64,000 nucleotides of DNA from Corallochytrium limacisporum Hawaii (Eukaryota > Protista > Pluriformea), in NCBI GenBank assembly GCA_002811645.1, contig PDIP01000002.1, forward strand, positions 131,683-195,682, given 5' to 3'. The notes under the pieces are model-generated. The model did not search any database, had not been told where the DNA came from, and saw nothing but the letters and a program-made list of their open reading frames with translations. Positions 1-64,000 of the stretch are shown here, one piece after another. Made by a program: the position numbers and the translations under genes. Position 1 is the first letter of the stretch; each line of letters begins with the position of its first letter.

Positions 1-1374
1 CAACCATCGGTCTGAACCCACTCTGCCAGCAGGGTCAGAGACGACAATTGCTCATCTTTTGATTATTCCCATCATATTGTATCTGGCGATATGCTGCATT
101 CAGTATATTCTGATCACACAGCTACCAAATTGACTTACAATAAAGCGCAATCAGTGAGCACAAATATGCGAACCAACACGAGTCGCTCCGAGGGTTGTCC
201 ATTCACAGAGGTGCCGGTATATCTTTCAAGAGTCGGACAGAAAACTCCAGTCTAACCACTACCAAAGAAAGGGGATACACTCCGAAAATTTGGAGACGGA
301 GGGATCAGCGCGACGGGGTGTTAACGCATAAAAGGAAAGAGAAAAGCGTTCTGGTGCATCCAACATAGTGCAAGGTGAACCAATATTTTCCCACATGGCT
401 CGCGTAAAGGAAAAGAGTGGAAATCAACGACTTCCTTTTTCGAATGTTGTGTTTTCTGCACATGGTTTCACGTCTAATTCTTCTTGTTCCATTTCCGCTT
501 CCTTGCTTCTGATGCTCGTTCGGTGGTTGTCGTTCCCTCGTCTTTTCTGCACAACTTCAGAAATTGAAGCGAGTGTTTAAGCAGAATAGTGTACGGACGA
601 AATGGCCTTTTCCGGCACCTGGCGTGCTTTTTCCGGGTTAAAAACCGAATTGCCCTGTGAAAATAAGATCCTAGGACCCGATAATACAGGCGAGGGGGAG
701 GAGTCAGGGACAGCACTGCATCAAAATCGAACTATACATTTTCTGCTACCCACCGTCGCGTTATGCGTTTTACAATTAGAATGACCGCTTGAACTCCACT
801 AGTGAAAACGGAATCGGCCCAGTGACCTCAAACGGTCTGATGTCCATCGAGCTGTCTACATACCATTTCGATATTGCATGCAACCAACATCCTCGGTAGG
901 GCAAAAGAAGCAGCTGTGGGGAGGGAGCAGGTGCACAAGTCTATTGGGAGCTCGAATTTCACCGGAAACCGTTCTTTCCTTCCCCCCCCCCCAAAAAAAA
1001 TATGGTCCAGTCATCGAGTCAATGCATCAGACCGCGTGCAGCTTCGTATGGTCATCCAATGCTAAGTGAAGTTTACATTGGAAGAGGACAGAAGTTGTTG
1101 CAACATATCTGTCCCCATGAAAAGGGTATAGTCAAGGATGGTCATAGGGAAGGAATGAAAAGAAAGAAAAGAATTCTCCGACGTCATTGACGTACAACGC
1201 AAACTAGGGGCAGCAAAACTCCGCAGGCATACAATTCCACCTGGTCAATGTTTTCAAACGAGACGCACATTGTGGACGGAGCGTCATAGTCTCTAACTCG
1301 CCACCAACCATAGCACCTGACCAGACCAAGTCGATCAGGGAAACGAGATGGTGAACGGGGTCCTCGGAGAATAT

Positions 1375-2673
1375 TCATAAGCTCTCATTCAGCTGGGATT
1401 TTGCCAAGTCTCTACTGCGGTGATGCGATGCGATCATCACATCACCGAAACCCCTTTCATCATCACCAAAGAGAGAGGAGAGCGTATGTGGATGCAGGGG
1501 ATTTGTTGTATTCACTCGGACACTAATATGGAAAACACTTTGACAATTAAGACTCACAGATGATGAACGATGAATGCATCAACCTGTCCACCAAGGGCGC
1601 ATGCCTTCACTAAACCATTCTTGAAGACACCGAGTACTTTCTTGGCTGAAGAAGACGCTGGGGTTTCCGCTAGAATTGCCCCAGCAAGTGATTTCAGGAC
1701 CACAAAGCAAGTTTAAACATTTCGGGCTCCACTGGCGATAGAGATGACGTCTACGACAGACTTCAATTTTAGTGCGACGTCAAGTATTAGTCTTCCTCAT
1801 TATGTATTGTAACTCTATTCTTTTCTCGACTGGGATGTGTGGTTTCCCGTTTTGGATCGATCGTCAAGGCACCTCGCGCCTAGACATTCCAAACACACAG
1901 GCAAATTCACACTCACTGAAACACACGAAATGGACAAATGGTAAACGTTGTGACCTTCTTCTCTTTTTCTGTATACACCCTTACTCCTGTGGCTCCACAA
2001 TTGTCCACGAACCGGGATGTCCTGGGTTGGAGAGCAGAGTTGCATACAGTAGGGACCGCGACGAGAGCTGTGAAAGACGCCTAAAGAAGAGAACAGTCAC
2101 GGAAAGCTCGGCACCATTGAACTTCTTATACAGACCATAGTTGCGGTAGCTAGCCGCGAGTAACAAATTCAAATGAGGAAGATGACAGTGGGAGTGGGAT
2201 CACAGTACGGAAGGGTTGTGCAAGAAATTCCGTACACAACCCATTCCAACGCAGCACAGACAAGGATATTCGCTTGTGAGTTGCTACAGTAGAGAGCGCT
2301 CAGAACCATCCTCGTCATCCTTCCAGACATACTCAGGCCAATGCACAAACAGAATCTGGGGCCGTATATATATCCTTCCAATCTGCGATGGATGAAATTG
2401 CAGACTGTTTGCATGCATACCTGGAAATAGAGCTCACGAAGGAACTTGTGGAGTGGTCTCTTGAACTTCTTCTTAGATTTTCTTAGGCACAATAGTGGTT
2501 TCCATCACTGATGACGATGCCACGGCGAAACTGTCAGCCTGTTTCACTATGGCAGAAAGATGTGGCGATAAAAGTAGAACCAGGTGCTTACCTGCTATTC
2601 CATGTTTGTTTACAAACCTGCCCAGCGACAACGGTAACGACACCCCATCGATGATCTGTCGCGCAAGGGACAT
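1375..2673 (-). pseudogene. Heavily decayed coding relic, possibly an XK-related (Xkr) membrane protein
   Basis: ORF fragments 2473-2673, 1981-2172 and 1375-1557 share one frame with only about eight internal stops. Fragments LEGYI/[frameshift]/PQILF and LLAASY...FFRRLSQLSSRSLLYATL loosely resemble the XK motifs LETFLESAPQL and LASY...W+LFTIxxRV. Confidence 0.25.
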
Positions 2674-5600
2674 GTATCGCCATTGATATGGCGGATTACT
2701 TTCGATTATGTTTCCCTATATTTTATATGGTGCGTGGAGTACGGGGCGCATGGCTCCTCTGGTTTGCATAGTCTATCCATTGGCCCTGCGCATACACCGC
2801 TTGGTTGTATAGCAGACTGTGCTGAACATTCTTTCATAGTGCGAGAGTACGAAGGTAAAATCCCTTGAACTAATTTGCTGGGGTCCAAGGGGTGCTGGAT
2901 GTGCGTTTCCTACTACGATTTTTCTCTGTCTTTTTGAAAATAGCACCCCCTTCCCCCGCCCACCTTTACTTTGGAAAGCTGTATACATATACCAGATGTC
3001 AATAAGGTCTCCGTCCATGACGCGGTTAGCCGTGTATTGCAACTTGGGTAACCATCGACGAAATTAAGAAGATCTAACTCGGTGTCGTTCACTTGGATTC
3101 TTGACTTTATTGTTTTCGCGTATGCCCCACTCCCGAATTGTGTATACTTCAATCTGGTCGCGGATCAGTGGAGCGCACAGGCAACGTGATGTTGATTTTT
3201 AGGAATCCCCGCTTTCCTGGATGACACACTACAGATAAAGGGCTTGATGAGGCAAAGGGGATTGCAGTGAAGGGTTTGTGATACTGGGGATTCCATGCTG
3301 TTCTAATTCGAAAATGTCAGAGATGGTGAGCAGGAAAATACAGTGCACACTATTTACTGTTGCGCTGTTATACACGCATCACTTACCGACACACTATGAC
3401 ACCGTTCCTGATCGCTAATCTGTAATTAGTCCAGGGTGGAATGGACATGATATATAATCTTTGATGAGAGCAAGCCGCAATATGTTGGAGACAAGTCATC
3501 CGGAGGACCTACTTGTGTATAATATGTTGCTGACGAGTGCGCCATGTGTTATGGTTTGACACAAACATTTTCCCATACCAAACAGTACGCAAACCACATA
3601 TTCAATGCAGCGAGGGGGAGAGCCAAAAATAGAGTGCCAAGGGTGAACGTTCGTATCTCCAAGGACAGGCAGTGAAGTATGCTACGGCCTTCTCCACTTT
3701 TCTCATTCCCTATAGCAGCCGGCTCTAGGAATTTCCATTCTTTGGAGGGAGGACGGCAGGCGGCTCATAACACATGTAGGGCCACGTTGGTCCACACGGC
3801 GCGACTGTCGAGGCTTGGAAGAGGTTTACTTCTTTGCACGCAACTTCTACTGGTTTGACACGCAACAAAGTTATCCTCTCCTGACGTCCCAAAAAAATTC
3901 TCCTCACATTATTGGCTCCGTGCCTCCTACCGGTCATCGGCACCCCACAAAATTCATCAGCCGCATAGCGGGCTAAGCATCGAAAAAGCTTGGTATTGTA
4001 CAGTTTTCATTTTTTTTTCTCCATCGCCGGATCGACGCCTTTTCCGAGCGCAATCCTGGTTCTCCGAGCAGCCTCTCCGACGAACATGGCTAAGGAATCA
4101 GAGAATGAGTGTCGCATGAGAATATGTGACCATCTCTTTACTTAGTTAAGCTAAGAGGCTTTGAACAGAATCTGAACGAGTCAGTAATAAGAATGAACAC
4201 CACGGAGATGAAACTTCTCCTCTTGTTCTAAGAAAGTAGGGGATGTTAATAAATTATTGCGGCAGTAGACGTTTTTGGAATAGTACAAGCTTCAGGTCTG
4301 CGCGTGAACATGGGTATTTCGTTTCTCAACTCTCGAGATGATATCTCAGTCATAGAGTTGTTAGCTCAGAATCGGTCTCTGATTTTCTAGTTTCTTGTTT
4401 CGGTAAGGACCCTTCCCTAGACACAACATGTCGTGCTCTTCACGATGCATTGCGAAGGATAAGACAGATGTGCAGGTGGGACTATGCTCCAAGGTCTAAA
4501 CTATAAGACCGCTATTGCGTTGTTTGATGCGTTTTTATATATCGGCCTGCTGAGACAGATCGGAATTCTGTTCTCTAACCGTGGGCAACAGGACACAGCA
4601 CCGCAAAGGGATAGTTCAGTCAGTAGGAAAATCAGAGATGGCACAAACAGAATGACTAATCACTTGCAGTTGACAATGGGGCTGTTGCATCCCCTTCTCT
4701 CGCGCTGCGAAAGAGCTGATAGATGACGGAGTTGGATACCGTATGACACAATCATTTTATTAAAAGCAGTAGAATCAGTAAGTGCTGGAAGTCACAAGCA
4801 GGAGCGAAATGTCATATTGACAATCGTGCAGGAACTGGTCGTTGTTGTGGAAATCTTCTTTCTCTTGTGTCCCCCACACTGATGCACGGCTGACATGAAA
4901 CACACTAAATGATGCACATGCGCGGTTTGATAATGTTTGGCAGTATGACCGTCAATCTTGCGATTGTGAGAGCTACTGTCTCTGCTGTCTGCAGTGTGTA
5001 GGCAAGGAGACTTGCGGCAGTTTCAACAGCAACTCCGGTTGGTCCGATAGTCCTAGAAGTAGCAGTTGGTGTCTGCAGGAATTGTTGGGAGATGTGCTGG
5101 ACGATGACCCTGATGAGATGGTGGTGATGTGATGATGGGTGGAGCAGGACGGCTCTGAATGTGTTTGTCTTGTGTGCGGAAGAAGCGAGGAGGAGGAAGA
5201 AGATCGCATCGCCTTGGCCTGTATTCAGAACGTTTGCGCGGCGATATTTGCTTGCTCTATTTGGATGTGTTACGATCCGAAAGCTACGATCTCTAATTGA
5301 CCCGTCCCATCCATCGCTATTTCGGCCGGGAATCTACTCGCGGAGTACCACATGACCAGCCCCCCTCAACTCTCTCACACACTATTAGGGCTTTCGATCC
5401 CTCTCGACCAACACCGCGGCCCAAAAACAGGGCTCTCCCATCTGTGACATGCCTGAGACAAATCCTGTTCATTGGAAACGATACAAAAAAAAAAGGAAAC
5501 GCGGTCTACCTCTGTGTATGCAGAGGTTCGATCAACGTTCATCACAATATGCCAATGTGAGTGCGTACTGTATCGTACTCTCCCTTTCGGTACCTGAGAG

Positions 5601-6637
5601 ATGTCACGTACGCAGGCACGCACACGGTGATCGAGCCAAGCGTTGCGGCCCAAACCCTAGAAAGCTCCATATTTGGCGTACAAACAAAGGAAAGAGAAAT
5701 TGTACAATGTGAGGCTGCAGTGAATTCAGGGACAAAAACGGCGATCGTATTTCCCAATTGAACTGCCTCATATGCTTTCACTAGTAGTGTGATGATGTGT
5801 TGTTTGGTGCGGTGTTGTGTTGATGTGAGTGTTTGAATTATTGTAACACATTTTTACTTGCAAAAACAGAGGACCCATGTGCTGCCCACGTCAGGCAAAC
5901 GCGAGCCTGATCCTTGCCATATACACGGGAATTTTGCTCATACGAACCCCAATCTATTTTAACGCACAGCCCCCGCAATCGTTCACCAGAGAACATTGCA
6001 CATTTTGTCCGCTCCCATACAAAGATCGATGGCTGTGGCAATGGCAATACCTCAGAGAGCGGGGCGATCAGCAATACAAAATATATGCGACACAAGAACT
6101 GTGTCAATCAAGGTTAATATGGGAGCCCATTAAAATTCACCTTCCATCAGTGGCGGGTTGTTTCTAATTTCAGATCTGATGTGTATGGATGTGTGTTTGT
6201 TATGTGATGTGTGTGTTGACGTATGCAACGATTTCGTGATTCCCTTGGCAAGCGTTCCGCTTGCTGGTCATAGTGATGAATCTATGATGAGTTGAGCACG
6301 ACACACCCCACGCAAAAGCAGAACGGGTAATGTCAATAGTAACGCTTTTGTCTTATGCCCTAGCTGGTTGCCTGCCCGATTCATTGGTGAGGAGCGAAGT
6401 AGAGACAAGAGAGCAACACCGCTTCTCGCGCGTCGGAGAGCATAACAGACGCAACACATGCAGGCGTGATTGCGGGCTATTGTTGTGTGGCCAACGCTGA
6501 TTACTTCTTTTACCTAATATTCTTTTCTTCTTGTAGTCTCGATGCCCTTTGAAAAGTAGGGGAGATTGATGTCATTCAGGCATACGTACAGACATCCATC
6601 AAAAAAAGAAAAAACTTTTCTGAGATCGCACTAGTGA

Positions 6638-6653
6638 CATGCACGCGTGCATG
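6638..6653. repeat. Perfect 16-bp palindrome CATGCACGCGTGCATG
   Basis: Read directly; self-reverse-complementary with an ACGCGT core. Confidence 0.9.
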
Positions 6654-6790
6654 GGCAGACAATGTTGTGGATGTTCCAAGGCGAGCATGTGGCAGACGAA
6701 CAACTGGAGCCGATTCTCTCCCTTGTGCTTTCTAAGGGGTGTTAAAAAAGCCATATAGTACGTTTCTATAGTGAAGAAGTGGGACTGCGT

Positions 6791-6806
6791 AAAACACGCG
6801 TGTTTT
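6791..6806. repeat. Perfect 16-bp palindrome AAAACACGCGTGTTTT
   Basis: Read directly; same CACGCGTG core as 6638-6653. Confidence 0.9.
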
Positions 6807-7522
6807 CCTTAGTTGTGCAGAATTGTCCAATGGTTCCAAAACTCTTCACCAAAACGCCTATATACAATTTGATTGACGAAGAGACTACTCAAGAGATGGG
6901 AATGGCAGCTTACTTTGGGTGTCTCTCGGGTCTATTGTTATCTACCATAGACACGCGCAAGAGCATCGGTACTCCATCACAAACGAGGTCCTGGTTGGGA
7001 CCCAGGCAAGGTGGGTCCCACCTGGGAAGAGAGAGCAGAGTGGGTCGGGGGAAAGTGTGACCCTGGTGGGGTGAACAAAAATGGCGTTGGGTCGCACACC
7101 CCGCAAAGTTTAGCTGACCACCACTGTTCCGCGCGTTCCCCTCTTCTTGGTTGCACGTTGTCTGCCATCGATGAGATCTCTTTTTACAGCGTTGTTCGCA
7201 TTGCACAACAGGAAAGAATACCGGTCGATCCCCCGTGTGCAACACTTCTTCACTGCAACGCATTTTCCCTTAGGTCCCAATATGGTTCTGAACCTTGAAA
7301 TTGTTTGTTGGTTTCAGTGGAACTCACAGCAATTTGTCAGACAGAGTTATGTGATCAAACCACAGACAACATAGATTTCAACGTAAACATAAAAATGTTT
7401 CTTCATTCCCCCAAGATGAGAGCTCACTGCACCATAAAACCGTATTGTACACACGGTACTTGCAAGGGGTAAAACCGGGGGTGGGGGGTGAGTTGACCGT
7501 ACAGATCCCGCGCTCTCTTGGA

Positions 7523-7579
7523 CCCCCCCCCCAAACGGAGGACCCCCTCCTCCCCCCCCGGGCGGCCGGGGGGTGGGGG
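7523..7579. promoter_or_regulatory. C-tract/CCGG/G-tract quasi-palindromic element (orphan copy)
   Basis: C10, then CCCCCTCCTCCCCCCCCGG-GCGG-CCGGGGGGTGGGGG; same architecture as the copies upstream of genes. Confidence 0.45.
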
Positions 7580-8599
7580 TAAAGTGCGGAGGGAGACGAA
7601 GAAAATGGAGAAGGAAGTTTCTAGTCCGTGCAAGTTTTCTAATTTGTACCGGATGATATTATGTTAGAATTTTCACACTGATTCTCCTCCTGTGTGTCTT
7701 TTGGCTGGTGTTGGTGGTGGATGACACAGAAGTGAGGAAAGGGAAGCAAGGTGTTTTCTAACAAACTATAAGTTTGCCGGAGAGTTTGGTGTCATATAGC
7801 CTGGCTTCCTTTCGGTTGGTTGGTTGGTTGTCAAATTACGTTGCTATCCTAGCAAGCTCCTGACGTACATATTGTGACACCGCGGTAGACGAAAAGGGGA
7901 AGAGATAGGCAAGAAAAGGGGAAACGCTGGCGGGAGGGAAGGGACAGTAATGAGAAAAACACCGGAGCAAACGCTGCATGTGAAGTTCGCGAGGTGGAGT
8001 CTGTCAGTGCGGTTGCTGCAAAGGGGAGGGGGATCACCTGCTGAATAAGGAATGGTGGGAACCGAGGGGACCGGGAAAACACGGGAAAAGTCGTGCCCAT
8101 CAAAGCTGAAAAAATTAACTTTTTGAACCAGATAACACCGAGAAACACCAGGTTCTGGGGCATTTAGCAAATTGACACTTTCTCTCCCATTTCCATCTCC
8201 GGCTGTCTTGTTTCAGGAGACACAGAAGGAGACTCTGTGATGATGTGGAGATCGAAGATGGTTTTGGGCCGCCGCTCTCATGTTCGAATGATGCGCAATG
8301 CATGATTTGTTCCTGAACGCTCCGGAGCAGTTCCATACTACTCTCTGCGTATTTTGTGCACACTAGGCACGCAGAAGGGACCATCGACGACGGCCGGGAA
8401 AAAACAGGAATCGGGTAACCGTCATCTTTGATGTGTATACCATCTCAAAGGAAAAGGAATCCGAATAATACAGATGCTGTCAATCCATTGGAGATGCATG
8501 ACAATGCATGTCAGAGATAGTGCGCTCGAGCCAAGAATTGGTTGTAGGGTAATAGGCAGATGGGAGCATCTCGAGATGAGAGAGGGAAAATGAGGCTTT

Positions 8600-8830
8600 T
8601 GTAAGGAAAAAAAAAAGAGAGGGGCTGAAAGGGGGGGAAAGGGTAGGGGGGGGGAAGGGGAGAAAGGGTGTAGCGGGGGAAAAGGGCAGGCAAAGGGCAG
8701 CAGACTTGATGGGAGAGACGGAGAGGTGGGAGGGAGGGGAAAACGAGAAAAGCCCGAAAACGGCCAAGGGAAAGTACAGAGGGCTGAGCAGAGCCCCGGG
8801 GGAGGGGGGGCGCAGGGGGGTGGGAGGGAC
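8600..8830. promoter_or_regulatory. Polypurine/G-tract putative promoter of GATAD1-like gene
   Basis: Strongly purine-skewed block with many G runs, including CCCCGGGGGAGGGGGGGCGC at 8794-8813, about 250 bp upstream of ATG 9069. Confidence 0.55.
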
Positions 8831-9068
8831 ATCGGCGACGCTGTAGGAAAAAATATTCGCAACGGACCTTTGTTTGGGCATTTGACACTATCTTCTGTTT
8901 CCTCTGTTTATGTTGTCCGTCCTCTCTGGGAACAACAATATGCAGCGCTAAGAACCAATCATGTTGTTACAGGTATTTTCGGGCGGCAACATCTGCAATT
9001 AGGGTACTTCGGAAATACTTGCATTGATCGGAACTATAGAATCGATAACACAGAAGCATACATTCAAG

Positions 9069-9821
9069 ATGCGGAAAGCTACACAGGAAAAGTTGTTGTG
9101 CATGAATTGCAAGGCCACTACCACCCCAATGTGGCGTCGTGGACCTGACAATGAATTGCTTTGCAATGCTTGCGGTTTGTACTTTAAGACTCATGGTGAG
9201 CATCGTCCTCTTGGCCTTTGCAACATGCAGGTGCGCAAAGCCACGACTAAGGGCGTCCCTAAGGCGCGTAATGCCCGTCAACTAAAGCGCCGTGACAGTG
9301 AGGCTTCTACCGCCAGTGCAGGTTCACCACCTCCTGGTAATCGCCTGCTTCCAGGACCGTTTAACCTTCGTGGTGAGTCTATTCACGCTGGCGACGTTGT
9401 AGCAATTCGTGCGGCGGACATGAACGTGTACTATGCCGTCATTGACGGGTTTTACTTCCAGTACCGCGAACAGATCCTCGCCTCTATTCGTTGGCTCATG
9501 CCCATGTACCAACTGCCCCCCAACACACCTTTTGACATTCGCAATTTCTGCACATCTCCTAATGATCCAAAGACCGTGCTGAGCATCGAGTCCATTCTAG
9601 AAATTGTCTCCCAGTACAGTGCCCCCGCACCTCAACACACATACCCCCAGCAGCAGGCACCTCCTGCTCCTCAGGGTCATGGCCCGGCCCCCTACTATCA
9701 TGATGCTCCTAAGGAACCTTATGTGTATGAGCAGCGTCAGCCCCACCGTCAGGGACATGGTGATGTCTCTGAGGCCGCTTCAGTTTTGTGCGGACTCCAT
9801 AGTGGGAATTATGGACAGTAA
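9069..9821 (+). CDS. GATAD1: GATA zinc finger plus BAH-like domain protein (GATAD1-like)
   Basis: CMNC-x17-CNAC GATA finger (TTPMWRRGP...[16 protein letters not shown]), followed by [12 protein letters not shown]...YYAVIDGF...IRWLMP...FD, matching the GATAD1 C-terminal domain. First ATG is 9069 (the ORF track starts at an upstream TTG). Confidence 0.85.
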
Positions 9822-10036
9822 GTGGAGACTGTCCAGCTTATAAAAACACAATACTTTGTACATGACCACTTGACTTTTTCATCTACATAACATGGCATAG
9901 GCGGAGGATAGAAATACAATTCCCACATTCGTGTATTAGTTTAAATATATCTTGTCTTGGCAAGTATCTGAGAAACATAATCATACAGGCCAGCTGTACG
10001 GGACGTTGGGATTCTCTTGTCTTGTGTTCGGTGATA

Positions 10037-10606
10037 CTACAGTCTCTCTGAATTCTCAGTCTGTGACAGAGTCTGTAGGATTGAGCATGGTTGAGGCGCT
10101 TGAACATTGCCATCGCCACTGGCATCACCACTGTACGGTGGTGGTGCACTAGGTGGGTTCTGTTGATAGAAATCTCCCCGGGAAGGAGCCAAACCATTGG
10201 TTCTTCTGGGAGCTACGGTAGGTAGAGTCATGTCTGTCAGTTCTGTGTCATCGAGTTGCGAGTACGCTGGTGGCTGCCATGCTGGCGGAGGAAGGACCGG
10301 TGAAAATCCAGGATCGTCACGCGCTTTCCAATAGTCTGGTAGCTCATCTCTATTTGGTGCGTTTGCGCCAGCATGGGAGTTTGCATATTCTGAGGTGTCA
10401 ATGAATACAGCACCCTTCGGAGTCGCCACAGTCTGAGACATTGGTACACGAATCACCTCAGAGTTCGGAGGTGGAAGCTCCCGTTGAATATAGCGCTGGA
10501 CCGCATGATTACGTGCTTTGCGACGAATAAGGCGCCTTCGGCACACAAACCAGCTGTATGCAAGGATGCCCAGCACGAGCACTATGATCAGCCAGAACCC
10601 AATCAT
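10037..10606 (-). CDS. Single-pass membrane protein with PY motifs (WBP1/VOPP1/Rcr1-like Nedd4-family adaptor)
   Basis: N-terminal hydrophobic helix followed by the basic stop-transfer CRRRLIRRK; cytoplasmic LPDY, PPAY and PPPY motifs. Confidence 0.7.
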   Translation of the reverse strand: MIGFWLIIVLVLGILAYSWFVCRRRLIRRKARNHAVQRYIQRELPPPNSEVIRVPMSQTVATPKGAVFIDTSEYANSHAGANAPNRDELPDYWKARDDPGFSPVLPPPAWQPPAYSQLDDTELTDMTLPTVAPRRTNGLAPSRGDFYQQNPPSAPPPYSGDASGDGNVQAPQPCSILQTLSQTENSERL

Positions 10607-13587
10607 TTCGTGCTGTTATATTGGATAGTGATTTTATCTATGGCAAGGAGTGTCCTCCTTGCATATTTCGTCTTGATGACGAGGAACCGGCTATGGATAT
10701 TTCATATTTACCTAAAGACAGGAACTCGTTCAGGTTGTCCTGATTTTGAACCAAGCTAAGCACCTCATTTACCCTGTGCAGTCACTGTATTATTGTCTGT
10801 AGCGGGGTGTGTCGTCCGTGTGGGTAATTGAACACCGTAAGGTGTCCTAGCGAGTCCGTTTCGCAGGGTAAGTGATTCCTGTCCCGAATCTGCGCACAGA
10901 TCGGCCGGAGGGCCTTGCACAGTACTTAGAGTATTGGAAATTCCGGTTCTACGGAGCGGCTGGCCGGGAATAACCGCATGTACCACAAGCGTCGAGAAAA
11001 ATGGCTGAAGGAACAAAAACCAGTATGCGATGTGGAAGGAATATGAAATGGACGGAAAGGTGGTAGAGAACCAAGGAAAGCTTAGTTTATAATATCTACG
11101 GCAGCAACCGGCTGGTCTGATATACTCAATGCACAAAATGCTGAGGCGTACGTTGCCTCCAGGTCTTTCCAAGGTTGTAAAAGTGGGCCTTACAAGTTTG
11201 GACGAGTAGCTATTTATATCCAGTACAGCAAAAGATTGAAAACACTGACCAGAGGAATAAAAATGCGCTAATTTGGGTATCACCTTCCGCCTCACATCGT
11301 TCCGGCGCCCCTTTTTGACGCAACGGCGCATGGGGCATCTCTGTGGCGACTACATACCGGGTAGCGGTACATGTGTACTATCCAAAGATGTAACCGCGGA
11401 CACTAATCCTATTCTTTCGCTGTACACCGCAAAGTAAAATCTGCTGCCGAGAGACATTCAGAAAACGCAAAGGGCATACTGCTGCAGCACTGCTACGTCA
11501 TTGATGGCTCAGTATTCTATAACATATACGTCGGAATTCATTTCGCCAAAAAATCCCAGCGTATCCATGCCCAGAGTTTCTCAAGGAAGGGGCGGAGCTC
11601 TTGGCGCGGAAGATTAAAACACAAATGGCAATATACACCGAGCACCAATTTTAACATGCCATGTCTCTAATAGGGAGGTAAGGAAACGCAATCTATAATG
11701 GGACACGTGTGTGCATACTAAAACTATTCAACTGAAGTAGGAAATGGCTCTGGCGTTTGGGGGACCCAACTGCGGTAGCGCGCACAACAAGGGGAAAGCA
11801 CCCACAAATGAGTTGCAGCAAGGACAGAGATAGTCGGCGAGAAGGGTGTATGTGAATAAATCAATAACAGTGCACCGCAGGGCTAGGCTTCGCCTACCAC
11901 TTCCCATTATGTCGACCACGGTGAGCGATCCCGCTTGGGAATAATATTGATTGTATTTGTGAACCCGAACAACGCGCTCTGCACCCCGCCGCTTTCCCAC
12001 TCATCAGCTGGGGCCCAATCTATCGATACTGGCTTCTTCCACCAAGAGGATCGAATTAGTTACACGACTGACAACAATCTCGACTCCTCGACTACTTTCT
12101 GACGCACTAGGAACTCAACCCCACACATTTAAACTGTGACAAGAAGAGTAAATCAAACAGGACATGCACACTCCTCGTACTCAAGATCTTTATTGAACTC
12201 ACTATGGAGATCAGAATTACAGTAGTGGGCCAACCTTTACAGGGATCAAAGTAAATGGAAAAGGATAGTAACGGACGGGTTTACTTTTGTAGATGAGCGA
12301 TGGCGAGAAGAGGAGCGAGGGAGTTGTTACAGATTGCGTTTGCCCACCCGCACTCCCTCCCCCTTCCCCCTCCAACCCGCCCCCCTCCCTTCCTCCTTCT
12401 GCGAGGTCCGGGGTGAGGAACATAGCAGTGATTGGCACGAAACACTGGTAAAGCGTTCTGGATTGGATCACCAGGCTCCTGTCCTCGACCAATGTGGACG
12501 TCAATTTTTCGGGAAATCGAGTCTCCTTTTTCGGGGCCCGGGGTTTTCTAGTCGGCCCCAGGAATGGGCATATCCGCAAAGTATCTTGTCATAATCTACC
12601 TCGGACCATCAAATGAAGGAATGTGAACACACGTTTGGAATTTTTATCTTTCAATGGGTGTCGCTTCTCATACAATCCAGCATTCCGAAAAGAACTATGT
12701 CCAGTGCATGTGTGGGCACGCTCCTGATACGCGCATATTCACCGTCGACAATGTGCCGCAGCTCATTTTGTGCACCACCAAACAAATGGAAGACATGCAC
12801 ACGGCCCTTCATCCGCTCGTCAGCAACCAATCCCTTTGCGCAGACACGGGACTGCAATCACATCTTCATCAATAAGTGAAGAAAACTCATGCAACATCAA
12901 ACAGATTTGGGGATAAGCCGCTGTCGTCCTTTGTATGAACATCACGGCACCAGATGGGCAACACCTACCTAAGAAAGGAAATTGTACAAGAGAAATCCTC
13001 ATCGCATCAAAATTGCGATACTAGTGCAGCTTGTGGGTCAAGCCCCCGCTCCCGCCCTGCATTGATAAGATGCGCGCGGGTATTGGTAGACGATATGTGC
13101 TGATGGACGTGATGTTCGCGATGGCCAAAAGCTTAAGGCGCAAGTTAAGGTACGGGGATACTGGTCTTTACTAGGAAGAGTTACCGCATACCGCCTATAA
13201 CTGCCACATCACAGACTGACTTGGAGTCTTACCGAAATTGAATACTGAGAGAGGAATTGAATGTGTTGGCCTCTATCGGGGATGTTTTGTATAGATAATG
13301 TATGTGTTTTTCTCGGGAGCGCCTAGAGGTTTACCCAGACAACAATGCGCAAACATATGGACGCTGTTCTATTGCCCTGCCTATCAAGCTCTCAAGTTTT
13401 TAGCCACCTCTAGACTGCGTAGGAAAGAAAATAGAATGGTAGTAGTAGATGGCTGCTACCTGCCCAACACTGATTGCGTCTTGACGTCGCAAACGAAGAT
13501 TTGATGCTCGAGATGCAGGCAAATAAGACAAAGACAATCTCACCTGTGGCAGACACTTTTAATGATATATAAGGGTATCAGTGTTTA

Positions 13588-13605
13588 ATGTAAACGCGTT
13601 TACAT
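13588..13605. repeat. Perfect 18-bp palindrome ATGTAAACGCGTTTACAT
   Basis: Read directly; ACGCGT core; lies downstream of CK2beta. Confidence 0.9.
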
Positions 13606-13886
13606 AGTCAATCAATATTTATGAGCTAAGTCCATTAGTTACATCCGGAATATTTGTAAAATTCTTGTACGTGCTTCGGCGATAAGGAGGGTCCCCGAAA
13701 ATGATGCTGCCGTGCTCCAACGTTCTCGTCGGGGGTGAGGGATTCGGTGGAAGGGTACGGGGCGATCAAAGTGAGCTGAGTTGCACTGGATCGCTCAGTC
13801 TCGAACCAGTCCAACACTGGTCTGCAGTGAGTGTAACAGGTAGATGGTTCTATGTTTCAACGATGCTTCAACTTTATGTAATAAAA

Positions 13887-14858
13887 TCACTCCTTTTCCA
13901 GTTTCCGGTTCTCTTCGCCCTTCCTTGCACCGGCCCCCGCGGTCCGTCCTCCGTTCACTAGGGTCCCTGTCCGGTTACCTTGCTCGGTTTTGGCTGTTGA
14001 TGATGTCGCTGTAGTCACTGGAGGCAGCTGCTTTGGATATGATGGCGCGGATGGGTGGATCTTGAATCCAAACACACGGGGAACATAGTCTCTCTTCGCT
14101 TGGAGGGGTGCAAGCTCTGGGAACTGTTCGAAGAGCAAGTGCGGGTAGGATGTGCCAAAGAACGCACCATCAATGTACCCTTTCCGTTTGCTACGTGGTA
14201 CGAAGATATCCCGGCACCGAGGACAATACAAACGCACGGCACTAACGCCGGTTGTATCACTTTCTCCAATGGGTAGGACTGCTTGATCCTCACAGTACAC
14301 TCTTGGACAGACACCAAAATCTTTGCGTTCAAACTTTTCTGCCATGCGCTCCAGCCCTGGGCCTGTGATGAGGAAACGAGCATGGACGAGCCCATACAGA
14401 ATTTCTGCGCTTTTGTTCACTTCCGAACTAACGTTTCGTTGATAAAACTCAACATCTCCGACTGCCAAAAGCCACTCTAGTGCGGCGTTGTAGTCCTTTA
14501 CTACACGGTTTAGGCCTTGCAGATTGAAGGGATCTCGAATATAGCTTTCACAAACCCGGCAGAGATATGAATTGTAGCGAAGTTGTAACCACCATGTAAT
14601 CCAAGGAATTGGTTCTCCTCCTGTACTTTCCGACCTGTTGCTATTGTAGTTGTTTTGGACCTCTGTCTTCTGTTTCTTTTGAGGCTCCCCCATATCACTC
14701 ACATTAAACGCAACAACCGGACTTGCGCTCCTTTTGCTGCCGGGTGCAGTCTGTCTCGGGCCAGGATTCCGTCCAGCAGGCCATGACGGGGTAAACTGAC
14801 TAGCTCCCAGTCGTGGACTCCCTCCTCGTACCCACAATTCTGTGTCATTTGAAGACAT
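13887..14858 (-). CDS. CSNK2B: Casein kinase II regulatory beta subunit (divergent, N-terminally extended)
   Basis: WITWW, YIRDPFNLQGL, LYGLVHARF, zinc finger CPRVYC...YCPRC, IDGAFFGTSYPHLL, YVPRVFGFKIH. Confidence 0.95.
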   Translation of the reverse strand: MSSNDTELWVRGGSPRLGASQFTPSWPAGRNPGPRQTAPGSKRSASPVVAFNVSDMGEPQKKQKTEVQNNYNSNRSESTGGEPIPWITWWLQLRYNSYLCRVCESYIRDPFNLQGLNRVVKDYNAALEWLLAVGDVEFYQRNVSSEVNKSAEILYGLVHARFLITGPGLERMAEKFERKDFGVCPRVYCEDQAVLPIGESDTTGVSAVRLYCPRCRDIFVPRSKRKGYIDGAFFGTSYPHLLFEQFPELAPLQAKRDYVPRVFGFKIHPSAPSYPKQLPPVTTATSSTAKTEQGNRTGTLVNGGRTAGAGARKGEENRKLEKE

Positions 14859-16221
14859 TGTGGTCCTAGTCCTTAGCTATCGCCAATTCTCTGCTATTCC
14901 ACTGACACAAACTTCTATTACTACCCTATATCATTTAGATTTCCCGTTTTGGTTATCTCACATTCGTGGAAACTCGTTTGGACATGGTTTCGATTCTCCA
15001 ATTTGTCAGTTGTTCACAGCCCTACCGGCTGCACCGTGCTTCCGTTCTGCAAAACGTCAGACGCCGCTTTCTTGATACCTTCTCTCAAGCACAAGCGTTG
15101 CAAACTGTGCACATTCTTGGAGTGTAATTCACATGTTCACGCACCAGGGTTTACTTCATTTCCAATTGAGCTGTCAACGTCCCCTTTCAGTGAGGATTCG
15201 ACATCTCCAGCGTAATATATTTGGGTGGACGTGTGGGTGGTGGGCCGTTCGTTCGTTGCGCTTGCGCCCCAACCGTGCCGGTGCTAGGTCAAAGCTTCGG
15301 CTAGAGTGTGTGGGTTGATACCGGGCCCCAGAGTGAGGTGCTGGCAAACGTACTCATCGACCCTCCCCTCCTCTTCCCTGCAGCTGCTATTGGTCCTGGG
15401 CGCAGGTACTAGCGGTCGAGACTGACCTGCATAGTTTTCGGTGCAAGCGAGTGGCTCAGGTCGCCACAGTGGTAAAACGGACCCGTCCCCCTCAGAGCGC
15501 ATAGGAAAGGCTGTACGGGAGAATGAAAGACGAAAGAAAAGAGAACAAAGGCGTAAACGCCAGCCAAGCTCAATACCGCCGCGGGAAGCGAGGGGGGGGC
15601 GCGCAGGGGTTTGCAACGACCGGGCTCGAGGGCGCACCGGCCGGTGGTGGCCAGGTGGGGGATGGGTTTTTTGACTTCGTTGTCTCTGTCTTCCTTGTTA
15701 CTAATCTCGCGTCTCTCTGCCATGTGTCTCCCTTATGCAAGTAGTTTCACTATGCGACCGGCGCGCTGAGCTCCTCGCCGCGATACGGGGTGGAGGAGGG
15801 GAATTTTTGAATGACGAACTCGAATTTTGCAAAGTGGGGCCGGGGGTGTCTGCGCTTCTTCGCTATCCTTCATTCGGCCCCGTTTTGTCCGCGACAGAGC
15901 CGAGTTTCAGAACCTTCAGTATGGAATCTGCGTGCTCACGCCAACCACTTTAGTGTGAGCAATATTCCTGTCCACTTCTCGAGCGGGGGCCGGCTATCGA
16001 GAACAAACACAGTCCTGCCAGTGAAGCGCAACAGTGATAAATGATACTAACCGTTTGATACGGCTGTAGGACCTAACCACAAACCATCAAAGCAGGGAGG
16101 GTGAGAACGCCCGGATGGGCGGGTCGCTGATACCTAATCAGAGCGACAGAACCAACACACACTGCGAACAAGGACGACAAACATAGATTGTGATGGGCCA
16201 GAAAATAGGTTTAGTTCGTTC

Positions 16222-17060
16222 TTAAGCTTGAAACATGTTCTGGTCTGCTTCCCGGGGATGCGGCTTAGTCTGGATCCGTTCCATCTTGGCTCGCTCTCTG
16301 TTTTGAATGAAGATGCGCTCATTCGCCTTGATTTCGCGGCCGTTGAACATTGTGATCCCGCGAGAACTCAGAACTACGAGGTCGCGCAGTTTGCGATCCG
16401 CTGACACAGGGTTGTTCTCAATTTCAAGGGTGTGCAACCGATTGAGACATGGGAGGAAGAAGAGGATGTCCCCAATATCTGCAATGTGGGTTTGCCAAAT
16501 AGGTACAGAGATTTTAGTGGTCTGTAATAGAGCAAAGCTTTCGAAACCGGCGATGTTACACCACGACATGTTTAGTACCTCGATATGCCTTCCCATGGCT
16601 GCCATGCAGTCGAAATCAAAATCCATGGATTGTCCGCTGCAAGTTGCTGTCTCTCCATGTCCCATTCTCTGAGACTCTTGTTCTTTGTAGTCCTTCCAAC
16701 ACGCCGATCCGATTTCCAGCAAGATAGAGTTTCTCCAATGCCATGCAAGACTCTAATCCCTCAATCTTTTCAAGTCTATTGTTCTCCAGATGCAGATGTG
16801 TGAGCAGGATATAGAGATTGTAAGCTGTCGATTTTGGTGATACGATTGTTGAAGAGATAGAGCTGTCGAACCCGAGGGCAATTGTGTAGCGGATCAATCC
16901 TCTCTATCGCCTGGTCTGTAATACTGACATGAGTGAGCCGCTCCAGGAAGTCTTCGATCTTCTCATTCTTTAGCTTCCTCAATGTGGGCGAGCTTCTGAT
17001 CAGAAGCACCAAAGTGATCTCGGACTCCCTTGTGGAGTCCAAGGGTGCTGATGCGGACAT
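16222..17060 (-). pseudogene. PPP1R42: PPP1R42/LRRC67 leucine-rich-repeat protein with multiple frameshifts
   Basis: Repaired translation is colinear with PPP1R42: ITLVLLIRS...LERLTHVSITDQAIERI...LYLFNNRI...LTHLHLENNRL...LEKLYLAGNRIGVLEGL...LREWDMERQQL...NNPV...LRDLVVLSS...FNGREIKANERIFI. Indels at about 16811, 16684, 16637, 16521 and 16490. Confidence 0.85.
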
Positions 17061-17793
17061 TGGCTATGGGCTTTCGGCGGGTTCATGATCTCCATAGGCC
17101 GCCGATTCCAATCATCGCAGTATTACTAATAAACACTGCTAACCGTCAACAGGTTCATTTGAAATACTTAAGCTTTCCCCATCGGCCCACGCACATAATA
17201 CTGCACAAGTAGGAACCCATCAGAAAACCTCGCTCTCACCCACACTCCTTCCCCCAGTTGCTGCAACCGCACAATACCCACCTCGGGGGGAACGGGCCAG
17301 GTTGCTTAGGCATTCCGAGGTGTCTTCCCCACCGTGGACGACCCAGAGGTTGCTGCGAACCTGCTCCATCGACCAGTACATCGGTACCGCCCGGCCAGAC
17401 TCTTACGGTTCCCTTGCTACCAAAACCTCTAACCTTTTACCCGCCCCGGCCTCTCTTTCTCCTCCCCAAACCCCTTCCTGCCCCGCACCCGCGCTCCACT
17501 CGACGAAAATCTTTCTTCGCCCTCCCCGCAAACAATCTTGTACTTCCCTCCCGTTCGCCACACCACCGCACATGCATTCAAGGCCGTCCGGCTGCTGGGC
17601 CTTGAGATACTGGTCCCCCCTGTTTCGGTATTCAAATGTGCTGTAATTGGGACGACGGTAGTGAATGTACTGAGTGGCTGTTGTGGCTCTGGCACGGAAG
17701 GGCGGCTTCAATGCGCGTTCACATGGGGGGGGGGTACTGCCGCAGCAGTGGGTGCACTTCGATCCCGACAAAGGGCCGAAAAAGAAAGCAATG

Positions 17794-17932
17794 GTATGTC
17801 GCTGTCAAGCCTAATAATGGAACCTGCAAACGCGCGGAGTGCAATGAAACGGTTTCTATGATTTCATTCGATTGTATTGTGATGTTTATTTGTCCTACTT
17901 CCTTATGACCATGGTATTTAACCATTCAACAG
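17794..17932 (+). other. Putative 5'-UTR spliceosomal intron of PAT1
   Basis: G|GTATGT donor, TTTAAC branch-like site at 17917, CAACAG acceptor; lies upstream of ATG 18049. Confidence 0.45.
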
Positions 17933-18048
17933 CTGTAGAATGTGAATACTTAGCCAATCCATATGGCATGTTCTATGAAATTCAGAGACTATAATCAATT
18001 AAGCCAAGGTGACTTGGATGTGTCTCAGAAACACATAGTACTTTCGCA

Positions 18049-19698
18049 ATGTCGGGATTTTTTGGATTTAATACCGCTGATATGCCTCCTCTGAGTGAGG
18101 AAGAGCAGAGGAAACTCTTGGCAGCGCAAACAGGTCGCAAGGATCAGGACGATACTGCAGCGGCATCGTCGGCTGAGTTCCGGAACCTCTCTATGGCAGC
18201 CAAGAAAGACCAAGCCCCGCAGCCTGCATTTTCTGTCGGTACTGGTGCGTCTATTTTCACAGCAGCACCTCTGGGAGGCGCAAGCATTTGGAGTGCCGCT
18301 GGAGACGCTGGGCAGGCCTCATCACCTGCGCAGGCGATATGGGACAATGCTGGAACTGCCCCTCCGCCGTCCCAGGGAGATGGTTGGACTGACTACAAAA
18401 GTCGGGGGGCAGCAAAGATGGAAGCCAGTGCTGCACGGGAAGCCTTTGAAAATGCTGAGTCTTTTGTAATTCCGGCCGTGGTGGCAGACAAACAGAACCA
18501 GCAGACACAGCTTGCTTCCGCGCCAGCAGCAGCTGCACCTTTGCACATTCAACCGCCTGTCCAGGACACCCGGTTCACAAATATGATGACAGATTATGAC
18601 CGTAACTTCATCTTGCGTATTCAAATGCAACAAATTACCACAGGTAATCCCTATGAAGATGATTACTACTATCACATCTTGAATCAAAAACAGCAGAGTG
18701 CCCAAAATGCTGCTCGTGGAGAGCAGGGAGATACGGCCAAGGATGGCGAGTTGGAATCCTCAGATACCGAAGGAGTGGCACAGGAAATTCTTCCTCCTGC
18801 CATGATCAATCGCAAACGGGAATTCGCGGCAAAGACTTTCGAAAATACCCTGGGTAGGACAATGGGTACTTCGATCAAGGCTCCCCGGGCTCTTCTTGAT
18901 GTTCGGGCACCCTTACAGTCTGCAGTTGCGGAATCCAGTGAGAGTACGTCAAACCAGCGGAAGCGCCGGGAGATTCTGGACTACATTGAGTCCCTGTTCA
19001 CACAGATTATTGAGGCGACGAATTTGAAGCGAGGTTTGCGACGTGACGATGCTGACCTCAATGCCAAGTTGGAGCTGCTGCGGGGAGAATACAATCACTT
19101 GGGCTTGGCTGCGGATGGAAAGCCGAGTGAGAAATTGGCCTCCATTCTTGCAATTGCAAAAGGTCGACTTGCAGTGGCTCGTCTCGGGGCCATCCTACAC
19201 CCTACCGCCCTCGGTCGCAACGTTCTGGTAAAGATGGTGAAGAATTTGGACATCTGTGCAGGCTCCAGAGACCAGTGCACCATCAACATGGAGACTGGGC
19301 GCGTTCTGAGTGGCCCTCTTCATTTTGCATCTGCTGGTGAACTTGGCGAGGTTGCTGGCGAGATTGCCAGGCAGAGTGCTAATCTTGTGATCAGTGCAGC
19401 GCAGAGTGGACTTTTGGTTCCTGTTCTGCTGAAACTGCTGAACACGAGTAAAGCTAAGAATGCTGAATCAGCTATTGAGAGCGCGATGGGAAAGATCAAT
19501 GAAATTGTTGAGAAGGCCGTTGGCTCCATGGGTGGCATGAGCACCTACCCTGTGGAGTTTGTCGAACTCCTGTGTGCGTACGCTTTGGTCGTTAAGGACT
19601 CCGCCGCTGGACCCATGAAGGCGATTCAGGCCCAGAAGGATACATTGTCTGAAACCCAGCGTGAAAGTGGACTTGTCGCAGATGCTCTAGGCGCTTAG
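18049..19698 (+). CDS. PAT1: mRNA decapping activator / P-body scaffold Pat1
   Basis: MSGFFGF start; MMTDYDRNFILRIQMQQI..NPYEDDYYY; FENTLGR...APRALLDV; helical PatC domain with IAKGR. Confidence 0.9.
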   Translation: MSGFFGFNTADMPPLSEEEQRKLLAAQTGRKDQDDTAAASSAEFRNLSMAAKKDQAPQPAFSVGTGASIFTAAPLGGASIWSAAGDAGQASSPAQAIWDNAGTAPPPSQGDGWTDYKSRGAAKMEASAAREAFENAESFVIPAVVADKQNQQTQLASAPAAAAPLHIQPPVQDTRFTNMMTDYDRNFILRIQMQQITTGNPYEDDYYYHILNQKQQSAQNAARGEQGDTAKDGELESSDTEGVAQEILPPAMINRKREFAAKTFENTLGRTMGTSIKAPRALLDVRAPLQSAVAESSESTSNQRKRREILDYIESLFTQIIEATNLKRGLRRDDADLNAKLELLRGEYNHLGLAADGKPSEKLASILAIAKGRLAVARLGAILHPTALGRNVLVKMVKNLDICAGSRDQCTINMETGRVLSGPLHFASAGELGEVAGEIARQSANLVISAAQSGLLVPVLLKLLNTSKAKNAESAIESAMGKINEIVEKAVGSMGGMSTYPVEFVELLCAYALVVKDSAAGPMKAIQAQKDTLSETQRESGLVADALGA

Positions 19699-19798
19699 GT
19701 AAACAACTTGCATTTCCATCACATGTCATTTGTAGTAAATCCATCACTCAACGGTTACTGTATATTGTACTGTCCACAAACTTCAGGAGAAAAAGGCT

Positions 19799-20848
19799 CT
19801 AAAGATTGGCTTTCAAAACGGCTTGGACTTCCTTGGCAGCATATTTAGCAACCCGCGCACAACCGTCAAAGTTACCTCCGCCTCCTGTGAAGGCATCGCC
19901 AGTGACAAGAACCAGCGGACTTTGTGACACAATCAGGCCCCGTTTGTCTTTCTGAGTATCCTTTATATATCTGGCTATACCGCCAACGGTGTACCTTCAC
20001 CTCTGCGGCTTCAGGCATTCCAGGGATCAAATCGTCAAAGCTCTTCATTACTAAGGGCTTGACGGTGTCGAATTCCATGTCTAAATGCTGCAGCCCGAAA
20101 GGCACAGAGGAGTGCACACATATTGATGGGCCCACCATCGAATTTGCAGCAGCCTGACACTTGCGATTGTCGTAACTAATATAACGAATCACGTCGTCCT
20201 CATAGTAGTATCGAACTGCATCATCGTTGCCCCATGCCTTATCCACTATGTCCTGCTGGTCTTTGGTGTAGTGCAATCCCACTGCGTACCGAGAGCTGTA
20301 TTCAACCCTCTCCAGGTTGATCTTATAAGGAGCAAGCATGGTAGCCCGTCCCCTTTCAAATCCAGTAGCTGAGGAATAGGGATCGTAAGTACAACACCGT
20401 CAAAAGTATCGCTCTTGCCATCTTCAGTTGCTACTTGGACTTGATTATCTCCTGTCTTATTAATTTCAACCACTCGTTCCTTGAAGTGCACATCCACTTC
20501 CTTAAGTAAGTACTTGACCACACTACTGATGCCTGTAGGGCTAGAATAATGGCATTCATCAGCTTTGTGATTTCCGCCCTTGATTAGAGCAGAGTCAAGG
20601 AGTTTGATAGCGCCTGCCTGCAGCAATTCGTCATAGAGTTCGTTGTGTTCGTCACTGTGTTTTGTCAGGTACTGTGCACCGAGATCGACATGGTTGCCCT
20701 CCACTTTCTGTGAACGGCTAGTGCTCATTCTCCCTCCAACCCCTCTACCCTTGTCCCACAGAGTCACAGCTGCACTGGAGGACGCTCGCCGTAGCTGATG
20801 ACTCAGCAGTGCGCCCGTTGGACCAGCTCCGACGATCAAAAGCTTCAT
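19799..20848 (-). pseudogene. RNLS: Renalase (FAD-dependent NAD(P)H-isomer oxidase) with two frameshifts
   Basis: IVGAGPTG, WDKGRGVGGRMSTSR, DLGAQY, VLTIPIPQLL, YSSRYAVGL, HSSVPFG, HRWRYSQ. A third frame supplies GDAF...NFDGC...KANL* (stop 19799-19801). Indels at about 20346 (-1) and 19949 (+1). May be a real disruption or a consensus error. Confidence 0.85.
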
Positions 20849-21022
20849 CTTGAACGTGTTTCAGCGTTGCATTGCCACGGAATTCAACCGGAGGGGAAGC
20901 ACAGAAGAGATTAAATGCTATTAAAGTACCTCACTCTCGCACCGACCCATCGTCGGCCTCTGTGATGCAGTGTATTCCTCCACGGTTTGCCACCCTTGCC
21001 ACCCCTAACACGCCTCCCCAAG

Positions 21023-21045
21023 GCCCCCCCCCCGGGGGGGGGGGC
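21023..21045. promoter_or_regulatory. G-C10-G11-C palindromic element upstream of renalase
   Basis: GCCCCCCCCCCGGGGGGGGGGGC about 180 bp upstream of ATG 20848. Confidence 0.55.
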
Positions 21046-21265
21046 AAACGGAGATGGTCCCGGCCTCATCGACGATTCCATCCGAACGGTCTTTGAGGGT
21101 AGATCCATCTCAAGGGGAAGGGCAGTAGGAGCGGTTGGCTCACTCCGTTGATGGTGCATCACCGCAAAACCAATAACCCGTCATGGTTACACAGACACAA
21201 GTGTGAAAGCACGATTATGATTACATTACGAGTATGTACACAAATTCAGACCTACTGATATTCCT

Positions 21266-22606
21266 CTACTCTGCCGGAGGGGCAATGTCCTCTAGTGTCT
21301 TGTGGGCTTCGGCTAATTCGACAGCCTCTTCAGTGTCATGCATTTCGTTGCCGACACCTGCGATCATCGTCAACAGTATGTGCATGCAGATCGCACAGGT
21401 AGCCATGAAAATGGCACAGACGATCCAGTACGAAGATAACTCCCAGTCCTGCAGCATGACCACAACTACAATCATGTTGAGCGGTACACGGAAATACGTC
21501 ATCACAGTTGACCTTGTCGCCTCTGGAACGTAAATACTTCGCAGAGTGCTAAGGGCAGGCCAGAACATTCCCACACAAGCCTCAAATATACAGAAACACA
21601 CAAGCAATATCAAGGGATTGGAAGTAATGGCCGGTAAATACAAGCAGAGGCCGCTTACTGCAAATACATAGCGCATAAAATCCTCTGGTTTCCTGTGCTG
21701 GTCCACGAGGTACTCAAAAACGCCTGATCCAATCATACATGCAATCATGAACGATGCAAAGATGTAGCCATGGGGCACGTCTCCGTCATAAGAATTGAAT
21801 GCCGGGGTCCACAGGAGTACGAAAATATACATTCCGCCTTCAAACATGCTCTGGACTACACCTAGCAGCAGGACGCGACGGTCACGCCGAATGCAGTCAA
21901 GGGCATGCTTCATCATAGTTTGCACATCGAACGAGGTCTCTCCGTAATTCTCGGTCCATTTGGTCGAGATCATATACATCAGAATACCTAGAATGATGGC
22001 AGCCATATCGAAAGGAGCAACTTTTGAACTGAAAGTCTCCACGGCTAAGTTTGCGGCCACGCCGCAGACAATGGCAGTCAGAGAGTTCAGAAGAGATGCC
22101 TTTGCGAAGGTGTGACTAAGTGTGTCTTTGCCAAAGTCTTGGGCTCCATGCTCGTGTACAAGCCAGCTCTCAAACGCACTGAACAGAATGGAAGTAGCAA
22201 TACCTGCAAGAAGTCTACCCGCCATGAGGATCTCCAGATGGTTAAAATGCTTCGTTGCACAGGACACTGCATAAGTGATACAGTAGACCATACACATGTT
22301 CTTGCGCCCATATTTGTCCGCAAGTGACCCTGTAAATGTACCAAATACTAGACTGGAACCAAATCCTACTACAAAAAGAAGCTTGATATCTGCGTCTGTA
22401 ATCCCGTAGTCTGCATACAGCGCGTATACGTATGGTCCCTGCAGCCAGTCCGCACCAACTGCCAAAACGTACGGGATCAGATACAGTCTCTCAAAAGCAT
22501 GATACCGTGCTTCCGAAGCGGCAGCGGTTTGCCGCAATTTCTTGACCTTTTGAAACTGTACATAAGCACAGGTGATGGCGAGGACGACAAACACGTATGC
22601 GAACAT
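21266..22606 (-). CDS. MFSD5: Molybdate-anion transporter, MFS family (MOT2/MFSD5)
   Basis: ADWLQGPYVYALY, LADKYGRK, GRLLAGIATSILFSAFESWLVHEH, FEGGMYIFVLLWTP, LRSIYVPEATRSTVMTYFRVPLN; multiple transmembrane segments. Confidence 0.93.
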   Translation of the reverse strand: MFAYVFVVLAITCAYVQFQKVKKLRQTAAASEARYHAFERLYLIPYVLAVGADWLQGPYVYALYADYGITDADIKLLFVVGFGSSLVFGTFTGSLADKYGRKNMCMVYCITYAVSCATKHFNHLEILMAGRLLAGIATSILFSAFESWLVHEHGAQDFGKDTLSHTFAKASLLNSLTAIVCGVAANLAVETFSSKVAPFDMAAIILGILMYMISTKWTENYGETSFDVQTMMKHALDCIRRDRRVLLLGVVQSMFEGGMYIFVLLWTPAFNSYDGDVPHGYIFASFMIACMIGSGVFEYLVDQHRKPEDFMRYVFAVSGLCLYLPAITSNPLILLVCFCIFEACVGMFWPALSTLRSIYVPEATRSTVMTYFRVPLNMIVVVVMLQDWELSSYWIVCAIFMATCAICMHILLTMIAGVGNEMHDTEEAVELAEAHKTLEDIAPPAE

Positions 22607-23516
22607 AAGAGTTGAACATGTGAGATTTTGAAAGTCCCACGCATCGAAATGTCGTCAAGACCCTCAACGGTGTTACCAAGGCCAACGCCTTGAAATATCT
22701 TTCTTGTCGAAGCTACGACTCTGCAATCCATCATCAAGCAAACTCTTTCCTTCTTCGGGCACGATCAAGTCCCACAGGTCTAGAGGACGAAAAGCACTAA
22801 GATGCGAGGAAGTGAATCCGTGGCCCGGCATCCCGGCCCCTGAGACGGTGATCGGATCCCGTAGAGACAGTTCGCGGGAAGCGAATTTTGATATACTCAA
22901 TCTGGTTTCTTGTAACTATGGTTTATGTACGGTATGGACAGAACAAATTTTAATCATACCGACGTCTTCTAAATTTAGCCTCCTTGTTGGTCGGGTACTG
23001 GAAAGGGGCATAGCTCGCACAGCCCAAAAAAGATACTGAGCGGGGGGTATCGGAGGAGTACCGAGCGAGGCAAACACCGGGTCACACGAACCGTGGCCAG
23101 AAAGAAGAAGGGGTGGTGGGGGGGGTTCTTGGTCTGCGTTGTGCGTGGCGGTGGTGGTGCGGTGCGCCTGGTGTTGTGGCGCTGCTGCCCATCCGTTTTT
23201 GTTATTTCTGTTTGGAGATAACCAGGTTTCGCGTGGCCCGTGCGTGTCATCTGCTGCTGTCGCCTGAGCCAAATTGGTTGCCCCCATAGTGAAGATATGG
23301 ACAGCAGTTAATTGCACGGACCCAGGACTGCAAGTTTTGGTCCCGTACCGCACCATAGGAAGGCAAAGCTGTGGGACGGGCGGGAAAACCTTGGCCACCG
23401 GGCCGGGGTATCATTCGATGAGAACCCCGCCTTTCGTCCCTTCGTCTGTAAAGGCGCACAGCCGAACGGCAAGCAGTTGGCCACCGGACATGTGAAAAAA
23501 TGTGAACGGTGAACCG

Positions 23517-23615
23517 GTAATGACTGGGGAACAAATTGAAATACAGGCATCAGAAGGGTATACTTTGCTGAGGTATTCAAAGGGGCGTCAGGACAGTGTT
23601 TGCTAATCTTGGCAG
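23517..23615 (+). other. Putative 5'-UTR intron of synaptogyrin
   Basis: G|GTAATG donor, GCTAAT branch site at 23602, GGCAG acceptor. Confidence 0.4.
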
Positions 23616-23635
23616 GTACTGCATAGCCCGGGGAC

Positions 23636-24292
23636 ATGGAGATTGTGAACTTTCTTGTGAGTTTCCGGCAAAAAGTTTCAACTATGGATCGTATTGACGT
23701 AAACAGTCTCAAGGATACAACCTTGACGTATCTCAGCAAGCCGTCATTTATGCTGCGGTTTGTTGAGTTCTTCATGGCTATGATAATTTTCGCTTGCATT
23801 GCGGGCAACTTGAGGCCGGAACGGGACAATGATGACTACTGTGTCCTGAACAAAGATTCTGCTGTGTGTAGCTATGGAATCGGAATAGGTGTGCTGGGCT
23901 GGCTCCTGACCATTGCCTTCATGGCGTTCGCGGTTTTTGCCGACAGCTTGTCTGGTCTGCACCAGCCTTTGGCTTTGATCGAAGCGGCTCTCAGTCTCAC
24001 CTGGTCCTTCCTGTTCTTCATCCTATTTTGCTGGGCCACAGACGCTTGGCGCAAGACCACTGACAATCTTACCCCTGCTCAACACAGCAACGCCAACAGT
24101 GTGATATTCTTTTCCTTCTTTAGTATTCTGGCCTGGGGATACTCAACGCTGCTGGCATGGCGCAGCTACCAGGATCCGGAAGACATGGGCTACAGTTGGG
24201 ACAACCAGTACCAGCGGGCAGACACGGGCGGCGACTTCAATCCGCCTCCCTTCGGGCAATCTTCGGGTGGAGGTTACCAAACCGGAGTGTAG
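23636..24292 (+). CDS. SYNGR: Synaptogyrin (MARVEL four-transmembrane vesicle protein)
   Basis: KPSFMLR...IIFACI, luminal CVLNKD..CSYGIGIGVLGWL, WSFLFFILFC, IFFSFFSILAW, Tyr/Pro/Gly-rich tail; alternative start at 23684. Confidence 0.88.
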   Translation: MEIVNFLVSFRQKVSTMDRIDVNSLKDTTLTYLSKPSFMLRFVEFFMAMIIFACIAGNLRPERDNDDYCVLNKDSAVCSYGIGIGVLGWLLTIAFMAFAVFADSLSGLHQPLALIEAALSLTWSFLFFILFCWATDAWRKTTDNLTPAQHSNANSVIFFSFFSILAWGYSTLLAWRSYQDPEDMGYSWDNQYQRADTGGDFNPPPFGQSSGGGYQTGV

Positions 24293-24435
24293 GCTATTTT
24301 ACGATAACTGAAAAAGAAAGAGCCAGTTGAACATGTCAACAAACAGGATTGGTCTTAATTGATTCTGTGTACTAATACAAGAGTAAGTTAGCATAGAGAG
24401 AGCACATTAAAATATGACTGGGCGGTAGAACTGTT

Positions 24436-27400
24436 TCATCCGCCCAGATGATCAGTGGCCCCGAAGTCACGACGGATGACCTCGCTAACTCCCAAACTGT
24501 TTCGCTGCACTATGTGCATAGTTCTGCACAGACGTCGCATATTTAACATCTTGACAAACTCAACGTCATGAGTGATCACCAAGAGCTGGAAAGAGTGCTG
24601 AATCTTCCGTTCCTCGACAATGTCGCAGACCGCTTGGGCTAGAGCCTCAATATTCTCTTTGTCCAGATTCGTGGTTGGTTCGTCCAGCGCCATAATGCCA
24701 CAGTCTAGTCCGAATTCCTCTGCCAGTGCGAGGCGGATTATCAGAGATGCCAGCACCTTCTGACCCGCACTGCATCGGTTCCTCATTTCCAATTCGGCCC
24801 CATTCTTGACCATGACAACTGAATAATCGTACGTACGCTTCGCATCTGCACCTGCTGTGGCTGTTTGATGTGCGCGGATGCGAATATTATCTACATCATT
24901 GCCACGGTACGTCTTGGACCAATAATGTGCGATTGTGCGATTGATATTGTCCATCTTAAGCCTGTGATACTTCTGAATGGCTAGTTCGACAGCTCGGAAT
25001 GTCGTATCCAGATCACTGGCGATGACCTTCTGGATCTCAAGGTCTACCTTGATTTGAATCATTTCATCTTCTGCTGCGGCATAGTACTGTTGATACTCGT
25101 CCTTCATGCGCTTTATCTCCTTCTTCCGGTTGTCCATGGTAGTAGCCAACGAGACCTCGTCGGTAATAGCTCTCTCCCGTCTCCGAACCTGTTGATCCAT
25201 TTCGATCTCAATATGTTCATTCGCCGAGCCAGGACCCCAGGTATGAGCAAACAGTTTCTTCAAATCTTCACACTCGGACTGCAGAGTATCTAAACCGGCC
25301 AGCAACTCCTTAAGCTGGAGATTGTCTCTCAACTTCTGCTTCTGTGCATCCCTGGTGTCCTTGTCTTTTAACAATGCTTGTACATTGCTCCGCAGAGTCT
25401 GTACCGTGTTCTCAGCAGTCTCCCTTTGTGTCACTATGTGCTTCAGAGAGGCCTTAATGTTCTGAATTCTGTCGAGGAGTTCTGCCTTGACTGTAGGTGA
25501 GGTGGCCGCATGCAAAGACTTGAAGGAGGTAACAGCCTCTGTCATTTGCAGTAGTTCATCAGAGAGGCCGTGTAGTTCTTCTGCATGTCTCTCGCGAAGC
25601 AATTGAGCTTGACGCACCGTTTCACGTTCCTTTGTTTGCAAGAGGCTTAATTCATTGCGGAGGCCTACAATGAGATCACCCGTAGCTTTAAATTCCTCAT
25701 TCTTTAGCGTGAGTGTTTCCTTGATTTGATCTACTTTGGCAACACCAGTCTCAAGTTCTCTACACTTCCCATTTGCCTGCTCGTGTTTCCTCCTGATTGT
25801 ATCCATTCGGTGGTGGTGATCATCAATATCGCTTTGCACACGGTCGAATTCCGTGCCCAGCTTCTCATGTCGGCTCCGAAGATCCTCCAGGGCTTGGTAC
25901 ATTTCCTTTTCGGTTACGCCATCACCAAGAAACGATCGTGCTAAGGAGCTGAGGACCGATTGCTCTGCGGCTAGTCTGTCTTGGATGGACTCAATTTGTG
26001 TCTCCCTGTGCACAAGATCACGAATATCATGACGCAAAGTCTCATTGGCTTCCATTTGCTGTTGAAGCGTGTCCAGTTTCAGCTCTGACTCGAGCAGATG
26101 CTGCTCAATTCGAACCAGCTGATGTTTCACAGATTCCATCTCCTTTTGTGCGGAAGTGTGATGCGCATTGTTCATCAGCTCCATCTTCACCCCTACGAGG
26201 TTCGTCAATACGTCAATTCTAGTCACTGTCGGCTCAATCTGCGCTTCTTGTTGTCGTGCACGCTCTGGTAGTTTTTCTAGTTTCTCCTCCAACTTCCTTA
26301 AGAGATCGATAGCATGCTGGCGCTTTTCAAAGGATCTCTGGCACAATGGACAACACTCATCTTCTTCCAGAGACTTAATCTGCTTCTTCACCTGAGCCTC
26401 TAGTACGGACACTGCCTTCGAATTCACTTTCAGGCTCTGGAGGTGATGCTCTTCGTCCACCAAGCATTTTTGGACTTCCTCTAATGACTTGGTATCGTCG
26501 TCTTTGCGACGTAGAGCTTCCATCTTTGCTTCAAGGTCTTCAAAGGCTGCCCTACGTTGCATGTCTTCCCTTCTCAAGTGTTCAAGCTCTGCCTTGGAGG
26601 CTGCGATCTCTTCCCGCAGATCGCTTTCCTCTTCACGCTTAGAGAATGTGTCCTCATCGGCCCGCTTTAGATTAAGCTTCGTGGAACTTACTTCTACATA
26701 CCAGTCTGTGCCGGATTCCCTGGCCTTCTGGTGAATTGCGGTCAGTTCTGCCTGGAGATGCTTCTCCTCAATTTCCAATTGCATCTCCAGTTTCTCTACA
26801 GATGCCTTCTGCCTGAAGTACTCAGACGCACTTCGAAGGTCTCCTTCGGCCTGCTTAATCTCCACGGTGAGCTCTGTCCTCTCCTTGCGAATTTCATCGC
26901 GTCGGGCATGCCAACGATTAACTTGCTCGGATTCCTCCATAGCAGTCATTTGTGCCTTGATTTCCTTTACTAGTCGCAGTTGGCGAAGGTATTCTCTATT
27001 GTCCTCTTCAATCTGCGCTACCTGAGCTCTCAATGCATCTTGCTCTCGTTTCAATATCTTCTGTTTCTGCTCTTGCTGCTGAATTCGTGTTTGGCGATCC
27101 TTCAGGGCCACTTGCGCCTCGTATGCCTGCCGTTCAGCAGCAGTCTCCTCTTCATGAAACGCTGCACGCTTTTCGCGTTGTGCTTCCTCCTTGTTGTTTT
27201 TGAGCATGCTTAGGGCGTCTTCAAATTCGAATGCCCCATCTTGGCTTTCTAAGCCTCCTGTGGATATAGCGATAGGAAATTGTTGTGCGAGCTTCTTCAT
27301 CATTGCGACCTTCTCGCTGCAGCGAGCTTCAAAATCAACATCCTGCCTTTCCACCCCACCGAGGTCCCTGCCAAGTTCCTTTTCTGTTTGGTTCAGCTGC

Positions 27401-28425
27401 TCCAGTTCCGCTTCATTTGTTAACAGTTCAGTTCTAGCTTGCTCGAGGTTCCTGTCATCTGTCGCGTCAGCGAAACAGTCCGCTGCAATCAACTGCGTCA
27501 GGTCGTCTACGGTAGCTTCCGCCATTAAATTGGACCCCAGTCGTGATTGCAAGTGCTCCACAGTCTCATTGCGGTGACCTAGCGTTGACTGCTTGTCTTC
27601 TAGTTCCCGTTCAGCCTGACGCTTCTCTTTTAGTTTCTCTCGCAATTCAGAGAGCCTCATCGATATGCTTGTTACTTCTTCTGTAAGCTTTGCATGCTCG
27701 GCATATTTTGTGTTCAGTTCTGCCTCGGCAGCTTTGTATGCACGCTTCTTCGTCTTTGCGATAGACACCTCCTTCATCTTGTTCTCAACATCTCTTTCGT
27801 TCAGTATCCTTTTCTGAGCGATGTCCTTCTTCTGTTTCTTTAGTTCGTTCAGCACTTGCTCATACCGATCGGAACTGAATATCTCATCAAACTTCTTCTT
27901 CACTGAAGAATTGTCTTTCAAAGGCCAGTTGCTGTCCTCTTGATGACAGAAAATAACATGCTCAAGCACAGACTTCGGCACCGCAAATAGTCCCACCACC
28001 TCATTGTCAAGGGTAGCAACTCTCGTGGCCCTTTGAACTCTCTGCCCAGTGATTTTGTCAATAAAGGTCAACTCACACTGTAAAGTTTTCACTGACGGAT
28101 TATTTGCACGGTCCAATTTTGACTCTAACCTTCGAGTACACTGGTAGTAATTACCATCCTTCGAATAGAAGGAAAGCTCCACTTTTGCCTTCGTATCCGA
28201 ACTCTTGCTTACTCTTGGATCATGAACAAAGAACGTTTTGTTGGATGGAGACTCGCCCGTAGTGACATACTTCAAGGCTTCAATGATAGTTGTTTTTCCA
28301 GCTCCATTCTCGCCACAGATGATAGTTAACGGACCACTGGTAAAGTCTATAGCCTGCTCGCGCTGAGATCTCGATCCTGCAAAGGAACGAAGTCCAGAAA
28401 ACTTTAGGGTGTCGAGATACGCCAT
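24436..28425 (-). CDS. RAD50: DNA repair protein Rad50
   Basis: GLRSF, Walker A GENGAGKTTIIEAL, VIFCHQEDSNWP, long coiled coil with zinc hook CPLC, signature CSAGQK, LDEPTTNLD, VITHD. Confidence 0.97.
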   Translation of the reverse strand: MAYLDTLKFSGLRSFAGSRSQREQAIDFTSGPLTIICGENGAGKTTIIEALKYVTTGESPSNKTFFVHDPRVSKSSDTKAKVELSFYSKDGNYYQCTRRLESKLDRANNPSVKTLQCELTFIDKITGQRVQRATRVATLDNEVVGLFAVPKSVLEHVIFCHQEDSNWPLKDNSSVKKKFDEIFSSDRYEQVLNELKKQKKDIAQKRILNERDVENKMKEVSIAKTKKRAYKAAEAELNTKYAEHAKLTEEVTSISMRLSELREKLKEKRQAERELEDKQSTLGHRNETVEHLQSRLGSNLMAEATVDDLTQLIAADCFADATDDRNLEQARTELLTNEAELEQLNQTEKELGRDLGGVERQDVDFEARCSEKVAMMKKLAQQFPIAISTGGLESQDGAFEFEDALSMLKNNKEEAQREKRAAFHEEETAAERQAYEAQVALKDRQTRIQQQEQKQKILKREQDALRAQVAQIEEDNREYLRQLRLVKEIKAQMTAMEESEQVNRWHARRDEIRKERTELTVEIKQAEGDLRSASEYFRQKASVEKLEMQLEIEEKHLQAELTAIHQKARESGTDWYVEVSSTKLNLKRADEDTFSKREEESDLREEIAASKAELEHLRREDMQRRAAFEDLEAKMEALRRKDDDTKSLEEVQKCLVDEEHHLQSLKVNSKAVSVLEAQVKKQIKSLEEDECCPLCQRSFEKRQHAIDLLRKLEEKLEKLPERARQQEAQIEPTVTRIDVLTNLVGVKMELMNNAHHTSAQKEMESVKHQLVRIEQHLLESELKLDTLQQQMEANETLRHDIRDLVHRETQIESIQDRLAAEQSVLSSLARSFLGDGVTEKEMYQALEDLRSRHEKLGTEFDRVQSDIDDHHHRMDTIRRKHEQANGKCRELETGVAKVDQIKETLTLKNEEFKATGDLIVGLRNELSLLQTKERETVRQAQLLRERHAEELHGLSDELLQMTEAVTSFKSLHAATSPTVKAELLDRIQNIKASLKHIVTQRETAENTVQTLRSNVQALLKDKDTRDAQKQKLRDNLQLKELLAGLDTLQSECEDLKKLFAHTWGPGSANEHIEIEMDQQVRRRERAITDEVSLATTMDNRKKEIKRMKDEYQQYYAAAEDEMIQIKVDLEIQKVIASDLDTTFRAVELAIQKYHRLKMDNINRTIAHYWSKTYRGNDVDNIRIRAHQTATAGADAKRTYDYSVVMVKNGAELEMRNRCSAGQKVLASLIIRLALAEEFGLDCGIMALDEPTTNLDKENIEALAQAVCDIVEERKIQHSFQLLVITHDVEFVKMLNMRRLCRTMHIVQRNSLGVSEVIRRDFGATDHLGG

Positions 28426-28939
28426 GACATACCGGACTTTCCTATTGAGTGTAATCTATCATTGGTTTCCAGTACATGAAATAAGACCTTTGCGGCCTTC
28501 TGCACGCAGTGTCAAATACGTTGATCCTGCACAATCCACGAACACGATGGTCTCACCTAAGATGGTCCCTACCCGCTCTGAGGTAAGCGAGATTTGCATG
28601 GCTGCTCCCACAAATTTGAGACCACTCTCCATAGATAACTCACTTTATCTTTTCGCGCCAAATACGCATTGTATATATATATTTTGGATCCGTCAAGAGG
28701 CTTGGAGTGGGGAAATCTGATTCATTTTCGATTAAATATTTTCTGTTATTAAGAATTGAGGTTTTGATTTGGAATATGGAATCCGGTCAACGCCTGCTGA
28801 TTGGTTGTTCGTGACCTCTGCCTTCTCCTGCTCCCCTGGCCCGCGCCTTGGGGCGAGCACCTCCGGAATGGGACACCGGAAGGGGGGCGCAAGCCCGAAC
28901 AGAGCCTCGTACGTACGGACGAACGAAGGGTGTCGATGA

Positions 28940-29108
28940 GTGAGTCTTCGTACCATGCACGCTTAGTGAACTCTTCAGAGTATTCCTTGCTTTCCGAATA
29001 TGGGGGTCTGGTACTTCAAATTTTGGACCGTCATCGTTAAAGGTAACAATCCAATAGATCAAAAACACAAATGGTTCCCATATTAATGCCGCGCCAGTAT
29101 TGTTTTAG
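28940..29108 (+). other. Putative 5'-UTR intron of MAGUK gene
   Basis: GTGAGT donor, ATTAAT branch-like site, TGTTTTAG acceptor 30 nt before ATG 29138. Confidence 0.45.
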
Positions 29109-29137
29109 GTTATTGCGGAATGAGATAGTTGTTCACC

Positions 29138-31189
29138 ATGGATGGTCTTCCGCCAGGAGATTTGGCGGCACTCCTTGCGGGCTGGCCGAAAGCGCTTGAA
29201 GAGGTTCTACAGGCCCAGTCTGGGGACGACAAAAAGATCAATATTGACTTTGTCAGAAGTTTCTTGAGCTCGAAATCATATGAGACAACACTAAAGTGCT
29301 TCAAGATTGCCCAGGAAGCAAGTAATAAGAAGCTTGAGAACGCAAAGGCACCGACGCGTGAGTCTTTAAAATGTTTGGAACGTACATTGGCAGCTCTAAA
29401 TGAGGATCCTGAAGCATCCTGCGGACTCGATCCGGATGAGCTGCAGCAATTACTCACTCTCCTCAGCTCTCCTCACCTTCACAGTATATTGCGAATTTGC
29501 GATCGAGTTGTGACGGGACAATACGCCAATTTCGACGCGGATACTTCGATACCAGCAAGTGGAGAGGGTGTCGTTGAAGGTGTTGCAAGTCCTCCCGTGG
29601 CCGCGGTGCCCACCGACGACGTGCTCCCAACTTCCACGGAATCCACGACAGCGCAAGAAGATAAAGTCGACGAGGTCAAGATTTCATTCATCGAAAAGAA
29701 GGATAATGCCGTTATCTTGAAGTCTAGAGAGGGTGCCTGGTCACGGTGCGGAGTTAATGTCGTTCGGTGCACGTCAGGGACATTCCGAATTGCAATGCTG
29801 GACGTTGATGCCGTTCATCCCGTCATAGCTGAACACCTTCGTATTGCTTACGAACTCGCAGAGATCAATGACAACCCAACCAAAGGAAGGGAGCCCGACT
29901 ATCTTGCTAGCATTTGTAGATCGCAACAAACAAATGTTCTCAAGTTTGTACCCCCCAAGGCGGAGTTTGTCGGATACGATGAAGTCCCTGGTGGCTCAAC
30001 CATCCTACGCTCCATGATCCAGTACGTACCGGAAGATGATGAATACGTTGGACACGCAAGTCTAGCGCTACGGTTAAGCAAAGGCACATTGTTTTACGTT
30101 ACAACTTGGGCTGCTAAATCTGTATTTTGGACTGGACGATTAGTTAACCCGGCGACCGGGGAGCCGACCGGCGTAACAGGACTGATTCCAAGTACTTCTC
30201 ACGCAGAGGAAATGTTCTCTGGGAGGGTCAGTGCCACACACAGTGATGAGCTTGCAGCACACTCACCTAGAACTAAGAGGAAGAAGTCTCGCTTCCTTGG
30301 CATTGTCCCGCGAAGCAGGAAGTCAAAGAGCGACTCCTTGCTGAAAGCGGAGGATGCTTTGCATGGAAAATCGAATGATGAGGTATTGCTGGACTCGGAG
30401 CACGCGTATGAGCAGGTGGTTTGGAACGATCCTGTTGGAAAAGAAACCCGTCCGGTTGTGTTCTGCCTAGTCGGTCCCAAAAATGTGGGCCGTAAAGAGA
30501 TCCGGGCCAATCTAATTAAAGACTACCCGACGGTGTTTTCAACACCGGTGCACGTCACCTTGCCGGCGCTCGGGGGAGTAGACACTGCAACCGTTAATGG
30601 CAAGGGTGCAGGCTCGAACCAAAAGAAGGGAACTGCTGCTTTCCGCAGTACTTTTCGAGACAAGGGAAAGAAGTCGATGAACACGTCCGAGCCGTCCGCA
30701 GCATTTGACCTCGATGGTTATATTGAAGTCTTCCCGGAAGCCCAGCCACCGTATGGCATTACAGTGGACAGTCTAATTCGTGCCACCGAGAGCGGAGTCA
30801 AGGCGTGTCTGTACAACTGCGACATTACCACTGCTATCAAACTGCGGAAGCGTACAGATATTGACTGCGCTATCGTGTTTGTTACCACTCCCACCATAGA
30901 GGTACTCAAGCGCCTGCGCCCCGGGGTGCCTACTGATATCCTCTGCAAGCTGCCGAACGAATGCGCAGAGATGCGGGCAACCTTCGAGCAGTACTTTGAC
31001 TTTAGCATCACCAATGCGGTTCTGGAAGATAGTTTGACCAGCTTCATCAATCTAGTGACAAAAATGAGCGAGTGCGGTCGGTTCATCCCCATGCCGCACA
31101 CCCATCCCAAACGTACGTACAAGAACGGTAGCTTCGTCTCTCCTGATGCAGCCTCCAGTCGCAACCACCATGACGGCGATGTCCCGTGA
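29138..31189 (+). CDS. MPP/p55-subfamily MAGUK (L27-PDZ-SH3-HOOK-GuK), divergent
   Basis: L27 (LQQLLTLLSSPHLHSILRICDRV); PDZ (LRIAYELAEINDNPTKG...LKFVP); MPP-type SH3 (QYVPEDD...LRLSKG...W...GLIPS); basic HOOK; YEQV; GuK (LVGPKNVGRKEI...YGIT...IVFV...YFD...N). Confidence 0.85.
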   Translation: MDGLPPGDLAALLAGWPKALEEVLQAQSGDDKKINIDFVRSFLSSKSYETTLKCFKIAQEASNKKLENAKAPTRESLKCLERTLAALNEDPEASCGLDPDELQQLLTLLSSPHLHSILRICDRVVTGQYANFDADTSIPASGEGVVEGVASPPVAAVPTDDVLPTSTESTTAQEDKVDEVKISFIEKKDNAVILKSREGAWSRCGVNVVRCTSGTFRIAMLDVDAVHPVIAEHLRIAYELAEINDNPTKGREPDYLASICRSQQTNVLKFVPPKAEFVGYDEVPGGSTILRSMIQYVPEDDEYVGHASLALRLSKGTLFYVTTWAAKSVFWTGRLVNPATGEPTGVTGLIPSTSHAEEMFSGRVSATHSDELAAHSPRTKRKKSRFLGIVPRSRKSKSDSLLKAEDALHGKSNDEVLLDSEHAYEQVVWNDPVGKETRPVVFCLVGPKNVGRKEIRANLIKDYPTVFSTPVHVTLPALGGVDTATVNGKGAGSNQKKGTAAFRSTFRDKGKKSMNTSEPSAAFDLDGYIEVFPEAQPPYGITVDSLIRATESGVKACLYNCDITTAIKLRKRTDIDCAIVFVTTPTIEVLKRLRPGVPTDILCKLPNECAEMRATFEQYFDFSITNAVLEDSLTSFINLVTKMSECGRFIPMPHTHPKRTYKNGSFVSPDAASSRNHHDGDVP

Positions 31190-31610
31190 AACACATAAGG
31201 GACTTGTTCGCCAATCTCTTTGAAAATTATGACTTCTTTACATTTGTGAATAGACGAGTTGTCCAATTCTCCAATATGGCAGGAAGACAACAGATTATTG
31301 GACGTTTGGCGCCACACACCACACCCCCTATCTTTCATGTCCCTCCTTTCTGCGGATCTCGTTTCTCTCGATCGCTGCTGTGCCTTTGTCCGCACTGATA
31401 TCTTGCTGTGTGGTCAGGTCGGTCGGGACAGCACCGCCACACACACTGTCTCCCTCCCTCTCGCTCTCTCAACGTCCCTCGCTCTCCGCATACGCTGCCT
31501 TGCGTACTCGTGGAGTGGAGACTAAAGCATTCGTGGTTGGTTGGCCCCCCGCCCGGCCCTCCTTCCCTCCGCTCAATTTTGACAGCGCTTCTGAATGGTT
31601 CCACCAAAAG

Positions 31611-31640
31611 GGCCCCCTCCTCCCCGGGGGGGGGGGGGCC
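31611..31640. promoter_or_regulatory. Palindromic element GGCCCCCTCCTCCCC|G13CC
   Basis: Two 15-nt arms symmetric about CC|GG, with two T opposite G. Confidence 0.5.
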
Positions 31641-32862
31641 GTCCCCGCCGGGAAACGTCCATCAGCCACGACCGGCAGAAACAAGAGAGGAAACCACCAA
31701 AGCGCGCATTAAACTTACCTTTTGTGCCCCGCTCCCGCCGCCTCATGGCCTGAAAAGATCCTGCCCGCCTCGTAAAGATCCTTTGCCGCTCGTGATGAGA
31801 ATTTTTGGCATTTTTCACCGCTGGTTGTATCCGGCTGTAGTGAAATTGAAAGGGACCGCGCGCAATTTTCCAATATCCCTGTCGTCGAAAGCAAACTTTC
31901 TGAATACGAGGCGCGTCACCAAGACATCATCAAGGAACGCCACAAGAGTATTCCAAACCAGTGACTGCTTGGGACGTTTACCGGTGGTGAAACGAGCGTG
32001 TCAGTGCGCATTACCAAAGGGAAGAATTCGACTCCTTTCAGATATCCTCTCGATACTGTCGTCAAAGTGAAGCGCATCCACACAAACACATATGGGAACT
32101 CGATCGCGCACGGGGATGACGGCAGCCACACCCCATTCATGAAGGATCTAACCGCTGTATATTGCCGCGGCTCTTTTCTGATCACTTGTAACTTTCTGTT
32201 CATCGATGATGGCAGTCCGTTGGCGTTGGATGGCTCTTTTTCTGGCTTCTCGGTGGGATCTGTGCGGTGACATTGCGACTTCCCCTGCGTTGGTGCCAAA
32301 AGTAGTGACCTGGTGGTGGAACCACAGATGATGTTACCGGGCACAATGATGGGGCTCGAGTTCTATAGCCCACTTTGTCGGTTCCATCCTCATCAATTTG
32401 AGCCACTAGGGGTTTCAAAAGGAACAGATGATGTCCAAGGAATCTACCGAGTGCAAGTGACATATTGAGGTCCCAGATTGGGTGAGACTCCCAAGACTTT
32501 CGTGGGCAGCAGAATGTCCCCATCGAAAGGTGGTGTTCTTCAAAAGGAGTGCCAGCACGGGCAGTGTCTATTGAGCTGTAGGGGGATGGGAAGAGCTCCA
32601 GCTCCTGAACACGATGTGTTCGTTATTGTGATTCTGCAGTCCCACCCAAATGTCACCCTTAGTAGAAATCACTGCCATACACCCATCGAGACCACATGGA
32701 GACAAGCCAGCGAGTAGGTTCCGCATCTTTCGATTTCGTGCGTCGTCCTTTCATTCCAAAACCACCCCCACACTCACAGGCGAAATTTTTTTTTCTCCAC
32801 GCTCCCGCTCTAGCCTTCATTTTCCGATGTCATTTCCTGTCTGGTGCTCTGCCTTTTTTGCG

Positions 32863-32904
32863 GCGCCCCTCCTCTTCGTCCCGCCCGGGGAGAGGGGGGG
32901 GCGC
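32863..32904. promoter_or_regulatory. Quasi-palindromic element GCGCCCCTCCTC...CCCGGGGAGAG8CGC
   Basis: Shares the CCCCTCCTC arm and CCCGGG centre with the copies at 7543 and 31611. Confidence 0.45.
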
Positions 32905-35900
32905 TTGACATAAAATCGCCGCTATAAATAATAGGAGTGGAATGATTCCAAAATTTCCGACTTCGGCCGTCTCCGCAAGTCGCAGCTTTTTTGGTGCACA
33001 ACACACACACTCCTGCGACGTTAATTGAAACGATAAAATTTCTCATCCCTCTCCTCGTTGTTGTACAAACCACCAACAGCCACCCCTCGTTCATTCTGCA
33101 GAAAAAGGGAGCCAAGATGCCTTAAGAATACGAGAAAAAGAGCCCGAGCAGTCAGTCTCGCACACACATAAACAATATGAAGTCACTGGTGAACGGGTCT
33201 CACAACCACAGAATGACTCACTGGTACGCTCAGTATTACCACACCGGCGCGGAATGGCGCACAAAGGCTGGCACCCCCACCTAACTACACCACCTGGGGG
33301 CGCCTGCACTTACGCAAATAGCTCAACTGCCACAGCAGGAACCTGAGCCCCCAGAAGTAAAAGATGGCCTAGTAAAGACTAAGCTGAACCAACCAACCAA
33401 CTTCACAGTTGTGTCGGCTCCCGCGCGCCACACCCAGAGACATCTCATCTATGCACATGCATGAGCACGCCGTTTCAGTTCCTGTTCAGCAGTCAACAGC
33501 AGCGGCAACAAACGCGCAATCATGAGCAGGTATCCGCTTGACGAGACGTGCCCGAGGAGCGCGACGGACTCAACTGTGAATACGTGGCTTATTGGGTCAT
33601 CATCACCACCAAACACGGGAAAGAGGCTTTGCATACCAAGTCTTTGACAATGGTGTCGCAGTGGAGGACAGCAGCCACCCAACAGCACGGCGCAACGCCG
33701 GTACAGCCAAAGGCAGGTAGCGGTGTTGGTGTGCTTAGTATCACCACCATGCCTTCTGCAATGTTATTCGCCTTGGCTGGGCACTTAACACCAACCGGGA
33801 CACTCTTCTGTGGTGTATTTTCCGCACACATGATGCCACCTTCTTCTTTTGGTAAACCCCGTCCTGGTTCATTCACTATTAAACCTAAGACACCACCGGC
33901 AACCTCTGACCTACCGCTGCCCCTGGAGAAGGCAAGGGAGGGGGAGTGTGTGTGTGTGTCGAGGTGTCTTACACGTCGGAAAGGAATTTTTTTTTTTCCT
34001 TCCCAATCGTGGCCCGCTTACTTGCCTGCCCATACATACATCGTCTACCGTCGCCACCAAACCGGCCCGTATGGGTTGGGGCAATGGGAGCCAGACGACC
34101 CTGTACGACTATGGTCCAAGCCTGTGCCAGCCAGGCAACTGCCGTTAATGTCCAACGGTTCCGTAGTATTATTCGTTACCGCAAGGCTGGCTTGTTGCAA
34201 GTCTTTGACGTGTATGGGAGCGATTGTGTGTTCCTAGTCCACCACTGGCTCTCGGTATCTTCCGGGTTTCTCCGGCCCGCCGCCTCCCGATTTCTCTCAC
34301 CTAATGTCCCCGTCCCGTGGCCTTATTGATTTTGGTCCCAAGAAGCTACGCAACACCGGGCGACACCACCAACAACGCAGTACGGTAGTAAGTCTTTGAT
34401 CCAGAAGCCAGCCCGCACGTTAAGATCCCATCGCGGGCGGTGAAAAAGATAGGAATTTGTGTGTATAGTAATACGCGGTTCCTCGCGCTCTTAGAATTCT
34501 TTCTCGACCCACAGGTATTTCCTTACCCACAGCATCGCTAGTAAATTTATGGATGATGGGAGCTTAATTTTATTGGAAGATAAACGACGATGGATCGCTT
34601 TTTCAACTACTTTCTTGCAATTCTGAAACAGAAGTCGATGGATGAGAAATTTCTTGGTTTATTTAGTATGGTTCCATTCCTACCCGAGCTGGAAATGGGG
34701 AGGTTGTAGCCATTTCCGTGCGTGCTGGCCTTTTTGTCGCCGCTCGAACACACAATCGATGATACCGTTGGCGTTGCGGGGTGCAATAAATAGGCGGCAA
34801 CTGAGGCGCATTCGCCCGCTACTTGTACAAATCGATTGTGTGCAACCTTGGAAGGGAGGCGCGATCCGTGTCCGGGACTGTGCTGTGGTTAGGTCATCCA
34901 GTGTAGGCGGAACAAAGTGCCCATGGGTCCAGTACATTGTACCCGTGATTGTTCATCAACTTGTCAAATATAGCTCCGGGATCCGAGTTTTCTGCATGAG
35001 GTCTATCGGGTGGGGGCCCTTGGAAAATGAAAAACCTGGACACCTCTATTATTATTCATTAAGTACTGAAAAGACTCGGCAGTAGAAACAATTAAGACAT
35101 GGCGATGATTTAGCGATGTTCTCCAGTTCTTCAGTACCCTCGATACTTTTGCTCATATCTTGTCTTGGCGTCATTCCGACCCCTGAAGCCACCATTGCGG
35201 GGATGAGATTTTTTTTCCTCGCACGGCCAACTCCTCCCCTCCCCCCTTGCCAGACATATCACCTGTCCGTCTCGACGTCATTTACAGTACTGAAACAATG
35301 TCTAATTTACGCACTGGGAAAACTGTAACACATGATAATTAAGACACAAGCCCTCGATTGAGAATCATTTTGGGCAGTGTTCCTCCCACTAATTCTGCTT
35401 CCGATGAAATCTGGTTTTAACGCTTTCAGAACTTTTCTTTCCTTCGCTGGGTGTGGTAGAGTGGTAGTGTGAGTACACCGAGGCCAAACAACGGAAGGAA
35501 GGAAAAAACGAAAGGAAAGAGAAAGGAAGTGGAAAGAAGAGCCGAGATATTGCTGATATTCTTTAAGAGTTCCTTGCGATTTTCGGGTTCTCAAGTACTT
35601 ATTATTGTAGCGGTTTCGGATGTGATGGGATCTTGGTTCTTCAGCAACGAATACAAACAGCCTGCTAATGTTCGGTACACATACGATTGATAGATAGTTG
35701 CGTAGTATTAAGAACGAAACATGTCCCATCAATGTCCGTGGGCGTATCAGCAGCCGACCTCGAAACTGCAGCAGCATAAAACTATTGGTATACTATTGTC
35801 AATGCCAGTATGAAAGTACCCGTATGCGATTTCCTGGGCCCCTGCTCCTCAATGCCCCCATTCCTCCGTACTTGCTGCTCAGTGCAGCTGCGTGCAAGTA

Positions 35901-38900
35901 TGGGGGTGGCGTACTGTGTATGGAAAGGGAAGAAGATACCGAATACTAATCAATGGCAGGGGACTTTGGCTGGTGGGGCGGGATGCGTATCACTTGCTGC
36001 TGACCGAGATAGGGGTCTCCGTCTCGAGTGGGCTATCAATGAGGGTGCACTGATGTGGTTCTCCATAAGAGTTTCTCGCACAACTCTTTGTCCTCCGGCA
36101 TAATCGTGATAGTGGGGTGCCCTGCTGTCTCGAGAGGGTTTCGGGTTCGTCGATGCTGCGGTGTCCGTGAAAGACTTTGGTCCAGTAGAAAGGCGCAGTA
36201 TATGTGATTGCTATCTCCGCCCAATGGTACTTCCAGGATCATCGAATTCTATGGTGAAAGTTGGCACCAAGGATTAATTTGTGATGAGAAAAAAGGGGGG
36301 GCATGGGAGAGGACGATCGACGATTTCACGTAGGCAAAGTCACATTGATGCGGTATTGGTAATGGACTTCCATAGTACAGAACGTACACACTACGTACGT
36401 TGTGCGGTATGTGCGGCGCGGAACGGTCCAGGCCCGCTTGGATGGGAAACGCAGATAGAGTGGGAATGCATGTAGTGGAACACACCGCAACACACGCACG
36501 CCTATAGTGTGACAGACGCAACTATGACAGCAGACTGACCTCTCCCTCCTCTGAAATAGTGGTCACCCCTCTTCCTATTCACACACGTCCCCCACCTGTT
36601 TGCGAGGACCCTTTCTCTTGATCTCGACTGGCAACTTTAGTACTCGGATTTTGATGAGCATGGCAATGAACATGGTGCTTAGCTGCTATCAGTGGGCATC
36701 TCTTCGGGCTTCATCATTCGTAGTCCAACAATGCATGCGGTGCATCATCATCAGACTCCATCAAATTCATTTTGCTACAGACGTATGCTCCACTTCGTCA
36801 CTGATGAATCGTATGTGCGTGTGGTATGTCATGTCAGGCAAGCAAACTAGTCGTTGGTGATGAACACCCACGCGGGCGACTTGCTTTTCAAAACACAGAT
36901 CTCCTTGACTGCTTGCTTGATGTGGCAGTCAGCGGATTGCATGCGTGTGTGTACACACTGTCCCATCCCAATAGAAAAAAAATCCGCACTCACACGGACA
37001 TCCATTCGGAGCAGGAAGTATCAAGTTTTAGCAACACACGCCGCGCGCGTCCCGGTACGAGAGAGTCAAGAACCAGACGACCTCGTCCGTTGCTCATCAG
37101 CTCACCGAATACTATCCCGCTTTGACGAAAGTTCTGGTATTGTACTCATGAAAGCATACGATAAGCTGCAGAGTATGTGATATGGACACTTGTCGGCGAA
37201 AGCATCCTGCTACGGGGTCTTGCAACCAACATCACAATGCATCCTTCCTCAACCCACTCCAATGACAACTCTCTGTTTGTGGTTCTCTACCCATTGTTTG
37301 AGATGATGATAGATGATGGCAGAGGCGTGAGTAGGATGTGATTGTACAAGGGGCCCGCTCTCCTTTCTTCATTTCATCCCCTCGGAGCTGCCTGTCTCTG
37401 ATACTGCCGTACCCGTCTGAATCTTTCCTTTTTGCCGTACGTAATGTACCATCCATCGGGGTTCAATTTTTTGCAACTCAATTAAAGAGCTCTCGGAAGG
37501 GGAGGAGTGTGGTTTGGGTACCTTAACATAAATGGCCCTTGCTGAAGGAGATTAGCGGAGAGGGGGTGTGCTGAGCCGGTGGGAGAGGCGACGCAGCCTT
37601 GATGCCCATCAGCTTTCAGTAATAAACGTACGGTTATAGATAGCTAACTGTGATGCCATGATTTCCCACACAGCCAGTGCACGCGCCCAAGGTCATAGCA
37701 GCCAAACACTGTTTGCGGGGGTCCACCTCTATTCAATTTGTTCATATCTAGTGCGTCCCTCTTTTTCTGCAGAGTACTAACTGACAACATTTCTGATATG
37801 GTCGATACAGCAGGACCCACTTGAGTAAATGAGTTGTCAATGGGTGGCGCAGTTGGCCGTGTGCGAGCGAAAAAAAAATCGTTGATGATCTATTGGCGTC
37901 ATACGGTCCGGACAGGTGCGGGCGTTTCAGTATTGACTACAGCGGTGCTTTTTAATTCTATTCTGAAGAACCCGACAGTTGTGCGGTGGCAGCTATTGAC
38001 GAGGGAGTGATTAGCGAACGAATTAACGGAGAAAAAATTGCAAAATTTCGGATTTCGACCCCGTCGCGGGCAAGGGGGGGGGGTGTTAAAATTTAAGTGC
38101 TTTGGAAAGCCAGGACCGAGATTTAGAGCGTGTCGAGGAGGTAGTGGGACGAGAAAATTTTGCCAGACTGTTCTTTGCCTTCCATAGTGAATGAACTGGC
38201 ATGAGTAGGAGATCGAATCAGAAATCAGGCCCCCACTTCCCAACAGCTTTTTTTGCGTGAAGCTTCCAGTACTGAGCACATCACACCGCCAGCAGGAGGT
38301 GGGGTGCAGTAGGCGACGGACTGGGGGAGAGCGGTCAAAGGAGCAACAGCATGCCTCCCTAAGGCATGATGAAAATTCTCGCACTTGAGAGTAAGTATAG
38401 TTCTCCAAAAGAGCCTACTTTCTACAAATGTGTATATATCCACCCCCTGCATGTCGCCGCACACACCATAATCGAAGGATATGTAGGCGATGTGAGTACT
38501 ATGGTCATGTCCGGTGCTGTTTGATTTTGGGTGAGGTGTGACAGAAAGACTGTACAACTGCGATGCAGGTCTGACGGGACAGAAAATGTTCGATGAATCT
38601 TACTGGTACAATACTGGCTACACTGAGTCTGCTGGGCTGCTGTCAGATACGTTTGGAGAATAAAGGAGTCAGTATGGTGGGTTTGCGATTTACTTGCTGT
38701 AACCGGACTACTTCATCGGAATGAACGGTAGTTGGGTAGTGGGCTAACAAGTGGTGTGGTGCTGACAATTCTCATCATTCGTTGTCCTGAAAATGGGCAC
38801 CGTGGCAAAGGGACTTCATGTGTTAGTACACACGCGCATATTGAACCACCCGATACACACAAACAAACACAATCAATAAGGCAGAACACCGATGGAGCCC

Positions 38901-39849
38901 CTTCACACCCCGTCACCATCATAATCCGTGCACACATGTCTCTCAATTGGATCGCCGTATATCAGTATAGTGTGTGTGCTGCTACACCTCAACTCCGTTG
39001 ATGTACTACTATGCAGAACCATCGGTTCCGGACACTGTGTACACTGTCAGTAGCAATACACGCACAACCGGACCATCGGTACCCAGTGTAAACAGTATTA
39101 CAGGTGAAGAAAGGGATAGTTGGTTGGTTGAACCGCCGTTTCGAGTTGAAAACCGATTTCCACTTGCCCCTTTGGGTGGATGCGGCGATGAACCCTGTGT
39201 GGAGGATATCTGGGACAATACGTCAATAACAACGCACACCGCTTCTTGATACTATTCAGCAGCTTTTTGGTCAAGTGGGTTTTCTTGACAGTCTAGTTCC
39301 CCCCCTCCCTCCCCTCGTCCCTGCTTGGCTGCGTCTCTCATTCACTTTTTCCTTTAGGTCTTTTTCCTCCCACCTCACCCAATTGATAATATCAAGGAAA
39401 CATAAATATCAATACTATTTGCTGGGAAACAGAGTACACACCCGAATCCAAAGACTCTTCTGTCTTCTGACGGGTTCTGCAGTTCGAGGAGGAATAGTCG
39501 GACACAGAACGGGGGGAAAGGCAGAAAAAGGGGGGAAAGACAGCCACCATGGGGGAGGCCTTCTCCTCAGATTTCACTATAGAATTTGTTCCTATGATGA
39601 AAAGCCTAAGAAAGGGAGTTAGGGGGGCTAACCCTCAAGCGACGCGCAGAAGTGTAGAAAGGGGGGGGGAGGAGGGAGGGGTGGGGTGGGGGAGCACAGA
39701 GGGACGCGGAGCGAATGACTTGAGTCGGCTATTGGTAAATGTTTAGAATCGAGATGTAATGTATTCTTTAAATGCCATGTAGATGCTATGTTACGATGAT
39801 GTTCATGGATGTGTGATGTCGTTGTCGTTTTGTATGTACAGCCGGGTCT

Positions 39850-40866
39850 CTAATTGCCGGGCACAGTCTGATCTTCGTCCATGCGAGAAGACTTGGTCTG
39901 GCCGCGAGTAGAAGCCGGATAAGAGTCGTTGTTGATGGGCATACGCTTGTTGAAACCACTGGGAGTCTCTTCAATATCACGGAGCCACTCACTCTGCATG
40001 ACCTCGCGAGCAGTAGGGCGTTTCATGGGGTCCTTGGACAGCAGACGAGAGATCAGACGCTGCACAGAGGGAGACACCCAGCGAGACTGGGGGAACTCAA
40101 CCTGGTCGCGGATGATCGCATCGTATAGACGATCCTCAGAGGCAGCGGTGAACGGGTACACTCCGTAGAGCAGAGTGTACAGAATGACTCCGAAAGACCA
40201 CATGTCAGCGGCGAAGGGGCAGAACCAGAGCATGTTCATGGCTCCTGCACTGCAGGGAACCAGAACCTCTGGACTGACATATGCTGGTGAGCAGCGCTTG
40301 GAGCCAATCCAGACGTTCTTGTTGGTTCCGTGGTCCGTTGCCCACGTGAGCTGACCAAACTTCACATGATCCTTCTCGTTGAGAACAAGAATGTTCAGGG
40401 TCAGGTCATTGATGGCTACACCATTGCTGTGGAAGCGCTCAACAGACTTCAGGATCTGCCATGCAATGCGGCGGACTTCTGTTTCGGAGCTGGTGCGGTT
40501 CATAAGAATGTAACGAGCCAGGTCACACTTGATAGGCTCCTGAATGAGGAAGAAATCTCCATCGTCCTCCATGACTTCGTGTGTAGTAGGGAAATCATCC
40601 TTGAATTTGCGATCTGACATAAGAGGGCCCTCTACTGACGAGAACCGATTCCACATTTCTTTAGGCACTTGCCGGCAAGCGTACATATTTCCGAAGTTAT
40701 CGACGGCTGTGTATGTGTCGCGGCAGCACTGCTTGCTGTCCACGTAGTATTTTCCCTTGAGGGAGGTAAAGACCTCGCACTCAGAACTTGTCTGTTCTTG
40801 TAAGTTCATTGCTTCTGTAGTCCGTACAGTGCTTCTGTATTGAGTACCTTGGTTATCTCTTTCCAT
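39850..40866 (-). CDS. TRIB: Tribbles-family pseudokinase with C-terminal COP1-binding motif
   Basis: GKYYV; no Gly-rich loop; ACR for VCK; GVAINDLTL (TRIB: GLVLRDLKL); QLT for SLE/DFG; KRCSPAYVSPEVL; AADMWSFGVILYTLLYGVYPF; RPTA.EV..SEWL; C-terminal DEDQTVP. Confidence 0.85.
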   Translation of the reverse strand: MERDNQGTQYRSTVRTTEAMNLQEQTSSECEVFTSLKGKYYVDSKQCCRDTYTAVDNFGNMYACRQVPKEMWNRFSSVEGPLMSDRKFKDDFPTTHEVMEDDGDFFLIQEPIKCDLARYILMNRTSSETEVRRIAWQILKSVERFHSNGVAINDLTLNILVLNEKDHVKFGQLTWATDHGTNKNVWIGSKRCSPAYVSPEVLVPCSAGAMNMLWFCPFAADMWSFGVILYTLLYGVYPFTAASEDRLYDAIIRDQVEFPQSRWVSPSVQRLISRLLSKDPMKRPTAREVMQSEWLRDIEETPSGFNKRMPINNDSYPASTRGQTKSSRMDEDQTVPGN

Positions 40867-41065
40867 GATTGGATTCCATTGATGCTTGAATACCTTGACA
40901 ACATTCTTCTCTTGTTTACTTCAAAAGGTGTGACTCGATATAAACACCGTTCGTCGAACACGCATCTTCCGCTCTATACTTCTTTTTTTCACTTCAGAGC
41001 TGGACCGCACGCGATGGTACAGCCATACCGCTGCCTGGGCGGATAGGAAGTAGAGAATATGAGCC

Positions 41066-41165
41066 CTTTCCCCCCTCCCCCCCCTCTCCCCGCAGGCCTT
41101 GTTCCCTCCATCGCTTTCCCCCCCCCTCCCTCCGCCTGCCTTCCCTTCCCACTCTTGCCTCCCCT
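41066..41165. promoter_or_regulatory. Polypyrimidine/C-tract putative promoter of Tribbles-like gene
   Basis: Several C runs (G-rich on the coding strand) 200-300 bp upstream of ATG 40866. Confidence 0.5.
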
Positions 41166-44100
41166 CGTTCCACCCTTCGCTAGAGCATATGGCACTGACC
41201 CATATCGCAAGAAATTGGGCGCATTGTGTCGCGTTTAGGTAGGCCTGCACCGCCAGGAAGGCGCTCCCGCCCTAATCTCCTTCTACTGAAAATTTTCCGT
41301 CTAGTGAAGTAAAAAAAAATCAATGAAAATTTTTGTGTGATCCTGCTACTGCAGGGTTACTGGTGTCTTACAATTGCCACCCCCGAGTGTTGTAATATAA
41401 CTACACTGTGTCTGCACTATGGCTCCAGCGGTAGGTGGGACAGTACTTAAGAAAACTTGACCCAAATCGACGCGCATTAGACGCAGACCCGACGGCTCAG
41501 GGAAAAGAGCGCTGTCAGTCCAAATTGTACTGTATCACTGGTACCTCCCTCCAGCACGGATTTTTTTTCATTCGATCGCGACTTGAACTTTCGTTGTTCT
41601 GATTTCTTCCATATTAAAAAGTTTCTCTGTTTCCCCAGTACTACAGCCGCACCCGTCTTGACGAGGAGAGCGAACGATGGAACGACCCTGTAAGCTCTCG
41701 CTGCGGTTGGGCCTTTCCCCCACACCCACCCTCCCCCTTCCTACAGTTTGCACACCCTTTCGGCGGCATTCCCCAATACACACACACACATACACACGAC
41801 AAACTACGCACACTGTAGCCATCGCACTATACGTGGCAGGTGGCCATGGCCGTCCCTATATAGAGTATTAGGCCCCTATGAGCATGGGTATTCAATAGTA
41901 AATAGTGAAGTGAGCAGGCCATTGTACCCAACACAATACTCACATGGACAGCGGTCAGTGAGCACTGTAACGCTGCCCTTTCCCCCTCTTGCTTAGTAGC
42001 GCTACAAAGACAGGGTACTCATCCTTGCCAATGTTGGGTTCCTAGACTTTTTTTTTTATGTGCGTCAAAAGCATCAGTATTCCTCCACCCGTCCGTCGGT
42101 GGGATGTTGTTCCTTATAGAGAACAGCTGGTGATTCCTGCTGCCCTCTCCTCTGTTTCCCTTTCCCCCTTTCTTCCTTTCTTGTCGGGCAGGGGACAAAG
42201 TCGCTGGGCACACACGGAAAAGCTTTAGTACCGCCGGGCACAAGCACAAGAAGGAGCCGAGGGAAATGAGGGAGGAAAGCGTGGCCGCTCTTTCCATTCC
42301 TCCTTCCGTTCCCGCCAACGAACCCTGCAACGGCTGGAACCACCAGGCCTGGGCGTAGTGCTTGCATTGATTACCATTTACAACCAAGTCGCATGAAGAC
42401 GGCCGAAGCGTTATTGTCAATATCTGTCGGCCTGGTGCTGGTTGTGGGCGCCACTCCCGTACATGAACTTCTTCTCAAGACATAAATGGACATGCTAACA
42501 TGGGCCCTGATCCTCATTACAGAGTACGACCTGGTGCTTGGTTTCGTTTTTCCAAGATGTCGATAGAGGATCATAGGAGGAGCAATTAGCACAACTGCGT
42601 ACCACATTACCTTCATTTGTGTGCGCGAGAAGAGGGGGGGGGTAGCTTCACCGCTCTCAGTCCGAACCCACTACTTGTCCACGCTGGCGTGTTGCATTCA
42701 GTCATGTCACTTACTTCGACCACAGTCGGCACTAATATAACAGTGATATGAAGGAGTATGCCAATTGATTCGAGACCATGAGTGCCGAAGCATGGAACAA
42801 TTTGTAGACGGTATGGAAGAGAAAGCACTCGTGCACAATAGAAACATATAGAGCGATAGACTTATCTGCCTCTTTGCAGGATGGTTTCGGCCTGTCTTGC
42901 AGCTCGTTGATCGCGGCTGCCGGTAATGAACGTATCAGTTCATCTGCGGCAAACGCAGGAGGCCATGCATGTTCTCGTTTTCGCCGGCTGTCGACCAAAA
43001 AAGCGTAGTAGAAGCCGGTGGGGGGGCTTGCTCCTTGCAAATTAAGGGTCACTTCAACATTTAGGGCACGAGAGAAAAGATTTATATATTAAATACATTG
43101 AATATTGTTTTGCACCATACGCTGCTATTGGACCATGACCCCGCCCAATGCAGGCACAGCCAATCTACAGAAAACTCTTACCTACTCGTCCTTCAGAGAA
43201 GGCTTAACTTCGTTGCCTCTCGACGGTAGTTTCAGTACTGATAACGAATCCACGGATTACCTAGCCTCGCCCCTGTCCGTACGTCCCCTAGAGCTCTGAT
43301 GGAACAGTTCGTCGTGTTTCTTGGATGCAGCGTAGGAGCGACCGAACCGCAAAGATCGACGGATTGTGTTTCTTTGCGATTAAAACTATAATTTTTTTAC
43401 TTGCGCCCACAAAGTCGCTTCGAGACTCAAAACAGGTTCCCATGCGGCCATAGTGAGTGCATGGGCGGGTAGCAATGTTACTACTCAACTCTCCTAGCTG
43501 GGGGAGATGGACAAGGGAGGGTAGTGGGCGTAACCTGCCGCGCCCTGCATTTGGTCTGTTGCCATCTCAGTGAGATTCTCCATAGTCCAGGCCAGGGTTC
43601 CCTCCCGCCACACTCGTGCACTTTTCGGCACTGGCACGCCCTGGTGCTGTGCGCTCTAGCCGGTCGACAGTTCTGCACCATGAAGACCGTCCGGTCACTC
43701 TGGTACAACGCAGGCTTTGACAACATCGTGCACAGCACCGGCACGAACATAATATAAACAACACAATAGCAACACAAACATACGCAACCAATGCACATTT
43801 ACCCAACAACCGAACAAGAGGGGGAATGGGAAGACAGGAGCGGGGAGAGGCCGCGCAAAGTCATCTTGGAACATGATCCTCTTGTCATCAAACATCATCT
43901 AGTATGCCGCAGTAAAGGGCAAGGCTTTCAAGGGCGTCATCCAACGCCCAGCATGCACCGTGGTACCATCAACAGTGGTAATCTTCGGAGATCATGTAGA
44001 AATCAAACCGGTGTGTGGTATTCAACAACCTGCTTCGTGAGCGACCAGAGCGCTCTCGGCGACAGCCTCTCCTCACGACCGTAGACAAAAAATTGGCTTT

Positions 44101-47100
44101 TACGCTGCCGATCTTGGATGGTCTGACATTTGCTCTTAGTACTGATTCAATCGTTCTCTTTCAATTTTGTCCTTGTCTTTCTTTAGTGCTTAAACTCCGT
44201 TCAGCAGACCTTGGTCGGTTACCCCGGTCATCAAGGCGTGGTGGTTAGACTACGACCTCCGTGACCGAGCTTTCATGCGTTTCGGGTTATGGTCGGGCGT
44301 TTGCTGCTACTCAAGGGGTTCATATTGCTTCTGCGTCGCACAAGACGCCGATGAATTGCCCTCGCAACCCAACAGGAGAACTGCCCGACAGTCATTCCAC
44401 TTCCAGATTCAGAAAGGAAAAAGGACTTGAGAATTTTCTTCACACCCGTGAATGAAGCTGAGGTAAGGCGGTGTGATTCGACTTTATCTCTTGCGGAGTG
44501 TGAGAGTGCGACATAGCAAACAGGAGCTCCCCTTTTGTCATTGTGACTGAAGCGGACGGACAGGAACGGCAGGTAGTCGACTGACCCCTATGTCAAAGCA
44601 AAAGAAGCAGTTTCAGCTCAACCCAATCCTTTTACCCGCCCTTCTAAAGTAGGACCGCGTGCAGGTGCGAGACACTGACAGACAGACACACTCTAGCTGT
44701 TTCAGGAATAGCTTGGTTGCTCCACCCAAACGTCCGCTCATATTCCACTCTGCTTGCTTCTCTCTCTGCTCACGGCGTGTCTTCTGTCTGAGTTTGCGTG
44801 CGCTGTGGATGAAGAGAGGCATGGCAAGTAAGAGATTTGTCGATTTAGACTTTTTGTCAAACAGTACCTTGAACAAGGTTCCATGAAATACCTGATCTTC
44901 AGTCACTCAGTATAAATGTTGGCACATACAAAGGGTGACGAGAAGGTCAAAATCGCCACAGAATCTTCGGTGTTTACCGAAACTGTCCATGTGGGCAAGG
45001 GGAGTTGTGAGGGTGGGCAGGGGTTGTGCTTCCATTTTTGAGGGGCTCATGGACCAGTTCTTGCTGTCGGATCTGCATTCGCCCCTGGCGGGTTGTATTC
45101 GAGTCGGTCGGGATTTTTGATCTGTGTTAGTAATTACGGAGCAGACCCGGCGAGAGAGACAGGGGCATAGTGAATCCCCCCTCACCTCCCGGCAGGGGCA
45201 TCATCCTTAATTAAGGCCAGGTACGAGAACTTTAGGTCGTAAGAGTGCGTGTCTCTGGGTCCAAATCCCGTGAATGAACGCACCTCCGTCAGTGAAATTT
45301 CAGACAGCGCGAGCTCTGTTGTGGGTCTTTGCGGAGAACCCATCGACGGAAACGAAACACAGGGCAGGAACTATAGCGACTTCTAGAAGACCAGCGCGCG
45401 GGTGTCGGGAACGAGAACTTGCTCACAATGACACGCAGGGCGAATGGAAAGTCGAAAGAGCAGGACACCTATTCCAAAGCTTCTGCTATTCTACTGCTTT
45501 ACTATGATGGTGATGACGCGCGTGCTTCCGGGAGGCAGTCACCCCGATTAAATGATCGAGAGAAGATGTCTTGCTATGTTTTAAGTGTTGTTTGCTCGTC
45601 GTATCCCCTACCGAGTGCATAGTACACTGACCACCGGTTTGTTCCGCCCAAGCCCCTTTTGTAACCAGCGAAGATCGCATTCTACTATCGCTCTCTGCTC
45701 ACTTGCACGCAGCGTACTCATACAAATACATACACTGAGTGTGTCCCCACCCACCTTCTATGGCTGACCCACTCCGAATAAACTGCTTGCTTGTCCATGT
45801 CTGTCCCTCCCCGGGTGAGCTGGACAACACGAAACACTCGGGTTAGTCGATCCGTGAAATCTCTTCTCTCAGGCCGGGGATTTTAAATATTTCAGTAGTT
45901 AATGAACGTGATGCGCTGCCACCCACACTCGATTTCGTACTCGCCCATCATCAGTCGCCCTCCTGCAATGGATATTTTCAGAACTCTTAAGTAGTGGCCA
46001 TTCTCTGCATATTGCATGACCGCGGTCGTATCGGAATATATATTGAAGTCGGCGAATTTTATAGTAAATGTATAGGTTCGGGGAAATTAGGAAAATTGCT
46101 TTTCTTGCCCTCTTACCGTTTGGTTGTCTACGTTCCATTTTCTTCGTTGCTGCTGCCTCTTTTTGTCTCGGTCTTCCTTTTGTCGCTTACTTTGTTCGGC
46201 TTTCTCCCTGATGCTATCTCTTGACCACGGTAATGGGTTCACAGACCCATACTCCGTTGTTAAGAAATTTCCAAGCAATTTCATACACTGATTGATAAAG
46301 AGACACGCTCCCGTGGCTCCCGTCCAGCCGAGGAAAAGATGGCTCCATCTTTTTTGGACTCTTGCTTCCTTTCGTCGTGGTCTACAAAAGTATTTCCTCT
46401 GATTTCTTTCTTCCCTTCTTCTCCTCCTGCAACCTCTGGCATTTGTTTCCCGGCTTACTACTACGTTTTGCACGCCCCTCTGAGTTTTTTGCAACTATCG
46501 CACAACCTGAAGAAAAAAGGAATGAAGAGTAGTAAAAACGAAATCTCGGATCACACCTCGTTGTTCTGGAAAGGCTTCTCCAAAACCCACACATCGACCA
46601 CCTCGTCTTCTACTCTCCCTTCTTTCGTCCAAGGTGAATTTCATTGTAGTAAAGCGTCGTTCGATTCTCGAACCGGGGCTGCTCGTGTTTGTATTTAGGA
46701 CCTGCCAACCGCGTCATTCTGACATTGGCAAACCACATACATAAGGTAGTCACCCCACAATTCTGCCGCACGTTCTCCTTCGCAGCATAACTCTGCATTG
46801 TTTTGCGAGGTGTGTTGTGGTCGAGGCTCGTCGATCCCTTCCGTGCCCTGGTGAATCACTATGATTCTTCCCCTATTTGTTGTGTCAACCAGCATCGCAA
46901 TCCATCGATGCTTCAAGCGCTTGTATCCTTCCATCTCACCTTGTAGATCTTCGGTGCGTGTGTCTGTGTGTGCACGGATTCCACAGTATGAGAAGGTTGG
47001 GAATTCCGGAGCAGGGCAGTAGATGTGCTACTTTACCGTCGGCTGTTTTCAGCGAGCTACTCCTTCCACGACAAGTGGTATTTTGTTGTTCAACAAAACG

Positions 47101-50100
47101 AGGGAAGAAAGATGGGGACGACAAAAGAAGACCAAAGTATGCGGTTCTACTGCACTCGTCGGCTTTTCTGCCATGGAATAAATACGATTCTTCTCGAGAG
47201 AGACGGTGAGCCAAATGGGAATGTCCTGTTTCGTTCTTAACTACCATCGTCCAATGATGGTCGCTTCCATATTCCTTCTTTTCTCGTATACTTCTTGTGC
47301 TACCAACCCAAGTTGAATCTTCACAACACCATCACAATTGAACGTAAACATAGGACATCTGTTGCGTCAAAGGGCCAAGTTAACCAACGATACATTTACA
47401 TCTACGTCACTACAGTAAAACTCAACAGTTGCTAACTTTCGTCTCCTCTACAGGAGGGTTTAATCTTTTTCTCTGAAGGAAATTAAAGACCATTCGTTGT
47501 GGTTCCCATGTTTGGCTCGCAGACCCCCGCTGGTGTGAATTTTTTGGCTGTCGTTCCGGCTCTTCTCTCAGCTCTTCCCATTTTGCCGATAATGGGCACA
47601 GGGAAGAACACTACACGACCTCCAAGCCCCTTCATTCTCTGCCCAGAAATTAAGAATTCGACCCTACGTCGTCCAACACGGCAAAACTCTCTCTCCAACT
47701 TCTAATTTGTGGCACTAGTGATGGATAGATAGCGGGGCAACCCGGCAGGGTTTTCTACTGCCTTCCCTGCGTACCAATACTTTCTTCGAATTGCCAAAAT
47801 AAAGCAGCTGATTTCAACGCGCCACATTTTGGCAATAGACTTTTTTTTTTGCTGGTAATGGCCGAGTTAATACTTCTCTCACACACAGAAAACATTCAAG
47901 CTGAGCATTTGCAGGCGGAATTGTATGGGATAATCGAAGAGGTCACTTCTCTGACGTTACACCCGGTGAAGTCCCCTTGAATTCAACCAGCGGTTGCCAT
48001 TGGATTGACGAAATCCGCTTGCGGTAGCCGCGTCCGTGAAGATGAAGGAGCGCCCGAAAGAAGCCCAGACAGACTGTATAGTAGCAGCAACACAGGCAAC
48101 CACAAGCCCGTACAGCACATAACGCAGACCGAACGAACACACGCGAGCACGCACATCATCGACATTAATGACGGTTTGTTGATGTGAATGGTGCGAATGA
48201 AAACACTCTCAAAATGGGAAAACCCCCTTTAGAGTAAGTAACGCCGGCTCCCCCCCTGCGCGAATAATCTTCACTTCGATTATTAACATGAACATGCTAA
48301 TAGCGCATCGCCGCGGATACTCCATTTGGGTGCGGCTAGGTGTGTGTAGAGGACCTGTATCACCATGGTGGTGGTGCCAAGTATGCTGGTGATCTTGGAG
48401 CCGTATTGTACATACCCGTGATTCTTTGTGTCACTGCATTTGTTTGCTTCTCTCATGGCATCTCCAATCCCGAGGAGTTTTCTCAAGTAAGTGGAAGGGA
48501 AGAGAAAGAGTACACCCGCCAGTAACCATGCGCGCGAACTCGTCTTCACGCCTATTTGCTGGCCCTACAAAATGGTTTCGGTTGTTCTCACTCGCGCACA
48601 ACGGAGTCAGACCTGACAATTCGCGAATCAATTTGGACAACGGTGGCCTCCTGATCCTCCCGAGGGGTCCCAATGCTTTTTGAGTGCACGACTACCATAG
48701 TCTGCATCTGTGGCGATGTTTGCTCAAGCTGGCATTGACAAGGTCATGGGACGTTTGAACATGCAGAAACATGCTGGATTGTATCTTGATATAGTGAAGA
48801 CAGAAAGATCAATCATAAAAATGGTGGCCAGCAGCAGCGGCGTGAGATTTGGTCTTTCGGCTCCTTAACTGACTGTACAGCATTTTCGCCAGAACCGTTT
48901 GGGAACATCGGTGCTGGCGTGCAACTGTCAAAATTGCAAAGAGGTGAGGTGATTTGATATTATTGGTCCGCATTGACTCTGTGAAGTAACAAAAAAAATA
49001 TGAGATATTTTTGCGTCAGTGGAGAGGAGAGTACGACTCCCAAAGGACCCCGAAGTCGTGACTCAAAAGCACCAGACGTTCCTCAATCATGCTGGCGCCA
49101 CACACAATACTTAAGTAATGAATTTTAATTCAGCAAAGAAATGGCGCCATTCGAGAGCGGTGTCCTCCAAGTTGATTCATCCATCATGCTAGAGCTCAAG
49201 CTCTCTCACAGAGTTCGTACCTCTCCCACATATGTCATGAAACTTTGACTTCTCCTTGAAACATCGAGTAGCAATTGCTGAACATGAGTTCGTACACCGC
49301 GGCAAAACGAGCGAGTACACCAGAACGACGCATCTTGCGACCTGCCCAGAGGTCGTCGATATTCCCACCTTTCGTCTCACATAAGAACTAATTGTCTACG
49401 CAAAAACAAAGTGACAGGTACATTTATGATACGAAATCCAGCTCTTTCTCCATGCAGAACAACCCTTCGAATCTTTGCCCGCCCATGTGTTTTCGCACTT
49501 GCCTGCGCGCGCCAGCGCTTGCAAGTCAAAAGAGGACTGGTTTTAGAAGCTTGAAATTATGCATAGAGGTGCCCTCGATCAATGCACCATTTCTATAATG
49601 AACAGACTGGGTATAAGGCGAAGCTGCAATTAGGTTCTTGCTTACGAACCACGATTGTCATATGCGGACTCTCAGCTTATTGTTCTCTTCCGTTCTTTTT
49701 CGTTCTCCTCTCGGTCCTAAACCATTCTCTATTTGATTTCAACTGGTTATCTACAGCCGGAGCGTATGGTAGGAAACAAAAGAAGTTTGTCGCTGACGCG
49801 ACCGACTCCAGCAAGGCCCCACTGCGGGTCTGTCCCTGCTTGGTGTTGGAAGGCCCTTTTTTTTTTGTATACTGCAACATGTGCTTGCTATTCAATAACC
49901 TGACAAATTTGGCAAGAGATGGAGGGGACTGGTTGTGTAGACTGACCGGCTCCTCCAGGTATGTTCTAATTGTGGTGGTAGTAGGCACTCGGACTATCGG
50001 CAGATGGCCCGCGGCACCGCACGCCTTGACCGCCGGGTGCATGTGGTCAAAGATCGAAAATCTAGAATCGAGCTCATTTATTTACTACTGGAAGTTGAGA

Positions 50101-52626
50101 CCTCCGTATCCTCGACCCATCTCGTTCCAGCTCTTAATCGTATGATCCCTACATTCCATTCCAATTTATTGGGAGGGTTCAGGGCACTCTCTCTTTACTT
50201 TTTTTGAGGACTGATGATCTTGTAAACTGCAGCCGCATCGTGCACTCGACATCCATCGCTACACTCATCAAGATGATCATGTACCGTCTTCCTTTCCGAC
50301 ACCATGAATGCACTGAGCGTGCATTGTATGCATCGGCCAACAGTCACGATGATCAACAATCACATACAAGGTGCTGAAGGGATTCGCAGCAGCATCTATC
50401 CCTATCTGAAGCTTATCCGTCCTCCCCTCAAATGTCGGTTGCAGTGAATTTGGCTGCTCGGTGCCTCGTTTTCAGACCTCCAACCACAATACGCAGAGCT
50501 CAGGTCTCTTAAGGGTGTGCAATGTCAGAAGGGATCGACAAAAACGATTCTTTTCCCTTTATGGTACGCACAATAGGCAGCGACGTGTTATTGCAAAGTA
50601 TTTTTCGTTGCTCGCGACGCTTTGCTAAGCGGATCTCCTTTACCCCGTCGATAACTGATGATACCTGATGATGTTAAGTGATGAAGGAGGAGTGGATTGT
50701 GTTGATATGGTGAATCGGAACAAGGGGGTTTTTGGTTGCCCGCCATCCGGACATCATCAAGTGGATGCCGGTCATCCACAAACCAATAGGCAGTAGGTGT
50801 ATCGATGGTAGGTTGGATACCCCTTTCAACGTTAGACTATGGGCCATACAGAAGTTCTGTGGTGATGGCATACGTGCGATCTCCAACGTTTCAACGTAGT
50901 CAGTTGGAAAATGTGAGGTCAGTAGGTCCGTCGTTTTGAACACGCATCTTAGCATCCTTCATCTCTATGAAACACCGGCCACCACACCAGACCTAGGATA
51001 ACAACACTCTCCACCACAAATGCGGTTCTCACACACACTGGATAGGACACCGCTGCCGGTATAATTTGATGTGTGTGGGTGGGCGAGGGATTCTTCTTCG
51101 CAATTTTACGTTGTCAAAGTATAGCATTTCCATCATTCTGTAAGAAGCGGGGACGGCTGATAGAAGGGCGAGATAAGAGGCGCTCTCTCTAGGGGACAAA
51201 CAACCCAATGATGTCCGGTCCGAGCCTCAGCTGGGAAGTGGGAGACCAGGGTGAAATTCGTGCTGAGGGGACGGATCCACTCCGGGGCCCGGTTTGCTCA
51301 TTACTCCTGGCTCGCATTCCCGCACGTATACGAAAGTGCCACGCATGAGACATTTTCTACTGCAGCCGATTTCCGTCGCTTCGCTATTTGGAATTACACT
51401 GAACGTGCACTGAGAAGAAGCATTCTTCAGTACATACTATCAATAGTTTCGTCCCGCGTCACTCCGCAGAGCCAGAATCGAACGTGAACAGAGGCCAGGT
51501 TCGTTATCAACATCTCTCCCATCATCTTAAAGTCTAGAAATTCAGAGGGGATACCAATTGCATTGCATGACCTGACATGATCTGTGACCAATTTCATCTG
51601 TGCTGTCTTCCATTCACGGCGCATTGATAATGATAGCTGGAGTGTCCGATGTGATCAAAGCATCATTCTCATGTATAGTACTGTGGGAATTGCGATGTAT
51701 GTCCGTGTGTGGATGTGGTTCGCGGTGTCATTGCCATCTCTGAGATACTGTTCCTGCTGGACTTAGCTTTCTTGATGATGGTGATGTCTCGCGCGCGGTA
51801 TAGCAGATCAATTTGATGGCAGCGATGGCCGGGATGGATATGGAGATGAAACTGGTCGGACAACGGCTCAGATGATGCTCGCATGACATCTTTCTGTGCC
51901 AGCTGTTCAGTACCAGCAGGGCCGAAAACTGCGTTCAATGACATGTCAGTGTCCTCCCCGAACCAGAGAACACGGCGACAGCCATCATCAATTGCATCTC
52001 TGTCGCTGGCCTAGCGAGGGGTGTGGGTGTCTCGAGTGCTCACTCAAAGGAGAGACTGAAAGAGGAACCCCGCCTTACGCAGAAGCGCCGCGATAACGCA
52101 AGACAGTACTATGAAACTTTGCTTTTCCTTTCATTCTTGCTTACGTCCAAGAATCGGAGGAAGAGTTCTGCTAAGATAGTGCGGTGGTCGTTATCTCTCG
52201 CAGCAGTGATACCATCTCTGTTGATAATATACATATAGGAGTAGGGAACAATGTATGTGACGCGTTGCTGGCCAGCAGTGTCCCCGAGCCTTTTCTTGAT
52301 TATATCAACGCCAGTACGGCACCAGAGGTCAAAGGGTGAAAGATAAGTACCCAAAGTACCCAGAAAGCGAACGCAAAGGAAGACGGAAAAGTTTTGAAAT
52401 TTTCGTTGCCGTGTAGCGCGAGACCCAAAGCGCGGTGTTGCAGCCTGAGCCTCTGGGAGAGACCCACCTGATTATTGGTAGACAAGTACAACACGTAAGG
52501 TAGAAAGACGGTGCAGGGAGGACAAACGGGATGGATAAGGGGGGCTGGATCGAAATCAGAAACTTGGTTTTCTGTTACCGTTATGTCTGAACTTAAGGCC
52601 ATTGCTGGCATAACGGTGCCGGAGAA

Positions 52627-53050
52627 GGCCCCCCCCCCCCCCCCCCCGGGGGAAGGGGGTTTGGTTGTGACGGCTGGGCTGTGACCCACTGACCGATTTG
52701 CCTTGCCCTTTTTTCTTCAAGCCCGGTGCATCAAAACCGTACTAATGGATTACTATCTCTGCCCGCCCCCCCCCCCTAAAAAAGAAAGAGAAGGTGAGCA
52801 AGGAGAGCAGCAAAATAGGTAAAGGAAATGAATCAGCCACCGGAGCCCAAAAAAAAACACCATAGCGAATGTACGGTCCCCAAGCCCCTATTCGGAGAAC
52901 GACGTCCCGTTTTAGACAATCAAATTACCCGCATAACGATTATTAAGAAATTAGCGAGCTTCCGGAGGGGGTTTCGCGGTCCCCTGGCCTTCCAATTCAT
53001 CCAAAGGTGCGCCAACCCCCCGAGGGGTGGGGGGGGGAGGGGGCCACCCC
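52627..53050. promoter_or_regulatory. Cluster of three C/G-tract elements (orphan)
   Basis: GG-C19-G5-AA-G5 at 52627, C11 at 52766, C6-GAGGGGT-G9-AG5 at 53016. Confidence 0.45.
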
Positions 53051-54578
53051 TGAACCGGTCCATGTTTTGTTCGTGTGTGTGTCGGTTTTGCTCCTTTGCG
53101 ATGTCCGCATACGGGAAAGGGACAGTTTAAGGGGACTGATCACCCAATCCCGGCAGTGACCCTGTTACTGTGTCAGCATTCCCAAATTTTAACCGTGTAT
53201 TGATGGGAGTGAGTTTATATCATTGGGAGCCGTCAACTATGCTTTTTGGTTCAGTGAACTCCCTTTGCCGTCAGCAGAGCAACATTTTTACGTCGAGTTC
53301 TTGGTTATCTCTCATATGTCAAAGAGGCAGGAGAAAATGACGAATGATTGGAAAATCGGAGGCAAATCATATCTCGAACCCAGCGGAAGGGAGCGGTTGG
53401 GATTTCAAAAAATCTAATGCATACACACAGACACACGCACAACTATAACTACTCTGGTTTCCCAATGCTTTTACTGGCCTTGCAGTTGACGAGTTCGGGG
53501 ATTTGTGTGGTCCAGAATTCATTCGAGTAGAAAAATTGCAATCCTAATCAATTGAGGACAATGTTCGTATTGGGAAAGCATTTTGCTGCGGCGCTGTGCT
53601 GTCAAGCAGGATCTATCAGGGGTCGGATACTGTGGACGCGACCATGCCACTGAATGTCCCAATCGAACGGAGTGTTTGTAGCGGGATTGTTGTGGACAAG
53701 TCGTATAAATCCTGAGACCGACGAATTGGACTGTGTAGCTGTGTCACGTTCCCGTCCGGACGGCGACTTCAAGAGTGCCAGCCATCACAGGCTCCCAAAT
53801 TCCGAGTGTCGAAGGCCAAACGCGCCCAGCATGCCTGCGTTCTTCATACGGATTATTCAATGAGAACCCACTTGAGCGAGGCTGCGAAGACTTGCGAGTA
53901 CGTGACTAGCACCACCGGATCCACATCGACCAGGCGGGTTTTCGCACCTGCACGGACCGGTTTCAAATTAATGAGTGTTTCAGTTTAAATTCTCGCCTGT
54001 TTTCGGGATTCGCCGGATTCAAGTCGTTCACTGTCCCTCGCTGAAAATTACAAGAGAGGGGGGAGTTGGGGTGAGAGATGATGGGTAAGAAGAATTGGGC
54101 GCACAGTTGTGTACCGTACACTCTCCCCCCCCCCCCCTCCTCCCCTTCCCACCGTCCCCACTCTCACTCTCCGGCGAGGTCGTTCTCCCACCTGCACTCA
54201 CGCTTTCCCTGCTTTTGCTCCCCTCCTGCCCGCTCTCATTCTCGCAAAAAGAGAAAGAAAGAGAGAATCCCCTCGCACCTCCACATCTGACAGCTTTCAG
54301 AGGAATTCCCACGGAAAGGGTAGGATACGGCCACAGTACTATTACCACACATGATGACACGTCGAAGCAAACCGGGTAGGGGAGGTGTGTGCTGCGCAGA
54401 GCTGCCGGGCAAGAGTTTTTTGGGTCCTTCGAGATCTGCGTTCCTTGGTGAGTACCTGGGAAATATTAAGCACGTCGGGCTGGGCCCCGAAGGCAGGTAC
54501 TTCAACCACAGCAAAGATAGGGTATTACCTCAACCCTGAACGAGACCATGTGACCTCGATCTATCAACGAAGGAAATA

Positions 54579-55592
54579 ATGTCTGCAAATATTCTGTCCC
54601 GCAGGAGCGTGTTGGCCCGTCAGGTTGCGCCGAGCCTTCGTCGCTACCTGTCAATGCCGAGCCATCCACCACCTGCCGCAACCGCACACATCCCCAACGA
54701 AGTTAAGATCGTAGAAGTGGGTCCCCGGGATGGACTTCAGAATGAAAAGACAACAGTACCGACCGAATTGAAGGTGGAGTTCATCAATGACCTGGCCCGT
54801 GCCGGATTACCCGTAGTGGAATCTACCAGTTTTGTTAGTGCCAAGTGGGTGCCACAGATGGGAGATAACAGTGAAGTCATGGCCGGGATCAGCCGTGTGC
54901 CGGGTATCCGGTACACTGCTTTGACCCCAAATACCAGGGGTATGGAGGGTGCTTTGGAAAGCAATGTTGATGAAGTAGCGGTTTTCGCTGCGGCTAGTGA
55001 AGCCTTCAGTCAGAAGAACATCAACTGCAGCATCAAGGAGAGCATGGAGCGCTTTTCCAAGGTTATGGAGATGGCTGAGCAGAACAATAAGCCAGTGCGC
55101 GGGTACGTAAGCTGCGTGGTGGGTTGCCCATACGAGGGAAAAATTGACCCCAAGCAGGCGGCGCTTGTCAGTAAGGATTTGTACGACATGGGATGCTATG
55201 AGATCAGTTTGGGTGACACCATCGGTGTAGGTACACCTGGTGAGTTCAAGACACTGCTTGAAGAGGTCTACAAAGTGATCCCCGTGAACGCTGTCGCGGC
55301 CCACTGCCATGACACCTACGGCCAGGCTCTGGCAAACATCTATGCTTCACTGGAGATGGGATGCTCCGTTGTCGATTCCAGCGCTGCTGGATTGGGCGGA
55401 TGTCCGTACGCAAAGGGTGCAACGGGTAACGTGGCCACTGAGGATGTTGTGTACATGCTCCACGGCCTGGGTGTCACGACTGGGGTTGACCTGGACAAGG
55501 TGATTGATGCCGGACAAAAAATTAGCGACTTCCTGAAGCGACCAAACGGATCTCGTGTAGCCAAGGCCATGCTGAACAAACGCGCAAAGTGA
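54579..55592 (+). CDS. HMGCL: 3-hydroxy-3-methylglutaryl-CoA lyase, mitochondrial
   Basis: Arg/Ser-rich presequence; [12 protein letters not shown]; [11 protein letters not shown]; [11 protein letters not shown]; [12 protein letters not shown]; [19 protein letters not shown]. Confidence 0.97.
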
Positions 55593-55973
55593 ATATGTTA
55601 TAGTAATGTAGAATGTCAATGGATAGATGTTTATAGAAGTTTATTCTATTTGCAAGCCTGAAATCATGGATTCTTAGCTTTGTCATTGTCAGGACTCTGT
55701 GCCTTCTTCATGTCAATCAAACTGCGACCAGTCTTGCTATAGACCAGAAGACTAGTACGCAGCAGCTCGAACTTGTTCTCACCTTCGATGTTGGCGCCAT
55801 TAAGCGCCAGTAAGCGGTACACAGTCACCAAAACCGTGTCATCACCGACTAGCAGATTGCCACCGCATGGGAGATGCTGACACTGTTGACAGACTTGTCT
55901 ACCAATGCGAAGCCGAAAATAGATTCTTCATCACAGCAAGATCCATTCGAGACTGACGGAGACGGCTCCTCCT

Positions 55974-57446
55974 CGGCTTCACGTCAGTCAAGTGGGCCGC
56001 ACAGCCTTGTATGCACTTGGTAACATGTTCCTCACCCTGGGCAGATCCATGGAAACCGATCTTGAACACACTGCTCATACGCTAGTCAAGAAGGCACAGA
56101 AGAGCAACACGTTCATCCAAGAAGGATGCTTCAGATGCCTTTATCATCTTAGCCAAGGCATAAGTCCTTCAAAGGCATAAAGCGTCATGTGCACAGGTCT
56201 CCAAAGCAAGAGCGTACAGGCACGAAAGCTAACCGCAGAAATTGCTGTCAACCTGATTGAACAAATGGGTCCAAGGTCTCTACAGGGGCAGTATGGTGAC
56301 CGCACAGTCACTCTTGTCTCTCTTTTGGCCCATGATGCTAGCGTAGAGGTCCAACACAATGGTAAGAAAGCCGTCACAGCACTCACGACTACGTCCCAGG
56401 CAGCTGAGCATCTGTCCAAGCTCTCGCGCAAGGCTCTGCCAGAAAAGAAAGTCAAGTCCTTCCAGGCATTCATTGAATGTGTCGCGCTGAAGGGTGTAGG
56501 TGAACGTCCCAGTGACAATCCTGCAGCCTTGCGGGCCTCGTCGAGTGCGCGCTCACGAAGTCGTAAACCTTCCAGTCGCCGATTTCGTGACATGAGTCCG
56601 AGTGTCAGCAGCTCCGAAGGGACTAATATGGAATGCGACACGCCGAATGAGTCTGACCACACCAGAAGCTCGACAGCATCACCAGAGAGATTGTCGTCCT
56701 TCCGTGCCCGCAGATCGTCAAGTAGCGTTGTATCATCGGGTGATCGACCTTCTGGTTTGCGGCAAGATGCAAAGGATCAATTGTCAAACATTGCGATTAA
56801 CTTACAAGCTTCGGATTTCCGCCAGCGGACTGACGCTACAGTGGATCTTGAAGTTTTCATTGACCAACACGCTCAGGAATTGGGATCTGGCAATATCCGC
56901 GACATCACAGACGCTTTCTGCGCGCGTCTTAGTGACCAAAACACGAAAGTGAGCCAGCAGGCCCTACAGGCTCTGATCCATATGGTGCCCACGCTTGGTG
57001 ACCAAGTGGACCCGGTGATGGCCACGATGGTGCCCGCTGTGGCCAACGACTTTGCAAGTGCAAGTTATCAAATCAAACAACTTGCTGGTGATGCCATGGA
57101 TCTCTTTTCTGTCCACACATCACCTGTGCCTTTCATGAGTGCTCTGGTGTCCACGGCACAGAATGGTAATCTCCGTGTGCGACCTGTGGCAGTCCATCGC
57201 ATTGCAGATGCAGTGAAGGACATCCCAAAACAGTTCTATCTTGCCAAGGCGGTCATCCCGTCGGCTTTCAAGCTCTTGCATGATTCTCAAAACGAAGTGA
57301 AGATTGCAAAGGCTGCTCTGATCAGGTCACTCTACTCACGGATGGAGGATGCCCTCTTTGAGGCCACTGGTAGTCACTGCGAAGATGTCAATAAGATACT
57401 GCAGACAACTGTCGACCGGGGCGCCGTAAGACCGACTTCTGGTTAA
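55974..57446 (+). pseudogene. TOGARAM1: TOGARAM/crescerin (FAM179) remnant: broken TOG3 plus intact TOG4
   Basis: SQVGRTALYALGNMF..L..SMETDL....LVKKA..SNTFIQE (TOG3) is in frame with ORF 56187-57446 but cut by TAA at 56178-56180. TOG4: LQASDFRQR...DAFCARLSDQNTKV...LQAL. No room for TOG1/2, since HMGCL ends about 400 bp upstream. Confidence 0.85.
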
Positions 57447-57516
57447 AACCACGGTTCTTCTCAACTACATTGCCTCTAGGTATTACATGTATGAATTTCT
57501 TTTGTAAATCATTGTT

Positions 57517-58899
57517 TCAGAAGCCGCTGTATGACGCGTTCAAGGTCGAACTCGGTATGTGTTGACTCCTGAAGTAGGCCCAGTCACAGCGACCTTTCAC
57601 GGTTGTCAAGGCGGCTTCTCGCTCGCCAATATTTTGAGCTCCGTGCGCCTTTTGCGGGATCAATGACTTACAGTAATCTGCTCGCGATATGGCACAGTCC
57701 TCGATGCCCAAGCAAGTTCCGTAGACACTGGCTCCGAACCATGAAAGAGTGGCAGGTGCACAAGGCAAAGAGTCAAAAACCTGCAGACTCTTGCCGATGT
57801 CGCCAAATTTCGCTACAACCTTCGCTTCAATTTGTGCCATGCACGCGTTCCTGAAACCAGGAAGCTGAGAAACCCCACCACTGAAAACGATCGTTTGGAT
57901 CAGCTGGCCACAGCTGCCCTTTCCCGCAGCCTTCAAACTCTCCGCCGCTGCTTCACTTATGGTGATACCATCAGCTGCGCCGGAACAGAGAATTTCGCGC
58001 TGCAGCTGAGCCAGGACAGACCAAGGAATGCGCACCTTGGTCAGAAGCTTCCCTTCGCAGAGTATGCCCGGCCGCACAGCCACCTCAAATGGTCCCTGAG
58101 GTTCCTCACCGTTTTCTGCATCGCACCAAATCATACGGGAAATAACCTCCATACAAAGTTCTCTTGCCACAGGTATTGTCTTCAGGGCGTACCAAGTCTC
58201 TCCATGCTCCCGGAACATGCCCTCTCCAGTTTCTTCCAGGGCAGCCCTTGTGTTCTCGACGATCGTCCTCATGGAGCCTACCGTAGCGAGACGGAGTGCT
58301 TTGACATCGGCAAGGCCTCCTCCTCTTACTGGACACACCGTCACATCATTTTCGCCGACGTCTACATGCAAGAAGCCATTGGGCAACGATAGTGGCTCCA
58401 GTGCCAGTGCAGCTGCAATAGGAGATGTTAATACCTCAAGACCGTCACATACGCCAAGGCCACTCCCGCTCAGCAAGTGCTGCATAAGGATCATCTTTCC
58501 CATTACCGGTATGGTCATCCTCTCCACCAAAACCAGAGCCCTTCGCGATGACCTTGCTGCAGATGCTGATGTGTTTTTTGGCTCTGTCAGGAGATCCGAC
58601 GTGTTTCTCTTCTGTGCAGCTAGGTCACACATTACGCGAAGCTGAGCTGCGAGGATGCGAGCCGCAGCGTGACACTTCGCCTCCAACATAGTATCATTGT
58701 CGTCCAGGCCGACTTCTGCTAAATTGACTGTCACAGACTTCATAGGAAAGCCATCCCCGTCATCTGTCCATCCCTCGGGCAAATGAATGCTGGCTGGGAT
58801 GGTGCTCCGAGGGTGCAGCTCGCCGGCAAAACCCAATCGGATCAGACTTGACCCCAGGTCCATCACTATTGTGGCAGTGACGTCCCGGAACAGAGACAT
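57517..58899 (-). CDS. ACTR10: Actin-related protein 10 (dynactin Arp11), divergent
   Basis: IVMDLGSSLIRLGFAGELHPRSTIP; LVLVER; LHVDVG; IVFSGGVSQLPGF; LSWFGASVYG; C-terminal ISRADY...GRCDW resembles ACTR10 VSKEYY..GRIPDW. Confidence 0.8.
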   Translation of the reverse strand: MSLFRDVTATIVMDLGSSLIRLGFAGELHPRSTIPASIHLPEGWTDDGDGFPMKSVTVNLAEVGLDDNDTMLEAKCHAAARILAAQLRVMCDLAAQKRNTSDLLTEPKNTSASAARSSRRALVLVERMTIPVMGKMILMQHLLSGSGLGVCDGLEVLTSPIAAALALEPLSLPNGFLHVDVGENDVTVCPVRGGGLADVKALRLATVGSMRTIVENTRAALEETGEGMFREHGETWYALKTIPVARELCMEVISRMIWCDAENGEEPQGPFEVAVRPGILCEGKLLTKVRIPWSVLAQLQREILCSGAADGITISEAAAESLKAAGKGSCGQLIQTIVFSGGVSQLPGFRNACMAQIEAKVVAKFGDIGKSLQVFDSLPCAPATLSWFGASVYGTCLGIEDCAISRADYCKSLIPQKAHGAQNIGEREAALTTVKGRCDWAYFRSQHIPSSTLNASYSGF

Positions 58900-59408
58900 T
58901 CTTCTTGGTTGCTCAGTATTTCCTAGTAAACATCTCTATTGTTTATGGTCCCTCTCCTCCTGCTCTCTCCGATGTAGAAAATGTAGACGATCCACACGAG
59001 TAGCACAGATCCCAGTGCCACTTGCATCAAAAAGCAGGTCCTTTCGGATACTCCCTGGTTCCTACGCCGGGCCATTACACATCACAGAGTCACAACCCTG
59101 ACGAGTATAGCACCTCTGAGCAAACTACCAAAAAGACGAGCAGTTCTGCAACGCACCATGCAATCTCCGGAAGTACCACCACCAGCCGCAATCGCACAAA
59201 AGCCGGGAGGGGCGGTCCGGTCCGAACACGTTCATTGAGCGCGGCATCAACACAACACAAAATCCCAACCCCCTCCCCCCTCTCTTTCCCCGCTGGGCCA
59301 TTGGACACAAAATCCGCTCGTGTGTTATAAACTGGGCCCTTAATGGATCGGTTTCGTTACGGTCTGGGGGGAACAGTGAAATCAAAAACTAAAGGCAAAG
59401 AGAACGAA

Positions 59409-59427
59409 CCCCGCGGGGGGGGGGGGG
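59409..59427. promoter_or_regulatory. CCCCGC-G13 element upstream of ACTR10
   Basis: About 500 bp upstream of ATG 58899; a further C-rich tract lies at about 59268-59292. Confidence 0.45.
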
Positions 59428-60230
59428 ACCGAAAGAGCGCGAAACTGTTCGGCACGGGGGTCCACAAAGTGGACCCCCCTGCGGGATTCTCCGAATGACG
59501 ATCAGGCGCGAGACCATTTTTGTGTGTGCAAGAGCCCGGCCATGTTCTAACCGACTCATCTGTTGCGCTACCTAAGAGCATGATTCCGAAGAGATTATCC
59601 ACTTGCACTTGCCCTTTTCTGGCGCGGCTCAAGCCAAGGCATATGGAAATGAAGATGCTTGCCATCGTGTCCAACCATCCGACATACACTACCTAATGGG
59701 TTGTACCCACAGGAATGATCAACCACTGTGAGAGAAGCAAGACCGGGGGTCATTGGAAGGGTCATGCAAAGATGCGTTGCTTGGACCGGCAGGTCGCCTC
59801 GCCGGTTGCCAATTTGTAACACTGTGCTCGTCCTCTATGTTCGTTGTCCCATTGCGGAGGGTAGGTAAAGGGGCTTCTCCACAATTACTAAAGCGTCGCT
59901 CCGTGATTCTCATGTGAGGCCTTAGAGGATCCGTTGGTGCAGGACTACCTTCCGTCGAGCGCACAATGTCCTAATGCTGACCTACAAGGATACACGGATT
60001 TCCCAATTTCGCGCTTCGGGTTCCGATGAGGAGAGCACTCTGTAGGGTCCTCCAAGAAAGCGGACGTTTTTGCGGTCAATGGGCCCGTTCTCAAAGCTCC
60101 CTTTGTTCCTCCCTCCCCCCCCTTCAGTATCCCCATCGAGGACTCCTCCCTCCACATCAGGTTCCATTTCCTTTGGGTTTGTCGATCGTTCGTTTTCTTC
60201 GTTCCTCTGTTTTCTTCCCCCCCCCCCCCC

Positions 60231-60388
60231 NNNNNNNNNNNNNNNNNNNNNNNNNNNNNNNNNNNNNNNNNNNNNNNNNNNNNNNNNNNNNNNNNNNNNN
60301 NNNNNNNNNNNNNNNNNNNNNNNNNNNNNNNNNNNNNNNNNNNNNNNNNNNNNNNNNNNNNNNNNNNNNNNNNNNNNNNNNNNNNNNN
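60231..60388. other. Assembly gap (158 N) at a poly-C tract
   Basis: N run; the same ~28 nt (TCTTCGTTCCTCTGTTTTCTTCCCCCCC) lies on both sides. Confidence 0.97.
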
Positions 60389-63300
60389 TCTTCGTTCCTC
60401 TGTTTTCTTCCCCCCCACCCCCCTCCCGTTCGTTACTCCGATACCCCTCGGTTGTACGGACACTGAACGGCTCGCTCTTTTATCCCGGAAGGGAGGGTCC
60501 TTGCCGAGGCAGGGCACTCAGGCACCACCAGCGAGGGTGTCTCTTGGAGAGACGTGTGCGGGAAAGTGAGGGGGAAAGCGTACCCCCCTTTTCGTCTCGG
60601 GAACTATCGTAGTTGCCCGCTGTCGTCAGCTGCCTGCTTTGCGTAAATCTAGCCTTCTTCGGAAACCAAAGGGGGAGAGAAGGAAAGAAGAAGGACACGA
60701 AGGAAACGCAATCGACAGGTAAAGAAGAGAAATCAAGAAATTAAGAAAATGACCCGGCGGAAGCGACGTGAGGACATTAGATCGAAAGCACAGGTACGGG
60801 TGAAGAACAGAACCCTACACATGCAAGCTGAACTTCAAGTGATTGAGGGTGCCCGAGAGCTCCTGGGTGCCTCTCTTCGTTTCTTCACAGGCAAGTAACA
60901 AATGGAGCAGATGGATTTCGTTTAGAGATGAAGGATGCCCTCCCTAATCGGTAGTTGTGCATTGCTTCCGACGAGATGAGTCCTTTCTGTGCCCTGTACG
61001 TCTTAAGTTACTATAGAGTTATAGTTTGAACAGAGGGCTCCAATCTAGTGAGGAGATGGTGCCTCCACCAATTTTACATACGATGTACGATTTCCAGGGC
61101 TGAGTCCTGATCAAGATGTCTGCCAACTCGCAGAACCAAAATGGTACGACCTGGAAGAGAAGCAATCATTCTCTTTAGCAAGATAAGGGGGAAGCCATAC
61201 AAAGTATACCATGGTTCCCATGATAGCATCTTACATGGGTCAATTCTTGGAGGATCTGTGGAGACGATCGCTCGGTTCAGCAAATGAAACTTCTACGATG
61301 GTTCGGAACTTGGTTGAGCATAGCAGCCAAGGGATTGTCTGCCTGCTTCACGGTGTTCATCTTCTCCACCGATGAATGGGCAGGGTGCGGGGGAGGGGCC
61401 ATGCTACGACCATCATACCCGAAAATTGTCCGTATTCGGTGAAACGGGTCATGCCTGCTCCACTTTATTCTAATTCATGATGTTACATGCAAGACTCATT
61501 CAAGGCGTTTCAAACTGACGGAGGATCATCGAGGTTGGTCAATAGGACCCCTTCATTTAGTTTTGTTCCACACCCACGTATTCTCCACCTCCTCCCGATT
61601 TTCGCTTGCTTCCTATCCTTGCGCTCGCTTCGTCGTTTGCGCGTCAAGAAGTATGAGAGGAGAATCGCCATGAAGAAGAGAAACAGGGTTTGAAAAGGGC
61701 AGTGATCGGAAATCGGGATACGTTTGCATCTGCCATGCTTGTGTAGCGGGTTTCCAAGCCTAGGAACCACAAATTGATGCGCTTATCCTTCCCAGTAGAC
61801 GTCACGGACGTCCAACCCTTCACCCGGGAAAGAGGAAAGGGGAAGACGTTGGAAAGAGTACTGCAACTTGTAAGGCATTTGGAGAGCAGGTTCTTCCTCC
61901 CTGTTGGGACCTCGCAATTGGTGCACGGTGAAATGATTCTTACAAACATCGGCAGCCACAAGAAAGTGGCCCATGCTCCATAGAATGAAGCTATCAAGTA
62001 TGAAAGAAGCCACGCCAACATATCGAATTAGCCACCGCCCAAATGATGCTGTAGGACCACACTGAGGTTTCGGGGACGAAGACGGGTGACCATGCGACAC
62101 CCAAGTGGATCACAAATCCTCGAAATGCTAGGTATGGCCGCGTTGGTCCGTTGCGCGGCTGGCTATGACATGGTTGGGTTGGGTGATCCGTTACTAAATA
62201 TTTCACTCGTGCGCGCCTATCTGTTTGTGTCCGCTCCGAAGGGGAAAGGCTGTCACAGTGCGTCAAATTGAACTCCTCCTCGTGAAGTGGGTGTTTCCAC
62301 ATCTCTTGTTGTTCCTCGCGATCTTCGTTTGAGCCAGCATACATACTACAGACTTGTACGATGCCGGTAAACAACATACGATGACTGATACATCTGGTAG
62401 AAGAAAACCACAGTGCTATAGATGCGCATCAGAAACGATCAGAAATGGCCGCCTCGGTCTCCCACTACAACTTCTTGATCCGCTTCATCGCTATGCTTGG
62501 TTTAGCTTTTCGTCCGAAGAAAGTCTATTGATCTTTGGATGTGATCATGAAGGACTCAACAGCCAACTACATGAACATAAACTATAAGCAGCATCGACCG
62601 GATTCGTATTCTCTCAAGACTGCCGGCAACCTATCTCGCAAGCGAGATTGGTAGGAAATGGTACTTGGTCGTCGCAGGAGCCTGAGTGTATGGAAGTTCC
62701 TTCTCAAGAGAAGGGGGCTGTCTTCAATCTCTGGTGCCATATAAGTACGCGCACATCACTTGAAAATGGTAATCGCTTGTGCACCCATCCATACAGCTAA
62801 TGAGTGCCTCAGTCAGAAACTGCACCTTATCCAGATTTCAAACCCCCGGTGTGCACGTAAAGGGGTAAGGCTCAAAAAGTGAATATGTGGAAATGAGGGC
62901 GGGTGCGAAGCGGAAAGACCAAAGTGCCTTCCTTTCCCCTCTGTCTCTTAGTGATGATTGAACATGCTAACAATGACCCGATCTAGAATAGAAGTGAGCG
63001 GTGAAGATAATGGGCAACAAAATGGCGCATTGGTGATACGCAACATATGTACAGACTTCCAAAACACTCATACGCACTGAGTACCTGCTTGCAGGGCATG
63101 GGCAGTTGGTCTGTATCAAGGAGTGGATCTCAAAGGAGCAAGGGTAAAGCTCGAGTGAAATTGCAAAGTGGACCCGCATAAACTTCCCCCCCCCCCAACC
63201 CCCAAACCGCAACTCTCCTTCTCCTCTTTCGTTCTGCCGGACTTTACCAATCGACTCCGGAGCTTGTTTACAGCGGCTGTCAAAAAATTTTCTCGTTTCT

Positions 63301-64000
63301 TCCGTTCTTTCTCCTGCCCAGCCTTTGATATTCTCTTTTGGCTTTTTCCGGTGACGGACCCCATATTGAGGCCAGGCAAAGAAATGAACTCAGGTGGGTC
63401 AAAAGGAAGGGTCATCGTCGTAGTTGTCCGCAAATCCGAACGAATATGTTTACGTATGCGGATTGCGAAGCGCTGGGGTGTAACATTGCCTCATCTCCCT
63501 GGACTGAGACTGAACCGCGTTGCGAGACGCGAGAGTTTGAAAGCAGTCCGGGGTACACTGCTGGTCTGCTACGCATCTCTCCGAGTTTGGTATGGGATGA
63601 CCGAGCATTGGAAAAGAAGGGACTCCCTTTGGCATGATGTTCTCATCTCCTGATACGAACTGTGTCGAGTCCAGAAAGGCTCCTTTTGCGAGACACAAGT
63701 GCAAATTGAGAACTACCATGTTGAAACATGGTTCGCAAGGTAGCGATGGTCCTCATAAGCGCAATATGAAACATACAGACCAATAACACAGTAGCATACT
63801 CCATTTTGCTCGCTATTCATTGAATATTAGGCTTTTGCGGAGGAAACAGCCAGGAACATCCGCGAGAAATCTCTTACGAGGATGTATGCTGAAGGACATG
63901 TTGATGAGACAAGGAGAAACCAGAGAATCTTCCGTTTGTGTATGTGTAAGATGATACCGTATTGAGATAATGTTTCGAAGCATCGTATCCCAGTCGCTAG

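What the first reader, a model, noticed from the sequence alone, without database searches (positions are those of the whole stretch)
39850..40866. Tribbles pseudokinase with intact COP1-recruiting tail in an apparently unicellular genome
Seen: all Tribbles hallmarks (no Gly loop, PAYVSPE, AADxWSxGV, DFG replaced), a counterpart of the ILxHPW-type motif (VMQSEWL), and C-terminal DEDQTVP (39859-39879). It is even less likely to be catalytic than animal TRIBs: beta3 Lys to Arg, DLKL to DLTL. Some residues are STK40-like (RxSPAY, DMW, LYG). Known: TRIB1-3 use DQxVP to bind the COP1 WD40 domain and degrade C/EBP, and the family is usually described as animal-specific. Inference: a pre-metazoan Tribbles-COP1 degradation module, perhaps near the TRIB/STK40 split.
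Basis: partly seen in the sequence, partly recalled or inferred. Interest (0 to 1): 0.8.

Follow-up and report, generated by a model that had tools for sequence, protein, structure and literature searches.

The report
Tribbles pseudokinase in a single-celled animal relative
A single-celled relative of animals (Corallochytrium) encodes a dead-kinase adaptor of the Tribbles family, complete with the short tail that in animals hooks it to the COP1 ubiquitin ligase, so this protein-destruction module, described as animal-only, predates animals and seems to predate its classic target C/EBP.

Summary
Window 39850-40866 (-) is an intronless 338-aa ORF with a kinase fold and degenerate catalytic motifs, ending in DEDQTVPGN.

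It is a Tribbles-family pseudokinase:
- In a careful tree it sits in a 100/100 clade with named animal TRIB1/TRIB2, three ichthyosporean-type proteins (two named: Abeoforma, Amoebidium) and a clade holding a choanoflagellate (Mylnosiga) protein.
- The clade survives removal of the catalytic-motif columns.
- The [DE]QxVP tail, which was left out of the tree, occurs only in this clade.

The genome fits Corallochytrium limacisporum (24.1 Mb). It encodes a full COP1 with a conserved VP pocket, and DET1. A predicted COP1-WD40/tail complex scores 0.92 against 0.00 for the controls, with V335 and P336 in the known pocket. A similar complex has been solved, so this shows likeness, not binding.

The family scores far closer to TRIB1/2 than to STK40. 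No C/EBP-type bZIP was found, so the substrate is unknown.

The published statement that Tribbles is absent outside animals, choanoflagellates included, looks outdated. This scan had noted only this same stretch before. Verdict: a new member of a known kind, of moderate to high evolutionary interest.

The parts
39850..40866 (-). Whole ORF of the Tribbles-like pseudokinase (338 aa including M1; stop at 39850-39852)
   Evidence: ORF list. Pfam Pkinase E 5e-30. Single copy in the genome.
39976..40755 (-). Pseudokinase domain, about residues 38-297
   Evidence: AF2 model has pLDDT mostly above 90 over residues 50-300. Alignment with TRIBs. These are the tree columns.
40672..40674 (-). R65, at the position of the beta3 (VAIK) lysine
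   Evidence: Alignment with TRIB2 sequences: CR against CK.
40393..40407 (-). Catalytic-loop remnant D154-L-T-L-N158 (TRIB: DLKLR)
   Evidence: Alignment. D154 and L157 are invariant or nearly so in the family.
40345..40353 (-). Q172-L-T174 in place of DFG (aligned with the SLE of animal TRIBs)
   Evidence: Alignment.
39853..39975 (-). Disordered C-terminal tail, residues 298-338
   Evidence: AF2 pLDDT is below 50 over 307-329.
39859..39879 (-). DEDQTVP, the COP1-type VP motif (Q333 anchor, V335-P336 core)
   Evidence: V335 and P336 are at least 90% conserved in 39 family members. In the predicted complex, residues 332-338 contact the COP1 pocket, score 0.92 against 0.00 for controls.
40807..40809 (-). 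Alternative start codon M20 (the start of the public 319-aa model P0001)
   Evidence: P0001 matches query residues 20-338.
39756..40829 (-). Span covered by two transcript-like contigs of 2015 runs of the same organism: collinear, no joints, about 94 nt beyond the stop
   Evidence: read-laying table 8: X3 covers 39824-40829 and X4 covers 39756-40730, with 0 differences. That these runs are RNA is the tool's guess.

Best explanation
The ORF encodes the Corallochytrium ortholog of the animal Tribbles pseudokinases. It is a catalytically dead CAMK-type kinase fold that most likely serves as a binding platform. A disordered C-terminal tail ends in DQTVP, and this motif most likely docks into the VP-peptide pocket on the WD40 propeller of the organism's own COP1 ubiquitin ligase, which may work with DET1 (also encoded). 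Whatever the pseudokinase domain holds would then be brought to COP1 for ubiquitination.

Shown here: family membership; the motif and its conservation; COP1 and DET1 in the genome with pocket residues conserved; probable transcription.

Inferred: physical binding to COP1, the adaptor role, and degradation of a substrate. The substrate is unknown and is probably not C/EBP, which this genome appears to lack. The family, tail included, dates at least to the last common ancestor of Holozoa.
For: Similarity:
- The best PDB sequence hit of the protein alone is TRIB1 (E 3.9e-20).
- In an exhaustive HMMER search of 1.84 billion representatives, the best per-domain hits are Abeoforma whisleri P0112 (108 bits, ends ESEQVVP), two unnamed proteins (P0133, P0135), then insect 'tribbles homolog 2' and others.
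- Amoebidium parasiticum P0208 ends TEQEVPNM.
- The ESM Atlas nearest clusters are tribbles homolog 3 and 2.

Phylogeny:
- IQ-TREE LG+C20+F+G4 on 76 rows places the query in a 33-row clade of animal TRIBs, a Mylnosiga-containing clade and ichthyosporeans, with 100/100 support.
- The clade holds at SH-aLRT 99 after removing the Gly-loop, beta3, catalytic-loop and DFG columns.
- A profile of ten non-animal members against PDB gives TRIB1 250.7 and TRIB2 242.4 bits, with Snf1 next at 201.8.
- The VP tail, not used in the tree, is confined to this clade: 26 of 26 rows.

COP1 and DET1:
- COP1 is G000:C177, 638 aa, E 7.7e-149 to full-length COP1.
- By my count along that alignment, K384, Y403, W429 and F557 match Arabidopsis K422, Y441, W467 and F595, the VP-pocket residues of PMC6745501.
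- DET1 scores 217 bits.

Predicted complex and expression:
- ipSAE is 0.92 against a best control of 0.00. That mark was reached by 51 of 78 solved complexes and 2 of 108 mismatched pairs. The runs agree in at least 44% of contacts, and the partner's pLDDT is about 40.
- The lowest-error contacts are V335 with F557 and P336 with W429.
- Transcript-like contigs cover the gene.
Against: - Alone, the protein scores barely better against TRIB1 (75.6 bits) than against CaMKII (74.3). It is the longest branch in the tree (1.65), so its position inside the clade is unresolved: 87/79 beside the choanoflagellate clade, nearest the ichthyosporeans.
- It departs from animal TRIB signatures: beta3 Lys is Arg, DLKL is DLTL, SLE is QLT, HPW is SEW, and VP is followed by Gly-Asn instead of Asp/Glu.
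- The complex score may come from the model's memory of the solved COP1-TRIB1 peptide complexes. Peptides and disordered chains are outside the test's calibration.
- No C/EBP-type substrate was found.
- RNA status of the supporting contigs is a guess by the tool.
- The structure search does not separate TRIBs from AMPK or CaMKII.
Confidence: 0.72

Rival explanations
1. The protein binds COP1 through its VP tail but brings no substrate. It would be a competitive regulator or pseudosubstrate that occupies the VP pocket, as plant UVR8 and cryptochromes do, or it would itself be a COP1 substrate whose level is controlled by degradation.
For: - The VP pocket is shared by substrates and by inhibitors in plants, where photoreceptors displace substrates (PMC6745501).
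- No C/EBP, the canonical cargo, is detectable here.
- The predicted interface uses only tail residues 332-338.
Against: - The pseudokinase domain is conserved across Holozoa. The C-lobe motifs SPAYVxPE, AADxWSxGV and YPF are kept. This argues that the domain itself binds something.
- Animal TRIBs with the same architecture are adaptors (PMC5382568).
Confidence: 0.18
2. It is a divergent, degenerating CAMK-family kinase paralog whose DQTVP ending and Tribbles-like look arose by chance or by long-branch attraction among pseudokinases. It would have no link to COP1.
For: - On its own it scores almost equally against TRIB1 and CaMKII.
- It has a long branch.
- Several TRIB signature residues differ.
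Against: - Clade support is 100/100, and 99 after the degenerate catalytic columns are removed.
- Other rows lacking an intact catalytic loop in the 164-row set do not join the clade. Apart from four rows inside it, 31 of 35 lie elsewhere.
- The tail motif is outside the tree columns yet is confined to the clade.
- The closest relative in 1.84 billion proteins is an ichthyosporean protein with the same tail.
- The gene is single-copy, intact and apparently transcribed.
Confidence: 0.05
3. It is an STK40 (SgK495)-type pseudokinase, or a form that predates the TRIB/STK40 split, rather than a Tribbles proper.
For: From my own knowledge, not tested here, STK40 also binds COP1.
Against: - The profile of unicellular members scores STK40 (5l2q) at 178.0 bits, 72 bits below TRIB1 and below Snf1, MARK and MELK.
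- The protein alone scores TRIB1 at E 3.9e-20 against STK40 at 1.9e-17.
- The named members of its clade are all TRIB1 or TRIB2.
Confidence: 0.05

Closest known systems
Animal Tribbles pseudokinases (TRIB1-3; Drosophila Trbl; invertebrate 'TRIB2')
   Same: - CAMK-type pseudokinase without a Gly-rich loop and with DFG lost.
- A D-L-x-L catalytic-loop remnant.
- The SPAYVSPE and AADxWSxGV C-lobe motifs.
- A disordered C-tail carrying DQxVP.
- The same clade in the tree.
- A COP1 partner present in the genome.
   Different: - Beta3 Lys is Arg, DLKL is DLTL, SLE is QLT, and HPW is SEW.
- The VP motif sits two residues from the C-terminus and is followed by Gly-Asn, not Asp/Glu.
- The host is unicellular and lacks a detectable C/EBP.
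- Identity to animal TRIBs is only about 25-31%.
Ichthyosporean and choanoflagellate Tribbles-like proteins (Abeoforma whisleri P0112, Amoebidium parasiticum P0208, Mylnosiga fluctuans P0314 and unnamed environmental relatives)
   Same: - The same family and the same tail motif.
- Abeoforma is the closest relative found: 108 bits, 31-40% identity depending on the alignment.
- The ichthyosporean-type tails also end at or within two residues of the VP...EQVVP...DHVVP...EQEVPNM.
   Different: - These keep the catalytic-loop Lys (DLKLN, D[IM][KR]LGK).
- The Mylnosiga clade reads FADLxGA at the DFG site.
- None of them is described as Tribbles in the sources I could read. I saw names only as 'serine/threonine protein kinase' or none.
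STK40 (SgK495) pseudokinase
   Same: A CAMK-like pseudokinase. From my own knowledge it is reported to bind COP1.
   Different: Much lower profile score than the TRIBs: 178 against 250 bits. It was not placed in the tree because no sequence was available.
Plant VP-motif partners of COP1 (HY5, UVR8, CRY1/2, CO)
   Same: A short Val-Pro peptide binds the same WD40 pocket (W467, F595, K422, Y441), and those residues are conserved in the Corallochytrium COP1.
   Different: These are unrelated proteins with no pseudokinase domain. They act as substrates or light-regulated competitors, not as adaptors.

Membership tests
Tribbles (TRIB) pseudokinases | Protein-kinase fold of the CAMK group | tested here: met
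   Pfam Pkinase E 5e-30. AF2 model pLDDT 82.5, pTM 0.79. Top folds are AMPK, TRIB2, CaMKII and TRIB1.
Tribbles (TRIB) pseudokinases | No glycine-rich loop and loss of the metal-binding DFG Asp (pseudokinase) | tested here: met
   No GxGxxG upstream of beta3. QLT stands at the DFG position.
Tribbles (TRIB) pseudokinases | Signature catalytic loop (L)RDLKLRKF and SLE in place of DFG | tested here: inconclusive
   The query reads INDLTLNI and QLT. D154, L155, L157 and the central Leu are kept, but the Lys and the SLE letters are not. Ichthyosporeans read RDLKLN.
Tribbles (TRIB) pseudokinases | Retained beta3 lysine | tested here: not met
   R65 aligns with the TRIB Lys.
Tribbles (TRIB) pseudokinases | C-terminal COP1-binding motif [D/E]QxVP | tested here: met
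   DEDQTVP at residues 330-336. V and P are at least 90% conserved in 39 members. The motif is confined to the clade.
Tribbles (TRIB) pseudokinases | HPW[F/L] (MEK-binding) motif at the end of the domain | tested here: not met
   VMQSEWL keeps only the W and L. Ichthyosporeans read HDWL, HPWM and HPWV. The motif is not specific to TRIBs among CAMKs.
Tribbles (TRIB) pseudokinases | Groups with named TRIBs to the exclusion of other CAMK kinases | tested here: met
   100/100 clade in IQ-TREE C20. 99 after dropping the catalytic columns. 95 in a 164-row FastTree.
Tribbles (TRIB) pseudokinases | Physical binding of the tail to the COP1 WD40 domain | not testable with these tools
   Prediction only: ipSAE 0.92, best control 0.00. 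The mark was reached by 51 of 78 solved complexes and 2 of 108 mismatched pairs. Runs agree in at least 44% of contacts; the partner's pLDDT is about 40. The pass may come from memory of solved COP1-TRIB1 complexes. COP1 is present with a conserved pocket.
Tribbles (TRIB) pseudokinases | C/EBP-type bZIP substrate in the same organism | tested here: not met
   Ten bZIP_2 matches, none with the RNNxAVxKSR basic region. The one genome-wide pattern match is off-frame inside another gene. A published statement agrees: CEBP only in Filozoa.
STK40 (SgK495) | Closer in sequence to STK40 than to the TRIBs | tested here: not met
   The family profile scores STK40 at 178.0 bits against TRIB1 at 250.7. 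The single protein scores 66.7 against 75.6 bits. A tree with STK40 was not possible.
Active CAMK kinases (CaMKII, AMPK/Snf1, CDPK) | Intact Gly loop, VAIK Lys, HRDLKPEN and DFG | tested here: not met
   All four are degenerate.

The most novel reading that the evidence does not exclude
The Tribbles-COP1 adaptor module arose in the stem of Holozoa, before C/EBP existed, with a different original cargo. C/EBP would then have been captured later, in the line leading to animals. If so, Corallochytrium, for which stable transfection has been reported, gives direct access to the ancestral substrate and role of Tribbles.
Probability: 0.45. Interest if true: 0.7.

Novelty: new member of a known kind. 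Interest (0 to 1): 0.6.

Why it matters
Tribbles pseudokinases are studied as leukaemia oncogenes and metabolic regulators. They are a textbook case of a dead enzyme turned into a ubiquitin-ligase adaptor.

The field's main evolutionary review states that they are almost confined to animals and absent from fungi, plants and choanoflagellates (PMC5382568). The present data place a tail-bearing Tribbles in Corallochytrium, in two named ichthyosporeans and in a choanoflagellate. That moves its origin back to the holozoan ancestor, and it shows that the COP1-docking tail is as old as the family.

This early-branching holozoan has COP1 and DET1 but no recognisable C/EBP. The finding therefore separates the origin of the adaptor from that of its best-known substrate, and it makes the ancestral function testable in a unicellular organism. 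It also adds one more 'animal' signalling device to the unicellular toolkit, which is by now a familiar pattern and limits the surprise.

Tried and rejected
1. The word-index protein searches with the protein and with query plus Abeoforma returned mostly CDPK/CCaMK kinases. This is an effect of shared 5-residue words, not of kinship, so I did not use those rankings.
2. The whole-protein ranking of the exhaustive search is headed by proteins with several kinase domains, whose scores add up. I re-ranked by best single domain.
3. Foldseek against PDB does not separate TRIBs from AMPK or CaMKII. It is useless for membership.
4. A second RING+WD40 ORF (G000:C223, L004) is not COP1. Its best PDB matches are generic WD40 proteins.
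5. The only genome-wide match to a back-translated C/EBP basic-region pattern lies off-frame inside a 654-aa ORF that I did not identify, and no leucine zipper follows it. I take it as chance.
6. The animal-contamination idea is rejected. The gene lies on a contig of at least 195 kb of a 24.1-Mb assembly (window at C175:131683-195682), has no intron, and is found with zero differences in contigs of the same coded organism from three separate studies.
7. STK40 could not be put in the tree. No tool gave me an STK40 sequence by reference, and I did not type one.

Full report
OBSERVATION

The window holds an uninterrupted ORF at 39850-40866 on the minus strand (338 aa, ATG start). Pfam finds a protein kinase domain (Pkinase E 5e-30, residues 95-295).
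- No GxGxxG loop.
- R65 where the beta3 lysine should be (YACRQV).
- A catalytic loop INDLTLNI. It keeps the Asp (D154), but the Lys is replaced by Thr and the catalytic Asn position is Ile.
- QLT (172-174) in place of DFG, aligned with the SLE of animal Tribbles.
- SPAYVSPE (193-200), AADMWSFGV (219-227) and VMQSEWL (289-295).
- The ending ...SSRMDEDQTVPGN, with DEDQTVP at window 39859-39879.

The protein is therefore a pseudokinase by four independent criteria. The start may be M1 or M20. The public model P0001 begins at M20.

HOST

The genome handle G000 has 24,109,830 bases in 286 contigs. Earlier notes of this scan name it Corallochytrium limacisporum. The published assembly of that species is 24.1 Mb and intron-poor (PMC5560861). 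The stretch is held, with 0 to 1 differences, by contigs of runs of one coded organism from 2015 and 2017. The window's neighbours (an L27 plus guanylate-kinase MAGUK-like ORF, GATA, RAD50, CK2-beta, HMGCL) fit a holozoan. I take the host to be this unicellular holozoan and not an animal.

Two contigs of about 1 kb from the 2015 runs cover 39756-40829 and nothing beside it. They have no joints and reach about 94 nt past the stop. This looks like a transcript of an intronless gene, but the tool only guesses that these runs are RNA.

WHAT IT IS

Alone, the protein's best PDB sequence match is TRIB1 (E 3.9e-20, 75.6 bits), only just ahead of CaMKII (74.3 bits). STK40 is at 1.9e-17.

An exhaustive HMMER search of 1.84 billion representative proteins found no close relative; nothing is above 41% identity. 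Ranked by best single domain, the leading hits are:
- P0112, from the ichthyosporean Abeoforma whisleri (108 bits), which ends ...ESEQVVP.
- P0133, with DQVVP in its tail.
- P0135, which ends ...DHVVP.
- Insect proteins named 'tribbles homolog 2' (P0147/P0249, P0153).
- Further down, P0208 from the ichthyosporean Amoebidium parasiticum, ending ...TEQEVPNM.

A group of unnamed environmental proteins carries SPAYVAPE and DDQVVPD tails. It includes P0314 from the choanoflagellate Mylnosiga fluctuans. A language-model feature search gives tribbles homolog 3 and 2 as the nearest clusters.

PHYLOGENY

A 164-row FastTree puts the query in a clade (support 95) that holds all 26 rows with a VP tail.

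A careful IQ-TREE run (LG+C20+F+G4 PMSF, 76 rows, 265 columns, tail excluded) gives a 33-row clade with 100/100 support. It holds:
- 16 animal TRIBs, including named TRIB1 and TRIB2.
- 13 rows of the Mylnosiga clade.
- 3 ichthyosporean-type rows.
- The query.

The other 43 CAMK-type rows lie outside, among them Chk2, CDPK, CCaMK, CIPK and SNRK.

Pseudokinases could cluster artificially through shared losses. I therefore removed the Gly-loop region and the beta3, catalytic-loop and DFG columns and rebuilt the tree. The same 33 rows remain one clade (SH-aLRT 99), and the query then lies nearest the ichthyosporeans.

The query's branch is long (1.65), and its place within the clade is not resolved.

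A profile of ten non-animal members against PDB scores TRIB1 at 250.7 and TRIB2 at 242.4 bits. There is then a gap of more than 40 bits to Snf1 (201.8), MARK and MELK, and STK40 scores only 178.0. The family is Tribbles proper, not STK40-like. I could not add STK40 to the tree.

THE TAIL AND COP1

The [DE]QxVP tail was not part of the tree, yet it occurs only in this clade: 26 of 164 rows, and none of the 103 rows with an intact catalytic loop. V335 and P336 are conserved in at least 90% of 39 aligned members.

The genome encodes the partner machinery:
- A 638-aa COP1 with RING, coiled coil and WD40 (G000:C177; E 7.7e-149 to full-length COP1 7vgg, about 1e-119 to COP1 WD40 chains).
- DET1 (217 bits).

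In the printed alignment, and by my count, COP1 K384, Y403, W429 and F557 correspond to Arabidopsis K422, Y441, W467 and F595. PMC6745501 shows that these residues hold the VP core and the anchor residue, which is TRIB1 Gln356 in the TRIB1 complex. Q333 of DQTVP stands at the anchor position.

The predicted complex of COP1 300-638 with tail 296-338 gave these results:
- ipSAE 0.92 (three runs: 0.91-0.92), best of three controls 0.00.
- The mark was reached by 51 of 78 solved complexes and 2 of 108 mismatched pairs.
- The runs agree in at least 44% of contacts, and the partner's pLDDT is about 40.
- The interface uses only tail residues 332-338.
- The lowest expected errors are for V335 with F557 and P336 with W429, and K384 is also in contact.

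Similar complexes have been solved, and peptides lie outside the calibration. This shows likeness to the known binding mode, not binding.

WHAT IS MISSING

The ten bZIP_2 matches in the genome are of CREB, ATF, XBP1, OASIS, Jun/Fos-like and CYS3-like kinds by their basic regions. That classification is my reading. None has the C/EBP signature RNNxAVxKSR.

A genome-wide search with the back-translated signature gave one match. It is off-frame inside a 654-aa ORF that I did not identify, and no zipper follows it.

Nagahata et al. state that CEBP homologs are found only in Filozoa and are lacking in an ichthyosporean (PMC10653094). The classic cargo therefore appears to be absent, and the substrate here is unknown.

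The gene is single-copy.

MECHANISM

Most likely (about 0.7), this is a Tribbles-type adaptor. The dead kinase domain binds a client and the DQTVP tail recruits COP1, possibly together with DET1 (also encoded), for ubiquitination.

Family membership, the motif, and the presence and pocket conservation of COP1 are shown. Binding, the adaptor role and degradation are inferred.

The main rival (about 0.18) is that the protein only regulates or is regulated by COP1, as plant VP-motif photoreceptors do. A chance resemblance and an STK40 identity are each unlikely (about 0.05).

NOVELTY

Eyers et al. 2017 state that TRIB-related sequences are almost entirely confined to animals and absent from fungal, plant and choanoflagellate kinomes (PMC5382568). 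In the searchable library, the only paper on Tribbles that also mentions choanoflagellates is this review; the other paper holding both words is a WWP1 review. No listed paper links Tribbles with holozoan protists.

The present result places tail-bearing Tribbles in Corallochytrium, Ichthyosporea and a choanoflagellate. It is a new member of a known kind. It revises the age of the family and uncouples its origin from that of C/EBP.

The library covers only open-licence papers, so an earlier report elsewhere cannot be excluded.

Noticed in passing
P0314, P0133, P0162, P0172, P0226, P0177, P0188, P0159, P0213, P0310 and relatives (proteins, not in the window): A well-supported clade (100/97) of Tribbles-like pseudokinases with D[IM][KR]LGKI, FADLxGA, SPAYVAPE and DDQVVPD tails. 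Its one named member is from the choanoflagellate Mylnosiga fluctuans (EukProt EP00047). The rest are unnamed environmental or Logan sequences. This contradicts the published statement that choanoflagellates lack Tribbles.
   Followed up: partly
P0112 (Abeoforma), P0135 (unnamed), P0208 (Amoebidium); window 39853-39879: In the ichthyosporean-type proteins and in Corallochytrium, the VP motif sits at the very C-terminus, with 0 to 2 residues after Pro. In animal TRIBs an acidic residue and more tail follow.
   Followed up: no
window 29129-31189 (+): A 686-aa ORF with an L27 domain and a guanylate-kinase domain, which is a MAGUK-like scaffold architecture, next to RAD50 (24436-28425, -).
   Followed up: no
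window 9024-9821 (+): An ORF with a GATA zinc finger (Pfam E 5.9e-17). Its listed start codon is TTG, so the true start is probably elsewhere.
   Followed up: no
L004:1024-2739 (-) = G000:C223, about 164823-166538: A second RING plus WD40 protein (571 aa) that is not COP1. Its best PDB matches are generic WD40 repeats (FBXW7, designed propellers). It could be a TRAF7-like ligase.
   Followed up: partly
L010 and L011 (G000:C242:28219-28368; G000:C8:16929-17072): Two bZIPs whose basic regions read RN(C/T)(L/A)ASARFR, which I recall as typical of the fungal CYS3/MetR type. They occur in a holozoan genome beside CREB-, ATF-, XBP1- and OASIS-like bZIPs.
   Followed up: no
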